Assembly: GCA_937625935.1 (NCBI GenBank)
Contig: OW569371.1
Span: forward strand, 310,001 to 374,000
Length of the DNA: 64,000 nt
Direction: 5' to 3'
Source of the DNA: Tetramitus jugosus
Taxonomy: Eukaryota; Protista; Heterolobosea
Under the pieces are notes generated by a model. That model searched no databases and was not told where the DNA came from. It saw only the letters and a program-made list of their open reading frames with translations. Positions within the stretch are counted from its first letter, which is position 1; every line of letters starts with the position of its first letter. The translations under genes were made by a program, and so were the position numbers. Below are positions 1-64,000 of the stretch, in pieces.

Positions 1-179
1 TTTCTTGGCCATCTTGGCACCTACCGAACAATTAATAAGACAGTGGAGATGTTCCGTCCTCCTTACGTATACTCCATTCCGGGGCAGTACCAACGCTTCA
101 TCCTCTTTGTTGCGGCCGATGTTCCATGGAACACTAAAAATTGTAAAGTTGATTTTACTTTCGGAGAATTAATGAAGCA

Positions 180-250
180 GCTGCTTTAGTATAGTGGTAG
201 TACACGGGATTGTGGCTCCCGCAACACCGGTTCGATTCCGGTAGGCGGCA
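180..250 (+). tRNA. trnH-GUG: tRNA-His (GUG)
   Basis: Cloverleaf: acceptor GCTGCTT/AGGCGGC, D arm GTAT..GTAC, anticodon stem CGGGA/TCCCG with GTG at 212-214, T arm ACCGG-TTCGATT-CCGGT, discriminator A250, TTTT Pol III terminator at 253-256. G-1 is not encoded (179 is A), as is normal for eukaryotic tRNA-His. Confidence 0.97.
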
Positions 251-283
251 ACTTTTGGGCACATGTTGTGGATATTTTCTTTA

Positions 284-1681
284 TCAAGGATGTTTGAAGG
301 GTTTGATACCTGCATAGTAATTAATCTTGTCTTTTGCGGCAGCTGATAGACGACCCCAAAGCACTACACGAGAGCCCATGGCAAAAGCACCATCCTTTGC
401 TCCCAGAGAGATATTTTGGGCGAATGTGCCCATTGCTTTGTATTCCGGAAGAGATGGCTCGTCTTTTTTGCTTGCCAGAATCGCCAATAAGGTCCTTCCA
501 AGAAGTTCGCCCTGAAAGTGAGCATTTGCACCTGATTTCTCACAATCAAAATCGTTGCAATCACCGACAGAGAATACATTTGGATGACTAATCGATTGCA
601 ATGTCTTATTGATAGCAACAGTCTTGCGATCTGATAGAGCTAAACCACTTCCTTCGATCCACGATGTCCTTGGTTTAGAGTTTGTGCACCAAAATATCAT
701 TGTCACATCGTTCAATTGCTTTCCACTTTTTGTCGAAAACACCTTGGTCACATCTGGATCCAAATCCTTTGAATAATCATGATCATCACTCGGAATCACT
801 CTATCATTTAACATAACAGTTACATCATTATGTTGCATAAACTTGTTCACATAATTGTGCGTTCTCTGACCACATCGTTCCAACAAAATGTCTTGTCCAT
901 GTACCAATGTAATCTTCAAATCAGATCGCTTGTTCTTCTTCTTTAGATCGTTCAATTCACCTACGAGCTCACATCCTACACTACCACCTCCTACAACAAC
1001 AATGTGCTTATTGTTTGGACTCAACAATCGATCATACACTTCCCTCAATGATTTTTCCCTAGATGCCGAATGGTTATCCTTATCCCAATCGGCCTTAATA
1101 TACGGAGCAGAATATCCAGCACCTGTCGCAACAATTAAATAATCATATGGAATCGCATGATGCTTCTGACTTTCTTCTGATTCAATCATATCATAATTCA
1201 CTTGTTGTTTCTCTGTGTTCAATCCCGTGACCTGACAATTCGTAATCACCTTAAACATCTTTCTGCCTTCTTGGGTTGGATATTTGCGATAATATCTGGT
1301 CATCAAATCGTTCTGGAATTGAAGGAGAGAACATGACACATCAGGATACTGTGATGGATTAACCATGCACCTCAATGCACAAGGAACGTACTCATAATAG
1401 TCCTTCTTCTCCAACAGAGTGACTTGAATGCTCTTTTCTTGAAACCTATCACCATTATCACCATTTTCACTACTGTTGCTATCATTGTTATGTCGTGAAG
1501 CCCGTCTTTGCTTCTTATTCTTCTTCTGGAGAAGAGTCGTTGGTTTTGAGAAGAGCTCTAGGACGACAGAGAGACCTGCCATGCCTCCACCAATGATGAC
1601 AATGTTCAAGATGGACGGATCATGGGTTGCCGTTGCGGTGTTGGTTATATTCTCTGTATGTTGTAGTTGTTCAGAAGACAT
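284..1681 (-). CDS. AIFM2/FSP1-like FAD/NAD(P)H-dependent oxidoreductase (Pyr_redox_2)
   Basis: Two Rossmann motifs (IIGGGMAG, VVGGGSVGCELVGE), YDYLIVATG, NVFSVGDC; 465 aa. Confidence 0.88.
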   Translation of the reverse strand: MSSEQLQHTENITNTATATHDPSILNIVIIGGGMAGLSVVLELFSKPTTLLQKKNKKQRRASRHNNDSNSSENGDNGDRFQEKSIQVTLLEKKDYYEYVPCALRCMVNPSQYPDVSCSLLQFQNDLMTRYYRKYPTQEGRKMFKVITNCQVTGLNTEKQQVNYDMIESEESQKHHAIPYDYLIVATGAGYSAPYIKADWDKDNHSASREKSLREVYDRLLSPNNKHIVVVGGGSVGCELVGELNDLKKKNKRSDLKITLVHGQDILLERCGQRTHNYVNKFMQHNDVTVMLNDRVIPSDDHDYSKDLDPDVTKVFSTKSGKQLNDVTMIFWCTNSKPRTSWIEGSGLALSDRKTVAINKTLQSISHPNVFSVGDCNDFDCEKSGANAHFQGELLGRTLLAILASKKDEPSLPEYKAMGTFAQNISLGAKDGAFAMGSRVVLWGRLSAAAKDKINYYAGIKPFKHP

Positions 1682-2448
1682 GATTCAATGAGATTGTTTT
1701 GTTGTTGTTTTCTGCCATGAGATATCTGATCTGGAAGCTCTTTTGCCTTTAAATGAGCGCGGCGGGGTTTGAAAAACTGTCCGGTGGGATGAAAAATGGA
1801 ACGAGCGGCGATTCTCTTGGAGCGAAAGGCGTACGGCTGGGCATTAAGAAATTGACCGATGGAGGATATCCACCGAAAACTGTCTGATCTGAACCGAGAG
1901 AAAGAGCCGAGGATGGATGATTCAAATTCAGCAACAAGGTCTATTACGGTGATTAGCCGAAATAAGACGACAACAAGCAAGACGGTGACTGGCTGAGCGT
2001 GTTGAGTACTCTGGTGTGGATGAAGCAAAAAGCCACCATTATTGCCGAAAACTCTGATTTTCCGATTGTGAGACATCGATCGAATCTTTGTCCAGGGCGT
2101 ATATTTGGGTATCTAATGACACAGACACATCGAGCAGAATTGATTTGTGATACTGGTTCGTGTTGTTTGATCACCACCAATCACAAAACTAAAAAAGAGT
2201 TGAACAGTAGTCGAGAGTAAACAAAGACACTTGGTACCTTTTAAGAACAATAGAATATTCGTAGCTCGGGGAAATTTCACTGAGACGTTACACAATCCAA
2301 AAAAAGAACACCTCTAGCTTTTGCGAGTTCACCAAACAACAATCAAAGCTAATTCACAAAGCCAAAATCTCTCAATCTGCACTGATTCATCCTCAATTGT
2401 TGTTGTTGTTTCAAGTCACAAAAAGCACGCACACACAATTGATACAAT

Positions 2449-4701
2449 ATGATTACGGTATCATCGTCCTCATCAATCTCACCCGTCTCTCCACTCAACA
2501 GTCAACCTTCTCGACGTCGAACCAACAGCAGCGGTGGTTCTCAAAATATGTCCTTGCTCCCACGTGAAAACAACAATAGTAGTAGCAGTGAGAGCACAAC
2601 TCCACTGACACCAGTTTATGGAAGTGCGAGTGATCACTCGAGCTCGAGTGCTCATACACCTTCACTCAGATCCACTGTCATGATGCATCATGATGAAGGT
2701 TATCCCAATAGTGATGATGATCACACACGGAATCTGATCGCATCTGAATCACAAGAACAAACAATCATTGCAGCAGCAGCAGCAAATAACAACAATAACA
2801 GTAATAGTAGTAGGAACAAAAGAAGGTCACCCATCTTGCTGGGAGAACCCATTCACATTTATCATCATCCGGAGCATAAGGACCACAAGAATCGGATGAA
2901 GCGCTTGCTGCATGTCGGAACACCCAGTATTATGATTGTTGTGTTGATTGTGATTACAATTACGGTGACAATTGTGTTTAAGGCAACAACTGTGATTGTA
3001 GAACAGTCACTCAAGGTGAAGAATGGAGCAGTGGCGACTGATTCTCCTCTATGTTCGCAATTGGCAAGTAATTTGATGAGAGACAATGGAGCAAATGCCA
3101 TTGATGCTGCGATTGCAGCTGCCCTTTGCTTGGGAACAACTAGACCGTTTGCCTCTGGTATTGGCGGCGGTGGATTCATGAATATTCACATGGCAAAGAG
3201 CCAGAAGAGTGATGCCATTAGCGATTTTATTAATTTTAGAGAAAAGGCTCCTGCTGCCAGTTATCCGACCATGTTTGAGGATCAGTATGAGAAATCTGTG
3301 TTGGGTGGATTATCTGTTTGTGTACCGGGTGAGATTGCTGGCTTTTGGGAGGCTCACAAGACTTATGGATCAATACCATGGAGCAGTTTGTTTACTGATT
3401 CAATTACTTTGGCACGCGACGGCTTTGTCTTGGATGATCTATTCGAGATTAGATTGAAACAGAATGAGGCTGCAATCATGAAGTCACCGACATTGAGAAG
3501 CATGTTGACAAAGATGGTGAATGGTCAACTTGTTTTGCTCAAGAAGGGTGATATTTTGAAGAGACCAGAGTACGCAAAAACCTTGGAAAAGATTGCAACA
3601 GCTGGACCATCAGCCTTCTATGAGGGATCCATTGCAGAAGCGCTCATTGCTCAGATAAAGGCTGACGGAGGTATTATGACAATGGAAGATTTGCGCACTT
3701 ATAATGTGGAGCGAGTAGCAAAGGATGCAAATCCTCAAATATCCATGCACAATCTGACTAGCAAGTATCAGGAATACCTGGTCGTATCGGGTCCACCACC
3801 ATCCAGTGGTTCACTCATTAATTTTATGTTGAATATTTTGGATAAGTTTGACTTGGATGTGCCTTCGGATGCATTCGATTATGCTCAAAAGTATCATTAC
3901 ATATTCGAGACTTTGAAGTTTGGATTTACACATCGTATGGCTCTTGGTGATCAAATGTCGCCAGAGAATGTGACATTTGTCTTAGGTGAACATATCCTAA
4001 ATCGAGATTATGCGAAATTCCTGTCTGATTTTAAGATTGAACCTCAAACGACCCATCCTTGGAATCACTATTTCTTTGATGGATACATTGCTGAGATTAA
4101 AGACAAGGGAACGACTCATGTCTCAGTGATTGACAAAGCAAGAAATGCCGTCTCTTTGACATCGACTGTGAATCATTCATTTGGCTCAAAACTAATGAAT
4201 TTGGAGACAGGAATTGTGCTGAATAATCAGATGAACGACTTTACTGTCGACATGCACAAGAAGAATGAATTTGGAATTCCTCCTTCGCCTGCAAACATTA
4301 TCAAACCAGGAAGGAGACCACAGAGCAGCATGGCACCCACCATTTTGCTCGATAATGACAGAAATGTGAAAATGGTTGTTGGCGCCAGTGGTGGACCAAC
4401 AATTCTTTCATCAATTGTTCAAGTGATTGTAAGTATCCAGGATTTTCATCTTGACACTTACAATGCTGTGAACATGCCCCGATTCCATCTTCAACCACCA
4501 GTTGAGCATGTACAAATGGAGGCTGGTATCGTCAAGGTAATTCTCGAAGGCTTAAAGAGCAGAGGTCATGTGTTCGAACTAACGAAGCCTCTTGCGGATG
4601 GACACTCGATCGGCAACGTGCAAGTCATTCGCGTCAATGACCAAAATATTCTGGAGGCTGCTTCTGATGGACGGAAGCAAGGCAAACCAGCTGGTTTCTA
4701 A
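2449..4701 (+). CDS. GGT: Gamma-glutamyltranspeptidase, type II membrane protein
   Basis: TM helix after a long N-terminal tail, NAIDAAIAAALCLG, SGIGGGGF, INFREKAP, autocatalytic Thr in GTTHVSVID, NNQMNDF, PQSSMAP, GASGG. Confidence 0.96.
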   Translation: MITVSSSSSISPVSPLNSQPSRRRTNSSGGSQNMSLLPRENNNSSSSESTTPLTPVYGSASDHSSSSAHTPSLRSTVMMHHDEGYPNSDDDHTRNLIASESQEQTIIAAAAANNNNNSNSSRNKRRSPILLGEPIHIYHHPEHKDHKNRMKRLLHVGTPSIMIVVLIVITITVTIVFKATTVIVEQSLKVKNGAVATDSPLCSQLASNLMRDNGANAIDAAIAAALCLGTTRPFASGIGGGGFMNIHMAKSQKSDAISDFINFREKAPAASYPTMFEDQYEKSVLGGLSVCVPGEIAGFWEAHKTYGSIPWSSLFTDSITLARDGFVLDDLFEIRLKQNEAAIMKSPTLRSMLTKMVNGQLVLLKKGDILKRPEYAKTLEKIATAGPSAFYEGSIAEALIAQIKADGGIMTMEDLRTYNVERVAKDANPQISMHNLTSKYQEYLVVSGPPPSSGSLINFMLNILDKFDLDVPSDAFDYAQKYHYIFETLKFGFTHRMALGDQMSPENVTFVLGEHILNRDYAKFLSDFKIEPQTTHPWNHYFFDGYIAEIKDKGTTHVSVIDKARNAVSLTSTVNHSFGSKLMNLETGIVLNNQMNDFTVDMHKKNEFGIPPSPANIIKPGRRPQSSMAPTILLDNDRNVKMVVGASGGPTILSSIVQVIVSIQDFHLDTYNAVNMPRFHLQPPVEHVQMEAGIVKVILEGLKSRGHVFELTKPLADGHSIGNVQVIRVNDQNILEAASDGRKQGKPAGF

Positions 4702-4890
4702 CAACCCACCAATACTAACACTGTAAAACTTCACACCTAACACGCAACAGCAACATGTGTCTTTTTTCACATACCCACAACAGCTGCACCCAAAGCAAAA
4801 ATCACAACGATGTCGGCGAAAATAGACGCCCAAACAACAAATTCACCCACAATCACAAAACAAGTTAGCTATCAACCCTAAAAACGAATC

Positions 4891-6698
4891 ATGGCCGGTG
4901 GTGGAGCAGACACTGGTGCTACATACACCAAAAAGGTAGCTTTCATCTACATCTTCAATCTAGTGGTTGGTGTAGGTGCACTTGCCCTTCCCTATGCCGT
5001 TCATGAGACTGGTATCATCTTGGGTACTATTTTCTTAGCTTTCTGTGCCTTTTTGGCCTATGTCTGCATCACATTTATCGTTGAGACCATGTCTGCTAGT
5101 AACGCACTTCTCAAGATGCAAAAAACAACAACTGAAGAACATGATCAGCAAGTGACAACTGATGGTAGTAGTAGTAGTACGACCAATGATTTTCATCCTC
5201 AACAGGAAACTCAATCATTGTTGTCTGTCAATGACACTGTTGCCAATGAAGAAGCAGAAGCAGTGTTGGAGCAATCGCCAATTGTCGCGGCGCCAAAAAA
5301 GAAGAGGAGGAGAAATAATCGAAAGGGTCAGAAAAAAGTGGAAGAGTATTCGCCTGAGGAACTGAGCTATTATCAAAATCCGTTTGCGATCGATACGAGA
5401 ACGGAAATTGGTCTCTTGTCCTCTCAGTTTTTGGGTCCAGTCGGAAAATACATGTTTTATTTTATTATATGGATTTATTTGTTTGGTGATTTGGCCATTT
5501 ATGCAGTTGCTGTGCCTAGTACGCTGTTGAAGGTGACTGGTGCATTGTTTGGCATGTCTCATGTAAGTGGAATATTTTTTGTCATATGCTACTGTTTTCC
5601 ATTTATTCATCTATTTTGTTGTATTATTATGCGAAATGCATGTCATGATGAATGGCGAATGATTGATAATGGGGATGAAATAGATGGGTACCTATCGAAT
5701 GTTTGTGGCCCTGTTTGGAATGGTGGTTGTTCCCTTTTCCTTCTTTAACTTTCAAAAGACAAAGTACTTGCAAATATTTACGTTGTTTACGAGAAATTTG
5801 GCATTCTGCATCATGATTTTGTTGAGTATCATCTTTGTGTTCAAGGGAGAAGGTGCATCATTCAAGAATTTGCTCTATTTTAGAGTTCAGGGTCTTGGTG
5901 TTCTCTATGGAACTGGTATTTATGCTTTCATGTGTCACCATAGCTTGCCATCCATTGTCCTACCCATCAAGAACAAGAAGAAATTGAGCTTATTGTTTGG
6001 TGGAGATTTTCTTCTCATCTTTTCAGCTTATATTGTGCTCTGCTTCTCAGCTCTGCTTGCTTTCGGAAATCAAACATTGGCCAAATGCCCTGACAAGGTG
6101 CGACCAGGACCAGCTTGCCAAATCCAAAAGCTATTTACACTCAATTTTACAAGCTATGGTATGTTATTGTTGGATGATTTTATTGTACGTTACTTTTCGA
6201 CAATGAGGTATGAATGTACTAACTCCTCTTAATGAATCAATCATAGATCATGTGATTATTGGAGGCTTCTTGTCATTGTTCCCAGTGTTTACACTGACCA
6301 CAAACTATCCATTGATCAGTATCACGATGAGAAACAATCTGCAAACATTGTTCGAGCCTGTTGCCTTTATAAGAAACTTCAAGTACAATCCATACTTGTT
6401 CTCAGCACTCAGTTCAATCCCTCCAATCATTGTGGCCTTGATCACTGATAATTTATCATTCTTGGTGTCTTTGACTGGTGCGATCGCTGGTGTGTTTATT
6501 CAATTCATTTTCCCTGCAATCCTGGTTCTCCAGAGTCGGAGGAAGATGAGAGCATTGGGAGCACCACCCAACCCTCACACTTCACCATTCTCCCATGCAT
6601 TCTGGGCTGTGTCTATCATGATTATCGGTATCATTGGCTTCTTTGTGTCATCTGGTTTGCAAATATACGACATTGTGCAATCGTTCATAAAGAAGTAA
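4891..6698 (+). CDS. TMEM104: TMEM104-like amino acid transporter (Aa_trans); exons 4891-5562, 5684-6158, 6247-6698
   Basis: YIFNLVVGVGALALP, YLFGDLAIYAVAVP, YAFMCHHSLPS, FPVFTLTTNYPLI motifs. Introns 5563-5683 (GTAAGT..TAG, phase 0) and 6159-6246 (GTATGT..TACTAAC..TAG, phase 1) join the three ORFs in frame. Confidence 0.9.
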
Positions 6699-6884
6699 TA
6701 AAGTGATGAGTTATTCTTAGGTTACCTATTCATGTTCTCTAATTTCTCGTAAATATTTACGCTGCAAACTCTTTATTTCTCCTTTTGAGGTCTTTGCGGA
6801 ACGCACCCGCAATGCTTTTTCAGCTAAATTCTCTTGAAAGATCTAAAACGACCGGTCTTTACCAGGTCAAACAAAACAATAAGC

Positions 6885-7754
6885 ATGATGAAACACAATT
6901 CGTCTCTGTCTCAGATACTTGCCATATCACTGACGAATCTCAAGTCAAAGATCCAATATGCCTTGTCGCATGCATTTCGTTTCCTCTTCATTCGAGATCT
7001 GCTCTTGTTGACAATTGTTCTGGTAGTGGAGAACAGTCTCATCTACATTGCATCTGCAGTCGATTTGGATGCTCAGGAAGTTCCCTTGGTAGACTTATTG
7101 CGCTTAAAGTTAGTCACCCATGTTTCTCTCATTAGAGCCATGCGATATTTGGACAGTATCTCATTAATCTCGTTTGTGACAGAATCGAATAATTGCCTGT
7201 TGTTCTGGATCTGTTTGTGCGTCATGTTTTACCAAAAGGGTATGAATTTGTTGCACAAGGGCATTCGAACACTTCTCGTTGTACGATTCATTCGTCTCTT
7301 CACATTCAGCATTACGATTATGCCATCGCCCAGAGGAAAGCAATGCATACTGTCTCGAGGTTTCGAAAATGAGTTGGAGGTATTCTCATCGGAATGGATC
7401 AGAAATCTGTTTGTTGTGCGAATGGGTGGTGGATGTCATGACCTATTGTTCAGTGGCCACGCAGTCATTTATGTATTATGCGTGTTGACCATGTGGGAAT
7501 TGATGGGAAAGCGGTGGTGGGGAATAATTATCACATACCAAGTCATGTTAGTCATCAAAATTCTACTGACCATTGCACTCAGTCATCATTACACTGTTGA
7601 TATTGTTGTGGCAATTGCCATCACTGTTCTAGCTTGGCAGATACCTTTTACGAACAGAGTGTACGCCACTCAAACAGAAGTCAACCACAAGCGAACGGAA
7701 GCACAACCAAGACCGAGAAAACCGTACAAGGCATACGAACAAGATTGCGTGTGA
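6885..7754 (+). CDS. Sphingomyelin/IPC synthase-like membrane protein (PAP2_C)
   Basis: Multi-TM; ITIMPSP, GGCHDLLFSGH and HHYTVD catalytic His/Asp motifs. Start set at the first ATG (MMKH). Confidence 0.85.
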   Translation: MMKHNSSLSQILAISLTNLKSKIQYALSHAFRFLFIRDLLLLTIVLVVENSLIYIASAVDLDAQEVPLVDLLRLKLVTHVSLIRAMRYLDSISLISFVTESNNCLLFWICLCVMFYQKGMNLLHKGIRTLLVVRFIRLFTFSITIMPSPRGKQCILSRGFENELEVFSSEWIRNLFVVRMGGGCHDLLFSGHAVIYVLCVLTMWELMGKRWWGIIITYQVMLVIKILLTIALSHHYTVDIVVAIAITVLAWQIPFTNRVYATQTEVNHKRTEAQPRPRKPYKAYEQDCV

Positions 7755-7794
7755 AATGAATAAATAATGTGCTTGTCATCATTTAATAACAATT

Positions 7795-9039
7795 CTATAT
7801 CGTAAATAGTTGTGAACAATCTCGAACGTCTTTCTTCAAGAATGGATGATCTAGTAATTGTTTTGCACTATACCGTTTCGATGGATCAACGGTCAGTGCA
7901 CTGTACAAGAAATGAATCGCTTCAGAGCTCCATTGTTGTTGATTGGGCAACACTGGTGGACTCGTACTGTTCCGTATAATGTGCATTGCCTCCGTATGAT
8001 CCGTAATGTGATACAATGGTGGAAACAAGTTGTTCATCAACTCGTACACCAGAATACCAAACGACCAGACATCGGCCTTGCTGTTAAACCTAGGATTCTC
8101 TGCCAAGACTTCAGGTGCTATCCAATAGGGCGTTCCCCTCACCTGACTAAACACATCCTCTTGACTCTCCAACTGTACACTTGCCCCAAAATCCGTAATC
8201 AACACTCGATAGTCCTCATCAACCAACAAGTTGTCCGATTTGATATCCAAATGCAAAATGTTGCGATCGTGCAAGTACACTAGTCCATGCAGTACTTGCT
8301 TACAAATGAACACAATGTGCTCCTCTGTAATGGTCAAATCGTTCATGGAACAGAAAAAATTGGTCAATGAACCGTATTTGCATCGCTTGAAACAAACATA
8401 GATGCATTTTGCATGAGCATACGCAGCTTCCATTCGAACAATATTCTCATGATTGCACGCATACAGCAACCTCATTTCACTCTCCAGATTCATCACTGTT
8501 TTTCTCCGATTCAACTCTGTAATCTTCATGACATACTGATGAGATGGTTGTTTGCTGCTGGACTTGGTCTTGCAAGTGCAAATTTTGCAATCAGGACAGG
8601 AACTGGCGCACAAAAACTCAAAATTCGTGTACACGTCCATCGGATCCATCGTAACCACCATTTGAGACAATTGTTGAACAACTTTTCGATACTCTTTTTC
8701 TCTCTCTTCCTTTCTCTTTCTTTCTTCTAGTGCAGATGGTGGAGATGATGGTGGACTGTGGCTCGTACGATTGCTACTCCCATGCTTGTTGTTGTTGTTG
8801 TTGTTGGTGGTGGTTGGCTCTTCAAGTGAGTGTGCAACAAGGGCTGGCTTCTCTGATGTGGGACTGTTGCCGCTGTTGGTGTTCTTGCTGTTGAGCTTGG
8901 ATGATTTGCTCAATGTGGGCAGCAAGGAAATTCTTGTAAATTTTCTCCGACGCCATTTGGAGCGCACTACGCCATTGGTAATGTCGTCATCGTCATCGTT
9001 GGAAATTTTGAGACGAGAGGAAAATCCTAGTACTTTCAT
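7795..9039 (-). CDS. STE20/PAK-like Ser/Thr protein kinase with atypical P-loop
   Basis: YVMK, HENIV, HLDIKSDNLL, DFG, GTPYWIAPE, DVWSFG, LLDHPFL. Confidence 0.9.
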   Translation of the reverse strand: MKVLGFSSRLKISNDDDDDITNGVVRSKWRRRKFTRISLLPTLSKSSKLNSKNTNSGNSPTSEKPALVAHSLEEPTTTNNNNNNKHGSSNRTSHSPPSSPPSALEERKRKEEREKEYRKVVQQLSQMVVTMDPMDVYTNFEFLCASSCPDCKICTCKTKSSSKQPSHQYVMKITELNRRKTVMNLESEMRLLYACNHENIVRMEAAYAHAKCIYVCFKRCKYGSLTNFFCSMNDLTITEEHIVFICKQVLHGLVYLHDRNILHLDIKSDNLLVDEDYRVLITDFGASVQLESQEDVFSQVRGTPYWIAPEVLAENPRFNSKADVWSFGILVYELMNNLFPPLYHITDHTEAMHIIRNSTSPPVLPNQQQWSSEAIHFLYSALTVDPSKRYSAKQLLDHPFLKKDVRDCSQLFTI

Positions 9040-9263
9040 CGTTGGATGCAGTCGGTTGAGCTTGTTTGTGTGAGTGGTGGGTGTCGTGTTTTTGTTTTTG
9101 TTTTTGTATGGTGTTATCTGTGTGGAATGAAAAAATCTCTTCGCACCTGAGATAAAGCCCGCTGAGATACCGCACGTGTTTTTCCAAACGAAACATTAAA
9201 TTTTCCTCCGGATGAAAACAACGGCGCAAAAGCAGAGTTTGACGCTTCCAAAAGGCATACGCA

Positions 9264-9487
9264 ATATGGCGAGTATTTCCAGGGGAGACCTTTTCCGTCT
9301 GGAGGAATCTGGAAGATTTCTTGTGACTTCCAGATGAGTAAGAGCAGGACGGAAAAGGTCTGAATCTGTGACTCTTCATGAGACACTCTGGAGAGTCCAG
9401 TCGAAAGAACATCCATGATGACTGGTGTTTAAATGCTGCTTCATCTTCCTTCAAAGTGCAATACGTTATTGAACTTAATCGCCATAT
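9264..9487. other. Nested inverted-repeat segment, candidate structured RNA
   Basis: Perfect 14-bp pair (9286-9299 / 9348-9361), inner 9-bp pair (9307-9315 / 9327-9335) and outer 9-bp pair (9264-9272 / 9479-9487). Confidence 0.45.
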
Positions 9488-9506
9488 AATTTCTATCCTG
9501 GATGAT

Positions 9507-12500
9507 TTATTGTGAAGCCTTTCCATATAAATAAGCAAAGAGCAGGATGGCAATGGCCGCAACGTTGCCGAAAATCAAAAGAGTTGGGAATGATTTCTGT
9601 GACTGTTCCTGAGACAATTTGGAGAGTTTGTTCTCACAATCCTCTCGTTCTTTTTGAACCTTGATTAATTGCTTGGATTGTTCCTCTACTTTTTTCTCCT
9701 TCTGTTTCAAGTCGGCTTCCAATCTCTCAATCTTCTCTTCGCACTGACTTAGGTTTGTGGAGGCTTTGCGAACCGTTACAAGCAGCTTTTCAATTTCGTC
9801 TTTACCATTGCTTTGGTTCTTCTTGACTTCTTCTTCCAGCTTCTTCTCAGATTCCTCTGCAGCTGCCCGAACCTTAACTAATCGGTCATTAGCGTCTTTC
9901 AATTCTGATTGTGCTTTTTGAAGTGATTCGGCACCTTTTTGTTTGGCATCACGTAGTTGCTTCAACTCACTTTCAGCACCTTGTAGTTGAGCTTCCACCT
10001 TCTTCAAGGTCTTGCAGTCATTTTTGACCTTCTCCAATTCAGTATTAGATTTCTTTAATCCTGATTGTGCTTGTTCCAGTTGCTGTTGCACAACTGCGAG
10101 TTGCTTTTCAGCATCGAGTCCAGCAGTCTTCTTGAACTCGAAATATTCATTTCTCAGTTGTTTCAATTTTTCTTGTTCCTTCTCCAGTTCAATCGCTCTA
10201 GATTGAGCGTTAGTGAGTTCGGATTCTTTGTTTCTGAGCGCTTCTTTAGCTTCCTTGAATTCAGATTGGAGTTGGGTCACTGAGCTTTGAATATTATCTA
10301 ATTCAGTTTGCTTGTTCTTCAATCTATTTTCAGTGTCTTTCAATTTGTTTTGAACTTCCTCCAACGTACTCTTTGTCTTTTCAGCTTCTGTTTGTACTGA
10401 AACAAGCAAGTTTTGAGTTTTGTTAAGTTCTTCACTGGAACTCGATGAGGATTGGTCAATTTGAGCTTGCTTATTGTTTGCTTCCTCAATTGCCTTGTTC
10501 AATTCAGCCCTGACTCCTGCCAATTCGGATTGCTTATTTTCCAACTCTTCTTTGGTTTGCTTTAACTCAGAATCAGTTTCACCAGAAGTGGCTTTCAGAT
10601 TCGCTAGCTCTTCCTTTGTGTCATTCAATTGAGATTGTGTGACCTGCAACTCATTTTGGATATTTGAGAGTTGTTCATTCGAGTTTGACAATTGATCGAG
10701 TTGAGCTTGCTTGTCTTTCACATCTTGCATTGCTTTGTTCAATTCAGCCCTGACTTCAGCCAATTCGGATTGCTTATTTTCCAACTCTTCTTTGGTTTGC
10801 TTTAACTCAGAATCAGTTTCACCTGAAGCGGCCCTTAGCTTCTCCAACTCCTCCTTTGTATCATTCAATTGAGATTGTGCGATCTCCAACTCCTTTTGAA
10901 TGTTCAAGAGTTGTTCATTTGAGCTTGAGGATGATTGATCAAGTTGAGCTTGCTTTTCTTTTGCGTCCTCAAGTGCTTTGTTCAACTCTTCTCTGACTTC
11001 AGCCAATTCGGATTGCTTCTTGTCTAAATCCGCTTTGATCTGCTCGAACTCAGAGTTTTTCTCACTAGAAGCAGCTTTCAATTTCTCTAGCTCTTCCTTT
11101 GTGTCATTCAATTGAGATTGTGCGATCTGCAACTCTTTTTGAATGTTCAATAGTTGTTCATTCGAGCTTGAGGATGATAAATCTAGTTGGTTTTGCTTAT
11201 TGTTTGCTTCCTCAAGTGCCTTGTTCAACTCTTCTCTGACTTCAGCCAATTCGGATTGCTTATTTTCCAACTCTTCTTTGGTCTTCTTCAACTCAGAATC
11301 AGTCTCATCTGAAGCGGTCTTTAACTTCTCCAACTCTTCTTTTGTGTCATTCAGTTGAGATTGTGAAGCCCGCAACTGATTTTGGATTTCGACGAGTTCA
11401 TCCGAATTTGAGGCAGATTCATCGAGTAGGGCTTGTTTCTCGTTTGCTTCCTCAATTGCCTTCTTCAGCTTTTCCTTTGTTTCATTCAGCTCGTTCTCAG
11501 CATCCTCTAGGTCCTCTTGGGATTGCTTTTGTTCGGCTTGTGCTTTTTCGAGAGCTTTCTGTGCTGTCTCCAACTCGGTTTCAGTTTCTTCTAAGTAATC
11601 CTCAGTCTTGGATAGCTCTTCCTTTGCTTCTCTAGCCTCAGACTGCGCAGTTTGTAATTGAGCTTGAAGCTTCTTGAGTTCCTCACCAGAGTCGGAGTTG
11701 ACTGTCTCAAGAGAGTCTTTTGCAGTCTTAAGTTCAGCTTCGACTCTCTTGAGTTCTAGGCTGAGGGTTGATCGAACCTTTTCAAGTTCTTCCTTGGATT
11801 CTGTTTCAAGCTTCTTCAACTCCTCTTCTTTCGATTGCAGCTCAGTTTTCAAACGCTCTACAGATGAAAGAGCTTCCTCTAGTTGTTCACTAGAATTTGA
11901 TTGTGCGTTAGAGAGTTCAGATTGAACCTTGCTTAGCTCTTCATTCGCTGCACTTAATTTTGACTGGAGGTCCAAAGCACGTTCTTCTGCTTCTTTCAAT
12001 TGTGGTTGTAATTGCTTCACAGATTCAACAGAATCCGATTGAGTCTTCTTCAAATGTTCCAATTCGAATTGCAACTCGTTGAGTGCTTCTTGTGCCGAAG
12101 CAGACATTTCCTTTGTCATCTCCAGTTCAGCCTTGAATTTTGCGCTTGTTTCTCTGGTAGCCTCCAACATTTCTCTCAATTCGGCCGATTCCTGATCGGA
12201 CTGTTGCTTGAGTTGTTCAAGCTCTGTTTGCTTGTTAATGACTTGATCATTGAGTTTAGCATTCGAGTCAGTACATTCCTTCAACTCTGCCTGTAGTGTT
12301 TCAAAGTCGGATTTCAATTTGTTCAACTCTTCCGAGTGATCCTCTGGTACTGGTTTCTGTTGCTCTGCAGTCAACTTTTCTTGGAGCTCTGAGATTTGAG
12401 CATTGAGTGTCTCAATTTCTTGTTGATGAGAAGAAGCAGCACTGTTTTTTGATTCTTGTAGCTCAGTGGTCAATTGAGTAATTTGAGAGAGGAGAGACGA

Positions 12501-12815
12501 CTTTTCTCCTTCCTCATTCTTAATCTGTTCCTGTAAATTACTCAATTGCTTGTTCATGTCGTCCATGAGCTTATCAATTTCACTCTTCATTTCTTTTGTC
12601 TGAGTGGTGAGGTTGGCAATTTCAGTAGCTTGTTCATTGATTTTCTCTTCTTGTTGAGTCAATTGAGCAGTCAAGTCTTTTTTGTCACTGTTGAGTCCCT
12701 TGACTTTTTCCATCAAGTTTTTTTTGAAAGAATCAGCGGTTGCGACAGCTCTAGTTAATTCTTCATTTTGTTGGCGAAGTTGAACCAGTTCCTCACTATC
12801 TCTTGGAGATGACAT
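9507..12815 (-). CDS. Golgin-like long coiled-coil protein with C-terminal tail anchor
   Basis: Continuous E/K/Q/L heptads and a terminal hydrophobic helix (TLLIFGNVAAIAILLFAYLYG). Likely start MSSPRD at 12815; the ORF is open to 12977. Confidence 0.8.
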   Translation of the reverse strand: MSSPRDSEELVQLRQQNEELTRAVATADSFKKNLMEKVKGLNSDKKDLTAQLTQQEEKINEQATEIANLTTQTKEMKSEIDKLMDDMNKQLSNLQEQIKNEEGEKSSLLSQITQLTTELQESKNSAASSHQQEIETLNAQISELQEKLTAEQQKPVPEDHSEELNKLKSDFETLQAELKECTDSNAKLNDQVINKQTELEQLKQQSDQESAELREMLEATRETSAKFKAELEMTKEMSASAQEALNELQFELEHLKKTQSDSVESVKQLQPQLKEAEERALDLQSKLSAANEELSKVQSELSNAQSNSSEQLEEALSSVERLKTELQSKEEELKKLETESKEELEKVRSTLSLELKRVEAELKTAKDSLETVNSDSGEELKKLQAQLQTAQSEAREAKEELSKTEDYLEETETELETAQKALEKAQAEQKQSQEDLEDAENELNETKEKLKKAIEEANEKQALLDESASNSDELVEIQNQLRASQSQLNDTKEELEKLKTASDETDSELKKTKEELENKQSELAEVREELNKALEEANNKQNQLDLSSSSSNEQLLNIQKELQIAQSQLNDTKEELEKLKAASSEKNSEFEQIKADLDKKQSELAEVREELNKALEDAKEKQAQLDQSSSSSNEQLLNIQKELEIAQSQLNDTKEELEKLRAASGETDSELKQTKEELENKQSELAEVRAELNKAMQDVKDKQAQLDQLSNSNEQLSNIQNELQVTQSQLNDTKEELANLKATSGETDSELKQTKEELENKQSELAGVRAELNKAIEEANNKQAQIDQSSSSSSEELNKTQNLLVSVQTEAEKTKSTLEEVQNKLKDTENRLKNKQTELDNIQSSVTQLQSEFKEAKEALRNKESELTNAQSRAIELEKEQEKLKQLRNEYFEFKKTAGLDAEKQLAVVQQQLEQAQSGLKKSNTELEKVKNDCKTLKKVEAQLQGAESELKQLRDAKQKGAESLQKAQSELKDANDRLVKVRAAAEESEKKLEEEVKKNQSNGKDEIEKLLVTVRKASTNLSQCEEKIERLEADLKQKEKKVEEQSKQLIKVQKEREDCENKLSKLSQEQSQKSFPTLLIFGNVAAIAILLFAYLYGKASQ
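10430..11480. repeat. Coding tandem repeat, about 4.3 copies of 240-243 bp
   Basis: TCATTCA(A/G)TTGAGATTGTG recurs at 10621, 10861, 11104 and 11347 (spacing 240, 243, 243). Confidence 0.93.
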
Positions 12816-13520
12816 GTACGGTGATGGTGGTGATTGTTTGGGGGTGGTGGGAGCGTTTTTTTTTGGTTGTGGTGTTTCTTCACACGGAAAGGTGGTGTTG
12901 TTGATGTTTTTTCCATTCTGGCGGGAGGATTCGGTGGCGGAATTTTTGTTGTAACAAAATGACAATGACATGTGCATTTTTGTGCATGAAGATGTCGAAA
13001 AGTGACGAGAGGAACAATGTTTCGTTCTTGTTTTTGTTGGGTGAATACAATAGAAGAATTCTTACTCTTCGTTTGACTTTCCAAATGAGTTAAAGGTTGT
13101 TGACCTCTCATCCCAGCAAGAAATATTGGAGTCACAATAGTCAACCACCTTGCTCATGAAGTCATCGCTGCATCCAAAACGACCAAGAGAAGACCAGGAC
13201 ATCCAACACCACAATGAACTGTACCTAGTGTTAGCAGCTCGCGAGTAGAAGCTAAGGTGATTTGCAGATTTGTCAACGAGTCTCTTCTCAGTCACTGCTC
13301 TGAATGCTACCACAGCCAACCTAAAAAGTAACTCTAGAGTGGAGAATTTTGATCAACAATACTCAACTAACTGTTTGGTGAGAACTTTGCGTCTTCGACG
13401 ATTACACCAATTAAGTAATTACTTCTTGATTACACCAACTCATATCAAGTGTGAATGCCTCCTAAAATTGAAAAAGCTCATCCTTGACAGAAAAAACGAG
13501 AAAAAATCAACCACACTCAG

Positions 13521-15044
13521 ATGGAGAACCTACCAAGCGATATATTTGACATCATCTCACAATATCACAACGATCTTCAAACATTGAACCACTTGACAAG
13601 AACAAGTAAGAGCCTAGCTCTAACATTGAACGAGAATGCGTTCATTTGGGCCAACCTGAGTCGTTCATTATTGAATCGATCGCTGCTGAAGACATCATCC
13701 AGCAACAAGAAACAAAAACTCAAGGTTTATGGCAAGCTAGCCTCATTAGATGAAATACAAGATGATGTACATGCTCTGAAGAAGTTCATGTGTGGAATAA
13801 CGATGAATCTAAAGATGGATCACATTGGTAAGATGTTCTCAGTCATTTGCCGCAAGGAACCGGTATCAACGGACAAGTACGATCGCATTCTGGCTCTATT
13901 CCGACCTTTTGGAAATTTTGACAATTGTGATGAGGCAATTACTCGATTGTTCGAAACTGTACCTCACTTGTTGCTGCGCGATTCTGCGAAGGATAATCGA
14001 GTGATTCCCGAACAATATGTGATTGAGACATTACATACACTGTTTGGACAATACAAACTACTACCGTATGGAAAGATCCACGATTGTCTAGAGGATTCAA
14101 TCTTGACTGATAGTATTGAAATTGTGAGAACAGTTTTAGGATATATTCCTCAACCGATCAGGAAAACAACCATGAACTACCTACATACTTGTGTAGATGG
14201 CACAGTGTCTTTTGAGATATTCTCTTTGCTGTTGGACGAGATTCCAGAAAAAGTTCAGACTCACATTGAGAACATTGCAATGTTCCTATGTATGGTGTAT
14301 CCAGATCATGGTTACGATATCCTTCGCAAGTATCAGATTGATCTTTCGAACATATCTCATGACCAAATTTCTAAATTTATAAGACAAGTACCACTTAGTG
14401 ATAGGAAGAAGCAAGTGTTGAAATATTTTATTGACAACGGATTGGTCTTGTCAGAACCTGTTAGCGTACACGCTAGACTAGTTACTTGGGTTATCCATGA
14501 CTCGTATCATATGAATAATGATGAAGAGATTTTACATTTATTACTAAAGAATGGAGCGCGAGTATTTAGTCCTTTCTTCCATGACGATCCATTGATCTAT
14601 GCCGCGTTGTATGCAAGAAATCGTAATTGTGCTCAAGCGGTGCCACTACTTATTCGTTTCGGTGCAGATGTAAACTATAGATACCCATACGCTGGTTCCT
14701 TGATTAACAGCCACACAGGTGGTAGACACAACAACTATCCTGGAGCTTTCTTAGAGATTCTGCACATGCTGTTGGAAGGTGGAGCAAATCCTGGGAAATT
14801 CACTCAATTTTACTCAACATGGAGCAGTCCTCTATTCTGTGTGGCCGAGAATGCAAGTCTAACTGCGGAGGAAAGAGTCACTGCTGGGAGAATGTTGATA
14901 GATTATGGTGCTGATGTACATGCGGTCAGTCCCAGTGGTACAACATTCCAAGAGTTTGCTTCGAAATACTATCGTTCTGATGTTGTCCAAGAGTTTTATG
15001 AGAAGATGACACTGTACCAACGGCGTAAATGGCAATCAAAGTAA
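13521..15044 (+). CDS. F-box-like N-terminus plus ankyrin-repeat protein
   Basis: MENLPSDIFDIISQY F-box-like start; C-terminal ankyrin-type units (LLLKNGA, LLIRFGADVN, LLEGGANP, LIDYGADVH). Confidence 0.75.
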   Translation: MENLPSDIFDIISQYHNDLQTLNHLTRTSKSLALTLNENAFIWANLSRSLLNRSLLKTSSSNKKQKLKVYGKLASLDEIQDDVHALKKFMCGITMNLKMDHIGKMFSVICRKEPVSTDKYDRILALFRPFGNFDNCDEAITRLFETVPHLLLRDSAKDNRVIPEQYVIETLHTLFGQYKLLPYGKIHDCLEDSILTDSIEIVRTVLGYIPQPIRKTTMNYLHTCVDGTVSFEIFSLLLDEIPEKVQTHIENIAMFLCMVYPDHGYDILRKYQIDLSNISHDQISKFIRQVPLSDRKKQVLKYFIDNGLVLSEPVSVHARLVTWVIHDSYHMNNDEEILHLLLKNGARVFSPFFHDDPLIYAALYARNRNCAQAVPLLIRFGADVNYRYPYAGSLINSHTGGRHNNYPGAFLEILHMLLEGGANPGKFTQFYSTWSSPLFCVAENASLTAEERVTAGRMLIDYGADVHAVSPSGTTFQEFASKYYRSDVVQEFYEKMTLYQRRKWQSK

Positions 15045-15282
15045 TATCACATTCATGGTATTAAATGCATGTTCCGCTGCGTGGAACAAACAACGAACAA
15101 AAAACAACAACAACCACACAAACAAAAAACCAAACAAACAGTGAACAGTGACGCCATACCTGCTCCTCTGCCACATGGGCTCCAAAATATCATCTGAAAA
15201 AAAACTGTCATTCCGCCTGCCATGCGCACCCTCCGAACCCCTCCCGCTCTCAGAATTTTCCGCAACTACAGCTGCCGCGGAC

Positions 15283-16707
15283 ATGAATAACAGCAACCAG
15301 GGCAATGTCGAACCAAATGACAATCAGCACACAACACAAGCAATCATCAACAACAAGGCAGATACAGACCAAGGGAAAGAGCAAGTCGAACGAAAATTCC
15401 GTGCTAGTAAACGATACAAGGGACTATGTCAGAGCAGTTCATCGACAGAGCTCGATGAATTTTGTCGCATGCTATCGCACAAGCAACGATTGAAGGATAC
15501 GTTTTTAAACACCGATTACACGATTGAAAAACTGTGGCGCATGCATCATCGTAAACAACGAACCACACGAAAGAATTCTGCCAACAAACAACCACAGCAT
15601 AACGATGACAATGAACAGCAGCAGCAGCAGCAGCACAGTCATAGTAGAGTGTCTTCGAATCACAAGATTATGAATGCACTTCAGGTGAGTGACGTACAGG
15701 GGTTAGTTAGCTTGGATGACTTTGATGTGAACAATAATAATAACCATAGAAAGAATGAAAGTGATGATGGTGATGATTGTGAAAGTGAGGATTGTAATGA
15801 TGATGAGGATGACTTTGATACGATCGAGGGAGAAGTGACTATGCGACAAATGTGGCTCGAAAACAATCCAAAACTGGAACAGAACTTGAAGGTCAAATTG
15901 GTTATTACGGACGCGCCCGGTGATACTGTCAAGTACTTTCGTTCTATCATTTCGCCGTTTGCTGAACCGTTCATGCCAAAGTTTGGTATCTTTCATACGG
16001 CGTTGATTGTAGGGCCGTTTAAGATTGAATGGAACAACAGTGCTCTCTGTATACCGAGACAGATTAAGAGCAATACGGCTCTCTTGGCATTGGACATTGA
16101 AGAAATTGCGACAGTAGGGGAATTCAATACGACGGTCGATATTCTCGCTGATGTCATTACGAGATGGAATTCAAGCATGGATTATTCACAAAACACGGGC
16201 ACGAACAAGCATGGAAATTGTCAGGATTTTGTAATGGATGTTTTGAGGGCACTCAATATTTCCTTCACTCCCAGTGGTCCTATTCAAGCGTATCTAAAGG
16301 AAATGAAGAAAAAGGGTTCGTGCAAGATGAAGTTCTCAATGACTGATGAGAACTTTAGGAATCACTTTGCACGAAAGGAAAACTCTATTACATTTGAGTC
16401 ACATGAACAATTGGATTTGTTTGTCGAAGCGTGCCTAAAAATCGAACCAAAGTTTGGTAAGACAATGTTCTTGCAAGAGTATCAACTATTGAAGGCATTT
16501 GATCGAGCACTGTGGATGCGCCACTTGGAACATATCAGCCAAAAGATGGAGCACAAACAGTCGTCCTATCAGCCCTTGAAGCGCCAGGAAACGATTATTG
16601 ATCTGGTCACGTGTGAAGATGGAGTAATAGATGTTTGTGCTTGCCCTTTCCGAGATCCAAGAAGCGAGACACTAAGTTTCCTCGAAAAAAGCAATAATAA
16701 TATTTAA
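15283..16707 (+). CDS. Permuted papain-fold (PPPDE/DeSI-like) putative cysteine peptidase
   Basis: GIFHTALIVG (His) precedes GNCQDFV (Cys), the permuted NlpC/P60 order; low-complexity N-terminus. Start MNNSNQ assumed. Confidence 0.6.
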   Translation: MNNSNQGNVEPNDNQHTTQAIINNKADTDQGKEQVERKFRASKRYKGLCQSSSSTELDEFCRMLSHKQRLKDTFLNTDYTIEKLWRMHHRKQRTTRKNSANKQPQHNDDNEQQQQQQHSHSRVSSNHKIMNALQVSDVQGLVSLDDFDVNNNNNHRKNESDDGDDCESEDCNDDEDDFDTIEGEVTMRQMWLENNPKLEQNLKVKLVITDAPGDTVKYFRSIISPFAEPFMPKFGIFHTALIVGPFKIEWNNSALCIPRQIKSNTALLALDIEEIATVGEFNTTVDILADVITRWNSSMDYSQNTGTNKHGNCQDFVMDVLRALNISFTPSGPIQAYLKEMKKKGSCKMKFSMTDENFRNHFARKENSITFESHEQLDLFVEACLKIEPKFGKTMFLQEYQLLKAFDRALWMRHLEHISQKMEHKQSSYQPLKRQETIIDLVTCEDGVIDVCACPFRDPRSETLSFLEKSNNNI

Positions 16708-16729
16708 TGTGTAAATAATCTGTACATTC

Positions 16730-18544
16730 TTAGTAACCAAAGTGCGCAGCCATTAACTTTCCGTGCAACGTCTCCTCTTCTCCTAGTCTGTAGCCATCAA
16801 CGAGTTTCTGCGTCTCCCAGATAGAAGGAGTCATCATTATGGTTTTGTGCAGTGTTTCATGAGAAGGCAACAAACCCATCTGGGAATAAGCCAAAGCCAC
16901 AAAACAACCAGAGAATATCGAAGATACGTCAAATCGCCACAATGGTCCATAATCCAATTCTAACTGACCAAACAGTGAATGAATTCGATTCCATATCAAA
17001 TCCTCCTCACTAGCAATCACTTGTAACGAGGCGAAAATTTGAGTCGAATGAGGTTTTTCACTTGGAGAATTCTTGACCAATCGACGAATAGCAACTCGAG
17101 AGAATGCTCCACTCATCAAAACACTATCCAGTGTGACTATACGTTGTTGTAATAACTTTTTCTTGCACGTCTTCGCTTCCTGAGGAGTCAAGTACCACGA
17201 AGGAGCGTCCAGCAGGAACACCTTTTTGCCCAGCTCTGGAAAACGAACCACCATGCTCACTCTTGAGAAATTGCCTCCTTGAATCTTGAGCGCAGCTCCT
17301 CCAATGAGACCTTCTTCCTTGAAGAACACGAGATCACCAGTCTTCAAATTCAATCGTTTTATCGCACTAGCACTCGTATTAAACGTCTGAATCATTGACA
17401 TCTCAATCGGAGGAACGCGCGAAGTGGCCGTTATCGTTGGCATGGACGGTATCTGAACATCAGACAAATACACTTGGAAATCACTGTAAATAAAGTGCTC
17501 ATCACCAAAGTGATTGACTATGTCGCTGTTCAGTGGGAGAATATAGGGCGACGAGGAACCAAAGTGACCAGAGACAAACCTAGAGATGAGCGAGTGACTG
17601 TAACTAGGATCATTGTGTTGTTTTGATTCTGTCGTAGCAGTAGCCGTAGTAGCCATAGTAGCAACCGTTGAAAAAATACCGAGCTTAAAGTACAGTGCAG
17701 CAACGCACTCGGCACATGCGAGACACTTGAGATCATCTGCACTGGCACCACTCGTCAACAACTCGTTTGCAAACAAATTGGAGAACACTTCGTCCCACTT
17801 TTCTTCACTAATTGTAATTTGCATGCGTTGATTGGTGGTGAAACTCAACAGCATTCGCGTCAAAAAATCATCTTCTTCACCTGTTGTTGTTGTTGTGGAT
17901 GACTGTGCATGTGGTGCCTGTTGGAACTCAAAGTCATTGTCCGTTGTTGATGTTGTTGTTGTTGTAGCTGTCGTAGTGCTGTTGTGTGAACCACCATGAT
18001 TATAATGATAATGATGATGATGGTGATGATGACTGGGGTTCATGACTGAACTCTCCATGTCCGCCGTGTTGAATGACTTGTTCCAATGCAACCTACGATA
18101 TCCAATCAAGTCATACTTTTCACTGTATACGAGACTTCTCAATGGTGTCAATTGTGTACCGAATATCAATGTTCTCTTATGATTGCTACTACTACTACTA
18201 CTAGTAGTAGTAGTAGCTCCTTCCTTTTGTTTGTCCGTTGATGTCTGTTGCTGCTGTTGCTGTTGTTGCAGGTGTTGTAGATGATGATGATGACTCTGAT
18301 TCAAGTGATAGAGACTCTCTCGATCGACTGCCACTTCCAACACGTACACTTCCGACAATAGGTGAGACTTGATGGCAATACCAACGTTGCTCCACATGGT
18401 TTTGTTTGCAAAACGAACAACTCGTCCAAACACATTCCTATCACTCAACAGAATGAGATCACCGCTGGCAATGTTCCTTTGAGCGTAATCCAAGTGTTCC
18501 CATGGTGAGAGACCAATGTTGGATGGTGCAAGTCTTTGTCCCAT
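16730..18544 (-). CDS. Protein with two degenerate permuted papain-like amidase (YiiX/C92-like) domains
   Basis: SGDLILL..WSNVGI..ACAECVAALY and TGDLVFF..FSRVSM..FSGCFVALAY resemble GD..SHVGI..CSELV. Start MGQRL assumed; the ORF is open to 18721. Confidence 0.6.
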   Translation of the reverse strand: MGQRLAPSNIGLSPWEHLDYAQRNIASGDLILLSDRNVFGRVVRFANKTMWSNVGIAIKSHLLSEVYVLEVAVDRESLYHLNQSHHHHLQHLQQQQQQQQTSTDKQKEGATTTTSSSSSSNHKRTLIFGTQLTPLRSLVYSEKYDLIGYRRLHWNKSFNTADMESSVMNPSHHHHHHHYHYNHGGSHNSTTTATTTTTSTTDNDFEFQQAPHAQSSTTTTTGEEDDFLTRMLLSFTTNQRMQITISEEKWDEVFSNLFANELLTSGASADDLKCLACAECVAALYFKLGIFSTVATMATTATATTESKQHNDPSYSHSLISRFVSGHFGSSSPYILPLNSDIVNHFGDEHFIYSDFQVYLSDVQIPSMPTITATSRVPPIEMSMIQTFNTSASAIKRLNLKTGDLVFFKEEGLIGGAALKIQGGNFSRVSMVVRFPELGKKVFLLDAPSWYLTPQEAKTCKKKLLQQRIVTLDSVLMSGAFSRVAIRRLVKNSPSEKPHSTQIFASLQVIASEEDLIWNRIHSLFGQLELDYGPLWRFDVSSIFSGCFVALAYSQMGLLPSHETLHKTIMMTPSIWETQKLVDGYRLGEEETLHGKLMAAHFGY

Positions 18545-18729
18545 AATAATATTATCAGTCTGAAGAGGTTCTCCAGTAGTGAAGTAAATCGCTATATGAT
18601 GATGTGTGTTGTTTTTTGTTGGCGTTGGTGTGACTAATTGGAACTGGTTCCAAAATGTCTTTTGGCTGTTGGGGTAATGACAGATGACATTTTTCCTTTT
18701 TGTTTCTTTATTTGTGCTCATTTTACAAG

Positions 18730-21700
18730 TTACTGGTTGTTGGAGTCTGCGAGAATGTTTGATAGGTACTGTTTGCCCTTGTACGAAAAGACAACATTGT
18801 ACTTCTTTTCATAGAGAGGGAGATCGTTCAGGAGAGAGTCATCCAATCTTCTTAGCTCTCGTTCGAGCTCCTGCCTCTGTTTCTCTTCTCTGATCACACG
18901 ACCAGGATCGTTGCCATACAATCTGGCTGGATCTGAGCTCGTTCTCGAGAATTCTCGTATTCGTTGTTTGATGAACTCTCTTCTGGTAATGATTTCCATT
19001 AGTGGTAGTTGGTCTGTGAGTCTCGAGATTTCTCTCTTAAAAGAGTCTAATACCTGAGGAGAATAAGTGGACACAGATTCAGTCTCCCACAAGAACTTGA
19101 ATCTTTCGGATGAATCTGTCTCTAAAGCGTTCCACAATTCGACCAGTCGGTTCTTGAATTTTTCTAGTCTTTCTTTGCCCTTTGCGTTCTCTTTGTCCTT
19201 TTGTTCTTCGAGAAGCTTTTGTTGTTGTTGTTCGAATGCTCTCATTTGAATTTCCTCTTCGGCTTCCTTGTACCTCTTTAGCTCGTCATCCTTCTTTCTC
19301 AACTCCTCTGCAAGTCTTAGTTCTTCTTCTTCTAATTGTTTTCTAGCAAATTCTTCCATCTCTCTCTTTGCCTTGAGTTCGACTTCGCTCATCAGTTTCT
19401 TGAACTTCTGGGTCGTAGACTTGTGATAATCTAATTTCCAAAGATCCATGCTATGTTGCATATTCTTCATTTGTTGTTCTAGATTTGATAGTGACTTCTC
19501 AACTGTTGTTCTCTGCTCCCGTTCTTCATTGGCATAAGCATGAGCTTCTTGGACTTGAGCATTAGCGGCTTCTTTAATTTGAGATACTTGTTGTTCAAAT
19601 CTAGCTCGAATATTTTCTTCTGCTTCAATTCTCATTTGATCCATCTTCTTTTCTTTTTCGATGATTGCTAATTGTCGTTGTTGATCGTCATCAAGCAATC
19701 TCGCTTCGCGGTCTTTGAGCAATTCCTGCAACTGAGCATCCTTTTCTTCGAGCATATTGTTATATCTCTCTCTCACCTGTAGTTCGAATTCAATTCTTTC
19801 TTGTTTCATTCTATTTCGAAGTTCATCGTCCTGATGATTTCTCTGCTCCATTTGTCTATCAAGATTTTGTTGAAGCTCCATGATGAGTTTATCATACTTG
19901 GCTCTGATCGTCTGTTCGTAGTCCATCTTACTGACTTCGAGTTGAGTCACCCTCTCAGAGTATTGTCTCTTGATTTCTTCAACATCATGAAGGAAGGAAT
20001 CCTTTGCCAATTCAAGCTTCCTATCCAAATCTAGTTGATATTGTTTTTGTTCGTCTTGCAACGCACGTCTCAAGTTGTCCAACTCTCTTTGATGGGCATC
20101 TTCCAACTTTTGTCTGATGTTCGCTTCATCATAACGAATTCGTTGAATAATTTGGTCCTGTTCGATCAATGATTGACTGTACTTTTCTTGATACCTTTCT
20201 CGAACTTGGTTATCAAATAGTGCTCTGTCTTCCTGTTCCTTGACTCTCGCTTGTCTATAATCCTCCTCGTGCTTCCTGATTTCACCTTCGTATAGTTCTT
20301 TTAATGACTGTATTTCTTCGTTCCACTTGTCATCAATGGCCTTCACCTTTTGTTCGTACATCTTATTGATCTTCTCTTCATGTTTCTCAGTCTTGATACG
20401 TTCTTTCATTTCGACGTCTCTGATTGATTCTTCTAATCTCTTCTTGGATTCACTTTGTGATTGGGATTCTCTAATTTCAAACTCTCTTCGGATGTTGACT
20501 TGAGATTTTTCAAGAAGGTTTTCATATTCCTTCTTTAATCTTTCTTCATTCTTTACAAGTTTTTCATTTAGATCTTGTTCTTTGATAAGAACGCGATCTT
20601 GCCATTTTTTGGCTTCGGCTTGCATATCTACATCCTTCTTTCTCAATTTAGAGTCATAATCTTCAACGATAGAATCGATCTTCATTTCGTACTCCTTCCT
20701 CATGTTCTCAGTGAAAGTCGTCATTTCTGAAAGTTTATATTCGAAGGACTGTTGCAACTCATTGATTCTTTCCTTTTCGTTTTGAATGAGAGCTTCATGT
20801 TTTTCTCGGAAATCAACTTCATATTTCAGTCTCTGAGCTTCAACTTCTCTCTCCTTCTCCAACAATGCTGATTTCAGAATGTTGTCATAGTGAGATCTCA
20901 AGTTGTATTCAAACTCCATACGTGATAACTCATATTGATTTATACGATTTTGTTCTCTCTGACACCTTTCATTCCACTCTTGTTGGATACGGTCCTCTAA
21001 TTCTTCCATTCCCTGCTTGACTATTTGTTCAAACGCCTTATTGCGTTCCTCGTAAGTTAACCTAATTTGATGCTCGTAAGCGATTAGCTTCTGTTCCATT
21101 TCTGCTTCCTTCTGAACATATTCCTTGTTTACGTCAGCTCTCTCTTTTTCTATTTGAGACTTCAAATCAGTTATCAGCAGTTCGTTTGCCTCTACTAGTT
21201 CTCTCTTTTCGACCTCGAAACTCTTTCTACACTCACGCTCATACTTTTGATACTGAGCATTCATTTCCCGCTCTTTATCCATTATTTCCTTCTTCATTGC
21301 TTGTCGCTCGTCATCGAGCTCTGCTCTGAGCTTTCGAATCTCACTCTTTTGTTTGTTCATGTGCTCTAAGATGAGCTGATCATACTTGCTTCTGATCGAC
21401 TCTTCATACTGAGCCATCTTAGACTCCGTCTCTCTTTCTCTTTGAAGGAATTCCTCCTCTCGTTCAGTCCAAGTTTTCTTATCCTTCATTCTTTGTTGTT
21501 CGATCTCGACTCTAACATTCTCCTGACCCAACTTCATATACTTTTCTCTGATAGTCTCTTCGTATTCCAGCTTGCCCTTTTCAAGGGATCTTTCTCGTTC
21601 AGAGTGAAGTCGAATTAAGTTGTCAATCTCCTCTTTGAATCTCTCTTCCATTGCACGTTTGTCGCGGAGAAGTTCTTGTCTCTCGTTATCTTGCATCTTC

Positions 21701-24700
21701 TCGTATCTCGAACGAACTTTCTCTTCATATGCCAGTCTCTCTTTCTCATATCCATTCACCTTTTCTCTCTCAGCAAAAAGATCTTCTTCTAACTTGTCCT
21801 TTTGTTTCTTCGCCTTTAACTCAAGTTCAGCGAGGAGTTGATTATATTTTCCTTCGATTTCTCGTTGGAGAAGTTCAAACTTGTCCCTCAAGCGAGATTC
21901 ATACTCGAACTTTTCTCTCTCCAAAGAATCTATCTCTTCGACTCTCTTTGTTTTGATTTTCTCGAGCTCTTCAGCGAAGCTGGCATCCTTGTTCCTCATT
22001 AAATCTTTGAATGCTTGCTCCTGCTCTTCCTTCAGTTGATCATACTTTTCACGTATCGATTTTTCATAGAGCACAACATCAATATCAAGCTTCTTTTGCT
22101 TTTCTTGTTGAATACGAGCCATATCATTTCTTTCATTTTCGATCTCACTCTTAAGTTGGCTAACAAGTTGTTTTGCTTCGGAGTCAGCCGCCTTGAGCAA
22201 TTTCTCGTATTTTGATCGTGTTTCCGACTCAAACTCTCGGCGTTGGTCCTCATACCATCGAACCCTATTTCTTTCATTCTGTTCTATTTCCTCCTTTCTC
22301 TTTTCGAGAGAATTGGCCCTAGACTCGAAATCTTTGTTCAGTACATCTTGTCTCTGGCTCAACTCTCTCTCCATTTCTAATCGGAGTTCTTTTTCGAGTT
22401 TTGCTCTGTCTTCTTTGTCTTGAATTGTTCTCTCTGTAATCTCCTTATGAAGCTTCTGACGTTCTTTCTCAATTACCTCCTTCATTTCCTGAATTCTTGA
22501 ATCTGCATTTGTTTCCAGTTTAATTCTCAAATTGTCAATTTGAGATCGTAATTCTTTTTCTCTCAATCGCAGTTGTTCGTCCAGTGCTTGTTTGTATTGG
22601 CTCTTCTCTTCTTGAATCTTATTCAATAGATCGTTATAATATTCTTCGAGCTTCATTTTCTCTACTCTTGCTCTCTCCTCAGCTTTTCTGACTAATTCCA
22701 TTGCGCGATCTCTACTCTCTTGTTCGAATTGTTTCTTTTCTGCTTCCATATTGATCACTTTTGTATTCAATTCATCCATCTCTACCTGTCGTGTCTCTCT
22801 TTCCTTCTTGTCCTTTTCGAGTAATTCTTGTCTAACCTTGATAATGTACTCGTGGAGTAAGCGTTGATATCTCTTCTTGGCCTCTTCTTCATATTGAATC
22901 TTTGCAAGATCTGTTTGTCGAGTGATATCCATTATCTTTTCCTCGTACAACTTTCTCGTTTCTTGTTCTTTTCTATTCAACGTCTCTGAATAAGCTTTCT
23001 GTTCTTCGATATTTTGCTTTAGTTGATTGATTAACTCACTATAGACCGCTTCCGTTTCTTCAGCAGCTGCTTGGAATTTTTGTTGAATACGATCTTCGAA
23101 TCTCAACCTTTCTTCTTCGAACTGTTTCCTTAACAAAATTTCTTGTTGCAATCTTTCGCCTTCAAAATCGATTTCTTTTTGAAGTCTTCCTTGAGCTTCT
23201 CTCTTGGCTTCGTCAGTCAAGCTACCAATGATGTATTGATACTTTGTTGCAAGAGTCTCTTCAATTCTCTCTTTCTCTTGTCGTAATTGAAGTTCTATCT
23301 CGCTCTGCCTTCTCTCATATTCGTCTCGCTGAGACTTGACTTGCATTTTCAAATTTTGAATTTGTTGTTGATAGAACACTTCCTTCTCCTTGAATAATCG
23401 TTGATACTTTTCACGCATATCAATTTCATTTTCCTCCTTCTTCTTATCATTCTCAATCAGTTGGTCCTGGACCTCTTTTCTGACTAGAGAGAGTTGTTGC
23501 TCATGCTTTTCTAAAAGCTTCTGCTTCTCTTCCTTCAGCTTGTGACAACGGTCTCTGTACAAATCTTCATATTCATCCCGCACAGCTTCATCAAAGCGAT
23601 TCTTTTCTTCCTCGATTTTCTTCTGGAAGTCTATCTTTTCTTCCTCCATTCTCTTCCTTAAATCGTTTTCATTCTGTTGCATCTCTCGAATCTTTGCTTC
23701 ATATTTATCAGTTACCTCCCGCACCTTATCGCTGTAGCTCTCTCGGAGTTGTCGTTCATATGCAGCCTTCTCATATCCCATGGCATCCTTCTTATTAGTA
23801 AACTCATTCTCAGTCTTGTTGATTTGCCTTTCAAGCTCGAGCTTGACTTCCTTGAGACTCTTCTCATATTGCTCTTCGAGTTCCTTTTTCTTCTCTTGCA
23901 GTTTGACAGAATGATCTTTCTCAATTCTTCTTCTCTCCTCTTCCAATTGTAAGACCTTTTCTTCATAATCCTGTTTGATCTTGGATTCCACTTCCCTAAA
24001 GTTAAGTTCAATTTCTTTGACTTCCTTCTTTTGGGTTAGTCTCATATTGCTGAGCTTCTCGTCAAATCGACGTCGTAGATCATCCATTTCTCGCTCATGT
24101 TGCTCCCTTTCTTCCAAAATCTTTCTTCCCTCTTCTTTGGTCATCTTCTCCCACTGAGCATAGAGATCGTTCCTAAGGTTTTCGATATGATTGATAGCTT
24201 CTTCCTCCTTTTGCCGTTTAATTTCTTCGGCTTTTCTTAATAACTCCTTTTCACGAGCATAGAGTCGATGTTTTTCTTCTTCTATGCTCTTGAAGGCATT
24301 TTGCTCTTTGGTGCTTAATTCATCTTGGAGTATTCTCTTCTTCTCACTCAACTCCTTCTCCATATTTCTTCGAAGATCAGCTTTCAGCGTTTCATACTTT
24401 TCAATTAGCTCCCTCTCAAACTCCTTTCGTCTCTCAACCTCTTCTTCATGTTGTCTCTTTTGCTTTTGAGCTTGAATTTCGATTTCCTTGAGTTTCTCCT
24501 GTTGTGCCTTTTCTGCCTCCTCTTTCATCTTGATATCAAACTCTCTCACAATTTTCATTGCTGCATCAATGGCCTTTCTTTCGAATTCAGATCGAGATTC
24601 TCCTTCTAATCTTAATCTATCGAGAGACTGTTCACTGACCGCCACTATCGCTTTTTGTTGATTTGACATGTGAGCTTGTTGATTGTGAGCCAACTGCTTT

Positions 24701-25998
24701 TCGAAATTGTTGATCATTTCTACTGTTTTACCGAGAACAGAGTTCTGGAACGATGATTGTTGCTCCACTAGTAATGCAGAGTTTAGGAGTCTTTCTTTAT
24801 CGAGTTGTTCTAACATTAGAGCTTCCTTCTGCTTAAGTTCTTGCTTCTTCAGCTCAAAATCTTGGGTCATTTGGTTCTTCATGTTTTCAAATCGAGAGTT
24901 CATCATTACTTCGTACTGGCGCTTCTCTTCTTCGAACTTTTCTCTAAAAGATTTGATTTCTCGATTCTTTGCTTCTTCGAGTTGAATTCGTTTGTGCTCT
25001 AACTCTTTCTTTTTATCTTCAAATTCGAGTATTAAATCCTCTTGTCTCTGCTTTGCAATCTTCTCTAATTCTTTCTTTGTTTGACTATCACTTCGTTTAA
25101 GTTGTAATGTGTATTCCCTAATCATCTCGTCAGCTCTTTGCTGAGCCTGCAACGGGATAGAGTTTCGAAGAGAGTCTAACTCAGCTCTCATCGCTACCTC
25201 GCGCTCAGAAAAAGAGGAACGCAATTCAGCCATCTCCTGCTCTAATTCCTCATATCTTTTACGATATGATTCAACCTTCTCATCAGATGTTTTATGCAAC
25301 TCGCTCCTCTGCATGTACAACTTCTTTTGAAGATTCTCAATTTGTAATTGATAGTCTTGAAGTTTGATATTGTATCTCTCTTGCATTTCCTTCGTTATCT
25401 TCTCCTTCAACTCTTCTTTTTGCCCTAAAAATTCAAGTTTTAATCTTTGAGCCGCTTCTTTCTCTGAGTTTAACTCTTCTTCAATGGCTATGGCAGTATC
25501 TTTATACTTTCGTATCAATTCTTCAGCCTTCATATACACCTCTTCTTGAGCTCTTTCAGATCGCTCTTTTTGTTGTCTTATAATTTCTTCAGCACGTTGC
25601 ATAACATGATCTTCATACTCCTTCCTATCCCGATCCTCAAATTGTCTCAATGCTCCTCTGAACTGCTGCTCAAGTTCGTCAGCATTGGCTTGTTGTTGTT
25701 CTCTACTCTTATCGTAAACACCTTTTAAAGATCCACCCGGAGATTGATAAGAAGGTCTTGGTGTTAATTGAGAGCTATTCTTTTGTACAGCTGAAAGCTT
25801 TGGGGTAGAAGTAGAGACTTTCTTGGTACTTCTTGGGGATGTTAACGTATTTTTTGGTGTGGATGGTGTAGCCAGAATTTCTGATGATGGTTCTCCTTCG
25901 TCTTCCTCTTCTCTTCTGGCACGATTTTTCCTGTAATGTGCCACCCTGTTGGCCATCAATACCTCACGTTTCTTTGGTGAAATATCACGCTCACTCAT
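18730..25998 (-). CDS. Giant (about 2420 aa) coiled-coil protein with C-terminal MAP65/Ase1/PRC1-like (CCDC87-like) domain
   Basis: Uninterrupted ORF of E/R/K/Q heptads; C-terminus LVELWNAL..SDPARLY..REEKQR..YEKKYNVVFSYKGKQYL. Start MSERD assumed; the ORF is open to 26304. Confidence 0.75.
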   Translation of the reverse strand: MSERDISPKKREVLMANRVAHYRKNRARREEEDEGEPSSEILATPSTPKNTLTSPRSTKKVSTSTPKLSAVQKNSSQLTPRPSYQSPGGSLKGVYDKSREQQQANADELEQQFRGALRQFEDRDRKEYEDHVMQRAEEIIRQQKERSERAQEEVYMKAEELIRKYKDTAIAIEEELNSEKEAAQRLKLEFLGQKEELKEKITKEMQERYNIKLQDYQLQIENLQKKLYMQRSELHKTSDEKVESYRKRYEELEQEMAELRSSFSEREVAMRAELDSLRNSIPLQAQQRADEMIREYTLQLKRSDSQTKKELEKIAKQRQEDLILEFEDKKKELEHKRIQLEEAKNREIKSFREKFEEEKRQYEVMMNSRFENMKNQMTQDFELKKQELKQKEALMLEQLDKERLLNSALLVEQQSSFQNSVLGKTVEMINNFEKQLAHNQQAHMSNQQKAIVAVSEQSLDRLRLEGESRSEFERKAIDAAMKIVREFDIKMKEEAEKAQQEKLKEIEIQAQKQKRQHEEEVERRKEFERELIEKYETLKADLRRNMEKELSEKKRILQDELSTKEQNAFKSIEEEKHRLYAREKELLRKAEEIKRQKEEEAINHIENLRNDLYAQWEKMTKEEGRKILEEREQHEREMDDLRRRFDEKLSNMRLTQKKEVKEIELNFREVESKIKQDYEEKVLQLEEERRRIEKDHSVKLQEKKKELEEQYEKSLKEVKLELERQINKTENEFTNKKDAMGYEKAAYERQLRESYSDKVREVTDKYEAKIREMQQNENDLRKRMEEEKIDFQKKIEEEKNRFDEAVRDEYEDLYRDRCHKLKEEKQKLLEKHEQQLSLVRKEVQDQLIENDKKKEENEIDMREKYQRLFKEKEVFYQQQIQNLKMQVKSQRDEYERRQSEIELQLRQEKERIEETLATKYQYIIGSLTDEAKREAQGRLQKEIDFEGERLQQEILLRKQFEEERLRFEDRIQQKFQAAAEETEAVYSELINQLKQNIEEQKAYSETLNRKEQETRKLYEEKIMDITRQTDLAKIQYEEEAKKRYQRLLHEYIIKVRQELLEKDKKERETRQVEMDELNTKVINMEAEKKQFEQESRDRAMELVRKAEERARVEKMKLEEYYNDLLNKIQEEKSQYKQALDEQLRLREKELRSQIDNLRIKLETNADSRIQEMKEVIEKERQKLHKEITERTIQDKEDRAKLEKELRLEMERELSQRQDVLNKDFESRANSLEKRKEEIEQNERNRVRWYEDQRREFESETRSKYEKLLKAADSEAKQLVSQLKSEIENERNDMARIQQEKQKKLDIDVVLYEKSIREKYDQLKEEQEQAFKDLMRNKDASFAEELEKIKTKRVEEIDSLEREKFEYESRLRDKFELLQREIEGKYNQLLAELELKAKKQKDKLEEDLFAEREKVNGYEKERLAYEEKVRSRYEKMQDNERQELLRDKRAMEERFKEEIDNLIRLHSERERSLEKGKLEYEETIREKYMKLGQENVRVEIEQQRMKDKKTWTEREEEFLQRERETESKMAQYEESIRSKYDQLILEHMNKQKSEIRKLRAELDDERQAMKKEIMDKEREMNAQYQKYERECRKSFEVEKRELVEANELLITDLKSQIEKERADVNKEYVQKEAEMEQKLIAYEHQIRLTYEERNKAFEQIVKQGMEELEDRIQQEWNERCQREQNRINQYELSRMEFEYNLRSHYDNILKSALLEKEREVEAQRLKYEVDFREKHEALIQNEKERINELQQSFEYKLSEMTTFTENMRKEYEMKIDSIVEDYDSKLRKKDVDMQAEAKKWQDRVLIKEQDLNEKLVKNEERLKKEYENLLEKSQVNIRREFEIRESQSQSESKKRLEESIRDVEMKERIKTEKHEEKINKMYEQKVKAIDDKWNEEIQSLKELYEGEIRKHEEDYRQARVKEQEDRALFDNQVRERYQEKYSQSLIEQDQIIQRIRYDEANIRQKLEDAHQRELDNLRRALQDEQKQYQLDLDRKLELAKDSFLHDVEEIKRQYSERVTQLEVSKMDYEQTIRAKYDKLIMELQQNLDRQMEQRNHQDDELRNRMKQERIEFELQVRERYNNMLEEKDAQLQELLKDREARLLDDDQQRQLAIIEKEKKMDQMRIEAEENIRARFEQQVSQIKEAANAQVQEAHAYANEEREQRTTVEKSLSNLEQQMKNMQHSMDLWKLDYHKSTTQKFKKLMSEVELKAKREMEEFARKQLEEEELRLAEELRKKDDELKRYKEAEEEIQMRAFEQQQQKLLEEQKDKENAKGKERLEKFKNRLVELWNALETDSSERFKFLWETESVSTYSPQVLDSFKREISRLTDQLPLMEIITRREFIKQRIREFSRTSSDPARLYGNDPGRVIREEKQRQELERELRRLDDSLLNDLPLYEKKYNVVFSYKGKQYLSNILADSNNQ

Positions 25999-26606
25999 CT
26001 CCTCTAAAGTACAAGTTAAAAAGGAAGCAAAAACTATTGAATTTGGAGGTGTGTTTGTTTTCGTCTGTGTAGAAAGCAAATTGTTCAAGGCTTCGTGAAA
26101 AAATCGTAACGGCGATTTTGGCGCAGCGCGAGACGATAACTGTCGGGTGAACCTTACAAATTTCGTACAGTACGAAACATGTCGAACAGGAAGAGTCCAG
26201 ATTTCGGATATCTCATCTCGACTTGTCGGCTCCATATGTTGATGAACGATGCCAAAAAATGGCATCTTTACACAAACCTCAAAATGCCTCTGTTGGCCTT
26301 GCAAGCACCAATCATTTCTCGTGGAGCTCCCTGTTATTCAGTGAGCACTCATCTCTTATACACACGAGACTCTTGATTCATGATCTCTCATGCATGACCA
26401 TGTTGTGTCGGAGTGTGCTGTCAAGCTGGGTTGACTCGAAAAACTTTTGGCGCTTTTTTTTTCCACATTTTTCTCACCTTTCAAAGTTCTGTGCTCCGAA
26501 CTTTTGTCCTTTCATCAAAAAGCCCAGCTCGTTTCCCTTTGGCAAGACAAAAACCAACAACTCAGCCCAGACTTCACTCACATAAACCTCTCACACGAAC
26601 TCCACC

Positions 26607-29600
26607 ATGGCAAGGTACGACCTACTTTTTACATACTTGACGTCAAGATATCGAAACACAAAAAACTAACACTACTCATCATTTACAGAACATTCCAAAC
26701 TGCCCGCAAGAGCACTGGCGGAAAAGCACCAAGAAGACAACTATCTGGTGGTATGCAATCTCCAGCACCATCTACTGCCCCTTTTAATTTTATTTCTCAT
26801 ACACTGTATGGAGCAGCTGCTACCGCAACCAGCGCTTCAAATGCAACAACGAGCAACAACACTATGCAAATAACCATCAGAACTCTGACTGGAAAGGGCA
26901 TCACACTGGACGTACAAGGTAATGATACCATTGAATCCCTGAAGCACAAGATTCAGGACAACGAAGGTATCCCTCCAGCGCAACAACGTTTGATTTGGGC
27001 TGGTAAACAATTGGAAGACGGAAGAACTCTCAGTGATTACAGCATTCAAAATGGTTCTACACTTCACTTGGTATTAAACCTCAGAGGTGATCATTCAGCA
27101 GCTACTACGAACGCTGCTGCTACCACTAGAGCAAAGAGACCATTGGAGGAGGAAGAAACCATTTCTACAAGCGGTGATGAGGAAGAAGCTACAGAGAAGC
27201 CTAAGAGCTCTCAAATATCTCTGAGCGACAGTGGAGCGAGTGATGGTGATGACGAAGGTGTAGAAGACACGTCACAAAAGACAGAAGTGTCTGCATCTCG
27301 TACGACAAAGAAAAAGAGTGGTGAATCAGCGGCAAAAAAGTCAAAAATTGTACAGGTGCAGCCAAGAGAACGTCACAGCAGACGTTCAAAGCAAGTGGCT
27401 GAAGATTCGCTCAAGAAGACTTCCTACAACGTTGACCTTGATATCAGGAAGGAATTGAAACACATTATCTCTGTGGCAAGTGATAGTGAGTATAGTGGTG
27501 CTGAGTCTCATGGTTCTGATGCTGAAGACGATGAAGAATTTTCTGACGCTCCAAAAAAGGAGAGAAAACCAAGAGAGAAGAAACCAAGAGCGCCTCGAGG
27601 AACTGCCAAGAAAGCGAGAGCACCTCGCGCCAAGAAGGAAAAGGTTGCAAAGGCACCCAAGAAGCCAAGACCTTCTCCATGTACTTTTACACCAACACCT
27701 GAGCTCATTGAAAAGTTGGAAAAGATGACTGATGAGACATTTTCAAATAAGTCCAAGGATATTGTTACTGGTTGCAGTCCAATTGTTTCCAGTCGAGAGG
27801 CAATCAGAGCAGTTCTCATCAAGGATCATGAGCTATTGCAAAGAGTTGTGAACGATTTCGATCATGTGAATAACTATTTGATTGAGAGAGGAGTTGACTG
27901 TGATACTCTGCTCTTGATCTCGCATTGAGAGCAAATGATCTGGAGGCTGCCAAAATCATCATGAAGGGACCAACCATTTCTCCTGCAAATAAGTCGAGAG
28001 TGACAACATCTAGCAGTTTGAATAATCACAACACTGGGTCTTATTCCCGCTTTACTTATGGTAGAAATATTCGAGCCATTCATGCCGCTAGAGGATCCAA
28101 GGAAGGAGTTAACGCTTTGACAAAGGATGGATCCAACTATTCTACTTATCATTCAGTTAATCACAAGTCTGCAGTTTCTGCTCTTAAATATCCTTTAACC
28201 AAGGATACTGTTAGTTTCCTGCTGACAGATTTTAATCGTTGGACGTTAGAAGATTCAGGAATGTATGAAGTAGTCGAAGCAGGTAACTTGGATGTTGCAT
28301 TGTATTTGGCTGAAAGTATTTCTGGATATGGCGCAGGATTAAATACTCTTCATATTGAAGCCCTAAAGCTGAGAAATGACGATGAACAGTTTTCAAAGTA
28401 TCAAGTAAGATCTGTAACGAAGAAGGGAGGTCAAAATGGTATTACACCGCTTCATTTTGCAGCAATCAATCCAAATCCAAAGTTTTTGACCGAACTCGCT
28501 TCTCAAGTTGGTATTCATATTGTTGATGCAAAGAATAGAAAACCAATTCATTTTGCTGCTGCATGTACAACATCTGCCACCGTCAAGGTGTTGCTTGAAA
28601 AGGGAGCCGCGTTAGATGAAGGTGATAAAACAAAGAGAATCCCTCTTCACTATGCAGCAAAGGCAGGCAGAGTTCACAACATTGAACATCTTTTGCCTGA
28701 AGATATGCTCCACTTGGCTAATATCAAGGACACCTTTGGATTTACACCAATGCATATTGCTGCGTACTACGGTCATCACGAGTTCGTCAAGGAATTATTG
28801 GGTAGAGGTGTTGATGTCAATGTTTTGGACACTAGAAAGGAAACTCCATTGTTCTCTGCTGCTAAGGCTGGTCACTTGGAAGTTGTCAAGGTGTTGGTTG
28901 AACATGGTGCTTCTCTTGCTAAACAAGATAAACACAGAAGATGTGCACTTTTGCTTGCTGTAATGAATGGACATTACGAAGTTTCAAAGTACTTGATTAT
29001 GCATGGAGCCAATCCAAATGCTGCCGATAGTTCCAATAATTTTGCTATGCACTATGCATGTGCTTATGGATGGTTGAACATTGTCAAGATGCTTCACAAG
29101 GCTGGGGCTAACTTGAATTCATTCAATGATTGGAAAAAGACTCCTCTTAGTGTTGCATTCTTGAAGGGTTTCATTGGTATCTGTGACTATCTGCTCAGTT
29201 TCCCTGAAGTTGATGTGAATATTCAAGATGAAAATGGTCAAACAATGTTGCATAACATTCTCACATCCAGAAATAATGATACTTTCAAATTGGCAAACTT
29301 TTTGATTACAGAAAAGGGAGCTAAAGTCGATATCCTTGATTCGGGTGATAATTCACTCTTCCACATCCTCTGTAGCTCAAAGCACGATGATGACTTGAAG
29401 ATAGCAGAACTATTGCTTCGACATCAAACACCACTTGATACAAACAACAAGGAAGATGTCAGACCTTTGGAAAAGGCATTATCTGTCCTAAATCTCACAA
29501 TGATCAAGTTCTTGCTTGAAAATAATGCTAGAGTTGAATACGAAAAACAAAAGTCCAATTTGTTGCATCGTATTATGGTTCAAACTGGTGATGGTATTCA

Positions 29601-32600
29601 AAAGTTGTTTGAGGCCTTAGTTACAGCCTTGCACGATCGTGACCAAGACCATTTATTGGTAGAGATGGCAAATTCAATTGATGAACGAGGTAGATTGCCA
29701 CTTCATGTCCTGCTTCAGAGTGTTACTCCTTCCTCAATTCTCAGAGGAGAGAAGTTCATCGACAATGAGGTGAATTCAGATGTTGAAATGGATGATTCAT
29801 CAATCAACAAACAATCCACCAAGCAAAAAGAGGTAGAACAAGAGGAAGATGATAATGACAGTGATAGTCGTGAGGAGCACATGAGTGACGAAGAAATTGG
29901 GGATGAAGACAGCGATCATGAAAATGAAGAAATGTCGGATGATGAGGAAGAAGAAGCATCTGTTCAATTTATTACTGGTCGATTCGAATCTACCGGTACT
30001 ACCAACATCACAAACAATGTGATACTCTTGACTTCTTTCCTGTCATATTATCTTGCTATCACCAAGTCTAATATCAACTCCCCAATTGTTGAGATTGAAC
30101 AAAAAGAACAAGAAAAGAAAAAACGCTCCGACAGCGACAGTGAACAAGATTCTGACGGCAGTAATGATGAATCTGGTAGCAGTGAGGATGATAGTGATAG
30201 TGATAATGGTTCATACAACTACGGTCTTCAAACCACTAACCAAAACCAAAAGATTAAGCAGGATAACATTGGATATACTCCACTTCATATTGTGGTTAAC
30301 GCTCTCAATGCCAGCTTGATAGAATATTTGATTGTCACTCTGAAAGCAAAGGTTAACGTCCAAGATGCCAAGGGAAGAACCCCACTTCACTTTGCAATGC
30401 ATTCTGCTGGTTCCAACGACCAGAACGCTTACGGTATTTGCAAGTACTTGGTATCACAAGGTGCTGACATGACTATGCTCGATTACCACGAGAGACCACC
30501 TGTGTTCTACTTGTTCACAAATCTCGTGAAAGCTTCAAATCAAGTTCAAACTCAAAGAGCATCTCCATTCTGGGGTTATCAACAACAACAACAACAACCT
30601 ACTAGTTCCAGTGCGGAACCAATTGAAATTTTGAGTGATTTCACAATTGTTACTGGATTCTCTGCTACACACAAGGATAAGGAACAAAGAACATTGCTTC
30701 ACTATACCTCGATGAAGGGATTCACTATTTGCAGCATGTTATTGATTCAGCTCGGTTGTGATATTAATGAAAAGGATAGGTTAGGTAATACTCCACTTGC
30801 CTACGCTATTCTAAATAAGCAAGTTGACTTTGGTGTTGGTTTGATTAATAAGGGTGCCGAATATGACATTGAAATTACTCAAGAAGTCACCAAAGCAGTT
30901 GAAGATGATTATTCATCTCGTACTACTATTGGAAAACGGGAAAAGAGTCAAACAGTTGTTGTGCAGGAGTCTGCTTCCCTGTTTAAGCATGCTCTCAAAA
31001 TTAATGCCTTTGGTCTCGCATTTTTGCTCGAGTCCAAAGAGATTGAGCCAACAAGAGCAATTAATGACGCACTTGAAACCCAAATGTACCAAATGGCGGC
31101 TAATCTCATCTCCAAGTCTCCTTCTGATGCTCTAAAGAGTAAGAATTCGGAAACCGGTGAAAACCTACTTCACATTGTGTCAAAGTATTGTAGCTCTGGA
31201 TTCCAACCATACAGTAGAAAGCTGATCAAGTTACTCCATAATAGAGGTCTTAAGTTGGATGATGTTGACAACAATGGAAACACTCCACTTCATAATTCTG
31301 TGCTTATCAATGCGATCATCACAAACTATCTCTTGAAACATGGAGCCAAAGTTGATATTCAAGATCAAAACAAGATGAACGTATTGCACTTGGTGTCTCA
31401 TGACAATCATATGAAAGGATTGCCACAACTATTAGCAGCAACTGGTGCTAAGACCGCTATTAATGCGAAAGACAAGGATGGTAAGACTCCTTTGCACCAT
31501 GCAGTGTCCTATTCCAAGTTTGGTTCTTTCGAGAATGTTCAACTTGTTAACGACTTGGTTGGAGCAGGTGCCAAGTATGATATTGAAGATAACGAGAAAA
31601 AATCTCCTCTTTTCTATGCCCTGATGCAACAAAGTGGTACTATAGCAAATGCATTCAGACAATTATCCGCTCAAATCCCTAACTCTCTGAAGGACAAGGC
31701 TCAAAAGGAATACAGCAAATATTCTGAGGAATTCTTCAAATTACCAGGAAAATTCGTTGAGTTGGATGTTAAGACTGATGCAGAAAAGGCTCGAAGCGAA
31801 CTAGAAGCGAAACAAAAGCAAGTCCGTAGAAAGCCTACAGTTCATCGCGTCTTAAGAAAGCCAGGTCACAAGGTACTTTTGGACGAGGATGGAAAACCAT
31901 TCGATATCCTTCTGAACAAGGTTGAAGTGACAGCTGGTGAATTTGGTACTAACATGTTCTACAAACAACAAATTGTGCACAATACTGCTCAAGATTTGTA
32001 TGTCTTCCTCACCAATTGGGGTAGAGTAGGTGAGGCTGGACAACATCAACAAACTCCTCTATCCAAAGAAGAAGCAATTGTTGAATTCAAGAAGAATTTC
32101 AGAAGCAAAACTGCCAATCATTGGGATGAAAGAGACAACTTTAAGCAAGCAGCTGGAAAGTATGCAATTGTTGAATTATCCCAAACCACTATCAAAGAAA
32201 ATCTAAAGCCTATTGATCTCTCTAACGCTCCTGCATCCAAGCTAGATCCTAGAGTTCAGAATTTGATGGGTCTTTTGTGTGATATCACAATCATGCAGAA
32301 AAATTTGCAACATTATGGTGTTGATTTGACTATTGCCAGACTGCACAAGAAGCATTTGATGGCCGCATTAGATGTATTAAACAAAGCCAAGGAAGAACTT
32401 TCAAAGTTTGAAAAACCTGATGTGACTCCAATCGAGAAGAAGGAGGCTCTTGATGAAGTTTACAAACTGACAAGTCAATTCTATCAACTCATTCCTCATA
32501 CCCAATTCAGAGATAGTGCCATTCCTGCATTGCAAATGAGCGATGTAGCTCAAAAGAGAAAGATGCTAGAAGATTTGATTGACTTGCAGGTGACATCGAG

Positions 32601-33294
32601 AATCATTCTTGCCTCTACTGTCCAAGCAAAGACGATGAATCCTTTGGATTATACATACAATGCTATCAAGACTCATCTGAAACCTATTGGATCATCCGAT
32701 GAAGATTACAGTATTCTGTCTAAATTTATCAACAGAACTAAGCAGTACAAGATTTTGAATCTGTTCAGAGTGTGCAGAGAGGAGGAACAGGCAAGATTTA
32801 AACCTCACTTGGCTGACAAGAACAGAATGTTGCTTTTCCATGGAAGTTCTGTTACAAACTTCATTTCTATCCTATCACAAGGATTGAAGATTGCTCCACC
32901 TGAAGCCCCAGCAAGTGGTTATATGTTTGGCAAGGGTATTTACAGCGCTGATGTGGTTGAAAAATCTATTGGATACTGCAGTGGTAATTTGAGTGGTAAT
33001 GTGGTTTGCTTGTTATTGTGCGAGGTTGCCTTGGGTGATTGCTTCGAGTGTACATCAGGAGTCTACATGGAAAAGGCAATGCCTGGTTGTGGAAGTACAA
33101 AAGGAGTTGGACGAACTGGTCCAGATTTCTCCAAGAACTTTGTGACCTTTGATGGTATGAAAATACCTGCAGGCCCAATTATTACTTACAACCCACACGC
33201 AATTAATTCTTATAACTCGCTCAATTACAACGAGTATATTGTCTACGATGAAAGTAGAGTGAGAATCAGATACATGGTTCAACTCAAATTGTAA
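26607..33294 (+). CDS. Histone H3 tail-ubiquitin-ankyrin-WGR-PARP fusion (about 2200 aa); exon 1 26607-26614, exon 2 26689-33294 with a 1-nt frame break near 27905
   Basis: CCACC-ATG GCA AG, intron 26615-26688 (GTACGA..ACTAAC..TTTACAG), giving [21 protein letters not shown]. Ubiquitin-like domain 26864-27091, many TPLHxA ankyrins, NWGRVG at about 32017, PARP regulatory helices, LFHGS / GKGIY / YNEYIVY. Confidence 0.88.
26615..26688 (+). other. 74-nt spliceosomal intron in codon R2 of the H3-like tail
   Basis: GT donor, ACTAAC branch at 26665-26670, CAG acceptor; splicing restores the canonical H3 start MART. Confidence 0.92.
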
Positions 33295-33386
33295 ATGAAA
33301 TAAATACAACAGTTCCACGACAGACAAAATCTTTTCAACAGATTGCAACATACTTGCTCTAATTATTTTTTATTGTTGGCACATGA

Positions 33387-34643
33387 TTATTGGAGCACAA
33401 AGTCTGTGACATCATCTGAAGGAGCCAACTGTGCTTGCACTGACTTGGCATGCTGCAGACACTTGTCATAAAATACTCTGAGTGCCTCTCTGAAAATGTC
33501 CTCTGGCCTCATCATACCTACACTCTCAATCGAGAAAATGTAATGATTCTTCAATCGAGCCAAATTAATCTTCTTGTCCCACTCGTCAGTTCGTATGCAC
33601 TCTCTGCACATGGTACAATCCCTAGGTCTTGCCACAATCGCTTCATCATCCTCGATATCAAACACCTTCATTGGACAAATATTGACCAATTCTTGAGCGT
33701 GCTTTCCAGTGATTCTCGCTGGCTTATCAGATGATCTCTGCTTGCCCTTGAACGATATTTCAGGCATCAAACGATAGGTTGCAGTGGCAACAGGTGAGAA
33801 TTTGGCATGATCCTTTCCAATGCCCTTGACACAGTAGCACTCGAGATCAATCTCCTGTCCAGGGTTCAACTTTGCAATCAAAATATCGTCAAACACTGGT
33901 TTAATCGGATTGTTCTTGAATCGCTGTGCTTGATCACCGATAGGCACCCACTCCAAATCACCAGAGTACACCTTTTGATGCTCATATTCCTCTGCATTGT
34001 AATTGTGTGGATTCGGTGTCTTCTTCCGATCGCACTTGACCTTCAATCGGAACAAGATTGTCTCATTGTCCATCAAATTGTCCGGAACAGTCCAAACTTC
34101 ACTGCTCAAATTGGCACCAATGGGCAAATAACCAGAGTGAGAAGGTGGGTATGGTCTGCTCGTGTCTTCCGTATTGGCCGAGTACTCACTCATTTGTTTG
34201 ACAGTGGATTGACTCTGGAGGCGTTGAAGTCTCGTGGGATCTGTGCCAGTCAATGGAGCAGAAGGGTAGTCAAACAGCCGAGGGTCCACCTGAATGGGAA
34301 TGAGACCCATTCGATGACACAGCACCTCATCCTGAACAATGCTCGTATTCTTGACAACAGAGATCCACTCGATTGCAACAGTGGGCACTTCGGAGATGAG
34401 AATTCGGCGAAAAGCATTGGCAATGGGTGCATCGACGCCCATCATATCAAACACGAGTTTGTCATGGGTGGACTCCTTGATTCGAATATCAAATTCACTT
34501 TGAAATGCTTCCATGGAGAATGAAAAGTCATAGTTGGGTCCAAATGAACCATGGTAGGAGATGGTGTTGGTTTGTGAGGGTGCGAATCGACCAATTTGGA
34601 CCTTGTTTTTCAAGTCTTCCATTTGTTTGGTAAGCTTGCTCAT
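33387..34643 (-). CDS. RPC40: RNA polymerase I/III shared subunit AC40
   Basis: IANAFRRILISEVPTVAIE, NTSIVQDEVLCHRMGLIP, GIGKDHAKFSPVATATYRLMP, CPMKVFDIED, CTMCRECIR. Confidence 0.97.
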   Translation of the reverse strand: MSKLTKQMEDLKNKVQIGRFAPSQTNTISYHGSFGPNYDFSFSMEAFQSEFDIRIKESTHDKLVFDMMGVDAPIANAFRRILISEVPTVAIEWISVVKNTSIVQDEVLCHRMGLIPIQVDPRLFDYPSAPLTGTDPTRLQRLQSQSTVKQMSEYSANTEDTSRPYPPSHSGYLPIGANLSSEVWTVPDNLMDNETILFRLKVKCDRKKTPNPHNYNAEEYEHQKVYSGDLEWVPIGDQAQRFKNNPIKPVFDDILIAKLNPGQEIDLECYCVKGIGKDHAKFSPVATATYRLMPEISFKGKQRSSDKPARITGKHAQELVNICPMKVFDIEDDEAIVARPRDCTMCRECIRTDEWDKKINLARLKNHYIFSIESVGMMRPEDIFREALRVFYDKCLQHAKSVQAQLAPSDDVTDFVLQ

Positions 34644-34890
34644 GTTCGTTTTCAGTTGTTTTCAGTTGTTGTTGGTTGCGTTTTTTTTTTCTATCTCAGT
34701 TTGGTGCACCATAGAAAATTCACACCAATTTTTGCGCGATGTGATTGTCCGCTGACTGGCATATTTTCATTGAAGTTTCAATAAGAAAAAGAAAAGCGCG
34801 CGAACAATTTTTTTTGAAGGAATTGTATTTTACATGCTGACCGCTACAAAATAGCCAATCCATAATGAATTGTTGAATTGTGGAACAAAT

Positions 34891-35523
34891 TCAGAATTCA
34901 GAAGACAAACGACCGACTACACACTTTTCCAACAATCGATCCAAATTGACCCACGAGTGATACTTGTCAAACAATTGAGTGGCGTCTCTCCCGGCACCCA
35001 ACATTAACTTTTCTACTCCACCTGGATGAAACTTCAAATAGGGAGTAATGTCATACACGATACCACGAATAATGATCCAACAATCGTCCTCCGTATTGTG
35101 TTTTTTGACTTCACTCTTTGGTATGGATAGGGACATGGGTGGATGCGGTGAGTGATGAGAGACGAATAGCTGATAGGATGGCAAGTGATTCTTTCTAAAA
35201 TCGGATTGAGCAGTAATTTGATACCATTTCAATAGTCCATTACCACCAGTGTTGACTTTTCTTCTGGGGAGAAATGCTTGTTGTTGTTGTTGTGATGTTG
35301 TAGTATTGGTAGTGGTAGTAGGGTTGCGCAGAAAGACTGGTGTCTTGTTTGGGATGTTGTTATTGTTACTGTTGTTGGTTGATAATGATGTACTGTCATT
35401 GTGATTGACAACTGTAATGGAGGGAGGCAAAAATGTTGTATGGTTGTTGTTGTCGTTGTTGGATGATGATTCAGTGTAGGTTGGGGAATCAGATGGTGTC
35501 CGTTGATGATTGGATAATGTCAT
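34891..35523 (-). CDS. Cytochrome b5-like heme-binding protein (like the CYB5R4 N-terminal module)
   Basis: [45 protein letters not shown], with both axial His residues. Confidence 0.9.
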
Positions 35524-35882
35524 TCTATCGTGTTAGTAGTGATTGATATAGTATGTACAAGTTGTGTTGACTCTTTTTTGTTTGTTGATGTTTGTTGGTG
35601 GTTGCAATCGCTCAGACGCGTTGGTGTATTTTCAGTGTTCTGGGGTGCGGACTCATGATATCCCGCAACCAGTCTTCCAGCCTCTGCTAGAACTCTGTTA
35701 CTCCGAGTTGTAAACTTGGTCAACTCTTTTTTCCTTGTCTAGTAGGAGAATAAAGTTGCGCCGCTCCATCATCATGCGTTTTTTTCTTCTCTCGCAGCTG
35801 TGGACCAGAGAAGAAAAAATCATCCTCCACACATACACGTTCACAACAATCATACACAAACTCAACAACAACGAAAAAAAAA

Positions 35883-36734
35883 ATGTTCAAGCAAGCAGTG
35901 AGAAAATCGACACAATTCAACACCAACAGAAAGAACACGACAGCATTCACCACTGCTCTCTCTCGCTTCCAAAAAGCCAATGCACATGACTTTACCATCA
36001 AGTGCTCCTTCCCATTGGCCGACATGGAGTCATTCAAATCTCAAGTCAAAACCAAGGGCAATGGCCAAGAAGTGACTCACTACAATTTTGAGACCACATT
36101 CTTTGACTGTGTACCAAAACAGTTTGACCAATCCACACAACCATTCCCCATCAACCCTGAAAAATTTGAATTGTACTCGCTGTCCAAGAGAGACATTTGG
36201 TTGAGATTGGTGAACAATGTGTGGATGTGTCAATCACCATTCAAGGACACCAAGGGTGAAACTCACTTGAACCTCCCCATTGATCAACGTGTGCCTCATT
36301 TTGACGAACAACATGGCGAAAAGGAAATTAGAAGAGAGTTGAATTTGCAACAGGATATGACTAGAGAGGCACGTGAAAAGATCAAGTTGCCATCTCTGCA
36401 AGAGGACTTGGCTGTCAGAATGGGTGTCGTTCCATATGCCAGCTTCAAGTACACACAAACCATTTACAACATGCCAGAAAACTTTGTCATGGACGTGTAC
36501 AGCACAGACTTTGGTTACAATATTGCTGTCATGTCATCTGTGGTGAAGAATGGCACTGAACTTGATTTGAGCAACCGATCTGCCACCATGATTACCAGTC
36601 TGGAAACTTTGGGCATTGAGATTGAAAAGGTGCCATACACCAAGTCTCTGATTCTCGAATGGATTGCCAGAAACAACAAGGATCACTATCAAGTGTTGGT
36701 CGATTCCAATATTGCCCCACCACTCGATCAATAA
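35883..36734 (+). CDS. CYTH/thiamine-triphosphatase-like protein, catalytically degenerate, putative mitochondrial presequence
   Basis: TFFD, DIWLR, YASF, TDFGY and YQVLVDSN blocks are collinear with THTPA; the N-terminus is basic/hydroxyl-rich with no acidic residues. Confidence 0.7.
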   Translation: MFKQAVRKSTQFNTNRKNTTAFTTALSRFQKANAHDFTIKCSFPLADMESFKSQVKTKGNGQEVTHYNFETTFFDCVPKQFDQSTQPFPINPEKFELYSLSKRDIWLRLVNNVWMCQSPFKDTKGETHLNLPIDQRVPHFDEQHGEKEIRRELNLQQDMTREAREKIKLPSLQEDLAVRMGVVPYASFKYTQTIYNMPENFVMDVYSTDFGYNIAVMSSVVKNGTELDLSNRSATMITSLETLGIEIEKVPYTKSLILEWIARNNKDHYQVLVDSNIAPPLDQ

Positions 36735-36855
36735 ACAATCTCTTTTTTCTTGGGGGACAAAATGCACAACATTTGTTTTTAAGTTGATGATGATTCATTT
36801 TTGGATGTGTTTCACATTTTCACAGGCGAAACTGAGAATGAGGGAAAAAACTTCT

Positions 36856-38661
36856 TTATCTCTTGAAAATGCTCTTTGGGAACAAGAATGGCAGACACTT
36901 TTCTTCGGCAATCAATGGACCGACAATCATGGCAGCACTCTTGATGAGCTTGAGTGATGTCCAGAGGGCACGAGGCGTAGGCAGTGGCCAACACTCGTAG
37001 AAGCAGCCTACAATGGCAACAGAGAAAAAGTGAGTCAACAGAATGTGATAGCTCTCCGTGAGACCAGACAGCAGAGCCACAGGTCCAGTCGCACAGATGC
37101 CACCCAGTTGGAAATAGTTGAACACTGCCTTCTTCATGTATGATCGCATGGGATCATTGTCACCTGGTGCAAAGATGGCATACAGTGCATTGGCCAGAAT
37201 GTTAATGGTGCTGGCATAGCGCTTTCTGCGATGACTGAGAATCTTCATGGCCTGATCAATCGCATCATAATCAGTCAAATCACTCACATCTCTCAACAGT
37301 TCACTCAACACTTGTACGTCACCAAATGCCACAGTCATGCCACCACCAGTCAACGGATGTCTCGTATTCAATGCATCACCCAACATGATGACACCACGTT
37401 TGCTAAACTCTAGATTGGCAGGCATTTCTCTGTTGAGTGCACATCGAATGTTGCCCTCTTCAATAGTCTTGATAAATGGCTCGTGCATGGACAATGGCAA
37501 CGATGGACAAACGTTATTCTTGAGAAACAGTGGCAATTTTTCATCAGTCAAATTAGGTGCGACACTACCAGGGAAATCAATCAACACTCTCACATCGGTG
37601 CTGCTGATGGGATAGCAGAGAACAGGTGCAGGATCAACCATGAACACATTGCCATGATTCTGGAATGGTAACAAGTGAGCTGCATTCTTTAGTTTGAGAC
37701 CGACAAAACAACTGGCAATCACAGTTTCACTCTGATTGAGTGATTTGGTAAATGTGCTGCCTGCACCATTGGCAACAATGACAAGTGCACTGGTGACTGA
37801 ACGTTTTTCATTGCCATCTAATGATGACACGTACTGCACTCCATGAACGATATTATTCTTGTCGTCAGCAGCATTAGCAGTAGTAGCAGTATGAGTAGTA
37901 GTAGCATTAGTGGTAGCATTAGTAGTAGCAGTCGTCGTGTGATTCGGGAGAGGAGAGTAGAGAAAGCCACAGACTGATCCTTGAATCAGGGTCAATTGAC
38001 TCTGTTTGTCCTTGCCCATGCTCTGTGCTCTTCTTCTCAAATTCATGATGAATTTACCATAGTGGAAACTTCTGCCATGATACTTTTCACTTGTTGATGG
38101 ACTATTGTTGTTATTATTGTTCATAAAGTCTCTGTTTGGATAGGGCAAATGAACACGTTCATTTCCATAGAATACACCATAACCATTCATGTATGGTGAA
38201 TCAATACCCTCCAAACACTCTCCAAATCCCAATTGTTTCAACTTTTCAACACCACCTGGTTGCAACAATTCTCCTACAATACGATCTGGTTCATTCAAAT
38301 CTCTCTCAATGATCAATACTTTTTTGCCTTGTTGAGCAAGAGATCCACCCACTGTACATCCAACAATACCTGCACCAATCACAATCACATCATAGTCATA
38401 CTTTTGATGGGTATTATTTGTTTGACCGACTGGTATGGTTGTTGTTGTATTGTTATTGTTGCTATTGTTGTTGTGACTGCTACCAAAGAGTTGAGAAATG
38501 GTGGATACAACAATCATAATGGTATAATAAATAACAGTGGCCATGAGTGCTACTTGAAGTGGTGTCATGGACATGAGAGTCTCTAGTGATGATGTAGTTG
38601 TAGTTGTTGCTGTTTGCATATTGTGGTTGTTGTTGTTTGTAAAGGATGACAAGGATGACAT
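36856..38661 (-). CDS. ERG1: Squalene epoxidase (monooxygenase)
   Basis: VIVIGAGIVG, EPDRIVGELLQPGG, GRSFHYGKF, GDALNTRHPLTGGGMTVA, INILANALY. Confidence 0.97.
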   Translation of the reverse strand: MSSLSSFTNNNNHNMQTATTTTTSSLETLMSMTPLQVALMATVIYYTIMIVVSTISQLFGSSHNNNSNNNNTTTTIPVGQTNNTHQKYDYDVIVIGAGIVGCTVGGSLAQQGKKVLIIERDLNEPDRIVGELLQPGGVEKLKQLGFGECLEGIDSPYMNGYGVFYGNERVHLPYPNRDFMNNNNNNSPSTSEKYHGRSFHYGKFIMNLRRRAQSMGKDKQSQLTLIQGSVCGFLYSPLPNHTTTATTNATTNATTTHTATTANAADDKNNIVHGVQYVSSLDGNEKRSVTSALVIVANGAGSTFTKSLNQSETVIASCFVGLKLKNAAHLLPFQNHGNVFMVDPAPVLCYPISSTDVRVLIDFPGSVAPNLTDEKLPLFLKNNVCPSLPLSMHEPFIKTIEEGNIRCALNREMPANLEFSKRGVIMLGDALNTRHPLTGGGMTVAFGDVQVLSELLRDVSDLTDYDAIDQAMKILSHRRKRYASTINILANALYAIFAPGDNDPMRSYMKKAVFNYFQLGGICATGPVALLSGLTESYHILLTHFFSVAIVGCFYECWPLPTPRALWTSLKLIKSAAMIVGPLIAEEKCLPFLFPKSIFKR

Positions 38662-39000
38662 GACGAGAGAAGATGATGATTAAGTCGTACCGGGAGTAGC
38701 TACTCGATCAAGAGTGTCAAGTCAAAAATTGAGTGAGTAGGTGGTGTGAGTAGGTGGTAGTTGCTGGTGGTGTGTGCAGCTTTTGTGTGTTCGAGTGTTC
38801 GGGTGTCAAAAAACTGGTGGGCGTCCTTTTGCGGGCGGGAGTGTGGAAAATGGAGTAAATCGTTGGATGATAACTTTACAAAATCATCCATAATTGAACA
38901 TGGAAATGCACAAAAAATTTCTGTTTCAGTTAAAGAAATAGGCGTGATGGTATATTTAGAGAGGAATTGAGGCTCAAATGAGGATTGAGGGATGGTCATG

Positions 39001-42000
39001 TCACTCCTTGTCATTCTCTCCCTCCTCCATCTTGTTGTCTACTGCAAGGTCATTGCTACTCTGTTCGTCTACGGGTTTGGTTTCCAAGCCTTCCTCGTGT
39101 TGAGGTTCTGTTGTTGGACGACTCTCGATTGTCTCTCCTTCATTCGTGATTGTTTCATCTGTTCCTTGACTAGGTTCTTCGTCAATATTGTCAAGGTAAG
39201 GTGGTAAAATGGTTGACTTATCCGTGCTATAGAAACCATTGAGAGCTTCTGTTGGTTCGAGTAGAGCTTCGGTTTCATCATCCATTTGTTCCTCTTGTTG
39301 CGTTTCATCTTCTAGCGGTTGTTCGTCATCTGTTACGGTAGTTGCAAGTTCTTCCATTCCTTCATCTCTTTCAACTCTTAAGCTGTCACGATTCTGAAGA
39401 CTTGACGTAGGTTCTTCGAGTGGTGACATCTCAGTGGTCGTCAGTAGAGGAGAGGCACGAGAGGAACTTGTCGTAGCCGGCTGGATAATGTCATTGGACA
39501 TTGCCGTATTGAAGCCCATATCGGACATGAGAGGAACTGATCGAGATCGGAAACCTTCCATTGGTGGAAGCCGTTCTCTAGAGATTGGTCGACTCTGGGC
39601 TCTAATTTGAGCCTCTAACTCATCGATCCTATCTCTCAGATTCCGGATTGTGATCTTCTGCAGTTCGATGTTTCTCTTGGCTTCTTCCAGTGTCAGTTCA
39701 ATGGGCCCGTTCACGCCAGATGCGAATAAATTATTGGTGCTAGCGCTATGTGGAGAGGGTGAAGATGAATTAGCGTTGAACTTGTTGAATCGAGACACTC
39801 CTGCTTCCTCCTTCTCTCTCAGTTTACTATTGAGAGTTCGAACATCCTTTCTCAGAATGTTAATCTCCTTGATCAATTCCATGTTTTCATGTATGACTCG
39901 ATTTGTCTCAGTCTTACTAGTCTCAGTAGCTTTTAACAACTTCTTCTTTAAACTCTCAACAGTTTTCTCCAAATAGTTTCTTTGCCTATCGTATTCTCTC
40001 TGGATATCATAATCCATTTCTTGTTTTTTGATGGACTTGTTGACATGCTTCTGATACAGATTTTTAACATCTTCCTTCAATCGCTTCGGTTCTTGAATGC
40101 CCTGAACAACATCATGAATGTCAGACCGTATTCTGGACTTGAAAACTTCAGAATCCTTCAACTTGTTTCTCAATCTTTGAATCTCCTTGTTCTTAGCACT
40201 GATTTGAAGTTTGAGATCCTCTATTCCTCTCAATTGTTCTTCGCTCATCTCCTTGAATTTATCCAATTCCTTCTCCATTTGTTTCATTTCATGCCTTAGC
40301 TTGTTAATCTGTTCTTTGTTTGGTCTAATTTCTTCTTCAAGGGTGGTAATCTTGTACTGGAGAACAAACTTAAACTTCTCCAGTTCTTGATTCTGCCTCT
40401 TTAGTTCGAAAATTTTCTTCTCCTTATCTACAATTGTCTCTTCTCTTTCTCTGTTCTCATTCTTCAAGTTTGTCGCCTCATTTTCAAAGTGATCCTTCTT
40501 ATCCTTAGTGGTTTGAAGCTTGTTGGTAATGTCTTTCATCACCTTCTTCTGTTCATTCAGGGCATTTTGAATTTTCTCCTTGTCTGTCTGAGCTGATTTT
40601 CTCTCTCCACTTAACACTGATATATTTTGTTGAAGTTGCTTGGCTTTCTCGGTAAAGTCATTCTTAATCTTTTCAATCTCTCTGTCTCTGTCTTCTTCGA
40701 TTTGCTTTATACGCTCAATAAAGTCCCTTGTTTTTTCTTCTGATTGCAGTTTTAATTTCTCATATTCTCCTCTTTGAACAACCATTTCATCTTCATGGGT
40801 TTCAGCAATCTTTGAAATTTCGGATTGATGCATTTCCTCTGCATCTTTAATCTTTTCAATTAGATCATCTCTTTCGATCGAGAACTCGGCTTTAATGTGC
40901 TGGATTTGTTGAACGAATCCTGTAATCTTATCTTGACATTCCTTCTCCTTCTTACTGAGCTCCAACACATGTTCCTCTACCAATTCTTCAATCTTTTGCT
41001 CTAGCTCAGTTTTTGTTTGGTCAATGATTGCTTTCATTTGATTAATTCTCTCATCTTTTTTGCTCAGTTCCTCCTGATATTGTGCTGCTTGTTCCTTTAA
41101 TCTCTCATTGTATTCCAGAGCTTTTTTCTTTTGTTCATATTCGTTATCGGACTTGAGTTCGACAACTTTGGCATTCAAGTCAGCGATTGTATTATTCTTC
41201 TCCTCTAAATCACTACTGGCAATTAAAATCTCCTCAGAGTACTTTGTGTCTCTCTTCAATCGACCTCCCTCTCTATCTTTGACTTCAAATATACACATAC
41301 AACCATCTTCACTGACTGATATCAATAATGTCTCATCATGGATTAGTTTGATACGATTAATGGAATCACCATGACAATAACTATCGTCAATTAAAGTGTC
41401 CGATGTTAAGTTCGGCGGTAAAGGATAAACCAAAATGGAGCCGTCAGTACTAGCACAGAACAATAGTTTTTGGATATGACTCGATTCGATGCAGGACCAA
41501 CTGTTCTCTCCTGTTGGGACTTGCGAAATTACTTCTCCATCCTGAAATTCACGCAACATTTTATCCGTACCCACAGCGAGTATGCTCTTTCCCTCATTAA
41601 TTACACTCGTGTATTCGCAGGACTTGTTAAAGTGATGCACGATGCGTTTTTCGGTTGCCAACACATATTCGTACACTGCTCCATCCATACCAGCACTCAC
41701 GAGTCGATTGTCATCGTCCAACCAATGTAAGCATCTAATTTTTCCAGAATGACCTCTCAATGAGTGAAGTTGCAATAGAGTATGAGTATCGTACACATTG
41801 ATCACATTACCATGCACAGCAGCAAAGTATTGACCTCCATTCGAAAATTTAACTTCGGGACAATTTCTAACATGGAAGGATTTTGCTTCTCGAATGTCAT
41901 TGTTTCCTAGCAGATTCATAAATCGTAACTTATCTTGAAAACCAACGACTAAATGAAGACCATTGGGATGCATCGCTACGGAATATATTTCCTGAGAGAA

Positions 42001-43441
42001 TCTTCTGACCATCAGAAGAGAATTGTCCAAGTAGTTCCAAATTCGTATTGAACGATCCGAGCTACAAGTAACAATGAGAGGTTTTCGAGCACAGGTATCC
42101 AACCCCGTAATTTTCTGGGAATGAAACGGGTTAGTAAGATAATAAAACTTGACGTCTTGTTCCTGTAAAATGTCAGAACTAGTCAGATTCAGCGTAAATA
42201 TTTGACCCGTGTTCGTTGTGATGGCCAAGGTTTCATTGGAGGGACTCAATCCGAAATTCATTATTCGATGAATAGTCTGTTGTAACGTATTGGATTCTGC
42301 TTCGTAGTTTGATGATCCTGTTCCCGCTATTGAAGATTGAGATTGAAAGTCATAGACTGTATCGTTCATTTCAAGTGTACTGTGTGCCAACTTTAAATTC
42401 TTAGTCTTTTTGTATAGATCTCCGTGCTCGTTTGCGTCAGTCGGTTCGAAGATGGTCACCGTTCCATTATCACTTCCACACACAAATCCGCCATTATAAG
42501 GTACAATAGTGTTGATTGCTTTTCCGTCAGAGGGAGCTGTAGAGATGGGACCTCTCAGTTCCATATCTTCGACAAGATACAAGTCTCCATTTCGATTCGA
42601 TATCACAAGCCTCGTATCGTCCAACCAAGCATGATACACATACTCGTCCGAAGTATTGCTAGCAGTATTGGTGTCAGTTGGTTTCCTACTATTACTAAAA
42701 TTGTGATTGTTGAAGGATGACACCAAGGATGAACAACTCACGACTTGCTTGAGTGTACCTTCATCATATTTTAACAATTTGAATATTCCATTACCAGTCA
42801 CACAAATGTACTTATTGTCGGGAGACATGGAGCATTGATACACTGGATCTCTTTCGCTTGTTGAAGTACCAATAGAGGCAACTACCTTGGACTTTCCTTC
42901 CATGCTCCACAGAATAAGTTTATAGTGCGGTCCACCAGCCTGGGCAATCATAAATTTGCCATCTGAACTAAAGGTGAAGCTCACAAATTCCTGTATTCAC
43001 ATACAAGTATTAGATAAAATTGTCAATATCGATATTGACAAATAGAATATTGATGAGGCATACCTGTGATCCAGCATCTGAATGAGTGATAATCTTCTTC
43101 TTCTTTCTTGTGAGTGTGTCATAAAAGGTAATTGTTGGATACGATTTTCCCTTCTCTGCCACAGCAATGTACTTTCTGTTGGGTACGAGAGACATGGCCG
43201 TGATACCCATTGATTCCTTTGATCCTTTGACATAGCTCTGCGTCCCATTAATGTTATGAAAGACAAGTGTCCGCCCCACAGGATACACTAAATTGGCTTC
43301 ATCGATAAACCAAATATTGTTCTTTGTTTTTGCGTTGAGACCATGAGCACTCTTGAGAGTTAAGATTTTGGAGTGGGACTCTGAAGTGTGTTGTAGAGCT
43401 GGAGATGGATTCCGTTGTTGTTGATTGCCGCTAATATTCAT
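39001..43441 (-). CDS. CFAP57: Cilia/flagella-associated WD40 plus coiled-coil protein; exons 43441-43064 and 42990-39001
   Basis: ITGLDTCARKPLIVTCSSDRSIRIWNY, FSNGGQYFAAV, NQELEKFKFVL, QRNYLEKTV. The 73-nt intron 43063-42991 (GTATGC..CAG, phase 0) joins two ORFs. Confidence 0.93.
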
Positions 43442-43614
43442 TGATACTTGTTTAAAGTGACTAGATTTATGTTGTCTCTCTCTCTCACTCGATTCCCTCT
43501 TACTTCACTGCTGCTTCCAGTCTCTCTCTGATGTAGTTCAATTGTCAGTTAATGAAAAATCAGTTTCACCAACACAATGATTCTCCGTCCGTACATCGAC
43601 CAGTCAAATCTTTC

Positions 43615-43628
43615 TTTTGGCGCGAAAA
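43615..43628. promoter_or_regulatory. E2F-like site TTTTGGCGCGAAAA upstream of CFAP57
   Basis: Matches TTTSSCGC on both strands; about 175 bp upstream of the ATG. Confidence 0.5.
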
Positions 43629-43673
43629 AGAAATTGGGTCCTGGAGAATGATGACTGAGGGAACACTCGGAGT

Positions 43674-45170
43674 TTATTTGCCTTGTAATTGCTTCATGAA
43701 TTGTTGATCAAATGAAGCATCACCTGTTGAATTTGTTGGTGTTGTTGTGGTTGTTGTTGTATTCACATTGCTGTATTGAGAGTCAGTGTTTGGATAAGAG
43801 TCAACACTGTCAGTAGTAGCGGTAGCAGTCTTCTGATTGCTATTGATTGATTTGACTTGTTGTTTCAATACTCGTTGACTCTGTTTCATTGTTGCTTGTA
43901 AAAAGTGATAATAGTCCAATCTCTTGACATCAATATGCTCAGTGTCTCCTTCTGTTTCTTCTGTTTCTTGTTGTTCATTATTGACTGTTGTTGTTGATGG
44001 TGATGAGAATAAGACGGGAGGAGCCATACCAGGTGGTGCAATCATGATGGGTTGTTGTTGTTGTTGTTGTACTTGTATCATGTGTGGTGGTAGTGGTTGT
44101 GGTACCATCATGAGTGATGATGATGATGATGATGGATAGGCCAACATGGACATTTGTTGTTGCTGTTGTTGTTGTACTTGTTGTTGTTGATGATCATGAA
44201 TGGATTGAACGAGTTGTGATTTCAAATCCAGAGTGTTTCTCTTGATGGCCAATGGGTTCATATCATCTGTTGCCCACTTGATTTGCAACACTTGAAGTGG
44301 TTCCTTTTGTTGTTTATCTGTTGTTGTTGTTGTTGTTGATGATGATGATGATGATGATAAGACTTGATTCTGCATGGCCTCTCGTGCAAATTCAGCACAC
44401 AGTCTCAGTTTGTACTTTACAAAGGCATAGCATCGATCACTGAATGCTCTCACGTACTCTAATTGACCAAATTCTTTGAAATCTTCAATCAATTGCACTT
44501 CAATCTTCTTGTTGTTTTCCTTGAGTCGATTGTCATGTTGTTGATTGGTCTTGTTGTTGGGAGTCAATGTCGTTGGAGGAGTGTAATGACGATCGTGATG
44601 CTGATGCTGATAGCTGTATTGGTTGTTATTGTTCATGAATCCTGTAATGTACAGTGTTTTGCATTCTCTGTTGAATGAACCTGTTCCACCCATGTCTTCT
44701 CTGTCTGTGGCGTGCTTCTCTCTACCAAACACGTCTCTTGTGATGGGTATTCTCTTCTCATCGTACATGGTAGGTATTCTGTGCAGGTACTTGCAATTGG
44801 ATCCATTGGAACAGCATCCCTTTGCAAAATACAAGCAAAAAAAACTATTGTTATTCTCATTGTTATTGTTATTGTTATTGTTGGTGTTGGTGTTGCATGC
44901 CATGGTCCATCCACTGTCACGTTTAATGTTGACTCTTGTTTCAGATAGATCCTTGTTGTGAGATGATTTGTTGTCTCTACCAATGAATCGATGATACCAT
45001 ATATTGTAATCACCTCCACCTTCTTCTCTCTGCAAGTGTATATTCTTTCTCTGTTGGACTTGAATGCGTGCTTTTCTTATTTTTTTAATTTTATTGTTGT
45101 CATTGATGGTGGTATTGGTGGTGATATTGGTGGTGGTATTGGTATTGGTTGTTGTTGTTTGATTGACCAT
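43674..45170 (-). CDS. CWC2: Pre-mRNA splicing factor Cwc2 (CCCH zinc finger plus RRM)
   Basis: YNIWY, FFCLYFAKGCCSNGSNCKYLHRIP, DVFGREKH..REDMGGTGSF, AEFAREAMQNQ, IKWATDD. Confidence 0.93.
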   Translation of the reverse strand: MVNQTTTTNTNTTTNITTNTTINDNNKIKKIRKARIQVQQRKNIHLQREEGGGDYNIWYHRFIGRDNKSSHNKDLSETRVNIKRDSGWTMACNTNTNNNNNNNNENNNSFFCLYFAKGCCSNGSNCKYLHRIPTMYDEKRIPITRDVFGREKHATDREDMGGTGSFNRECKTLYITGFMNNNNQYSYQHQHHDRHYTPPTTLTPNNKTNQQHDNRLKENNKKIEVQLIEDFKEFGQLEYVRAFSDRCYAFVKYKLRLCAEFAREAMQNQVLSSSSSSSTTTTTTDKQQKEPLQVLQIKWATDDMNPLAIKRNTLDLKSQLVQSIHDHQQQQVQQQQQQQMSMLAYPSSSSSSLMMVPQPLPPHMIQVQQQQQQPIMIAPPGMAPPVLFSSPSTTTVNNEQQETEETEGDTEHIDVKRLDYYHFLQATMKQSQRVLKQQVKSINSNQKTATATTDSVDSYPNTDSQYSNVNTTTTTTTPTNSTGDASFDQQFMKQLQGK

Positions 45171-46049
45171 GATGATCTATGTGTGTGTATTGTATTATTA
45201 TTGTTGTTGTGTGGAGTTTTTTTGTTTGATTTTTGTCTTGCACTTTTCCTCGTGCTGATTGAACCCAAAATGAATGATCTTTTTGTGGTTCCGACCCACA
45301 AGAATTTTTTCACAGACGGTTGTGTTTCCATGAACAGTCGAGAAGGTGCACAAGAAACGAACTCTCTCTCAAGAATTGCAATACAAATGTTGCAGTCTCT
45401 TGAGCCCAAATGTTGCTCATGTTATTCAAGCAACATGGTAAAACGTGCATGAGGCATGAGAGAGGCTAATCGAGTGATTCTTCTCTCCTGAGTTGCGTAA
45501 ACATCCCATTCTTCCAGGCTTTGACGTATCGAACAAAGAAATCTTTTTCTCGGCCTTTTTTGGAAGCCTCCAACTCCTGTGAAAGTGTTCACTCCTTGGC
45601 CTATTAAAGGCTGTTGAGTTGACTCACAATTTGACCAGAAATACAAAAAAACGAACACAACAACAAACATAAATATTTGACAAGAAACCAACTCAATACA
45701 GTATTTTTTGTAAATTGTTAGTCACCTGTTGAACACTCGAGATCAACCAACGATACCTTACACTTCAATGACTCTAGAGTCGTTGAGGTCACCGAGATTA
45801 AGAAATTTGTTAGGGCACCCCGCAAGCAAAGCAAGGAAATCACAGAGATTGCAGCATCTCCTGTAACCGAGGCAGCAACAGAAACACTGAAAATGCAACA
45901 AAACGGTAACAAAAAGGAAGCTGAGATCTCCCAGAGTGGAGTGAGAAACATAAGAGAAATCTAAAAAGCAGACGTAACTATCGGAACAAGTGAAAGAGAT
46001 TGAGGGAAGAAAACAAACACAACTTGGTTCCAACTAATCTTCAAACATT

Positions 46050-47209
46050 ACAATATCATTCCTCTGCACTACCATGATGAGGTCACTGAGTCCTTGGTAC
46101 CAATTTTGGTCATCATCATCTGTCAATTGAAATTATGCCATTTGCTACATTGACTCTCACTCAAGGCATCATGCCTGTTCTATAACCCAGAGAAGAAAAG
46201 GCTTTGACTCAGTATCAATCATAGACTCTTGATTTCTTCTTCTTGACAAGGGTGAAGCAGCTGAATTCGCAATTGAAGCATCCAAGTCTCTCAGTCCAAA
46301 GATTGCTAAATCTTGCGAGTTGACACATCAAAGAAAGAGCGCAGATCAAGGTGTTTCAGCCCTTGGCATTGCTGTCATTGTCATGGGTGTAGAGCTTAGG
46401 CATAATCTTTGCACTGTAACATGGACAGATCTTTTGTCGAAGCTTCCATTCTGCTCTTCCTGTGTACGAACATCTTCTGTCCAGTTTAGTTCACATTCAA
46501 TGGAGAAGAATTGTGTGTTTTCTAACTTTTGGGTCATAACATCTTCAAGTGTCTTAACAGAACACTTGACAAAACTCTTGATCGAAACATAGATCTGACG
46601 TGCTTCTCTCTCTTTAAAATGTTGAAATAACTTGCAAAGTGTGGAGAAACCAGTCCATACCCATGTGTATTGAGTGTGACGGGTTCTGTTTTAGTGAGTA
46701 CTTCATCAACTTTTAGTTTCGCCGTACACTGACCACATCTTTGTGGTCCTGCTCCAGCATTTCCCACTATCTGATTAAATTGCTTTTTATCGGAGATGAC
46801 ATCCTGTGCTATGTTAGACTAAAACCATATCAACCCATGAACAAATTACCAATACTTACTTGAAAGAATGTCTCTGATTGCTTGATGGATTAATCCAATA
46901 AAAGTTCTTCAAGTCAATTATTGACTCAATGAATGGAATCACTTCAGTGCAAGACGCTTGCGTGCAGATAGAAAGCTATGTATGTACGAATGTTCCGTGA
47001 GGGAGATCTTCCTTAAGTTCTTCAATTGAAGGATGGACGACGGCAAATACTAAAAAATCTATTTCTCTCAAAGAGTTAGCTCTGAATCCTGAGTACACAT
47101 ATATTGGCAATGTTCACATTGTTGAATTACCATCTGGAGAATGAATTCGAGGAAGGTATCGGGATTTGCGGGTGGAACTGGCTCTACGAATGTATCGCGT
47201 CTTGACCAT
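46050..47209 (-). pseudogene. Decayed intron-containing gene remnant, unknown family
   Basis: Two intron-like segments on the minus strand (GTAATT..GCTAAC..TTTTTAG at about 47130-47050; GTAAGT..CTAAC.ATAG at about 46859-46809) flanked by reading frames broken by stops and frameshifts. Confidence 0.4.
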
Positions 47210-48059
47210 GCCCAACGCAGAAAGGGTGAAGCTTTTTCTTTCACCCAAACCAGGACTAAAGGGAGAACGAGACATGTGTTTAACATGGCAGGTACGCCAT
47301 AACTACTTTTTCCAAAGACTGAAAAACAAACGAAAAATGATGAAGCAAGAAGAGCAAGACAAGATTCCACCAGTGTCTGTTACACTCACAAAGGCCAACC
47401 CTCCAATATCAGGTGTTATCAAAAACAATCTAATTTGGTACAAGGAGGTTTCCTACAGATCTATCAACGCTTTTGCAACAACTATTCTGAAGAAGAATGT
47501 ACTCGATGCGAATGACTATAAATCACTTGAATTCAAATGTAGGGATCAAGTCTTACCCTATTGGTGCATTTCAGAGTGTGAACTTCTTTGTGGCCTCCCT
47601 TGGACTCAGAGACTTGAACGAATAGAAAGACACATGAGACAGTTCTCGGAACACAAGGCCCACTTGGTCGTTGGTCATGAAGTTGGAACATACTTTGCTT
47701 ATTCTAATCTACCAATCCTTGAGAAGTATTATCATTGGGTCAGTTTGATGATGTCTCGTCCTTTCTCCAGCGAGGCAACAATCGAATTAATTGTTGCCAA
47801 TAAGAACACACAACAGAGAGTGATGGATCTTTTGAACCAAAAATTAAGAGCATGCAGCAAACTGTGGCAATGTCATTTTTCTGTCTATGCCCTTCCAAGT
47901 GAGAAAAAGGAATTGGGTTTGAAAGATTCTTCCATCTCTCACAACGACAATCAAAACGACAATAGTGAACCTGAAAACGAGAGGTCGAGTGATTTTTCTG
48001 ACAGAGACTCCGAATCAACCATCCGAAAACGATTGAAGTCCCTCAGACTCGATAGTTAG
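47190..48059 (+). CDS. Hypothetical protein with possible RAMA-like domain
   Basis: About 290-aa ORF; ISGVIKNNLIWYKEVSYRSINAFA..YKSLEF resembles the RAMA pattern. Start uncertain. Confidence 0.5.
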   Translation: MYRVLTMPNAERVKLFLSPKPGLKGERDMCLTWQVRHNYFFQRLKNKRKMMKQEEQDKIPPVSVTLTKANPPISGVIKNNLIWYKEVSYRSINAFATTILKKNVLDANDYKSLEFKCRDQVLPYWCISECELLCGLPWTQRLERIERHMRQFSEHKAHLVVGHEVGTYFAYSNLPILEKYYHWVSLMMSRPFSSEATIELIVANKNTQQRVMDLLNQKLRACSKLWQCHFSVYALPSEKKELGLKDSSISHNDNQNDNSEPENERSSDFSDRDSESTIRKRLKSLRLDS

Positions 48060-49222
48060 TGGTTCTATTGATTGCAGGTGGAAAGTATGAGTAAAATTGT
48101 TGTTCTTTCTTCTCGTTTGTTGCATTTCGAACCATTGTGAGAATACTGTCAACCATTGTGGAGAAACCTTTTACGATTTAATCTATCGGTGAAGCTGAGA
48201 AAAAGAAACGAGAATCAAAGAGTCCAAACTCTGTTCAAGAGTGCACGCCTGATCTATTTGATACTTTTCTGTAGGGTTCTTTCGAATTTCGGAAACATTC
48301 CCAATCTGTCAATTTGTTGTATCTTTTTTTAAGGTGGTTCCTCTTGGATCTTCGTTCTCTTCTTGTCAACTGACTTTCTATACCAGGATCGGGGAGGCGC
48401 TTCAAGGGTTTAAGAATGGAATACCAACCGATGCTGCTTTCCTTTCTTAGAACCTGAGGACGCATGAGTCAACGTTCACTCCTGACTGCTTCAAGGGTCA
48501 AAATCCATCAAGACGCTTCCTCTTTGACCAACAACAACCATAAAACATATCCAATGTCTCGTTCCATCACCACTCAATCCAACTGCTCAACAGAAGAAAG
48601 GAAACCTTCGACAGAGGGTTCTGACGAAGGATGTGCACACCTTAAGCGCAAAAGGAAGGTTCCAAAAGATGAAACATTGTTGCTGGCTGATCATCAGTTT
48701 CTGAACAAAGAGAAATCAGAAGTTGATTCAACGAGCCTTTTGCGTCTGTACACCAACAATCCCACAGTGAATTACACTCTAGAAACATATTGCTCACTTT
48801 TTGGGATGCAATAAAATATTTACGCAATTCCAACCAGAAAATTATGGAAAAACACCAGAAGATGTTAGGATTGTCCAACATACAATCACAAAAACCACGG
48901 CAATAAAATGTAATTTTCTGTGATAGCGATTTTTTATGCTATTAGGTGAAAAGATTATTTTAGGATAATACTATAATGATAATTATTATTGCAACTGAAT
49001 ATTTAAGATACACTATTTATTAAAGAATTAAGTAATTTATATTGAATAAAGCAAATTAATTTTGTGTTGTTTGTCTCTTTTAATCATCTATATATAGGTA
49101 GTTTTGTGGTATTTTGCCGCGTTGATGTGCGGGTCTAGCGAGCGCTTTGTTCGACTAACGGCCAAGAAGTTAGTGGAGAAATGACTTTGGTTCTTGTTCT
49201 GCTGGTATGTCGAGTGAACTGT

Positions 49223-50950
49223 TTATTTTTGGCGTTTAGCTCTTGCTCCAACACCGTACAGCAATAGACCGATACTAAGAACAACAACGCTGACAATATC
49301 GTACACGGACCACTTGCTGTTCATATTGCTCGGTATCATCCATTTCATGAATGGAATGTTAAATATTATGGCACACAGCGGAAAGGCAATTGCATTGCCA
49401 AAGAAACACCAGTTGACATCCCTAGAGTATTGAATCATGAGAAATCCGTTGACCAACCACATGAAACTCACAACATTGAACACGAGTAACAATGGCAAGT
49501 GATTGAGGCATGCATTGAATGATTGTGTCATCCAATTCAAGTAGTCCATCATTCCCATGTAACCACCACTGGCACCACCAAAAGTCTTCATCTGATGCAA
49601 GTAAAAGTAAATGGGACTCAATACAATCGTGTTCAACAATATTTCCAACACTCGGCACTGGGCACCCAATGTGAACACATGAATCGAATAGTGACTCAAC
49701 AAGTAACTCTGATACAGCTTTTCACACACTGTTGGTATTGTACTCAACAGATAGATGCCAATGTAAAACAATTGACCATTGCCATTCTTTGGTTCATTGC
49801 CAGACAATGAGAATTGTGTTTGTTGAACAAATGGAATGAGAACAATGATGACTCCTAGAAAGATGAACAGTAGACTAATGAGTTGCCACTTGGAATATTG
49901 AATCCACGGCAGCTTTTGTTGTTGTTGTTTTGTTTTCCTTGTTTTCCTTGTTTGGTGGTGATTGCCATGACGATGGTTATCCATATGGATTGTATCATCA
50001 TCGTCATCGTCCATCATGACAATTTCATTCTCATGGTCTGAACAAGTAGAAGCAGTACGTTGATTCTCATGATGACTCTTAAGAATATGACTATTAGTAG
50101 TAGAAGAATAAGAAGAAGAAGAAAGAGACAATCTTGAAATGAAAAAGACGAGTGCACTGAGCAGAACAGAGAGTGGTATCGTTGTCTGTGATAGAATAAC
50201 CATGAGTGATCCACTGTTTGTTCCCATGCCATTACTTCCCACAATGTTCAATGCTGTGCTCATTGTATTGCACACTGCTACACCAAAGTAGTGAATCATG
50301 GGTGGTGATGATGATGATGGTAGTGGTAGTGGGGATTCATGTCTCTCTCTCTCATTGGTATCCTTCATATGATTGTTACGATGATTGTGATCATTATTAT
50401 TATTATGATGATGATCGAGTGATTCATTCCTAGCATGAGTAGTAGTTGTAGTTGTTGTTGTTGTATTCGTACTCATATAATGAACAGTCATTGTATCATT
50501 GTTCATATTGTTGTTGTTAGTATTGTTAGTATTGTTAGTATTGTTATTGTTGTTATTGCGGTAGTTGTTGTTGCAAAAACACTTTAGATTGTTGATCAAG
50601 TGATAAATGATACAACAGGAGAGAAACATGACAAATGTAATCATGTAGTTCATTTGAGATGCAATGTATGGATATTGGATGAGTGCATTGAGTTCTCTCT
50701 TGTAGAACACTGTCGATAGCACATCATTCAGAATATAGAATATGAATAACAAGAGTAGAAGGAGAAGAGAGGGTGATGATTGGGATTGGGATTGAGATTT
50801 GGATAGGATAGCTGATAAAGTGAACCATTGAAAAACTCTTGTTGTACGAGTGTTGTTGTTCTTGTTGTTCTTGTTGTCATGATCACGGCTGTCTGATTTC
50901 AATAAATGCAAAATTTCATCATGTTCATCTGTTGTTGTTGTGTGACTCAT
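49223..50950 (-). CDS. CRT-like (chloroquine-resistance-transporter family, DMT superfamily) transporter
   Basis: About 10 TM segments; VFYK..YPYIASQ, ILSQTTIP, YSKWQ..LGV motifs; long N/T/H insertions. Start MSHTTT assumed. Confidence 0.78.
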   Translation of the reverse strand: MSHTTTTDEHDEILHLLKSDSRDHDNKNNKNNNTRTTRVFQWFTLSAILSKSQSQSQSSPSLLLLLLLFIFYILNDVLSTVFYKRELNALIQYPYIASQMNYMITFVMFLSCCIIYHLINNLKCFCNNNYRNNNNNNTNNTNNTNNNNMNNDTMTVHYMSTNTTTTTTTTTHARNESLDHHHNNNNDHNHRNNHMKDTNERERHESPLPLPSSSSPPMIHYFGVAVCNTMSTALNIVGSNGMGTNSGSLMVILSQTTIPLSVLLSALVFFISRLSLSSSSYSSTTNSHILKSHHENQRTASTCSDHENEIVMMDDDDDDTIHMDNHRHGNHHQTRKTRKTKQQQQKLPWIQYSKWQLISLLFIFLGVIIVLIPFVQQTQFSLSGNEPKNGNGQLFYIGIYLLSTIPTVCEKLYQSYLLSHYSIHVFTLGAQCRVLEILLNTIVLSPIYFYLHQMKTFGGASGGYMGMMDYLNWMTQSFNACLNHLPLLLVFNVVSFMWLVNGFLMIQYSRDVNWCFFGNAIAFPLCAIIFNIPFMKWMIPSNMNSKWSVYDIVSVVVLSIGLLLYGVGARAKRQK

Positions 50951-52658
50951 GATCAATTGTTGTGATATCTGATGCATGAAACACGTTTTTATGATTTTTC
51001 TCTGTTTGGTTCTTCCAGCCAATCGAGGAACATTTTGTGAGAAGGAGAATAGGAATCGAAGAGCGGCGCCAGAGTTTTGAAGGAGCTCCAGTCCGAAAAC
51101 AACTTTTTTGTCACAAGCACAGGAGCAGGTTGCTTGTGACATACTAAGAAAAAAGTAATCACACATACACAACAGCAGAACCCATGGGAAAGTGCACTTC
51201 TGTTCACGCAAGTCACAATAACAACAACGTGTTGCATAGAAGGAGAGGAGTATCCAGCTCCTTACAATCACAACAACATCAACATCGCACATTCGTTTCA
51301 TCTACATATCCATCATCTCACAACAACAACAACACCAATAACAATAACAATAGCGATGGCATCGATAGTGCTATGGACAACAACAACAACAACAACAATC
51401 ACCAAACCAAAGATGGTGAAAGTGATAATGATGACATGAGTCATCATAGTGTGACAATTTTGCGGCAAGAAAGTACCACTCGTCACAGTCCCAGAGATGC
51501 CACATCGCTTCTTCTCAAACCTCCTCCGAGCAGTCCCACGAGTCCTTCATCAGCCACGTCATCATCATCCTCATTTGGTGATGACCTGTTTCAATAATGA
51601 GGACTAGTGGTCAGTACGAGTGAAACGACTACTACTACTACTAGGACGACGATTACAGACAACATATGTCACGGGAACTCACGCACATGAGCACAAAGAT
51701 CACTCACACACTAACTTTTCTCCTCTCTCTCACTCTGATTCATCGGTGCGTACACACAAATAAAATGATATCGACATACATGGTAAAAGATTTCTCTATT
51801 CTCTCTACTACTACTATAGTCCAGTTCGATCCTCATCATCAGGGTGATGACTTCTTCAGATCATGATGTTGTGATTTGTGTATTTGATATGTGTGTTCAC
51901 ATTTTTGATGTTGGGGAAAGCACAGTCGAACAAAGAGAGCTGCACCAGTACCGTACATAACCAGACGAATCATCATTTTTCTTCTTCTTCTTCTCCTTCG
52001 TGATACAAACGACAACAATGGCAGTTAGGTCAACAAAAAGTGAAAGTCAGTCAGACATGAGCAATAACGGTGTTGTCGAAATTGATTTTGTTTTTTATTT
52101 GGTCTCTTCAAAGAGTTGTTGTTGGTTTTTTGTGTGCCAAAAAAAAATTGGGAGATTGAGTGAGTTGGATAGGATGGAGGAACAGAGCGAATGATGAATG
52201 TCTGTGTGTGTGTGTGTGTATGTAAGGTGATGCAGGATAAGTAGAGACTGAGCGACCAGAGAGAGATGTTGTATATGGTGAGTGTCCACAGTTGCACACT
52301 GTTTCCAACGGTATTAAAACCTCTTGTTTGGCTAGAATGCTTGCATGTGTGTGGCACAGGAATGATGATGATGATATTGATGGATTGTTCATCATCATCA
52401 ACAACATGCCTTCTTTTTCCATTTTCTATTCGAATAGGAAAAAGAGGATGATTATCATCTGTTTGTATGTACGGGTATGATGATTCTCTCTGCACACTGC
52501 ATTCACATCTCTTTCATCTCCATCCATCCACACAGATACACTGTTATCATCATCATCATCATCTCTTTGCAATGGTAATTGTTGTTGTTGTTGTTGTAAA
52601 GGAGTAATTGTGGTATGTATGTGTTGAATGTGTTGTTTGATACAAAAAACAATACAAC

Positions 52659-52880
52659 TTATTGAACGATACAACATCCACCGTCCTTTCCATTGTCGAA
52701 TGAATTGTCTCCCGTGTAGCTCTTGTCAAATGGCTCTTCAGCATTGTCACAGTACTCAATCAATGATTTACATGCTTCACTCACTTTCATGCTGTTCTTT
52801 GACAATTCCAATTCTTGTCTCAATCTCTCATTCTCTGACAAGAGTTGCTTTAGCATAAAATCGTTCATTTTCTTTGACAT
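52659..52880 (-). CDS. Heterotrimeric G protein gamma subunit
   Basis: 73 aa: ENERLRQELE coil, MKVSEACKSLIEYC, EPF, N-x-F, terminal CCIVQ CAAX box. Confidence 0.9.
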   Translation of the reverse strand: MSKKMNDFMLKQLLSENERLRQELELSKNSMKVSEACKSLIEYCDNAEEPFDKSYTGDNSFDNGKDGGCCIVQ

Positions 52881-53227
52881 TTTCTCTATAGATTTGGTTT
52901 GTTGGTTTGTATTGTGTGCTGATGTGTGTGTACTATCAGTAGTGTTGGAGGTGTGATTGATTATGTTTTTGTTTGGCAATTTGGTCGTGCACGCTCGATT
53001 GAAAAAAAGGTGCCCTGGAACAAACTGACAGTTTGGTCCGTCCACGGTGCAGAAGAATGATATTTGACTTGCCCGAAACTGACATCTTGTTGATTGATGA
53101 CAGTCACTTGCCGCGGGAAAATGAATCGGAGGAAAATTGAGCGCAATTTCAGTCGGAGTAACTACACCAAACTAAGCGTTCGGCGAACGATCGAAGGCAC
53201 TGCCTTTTATTCATTTCGTGGACTCTT

Positions 53228-53785
53228 TCATCTGTAGGATCGATGTCTGTCAAAGAAATCGACTTGATTCTGGTCTTGGTTCATATCTCTCCTTCTTTCG
53301 TTCATTTCTTGTTGTTTCCTGTATTCTTCCAACTTTTTATTCTCTTCCATTATCTGTCTCAGGTATTGTCTTTTTTGGATCGCTCGTGTCTTCTCAATCT
53401 CCCTCATGTCATTCTCTGCAATCCTATTCTCTTGAGCCACGACAAAATCCTGGACCAGCTCGTTTCTTTTGTGCTGTTCCCTGACGTTCAAGTGATCTTG
53501 AATTTCATTCCTTCTCTGTTCTTGAAGCTGTTTCTTCTCTTCTTGGCCGCCCCAGAGGGATACTCTTCTGTTTTCGTACAATTGATTGAAACGTTGTCTC
53601 CTTGCTTCTAATCTTCTCTGTTCTCTCTCGTATTCTACGTCAGCGTTCTCTGCATTGTGCCTCTGGCTATTGCTATACAAATTACCATTGCTACTGTTGT
53701 GGTTGTTGAAACGATTTGTTTTGAGAGGTCGACTGAGGATACTATTGTGATTGGAGAAGGCTGCTGTGCTGTTGTGACTGCTCAT
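53228..53785 (-). CDS. Hypothetical R/E/Q-rich coiled-coil protein
   Basis: 185-aa ATG-initiated ORF with a charged helical composition; no family recognised. Confidence 0.7.
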   Translation of the reverse strand: MSSHNSTAAFSNHNSILSRPLKTNRFNNHNSSNGNLYSNSQRHNAENADVEYEREQRRLEARRQRFNQLYENRRVSLWGGQEEKKQLQEQRRNEIQDHLNVREQHKRNELVQDFVVAQENRIAENDMREIEKTRAIQKRQYLRQIMEENKKLEEYRKQQEMNERRRDMNQDQNQVDFFDRHRSYR

Positions 53786-54017
53786 GATACAATTAAGAGA
53801 AGAGAAGAATCTACTTGATAGGAAAGCTCTAGTTTGAAGCAGAGTCGTGAGATGATAAATTTACAGAGTTTTATTTTCTTGCTATTCTTCAGGGGCTGTA
53901 ACTGTAATTCAGATTTCAACTCCGATCAGTTCCTCCGCAACAAAATTCGACAAAGAAAGTTCATGTGAAAATTGCATTCGTCATCCTGCATTGCGTGCCC
54001 AACAGACAAAAGAGAAA

Positions 54018-55550
54018 ATGAATGACAATCAATACAAAATTCAACATGACCAACCACCACCACAACCACCACCACCACCACTCTATCATCAACCACTCAA
54101 ACAGCCACAACAACATCGACAATACAATATAATAGTGGACAGTCATGATCATCATGATGAACATGAGATGGAATCGTCATCATCAATTGCATGTACATCA
54201 TCATTGCCACATGCACTACCAACATCAACACTGCAGTCATCACCATCATCCATCTCTTCTCGTCATCCATGGTTATCGTTTACTCCCTCTCGACAAAAAC
54301 TGTGCATTCATCTCCTGTACATTGTCTTGTTCAGTTATCTAGGATTTGGTACTCGTTATGGATTGGCCATACTCTATGATACACTCTTTCCAACAACAAC
54401 AACAACAACAACAACATCATCACTGCTCTCTCTCTTCTTGTTCAGAGATGTGTTTGCCAATGTATTTGGATGTTTCATCATGGGTGTATTGGCCGAATTC
54501 AACACCAATGCCATCTTTTCACCAACTAATGATGATCGATACCATCAACTGTTATCTGTTGGATTAATGACTGGTTACTGTGGATGCACAACTACATTTT
54601 CCATGTGGCAATACACGAGTCTATTTCCTCTCATTTCTCCTACTACTACTACTACTAATACTACTATGACTGGGCAACAAAGAATTCATTGGAAATCATT
54701 GGATCAATTCTTCATGAGACAATTGTTTGGATTGTGTGTCTGTCTGTGTGCACTCTCCGTGGGTCATGATGCAGGAAAGGTCATTGCACCACACTATCTC
54801 CGTCTATTCAATCGAATTCATCATCATCATCATTATCATCACAACACGGTGAATGAACCATCTACCACTGAGACATCATCATTAACCAACATGGCAACAA
54901 CAACAACAACGGAAACCATTATGAAGAATCATAAGCAAAAACAAGTGGATACAGTAGAAGAAGAAGAAGCAGAAGTAGGTGTCACATCAACCACACAACA
55001 ATCTCAAAACATGATCATGTATCGCATCATACTACCCTCTGTCATTGTACTGTGTTTGGCTGCCACAATTGTCTTTATTGTTCTCCTGTGCTTGAACAAT
55101 ATTTCAATCGAAGTCAAGGTCATGTCTGCTGCGTTTCTGTGGAGTCCAATCGGTTGTGCACTTCGTTATGCTCTGGGATTGCTCAACACGAGACTACAAC
55201 CCAAATTCCCATTGTTTACACTGTGTGCCAACTGGGTGGGAACATTGTTGGTTGGTGTTTGTCTGTTGTTGTTGTTGATACTGGAGAAGCCTGTACATGG
55301 ATCAACAGCAGCAGCAGATAATAGTAATAATAACTCAACAACAACAACAACAACAACACAAGTGTTTGTTCATGTGCTCTTGTTGAGTGTTGCCAAGGGA
55401 TTCTGTGGTTGCTTGACCACTGTTTCTTCGCTGGTGGAGGAGTTGAGAACAAAGTTGAGCAGTAGTGTACTGTGGCGCTATGTATATTTTGTGTTGACGT
55501 TTACACTGCCTTGGATCACTGTTTTGCTTCTCTCTCTTGTGATTCTGTGA
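54018..55550 (+). CDS. FEX1: Fluoride exporter with two Fluc/CrcB domains
   Basis: GFGTRY / ANVFGCFIMG / GYCGCTTTFS and GCALRY / ANWVGT / GFCGCLTTVSS, with a linker TM helix. Confidence 0.93.
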   Translation: MNDNQYKIQHDQPPPQPPPPPLYHQPLKQPQQHRQYNIIVDSHDHHDEHEMESSSSIACTSSLPHALPTSTLQSSPSSISSRHPWLSFTPSRQKLCIHLLYIVLFSYLGFGTRYGLAILYDTLFPTTTTTTTTSSLLSLFLFRDVFANVFGCFIMGVLAEFNTNAIFSPTNDDRYHQLLSVGLMTGYCGCTTTFSMWQYTSLFPLISPTTTTTNTTMTGQQRIHWKSLDQFFMRQLFGLCVCLCALSVGHDAGKVIAPHYLRLFNRIHHHHHYHHNTVNEPSTTETSSLTNMATTTTTETIMKNHKQKQVDTVEEEEAEVGVTSTTQQSQNMIMYRIILPSVIVLCLAATIVFIVLLCLNNISIEVKVMSAAFLWSPIGCALRYALGLLNTRLQPKFPLFTLCANWVGTLLVGVCLLLLLILEKPVHGSTAAADNSNNNSTTTTTTTQVFVHVLLLSVAKGFCGCLTTVSSLVEELRTKLSSSVLWRYVYFVLTFTLPWITVLLLSLVIL

Positions 55551-55869
55551 TCACCATGCACCAGACAGCAATCAATAAATGACAAGAACACATTACAAGG
55601 TCGATATTAAAGTGTCACCAGATTTCTCTGGAAGCCACTAAACGATGTTTTACTCGCTCCTCTGACGGAAGAGATGACAAAAAGGTCACACAGCAACATA
55701 AGACTGATTATTGTCTGTATTGGTAGATGTTTTTGTGGTTTTGGGAAATTTTTTGTATTGGAACTTCGGCAGTTGGATGAAGTGAGAAAAAACCGTAGTG
55801 GAGGGTTTATCCGTTTGGGTTTCAAACATTCAACAAACGGACCAACTGAACACCAATTCAATTGTAGTA

Positions 55870-56727
55870 ATGGAGAAAGGAGAACTTGGTAACAATGAAA
55901 TTCCATTCATGGTTGCTCAATATATTGAGCACTATCGACACACGTTTGGCCTCAATGACGAGAGCTTTGAAGTTAGATTCCTCAAACAATTGCTAAAAAG
56001 CGATGAAGATCTGGCTCTGATAGAAAAGGGTAACATTGACTCGTTGTTAGGAGATATCAATGCATTAACATTGAGGGTCCGAGACTCAGAAAATACACAC
56101 ATAGTGGTAGCAAAGGTTTTTGTAGATCGAATAAGGGATCAAGGGACTAACGTCTACAGAAGTCTTCAACAACAATTGGTAAAGAATGACAAGTGTCAGA
56201 AGAAAGAGAAAGGAAATCAAGCCCATTTCCAACATCAAATGCCAACGAAGAAGGAGGATAAGCCTCAAGTTGTTCATCAAGAACCACAACCCTCAAAACT
56301 GAAGCAAATGTTCGAAACAGTTCTTGACTTTATTCTCGCACCACTCGAGCTATTGATGGGAAAAGTGCATGTATACTGCAATGACGAGAAGGGTTACCTC
56401 ATCTCAGGCAAAATTTACTGTAAGGGCCTCGGTTTTACTACGATGACCGAGTTTGGCCTGTGGGCTTACGAAAGCGCAGAGTCTAGGCTTCAGGAAAGTG
56501 AGTACAAACAGATACGATGCGTTTGTGGAGAGGTAAATGAGTCATACACCACAATTAGAGCCGAGGTTAACAAAAAGAACAAATTCAGAGGGCATGTATC
56601 TCTGAGAGGCATTGAAAATTATTTGCTGTCCAAGGAGGAATGGTTGAGACAATCAAAGAAACAGGCCAAAAAGAATCGTACTTTCAAGGTTGGAGGGATT
56701 CCTTTGTTGCCAAAAGAGGAGACCTAA
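55870..56727 (+). CDS. Hypothetical protein with possible RAMA-like domain
   Basis: 285-aa ORF; GKVHVYC..GYLISGKIYCKGLGFTTMTEFG..YKQIR resembles RAMA. Confidence 0.55.
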   Translation: MEKGELGNNEIPFMVAQYIEHYRHTFGLNDESFEVRFLKQLLKSDEDLALIEKGNIDSLLGDINALTLRVRDSENTHIVVAKVFVDRIRDQGTNVYRSLQQQLVKNDKCQKKEKGNQAHFQHQMPTKKEDKPQVVHQEPQPSKLKQMFETVLDFILAPLELLMGKVHVYCNDEKGYLISGKIYCKGLGFTTMTEFGLWAYESAESRLQESEYKQIRCVCGEVNESYTTIRAEVNKKNKFRGHVSLRGIENYLLSKEEWLRQSKKQAKKNRTFKVGGIPLLPKEET

Positions 56728-56790
56728 CTTGCACTCCAACCTGTTTGTAAATACGCTGTCGCGAATAAAAGGCCCATCGGACTTTTTCTC

Positions 56791-56803
56791 TTTTGGCGCA
56801 AAA
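56791..56803 (+). promoter_or_regulatory. E2F-like site TTTTGGCGCAAAA upstream of the NASP-like gene
   Basis: TTTGGCGC about 135 bp upstream of the ATG, with a second ATTGGCGG at about 56814. Confidence 0.5.
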
Positions 56804-56936
56804 TTTGTGAAAAATTGGCGGTTTCATTTTTTCACGAGACATTTGTGAGGAAAAAGGAGGAGATTCTCAAAACCGATCGGAACAACAACCTGTGCAAGCC
56901 CTCACACATCCTTCCACACATACAAACCACCACACA

Positions 56937-58403
56937 ATGAACAAGGAAACCATGGACTATCTCCTGTCGGATGACACTAGCAAAGTGCAATCCAATCAAC
57001 CACAAACCACCACCACACCAGAAACAGAGCAACAACAACAACAGGAAACAAAAGAGTCAAATGAAGAATCGAGTGAACAAGAGGACTCTGACAACGAACA
57101 ACAAGAAGATGATGATGATGAAGAAGTGGAATTGATTGAAAACATTCCAGAGGCACTGTCTGCTGCTCAACACATTGTAGATCAAGTCAGTGTCAACTTG
57201 GAAGAGTTCAAGAAGGACAATATTGATTTTGTGACGAGTCAAACAAGAGCCATTGAGATTTTGAATGGTGCACTGGACATTTATGAAAGAGTGTTGGATC
57301 AGACTGTTGGATCAGATGAAGACGAAGATGAAGAAGAGAATGCTGGAGAGAATGATGATGAAGCAGCTGATGAAAAACAAAGGGAAGCTCTGAAACAAAG
57401 AAGAGCAGCACGAGAGTCTATTGAAACAGCCAAAATTGCATTTGATTATTCCACTGCTCTGGTCATGAAGTTAAAGATGGAGAATTCCATTGCCATGTTT
57501 GGAGCTGTGATGAAAGTGTTGGCACAGCAACAGCCAGCCGATCAAACAGGCACTGGTAACGATGATTCTGCCGCTTCATCCACTGCTGCTACTTCTTCTG
57601 CTACGGCAACAGCAGCATCCTCCTCGTCATCATCATCATCCAGAAAGATTTTTGCATTTAATGATGATAGTGACGAAGATGAGGAACAAGAGGAAGCAGA
57701 GGAAAATGATGACGAAGCGGCCAATAATCACGAAGAGGAAGAAGACACGAGTGCTATGGCACTTTCAATGGTCGAAATGGCAAAATCCATTCTCAATAAC
57801 AAAATGTACGATGATGAAACATCAGAGAGTGAGAAGCAACTGTGCTATACATTGCTATCAAAGATTCATTGCAATGCAGCTGACATCTTTTTAGAGCACG
57901 ACGCATTCGATATGGCAATTAATGAAGCAGAGCAGGCACTAGGTCTCTATGATGACATTGATATGGATCAATCTGTTGAGGACATTGAAGCAGTGAGTCG
58001 CTTAGTTGAACACATGAAGCAGAAGGCAGTCATCCATAACAAGATTGCATCTTCTGTTCTGTTCAAGGATGGCGCCGATATTGACATGGCAATTGAGCAT
58101 TATGAAGAAGCAGAGTCACTGTTGATCAAGTGTGTTGAGAAGATGAAACAAGTGAATGGTATGAATCAAGAAGCAATTCAGGACACTGAATTTACCCTCG
58201 AAGAACTCCAAGTGCGCATTCAAGAGTTGAAACAATCAGAGGAGGAGAGGAAAGCACTCGAAGAACAGTCCAAGCTGGCTGAAACCAAGGGACAGGAGAA
58301 TAGCAACAAACCTGTTCATGTTCTCGTGCCTAAGCGGAAGAGAACTGCAAGCGAAGAGGATGTTGCCACCACTGAAGCAAATAAGAAGCAAAAGTTGGCA
58401 TAA
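56937..58403 (+). CDS. NASP: NASP/Sim3/Hif1-like SHNi-TPR histone chaperone
   Basis: TPR-like helices interrupted by a long acidic tract, and a C-terminal LVPKRKR..KKQK NLS. Confidence 0.7.
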   Translation: MNKETMDYLLSDDTSKVQSNQPQTTTTPETEQQQQQETKESNEESSEQEDSDNEQQEDDDDEEVELIENIPEALSAAQHIVDQVSVNLEEFKKDNIDFVTSQTRAIEILNGALDIYERVLDQTVGSDEDEDEEENAGENDDEAADEKQREALKQRRAARESIETAKIAFDYSTALVMKLKMENSIAMFGAVMKVLAQQQPADQTGTGNDDSAASSTAATSSATATAASSSSSSSSRKIFAFNDDSDEDEEQEEAEENDDEAANNHEEEEDTSAMALSMVEMAKSILNNKMYDDETSESEKQLCYTLLSKIHCNAADIFLEHDAFDMAINEAEQALGLYDDIDMDQSVEDIEAVSRLVEHMKQKAVIHNKIASSVLFKDGADIDMAIEHYEEAESLLIKCVEKMKQVNGMNQEAIQDTEFTLEELQVRIQELKQSEEERKALEEQSKLAETKGQENSNKPVHVLVPKRKRTASEEDVATTEANKKQKLA

Positions 58404-58511
58404 AGAACATTTCTCCTTGTAAAAAAATGGAATACATTGAAACTTCATCAAATAATCAGCAACATACAAAAGTTATTTTGTAAAAAAAACAAAAACAACC
58501 TGGCGATCAAC

Positions 58512-60476
58512 ATGTCAAGCAACGGATGTGACTCCCTCGATCATCGTCAACACAAGGATAGGCGCTCTCTCAATCTCATTGATCGATTGTTTGGCTATCA
58601 CCGTGAACCACATCGCAACCTCATTTTCCAACGAAATTTGCCCACATCGTTCTCTGTGGATGACTATCTGATGCAGTCACTCATGGAATGCATTCCTAGT
58701 GCGAAGAAAACCGGTTCTTCAAATCCCAAAAAGAAGAATAAGAAACACCAAGCACCAAAATTGACAAAGCTAGAGGGTCCTGCATATGTTTTACAATATG
58801 AACTGAAAGGCAAGAAATTGTCTCACATACAGCATGGTCCTTCCAGTGACACATTGTCAAACAGTCGACAACCAACAAGATCATTGTCATGCACTCGAAT
58901 CCTCAACTCTCAAATCATGGGATCCTTCCTCTTCTGCAATAATCTGTCCACAGTGTACAAGTTGGAAGGTGGGTTCTCATTGGATCGACCCGTCTTTTGC
59001 TTGTCTATTCCCAGTGATGTGGTACCGGCAGTGAGAAACAGAAAGAATTCATTGGTTCATGTCTGTCCACTGTCTAGTGGTGTTCATCTGCTTAAAACAA
59101 CAACTATGAACATGGATTCAAATACAAACGGCATGAGTGAGTTTATTGACAACGACGAGAATGTAAGCAGGAAGAACGGGACAGGAAATACTTATTACGA
59201 ATCGTCTTATTGCATGAATTTGATGGCAATTACGAAATCTAATCATCTCATTCATTATGTGATTGATGAGACGAGTTTTGTGGTGAATATGAAGTCTGTA
59301 CTTGACATTCATTCGATATCCTATGATGATGGTCGTACCAACAACAATACGAACAATGATAATGAGTACCTGTATGGTGTTCCGTCTGCTTCCCTGTTCT
59401 GGGAGGATTTCAATCGGTGTTTAGTGATGGTGAGTGGTCGTCGAAAAGCTGATCATTCCTATCAATTGATAATGATGCAGTTCGTGCGAGATCAGGGAGA
59501 AGATCATCGGTTGAACATGCCTCGATTAAGTCTCATGTGCAAATTTAATGTTGTTCCTTCCGTTCATCTCAATATGACTGGATCTCAGGTCGGAGGTATA
59601 GTGATTGAACAGGGTATGCTCAAGGTTTGTTGTCACCGGTGGAGTCATTTCTATGATTTGAATCATTTGATTCGGGAAGTACTCCCTAAGAAGAGTGATA
59701 GCAATAACGGAGCAATATTGACAAACATAGATTTTAAGCACTTGTACTCTGTTGCTACACACGATGGATTCTTCATGTTTAATGCAACATTTTCAAAGTT
59801 TATAACACGACAGAAGAGATCTAAGTTCTCTAAGGACAAGAATAGTAGAATTCTATTCTCATTGATGGACTTGGAAAGCCTTTCCACTCCAAAGCAAACC
59901 GCAGAATCGATAGAGAAGTTGTCAATGTCATCTTTTTCGTTGGTTGTCGATCCTGTGTTCGATGAGGAGGACAAAGGACCATATATGAACTTTATTGATA
60001 CCCAATCGACCATTATTTCCAGAACTCCGTTTCTCATTGACTTGTACGGAGTCAAGCACAATGGCAATTCTGGACGTGAGACAAAATCTAACTCAACACT
60101 CGAAACAATTTGTCAATTCTCTGCTCAGCAGATCAATGGCTCAGGGCAGCGAATCGACAGCGGACGACCCCAGAGAGCAAGCTCACGCAACGTCAACTAT
60201 CTTGAACAAGCGGATTTGACTCACATAGTTGATTGGATAATAGTGGAGGAGACGAAAACATTATTCGTGCTTTTGTCAATTGGATGTGTGATTGTGATTG
60301 ACTACCCTAGGAATCATGTGCGCTTCATGTTTCAGGTTGAAGAGTGGGATGATGAGGGGAACTACCGCTATTCGATCGACTATTACCATGGAGACATTTT
60401 AGTAACTAGAGCGGGGATCGAGAAAGCTTCTACGGAGGTGTACAACTACACCTTACAAACTACTTTCTCGAATTAA
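58512..60476 (+). CDS. DCAF17: DCAF17-like CRL4 substrate receptor
   Basis: Collinear blocks: TKSNHL, LFWED..LVMVS, IEQGMLKV..FYDL, SGRPQR, VEEWD..Y. Confidence 0.6.
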   Translation: MSSNGCDSLDHRQHKDRRSLNLIDRLFGYHREPHRNLIFQRNLPTSFSVDDYLMQSLMECIPSAKKTGSSNPKKKNKKHQAPKLTKLEGPAYVLQYELKGKKLSHIQHGPSSDTLSNSRQPTRSLSCTRILNSQIMGSFLFCNNLSTVYKLEGGFSLDRPVFCLSIPSDVVPAVRNRKNSLVHVCPLSSGVHLLKTTTMNMDSNTNGMSEFIDNDENVSRKNGTGNTYYESSYCMNLMAITKSNHLIHYVIDETSFVVNMKSVLDIHSISYDDGRTNNNTNNDNEYLYGVPSASLFWEDFNRCLVMVSGRRKADHSYQLIMMQFVRDQGEDHRLNMPRLSLMCKFNVVPSVHLNMTGSQVGGIVIEQGMLKVCCHRWSHFYDLNHLIREVLPKKSDSNNGAILTNIDFKHLYSVATHDGFFMFNATFSKFITRQKRSKFSKDKNSRILFSLMDLESLSTPKQTAESIEKLSMSSFSLVVDPVFDEEDKGPYMNFIDTQSTIISRTPFLIDLYGVKHNGNSGRETKSNSTLETICQFSAQQINGSGQRIDSGRPQRASSRNVNYLEQADLTHIVDWIIVEETKTLFVLLSIGCVIVIDYPRNHVRFMFQVEEWDDEGNYRYSIDYYHGDILVTRAGIEKASTEVYNYTLQTTFSN

Positions 60477-60811
60477 TGAATCATAGATCAGTTGGGAGAG
60501 CGGACGACAAACACAGGGACAACAGGACCAGAGAAAGAAAACTGAAATCTGGATTCATTGTCAAGAGAGAATAAAACTCCTCATGTTTGTACTAGTTCAA
60601 AGACAGGGACCCACCAAAATTGGGGCTGCTGATTAGAAGAAGCGAACTTGTACTTCCCCCGCCATTTGTTGCAACGAATAGAATGAGAAAGTTACTATAA
60701 TATCCTCTTATCTGTTCTGGGCTCAGTGATCTTCTTTTGTTTGTTTCGAGGGTTGTCGGAATTTTGTTGTGTTTGCTGGGAACAAGTGAACTGGAACAGG
60801 GACAAAACGAA

Positions 60812-62692
60812 ATGAAGAGAAAGAGCACCCACCAAATCTTCTCTGGCGAGACTGAAACGCCCATGAGAAAGAAGACGCTCGGATTCAATGAAGCACTGCA
60901 TGAGAATAAGTTGTCCTTGGATTGCATACCAAGTGAAGTATGGTACAACATTATGGTCTTTTGCAACTACAAGGATGCCACAATCATGTCTTCTGCCATT
61001 CCTTGTGTGTTCAGATTCACAGAACAGTTCAATAAGTCTTCTCTGGATCAGAGGCGATGCTCTATTCTGGAGTCAGATCGCGTCGGTGATCCTTCCATTT
61101 ACCAGGAGTATACAAGCAAGTTTGGTGCATATGCAATGGATATCAAAGATATACTTGGATGGAGCAATGAAATGTCTTCTTCAATGATTGAATATTCCAT
61201 TAGTTCAGTGCACAAAGAACTGGGGATTGCAACTCCGATTGTCAGAGAACTATTGGACTCTGGTTTGTTTGCCATGGCTGGTGGTTTTGTGCTGAAATGC
61301 TTTGTATCGTTCATCAATGGCAAATTAGACCAATGTGGTCTTTCTGAGGTGGATCAATCATTTCTATCTGGTATGATTGAATTCTGCTTATCCTACGGAC
61401 AATGGAATAGTGATTGTGATTTATTCTCCATTGGAGATCACAGCATCAAGGATGTGTGTTCGGTACTCAAAAACGCTTTCGGACGCCACCAGAGCTCAAT
61501 CTTTGATCACTTAAAAGAGAAAAACAATGTCAATATTGCACAAGTGTTGGAGGAGATACCCACACCTGCTGAATATGGAATGTTTACTTGCAACCGTAGC
61601 ACAATTAACTATAATAGTATTTCTCCAAAGTTTATCCAGGAGTATAGAAATTCGGATAGCACTTTACCTGGACGTGCTATAGGGCTTGCAGAACCGCTTC
61701 AGATCATCTACAAGAACTGTGCAAGCATGGATCACTTACTCGCCTTTTTTGATCTGGATTCCTGCAAGATATCAATCATGAATAATAGAATCTATGTTAC
61801 GAGAGATTTTGTGCGATGCATGTACAGTAAATACAACATCATATCCCCTCTTGAGAAGCTGACCACTCGCGTGTACAAGTATGCAAGTAGGGGCATTAAA
61901 ACACTAAGACATGTTGTACATCCATTAATGTACAACATGTTTAAGGAAGACCTTCATTCTCATATCAAATACATTGAATATGAAGCAGAAGAATTCAAGA
62001 AGAGTAAGTTGTTCGTAGATGACTACAGCAACTACCACTTACGGGACAAAGGCACTATTCTTTCTCCAAGCGGTCATTTTTGGTTTACATTTGATCTTGA
62101 TGAATTTGTGTTAATGTCAAAGGATCACAAACCAACAAGCCTTCCTATACTTCATTCAAGAATACTGAAAGAAAAATTAGATAACAGCAGTAAGCCTGAC
62201 TTCAGAAAGCTTCTCAAGCATAGACAAGAACTATTCTCCCGTGAGATTTTCGAGTTGGATACGATGTTTTATAACTCTAAAAAACCTCCGGTTGATCCTG
62301 AAATTTTGAGACATATTCTGGGCACTGGTGGTGGAGAAGATCACGACGTAGCCATAGAAACAGTATTCCAGAAGGGAGAGAATGACTCTGTTGGAGTGTA
62401 CTATTCAAAGAACATTAATACTTTGATCAGAGATGCCAGGATTGAGGAGAGTGACAATGAACAAGACAATACTCTCGCACGCAGAAATGCATATCACAGA
62501 GCTCAATTCTCGATAGAAATGTGCTCTGTGTGTCACCAATACTGCCAATTAAGCAACTATAATGTCATGATTCCAACGACATGTGATCTCATGCAGTGCT
62601 ACTTGTCAACAATTGAAACAGCATTCAAAAATTCGGTCATGTTTCGCCCCAAACAGAAAACGTGCTACAAGTGCAAAACACAGCAGCGATGA
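60812..62692 (+). CDS. F-box-like motif plus Pol-beta-superfamily nucleotidyltransferase-like domain
   Basis: LDCIPSEVWYNIMVF; MAGGFV..SDCDLF..LQII..LLAFFDLDSCK..RVYKYASRG; C-terminal CxxC..CxxC. Confidence 0.65.
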   Translation: MKRKSTHQIFSGETETPMRKKTLGFNEALHENKLSLDCIPSEVWYNIMVFCNYKDATIMSSAIPCVFRFTEQFNKSSLDQRRCSILESDRVGDPSIYQEYTSKFGAYAMDIKDILGWSNEMSSSMIEYSISSVHKELGIATPIVRELLDSGLFAMAGGFVLKCFVSFINGKLDQCGLSEVDQSFLSGMIEFCLSYGQWNSDCDLFSIGDHSIKDVCSVLKNAFGRHQSSIFDHLKEKNNVNIAQVLEEIPTPAEYGMFTCNRSTINYNSISPKFIQEYRNSDSTLPGRAIGLAEPLQIIYKNCASMDHLLAFFDLDSCKISIMNNRIYVTRDFVRCMYSKYNIISPLEKLTTRVYKYASRGIKTLRHVVHPLMYNMFKEDLHSHIKYIEYEAEEFKKSKLFVDDYSNYHLRDKGTILSPSGHFWFTFDLDEFVLMSKDHKPTSLPILHSRILKEKLDNSSKPDFRKLLKHRQELFSREIFELDTMFYNSKKPPVDPEILRHILGTGGGEDHDVAIETVFQKGENDSVGVYYSKNINTLIRDARIEESDNEQDNTLARRNAYHRAQFSIEMCSVCHQYCQLSNYNVMIPTTCDLMQCYLSTIETAFKNSVMFRPKQKTCYKCKTQQR

Positions 62693-62715
62693 ACTGGACT
62701 TAAGTCTGACAGACC

Positions 62716-62725
62716 TTTTCCCGCG
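62716..62725 (+). promoter_or_regulatory. E2F-like site TTTTCCCGCG upstream of CDC6
   Basis: Canonical TTTCCCGC about 50 bp upstream of the ATG of a classic E2F target. Confidence 0.55.
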
Positions 62726-62773
62726 TTTCTTCGGGCGTTGTTGTTTTGCAAAACAAAAAAGTTCAAAAGAAAA

Positions 62774-64000
62774 ATGGAACCAGACAACGCAGTCAACAGC
62801 AGCAGTTATCCTGTCATCTCCAGGAAAAATCGCAAAAGAAAGATTGCAGCGGTAGTGACGTCTGATGGATCATCGTCACAACCAACTGATTGTGATGCAC
62901 CTCCTCCTCCTCCCATGGAAGAAGCACAAGACAATCATGGCGGTGAAGATATCACCATTGTCACAAGGGTCATCTCGCGCAAAAATCGAATCAAGCGAAG
63001 AAAAACAACAGTCACTGAAGCAACTGTGGTTGCACAAGAACAACAACAAGAAGAATCAAGACCACTTGATCAAGACAAACCCACCAGTGCTGCAATCTCA
63101 ACAACAGAAGCGACTGTTGTTGTGGAAGCAACACAAGCACAGCAACAACAACAACAAGAACAACGGACAAAGGAACCACTTTTGCTCTCTCAAGTGCTTC
63201 AACAGTTTGAATTGGCTAGAAGATCCGTATCGAGAAGTCACACCATCACCCAACTCTCTCAGAGAGACAAGGAAGAACAGTTTTTGAGACAAATGATTGA
63301 AAATTGTGTGGAGGAACATGTGGGGGCAGGAATTATTCTTGCTGGTCAACCAGGCACAGGCAAAACGGCAAGTGTTGACATTTTGTTGGACTCGTATGGT
63401 GGTGCTGGAGGCAATCGAACAATGAAAATTCTCAAATTGAACTGCATGGGTCATGCAAAGGGTGATTTTGTTCGAATTATTGGCAATTTTTTATTGTCGG
63501 ACTCTGTCTCAGGCAGTAGCAATAGTGATCTTGTGGTCGCGGAGGATCTGTCTGGTAGTGGTAGTATCAATGAGAAGAGAGCTTACATTACGAATCAATA
63601 CATGAAGCGTGTGGCTGCCGCTTCGAACATTGAAGGTGGAATCGGAGCCAAAACTGGTTTCAATAAGTTAAAATTAATAGTGTTGGATGAGATTGAGTCC
63701 GTTCCTGATAAGATGTTACTGCAAGACATGTTGAAATGGACCAAGAATCGACCATTGGTTATCATTGGCATAACAAACGATGCCAACAATGTCTCTATTT
63801 GGAAACAAGACTTTGAGCATCAATTAAGCTTCTCGCCCTATTCCAAGGCACAGATGAAAAATATTTTGTCTGATCGTTTGAAGGGATATGAACAATTGCT
63901 CTCGAAACCTGCTCTTGAGTTCATATCGGCCAAGACTTTTGATAGTGGTAGTGCCCGTACTTGTCTCGATATAGCGGAAGCTGCAATGGGCTCCGTAATT
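62774..64000 (+). CDS. CDC6: Cdc6/Orc1-family AAA+ ATPase, 3' truncated by the window edge
   Basis: Open for 409 codons to the window end: RDKE, GQPGTGKT (Walker A), LNCM, IVLDEIE (Walker B), IIGITN (sensor 1), FSPYS..IL.DRL, GSAR.CLD (sensor 2). Confidence 0.85.
   Translation, partial: MEPDNAVNSSSYPVISRKNRKRKIAAVVTSDGSSSQPTDCDAPPPPPMEEAQDNHGGEDITIVTRVISRKNRIKRRKTTVTEATVVAQEQQQEESRPLDQDKPTSAAISTTEATVVVEATQAQQQQQQEQRTKEPLLLSQVLQQFELARRSVSRSHTITQLSQRDKEEQFLRQMIENCVEEHVGAGIILAGQPGTGKTASVDILLDSYGGAGGNRTMKILKLNCMGHAKGDFVRIIGNFLLSDSVSGSSNSDLVVAEDLSGSGSINEKRAYITNQYMKRVAAASNIEGGIGAKTGFNKLKLIVLDEIESVPDKMLLQDMLKWTKNRPLVIIGITNDANNVSIWKQDFEHQLSFSPYSKAQMKNILSDRLKGYEQLLSKPALEFISAKTFDSGSARTCLDIAEAAMGSVI

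What the first reader, a model, noticed from the sequence alone, without database searches (positions are those of the whole stretch)
26607..33294. PARP carrying its own histone H3 tail and ubiquitin: candidate histone-mimic ADP-ribosylation system
Seen: removing a clean 74-nt intron gives N-terminal (M)[21 protein letters not shown], identical to H3 residues 1-21 at 18 positions and in the same N-terminal register. No histone fold follows. Instead come a ubiquitin domain, acidic and basic tracts, ankyrin arrays, WGR, PARP regulatory and H-Y-E catalytic domains. Known: the H3 K9-S10 'KS' motif is a main serine-ADP-ribosylation acceptor, and K9, S10 and K14 are written and read by SUV39/HP1, Aurora B and acetyltransferases. 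Ankyrin-WGR-PARP enzymes exist in amoebae and nematodes. Inference: this enzyme may use a private histone code for recruitment or regulation, as an automodification acceptor, or as bait or decoy for host or pathogen histone modifiers. I do not know this architecture. H3-tail-like N-termini on other protist proteins may have been reported, so the literature needs checking.
Basis: partly seen in the sequence, partly recalled or inferred. Interest (0 to 1): 0.93.

Follow-up and report, generated by a model that had tools for sequence, protein, structure and literature searches.

The report
PARP carrying a histone H3 tail
This soil amoeba's ADP-ribosylating enzyme starts with a copy of the histone H3 tail, and its relatives in several distant protist groups carry the same tail, mostly placed so that its first residue can be exposed, which points to an apparently undescribed use of histone mimicry to aim or trigger the enzyme.

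Summary
RNA contigs from three studies splice the 74-nt intron, giving an N-terminus matching H3 at 18 of 21 residues, then a non-cleavable ubiquitin domain, ankyrins, WGR, regulatory and H-Y-E PARP domains. The window lacks one base at ~27900, so the frame is broken here; other strains are open there, but one has a different frameshift. The protein is a known ankyrin-type Clade 1A PARP of a heterolobosean (probably Tetramitus jugosus).

The tail is not unique: N-terminal in Willaertia and Moneuplotes; internal in Salpingoeca, Pyxidicula and unidentified protists (8 of 93 family members; 0 of 166 controls). Most internal tails sit in one exposed loop directly behind LxGG (a ubiquitin-type cleavage site) or behind a Hint domain ending His-Asn, so three routes would give a free Ala1. 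The conserved core is residues 1-3 and 5-8; K4, K9 and S10 vary, and HPF1 contacts are absent, which weakens the serine-acceptor idea. Best reading: a ligand for readers of the free H3 N-terminus (0.45); rival: bait for pathogen effectors (0.25). No paper describing this was found. The scan noted other H3-like tails in this genome (unchecked), but not this family pattern.

The parts
26561..26606 (+). 5' UTR (at least this long), strong Kozak-type context before the ATG
   Evidence: cDNA contig L010 starts at 26561; X3 contig from 26576
26607..26614 (+). Exon 1: Met, Ala1 and two bases of Arg2
26615..26688 (+). 74-nt GT-AG intron, phase 2 in the Arg2 codon
   Evidence: skipped in RNA contigs X1, X2, X3 and L010; kept in DNA run X4
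26689..26743 (+). Rest of the H3-tail mimic (residues 2-20); Phe in place of Lys4 (Val in allele L010), Arg in place of Lys18
26741..26758 (+). L-S-G-G followed by M-Q directly after the tail: a possible ubiquitin-type cleavage site (inference; may be chance)
   Evidence: sequence
26864..27091 (+). Ubiquitin-like domain ending L-R-G-D (no di-glycine); L8, I44, V70, K48 kept
   Evidence: Pfam PF00240 E 2.5e-27; residues
27092..27724 (+). Disordered acidic and basic tracts; A6 run after 27333 is A7 (frameshift) in the X2/L010 allele
27900..27903 (+). One-base frame break in this assembly, inside the first ankyrin-like repeat
   Evidence: all four runs and L010 have one more base
27725..31690 (+). 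Ankyrin arrays (approximate limits) with the family-specific N-terminal block
29689..30260 (+). Split ankyrin repeat with acidic insert: the loop in which relatives carry internal H3 tails (approximate end)
31903..32142 (+). WGR domain, W-G-R intact
32236..32658 (+). PARP regulatory (helical) domain
32701..33294 (+). PARP catalytic domain, His (32839), Tyr (32941), Glu (33232); ends short of the PARP1 Leu-Trp C-terminus; stop at 33292-33294

Best explanation
The gene encodes an ankyrin-WGR-PARP (Clade 1A) whose H3 tail is a selected ligand module. What matters is a free N-terminal Ala1 followed by R2-T3-x-Q5-T6-A7-R8. Here Met removal exposes it (inferred from the usual MetAP rule); in relatives a ubiquitin-type LxGG cut or Hint C-terminal self-cleavage would expose it (inferred). 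The exposed peptide most likely binds the host's own readers of the unmodified H3 N-terminus (PHD, WD40, ZZ or BIR type pockets; own knowledge), tethering a nucleic-acid-activated PARP to chromatin complexes or competing with nucleosomal H3, and switchable by marks on R2, T3 or R8. Shown: gene structure, expression, recurrence, position behind cleavage-type motifs, conserved core. Inferred: cleavage, binding partner, localisation, catalytic activity.
For: Tail in 8/93 full-length family members found without using the tail as query, versus 0/61 PARP1-like and 0/105 other ankyrin proteins; shuffles 0.05-0.4. True N-terminal tails in Willaertia magna KAL9658090.1 and Moneuplotes crassus CAI2359252.1, whose ATG lies just inside a telomere. 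Eight internal tails, in about five lineages, follow LxGG exactly; background LxGG rate 2e-4 per residue. In Pyxidicula operculata a Hint domain ends His-Asn directly before Ala1, has Gly where the N-terminal nucleophile would be, and best matches Tetrahymena BIL2 (6y75, E 2e-6). Internal tails lie in one split ankyrin repeat; AlphaFold2 shows that loop disordered and exposed between two long helices. Residues 1-3 and 5-8 conserved. Other family members carry other chromatin-binding modules: chromodomain PF00385 in three fungal members and an RRSxR[LI] motif in 9/86 N-termini versus 0.045 in shuffles (its role as a nucleosome anchor is own knowledge). Reference titles in PMC2964712 describe C. 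elegans PME-5 as nuclear and chromosome-linked. SNPs among strains are 30 synonymous to 9 non-synonymous.
Against: No binding, cleavage or localisation data. About 90% of family members, including Naegleria lovaniensis, Dictyostelium and animals, have no tail, so it is dispensable. Three internal tails lack a clear site (P0309, P0192) or have Gly for Ala1 (P0262). Deubiquitinases usually need a ubiquitin fold before the LxGG, and none is present in those loops. Two of about five alleles seen are frameshifted, and one has F4V.
Confidence: 0.45

Rival explanations
1. Integrated decoy: the tail (and the LxGG site) is bait for effectors of intracellular bacteria or giant viruses that bind, modify or cut H3 tails or ubiquitin junctions; engagement triggers the PARP or titrates the effector.
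For: Patchy distribution: 10-11 changes of state on the tree, one clade rejected at p-AU 8e-6. Named carriers are bacterivorous protists. Legionella RomA, an effector of a pathogen that replicates in protozoa, binds H3 Thr3-Ala7 with its ankyrins and methylates K14 (PMC10653858), overlapping the conserved core. Frameshifted alleles in natural populations fit a conflict gene. H3 tails also occur on unrelated large protist proteins.
Against: No sign of gene-family expansion or excess amino-acid change in the data seen (30 syn, 9 nonsyn). A decoy for K4/K9/K14 modifiers should keep those lysines; many tails do not. Neighbours are housekeeping genes.
Confidence: 0.25
2. Cis pseudo-ligand: the enzyme's own ankyrin array reads H3 tails, and the attached copy occupies that groove as an autoinhibitory or latch element.
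For: Ankyrin repeats can bind H3 T3-A7 (PMC10653858). Ankyrin-B structures with autoinhibitory segments are top fold matches, though these are generic ankyrin hits.
Against: AlphaFold2 left the tail undocked (pLDDT under 50), a weak negative. Tail position differs by about 1000 residues between N-terminal and internal forms.
Confidence: 0.1
3. Automodification acceptor: the K9-S10 motif takes serine-linked ADP-ribose in cis.
For: K9-S10 is kept in the window protein and in the other long tails; H-Y-E intact.
Against: His826 and Leu1013-Trp1014 equivalents that bind HPF1 are missing (PMC12596734); S10 is lost in five of 13 tails; a free Ala1 would not be needed.
Confidence: 0.08
4. Near-neutral capture: 5' ends of abundant H3 genes are repeatedly fused into tolerant disordered regions and serve only as a basic, NLS-like tract, then decay.
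For: Scattered occurrence close to the shuffled expectation for changes (10 versus 12.3, range 9-13); degenerate tails exist; absent in Naegleria; frameshifted and F4V alleles. An internal G-G-A-R-T could also act uncleaved as a WDR5 WIN-like motif (own knowledge).
Against: Capture does not explain exact LxGG or Hint His-Asn directly before Ala1, the same insertion loop in distant lineages, enrichment over controls, or retention of residues 1-8 while 9-20 decay.
Confidence: 0.12

Closest known systems
Clade 1A / ankyrin-type Clade 1 PARPs (Citarelli 2010 PMC2964712; Perina 2014 PMC4245714): Dictyostelium Adprt3, C. elegans PME-5
   Same: Ankyrin repeats, WGR, regulatory and H-Y-E catalytic domains; tree places the protein with Willaertia and Naegleria members (SH-aLRT 93).
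   Different: N-terminal H3 tail and ubiquitin-like domain; neither paper mentions H3-like segments in these proteins.
Histone mimics in non-histone proteins (G9a automethylation PMC2175347; SetDB1 10.1101/2025.01.21.634156; viral mimics from own knowledge)
   Same: An H3-like peptide in a non-histone protein that can engage histone readers or writers.
   Different: Those are short internal or terminal motifs centred on one lysine; here up to 27 residues of the tail are copied, the core is residues 1-8, and the arrangement suggests a free Ala1 made by processing.
Tetrahymena BUBL loci (ubiquitin-like, BIL intein-like and ADP-ribosyltransferase domains; PMC8616854)
   Same: Combines ubiquitin-type processing, a BIL/Hint domain and an ADP-ribosyltransferase; BIL2 is the best PDB match of the Pyxidicula Hint.
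   Different: BUBL conjugates ubiquitin by splicing; no H3 tail, no ankyrin-WGR-PARP. The Pyxidicula Hint appears able to cut only at its C-terminus.
Tankyrases (Clade 4)
   Same: Ankyrin repeats plus PARP catalytic domain.
   Different: No SAM domain; WGR and regulatory domains present.
PARP1/2-HPF1 serine ADP-ribosylation
   Same: WGR, helical domain, H-Y-E triad.
   Different: No zinc fingers or BRCT; HPF1 contact residues absent.

Membership tests
Clade 1A ankyrin-type PARP | N-terminal ankyrin repeats | tested here: met
   Pfam Ank_2 E 8.7e-85
Clade 1A ankyrin-type PARP | WGR and PARP regulatory domain before a C-terminal catalytic domain | tested here: met
Clade 1A ankyrin-type PARP | Groups with Dictyostelium, fungal and ciliate ankyrin PARPs apart from PARP1 | tested here: met
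   tree, 88-row ingroup at SH-aLRT 100 against five PARP1 rows; no tankyrase or other clades were included
Clade 1A ankyrin-type PARP | H-Y-E triad | tested here: met
   alignment to rat PARP1
Clade 1A ankyrin-type PARP | Poly(ADP-ribosyl)ation activity | not testable with these tools
   needs an assay
Tankyrase (Clade 4) | SAM domain, no WGR or regulatory domain | tested here: not met
Histone H3 or variant | Histone fold after the tail | tested here: not met
   no PF00125 hit at E 0.1
HPF1-dependent serine PARP | His826 and C-terminal Leu1013-Trp1014 equivalents | tested here: not met
   PMC12596734
Cleavable ubiquitin fusion | Ubiquitin domain ending in Gly-Gly | tested here: not met
   ends L-R-G-D
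Histone mimic (functional sense) | Sequence match to a histone tail beyond chance | tested here: met
   18/21; controls
Histone mimic (functional sense) | Bound or modified by histone readers or writers | not testable with these tools
   needs pull-down or MS
BUBL-type locus | BIL/Hint domain between ubiquitin-like units | tested here: not met
   no Hint in the window protein; Hint only in Pyxidicula P0132, with no ubiquitin domain beside it

The most novel reading that the evidence does not exclude
Across at least four eukaryotic supergroups, Clade 1A PARPs repeatedly acquired an H3 N-terminal cassette that is unmasked by processing (Met removal, ubiquitin-type cleavage or Hint self-cleavage), forming a protease- or effector-triggered histone-mimic switch on an NAD-consuming enzyme, possibly a protist immune tripwire for pathogen nucleomodulins and deubiquitinases.
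Probability: 0.3. Interest if true: 0.92.

Novelty: new variant of a known kind. Interest (0 to 1): 0.78.

Why it matters
Clade 1A PARPs are ancient and widespread but have almost no assigned function. A recurrent H3-tail cassette, built to expose Ala1 by three different routes, gives a direct handle: it predicts the class of partners, a cleavage event and simple mutants. If it holds, it extends histone mimicry from short lysine motifs to a processed neo-N-terminus on a host enzyme, and links ubiquitin-type or Hint processing with ADP-ribosylation and chromatin reading in free-living protists that host Legionella-like bacteria. The same tail on unrelated large protist proteins suggests a wider, uncatalogued module.

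Tried and rejected
An intron as explanation of the 27900 break: no convincing GT-AG candidate and RNA contigs show a +1 base instead. Assembly chimera or gene-model fusion with a histone gene: rejected by the single cDNA contig L010 and lack of a histone fold. A missed tail exon in Naegleria lovaniensis: none in the 600 nt upstream. Exact look-up of a neighbour to name the organism failed. Viral contigs: no relative, with one pattern only. Single-sequence fold of tail plus ubiquitin was uninformative (pLDDT 41); Atlas gave only generic ubiquitin clusters under 0.9; fold search gave generic ankyrins. The first homology search returned mostly unrelated ankyrin proteins. A decayed Hint in the Pyxidicula paralogue P0250 is only suggestive. 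Ten literature searches found no paper on H3 tails in these PARPs; the library lacks most subscription journals. The HPF1 structure paper was not held; a review was used.

Full report
Observation. The ATG at 26607 lies in a strong context with no upstream ATG in 120 nt and an in-frame stop before it. Bases 26615-26688 form a 74-nt GT-AG intron. RNA contigs from two soil metatranscriptome studies skip exactly this interval, a third run (probably RNA) shows the same splice, and a DNA run keeps intron sequence. The spliced N-terminus matches canonical H3 at 18 of 21 residues, with Phe for Lys4, Arg for Lys18 and Ser for Ala21. No histone fold follows. Pfam finds ubiquitin, ankyrins, WGR, PARP regulatory and PARP catalytic domains. 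His, Tyr and Glu of the triad align with those of rat PARP1. The ubiquitin domain ends L-R-G-D and so should not be cut or conjugated.

Frame break. In the window the gene is two ORFs that overlap at 27925-27928. All four runs have one more base at 27900-27902, and cDNA contig L010 reads straight through there and joins exon 1, tail, ubiquitin and ankyrins from 26561 to 29900. The intact product is about 2204 aa, 245 kDa. These runs differ from the window at about 1% of sites, so they are other strains: the break may be an assembly error, one haplotype, or a real null in the sequenced strain. The X2/L010 allele (probably one sample) has a different frameshift, A7 for A6 after 27333, stopping at 240 aa, and Val at tail position 4. 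Listed SNPs are 30 synonymous to 9 non-synonymous, 8 to 2 before the break, so both halves are under purifying selection overall.

Organism and family. The nearest catalytic regions are Naegleria lovaniensis (44%) and Willaertia magna (42%), and the tree groups the protein with them (SH-aLRT 93). The scan has 56 pieces; the Tetramitus jugosus assembly has 55 scaffolds plus a mitochondrion and 41.3-41.5% GC (PMC11106597), like the window. T. jugosus is therefore likely but not verified. The architecture is Clade 1A of Citarelli 2010 and the ankyrin-type Clade 1 of Perina 2014, with Dictyostelium Adprt3 and C. elegans PME-5. Neither paper mentions H3-like segments.

The tail recurs. The Willaertia orthologue starts with H3 residues 1-27 almost unchanged and has no ubiquitin domain. 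A Moneuplotes crassus member starts with the tail just inside the telomere of its nanochromosome. Naegleria lovaniensis has none. Among 93 full-length family members collected with ankyrin or PARP queries, 8 carry a 6-of-8 or better match to H3 1-8, against 0 of 61 PARP1-like and 0 of 105 other ankyrin proteins; shuffles give 0.05-0.4. Carriers do not form one clade (p-AU 8e-6) and need 10-11 changes on the tree; gain cannot be told from loss.

Internal tails follow cleavage-type sites. Eight internal tails, in Salpingoeca infusionum and about four lineages of unidentified protists, come directly after LxGG (LYGG, LFGG, LRGG, LQGG, LKGG), and a degenerate one after LSGG; LxGG occurs at 2e-4 per residue in the family. 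In Pyxidicula operculata the tail follows a Hint domain that ends His-Asn, has Gly at the usual N-terminal nucleophile, and best matches Tetrahymena BIL2 (PMC8616854); from known intein chemistry this predicts C-terminal cleavage only. These tails sit in one loop inside a split ankyrin repeat. An AlphaFold2 model (72 rows, mean pLDDT 88) shows the loop disordered and exposed between two long helices, so a cut need not separate the halves. Exceptions: P0309 and P0192 lack a site and are degenerate; P0262 has Gly for Ala1. In the window protein the tail is itself followed by L-S-G-G then M-Q, which may be a further site or chance.

What is conserved. In 13 tails, R2, T3 and R8 are invariant; A1, T6 and A7 are kept in 12, Q5 in 11, K4 in 10, K9 and S10 in 8, K14 in 7 (several rows are close kin). 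The catalytic domains lack the His826 and Leu1013-Trp1014 equivalents that bind HPF1 (PMC12596734). So the family-level signal is a free H3 N-terminus, not the K9-S10 acceptor.

Mechanism. Best reading (0.45): the tail is a ligand for host readers of the unmodified H3 N-terminus, which tethers or positions a nucleic-acid-activated PARP. Other members use chromodomains or an RRSxR[LI] motif (9 of 86, shuffles 0.045), which fits interchangeable chromatin-targeting modules. Rival (0.25): bait for pathogen effectors; Legionella RomA grips H3 T3-A7 with ankyrins and methylates K14 (PMC10653858), carriers are bacterivores, and null alleles occur. Lesser rivals: neutral capture (0.12), cis ligand of its own ankyrins (0.10), serine acceptor (0.08). 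Cleavage, partners and activity are all inferred.

Wider context. A tail query against proteins of 1250-3970 aa gave 21 hits: 8 with a histone fold (probably fused gene models) and 13 without, of which 3 are Clade 1A PARPs (one is the query); the rest include oomycete, foraminiferan, rotifer and VIT-vWA proteins. The scan's own notes list further H3-like tails on F-box, BTB and A2M-like proteins of this genome; I did not check them.

Novelty. Family and histone mimicry are known; ten searches found no description of H3 tails on these PARPs or of the cleavage-site arrangement, within a library that lacks most subscription journals. I rate it a new variant of a known kind, interest 0.78.

Noticed in passing
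P0391, P0398, P0400, P0402, P0403, P0405, P0407-P0410: H3 tails without a histone fold on unrelated large proteins: oomycete proteins with no Pfam domain (N-terminal), a Nonionella stella protein with two tails, a rotifer vWA-RING-PI3K-like protein, a VIT-vWA-FG-repeat protein and an FHA-SET-2OG oxygenase.
   Followed up: partly
P0357, Diaphanoeca grandis, residue 1729: LTD-EF-hand-ubiquitin-ankyrin protein related to the family's N-terminal block, with an internal degenerate H3 tail.
   Followed up: partly
P0137, P0163, P0175: Fungal Clade 1A PARPs (Endogone, Powellomyces, Rhizophlyctis) carry a chromodomain hit.
   Followed up: no
P0250, Pyxidicula paralogue, residues ~1200-1365: Possible decayed Hint plus degenerate tail in the same loop; only an AXH-like hit supports it.
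   Followed up: partly
L004 206-7735: Clade 1A PARP transcript split by a single TGA that is probably read as an amino acid (ciliate-like code); tail lies just before it.
   Followed up: partly
window 27333 (X2, L010 699-701): A natural, transcribed allele with a frameshift in an A run and Val at tail position 4.
   Followed up: partly
window 18730-~26000, minus strand: Roughly 2400-aa coiled-coil gene with no Pfam hit, head to head with the PARP about 600 nt away; a shared promoter is possible.
   Followed up: no
window 33387-38661: Downstream neighbours are housekeeping genes: RNA polymerase Rpb3/AC40-type subunit (93 nt from the PARP stop, tail to tail), a cytochrome b5 domain protein and squalene epoxidase.
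   Followed up: partly
N-termini of 9 of 86 family members: RRSxR[LI] motif, resembling nucleosome acidic-patch anchors, far above shuffle expectation.
   Followed up: partly
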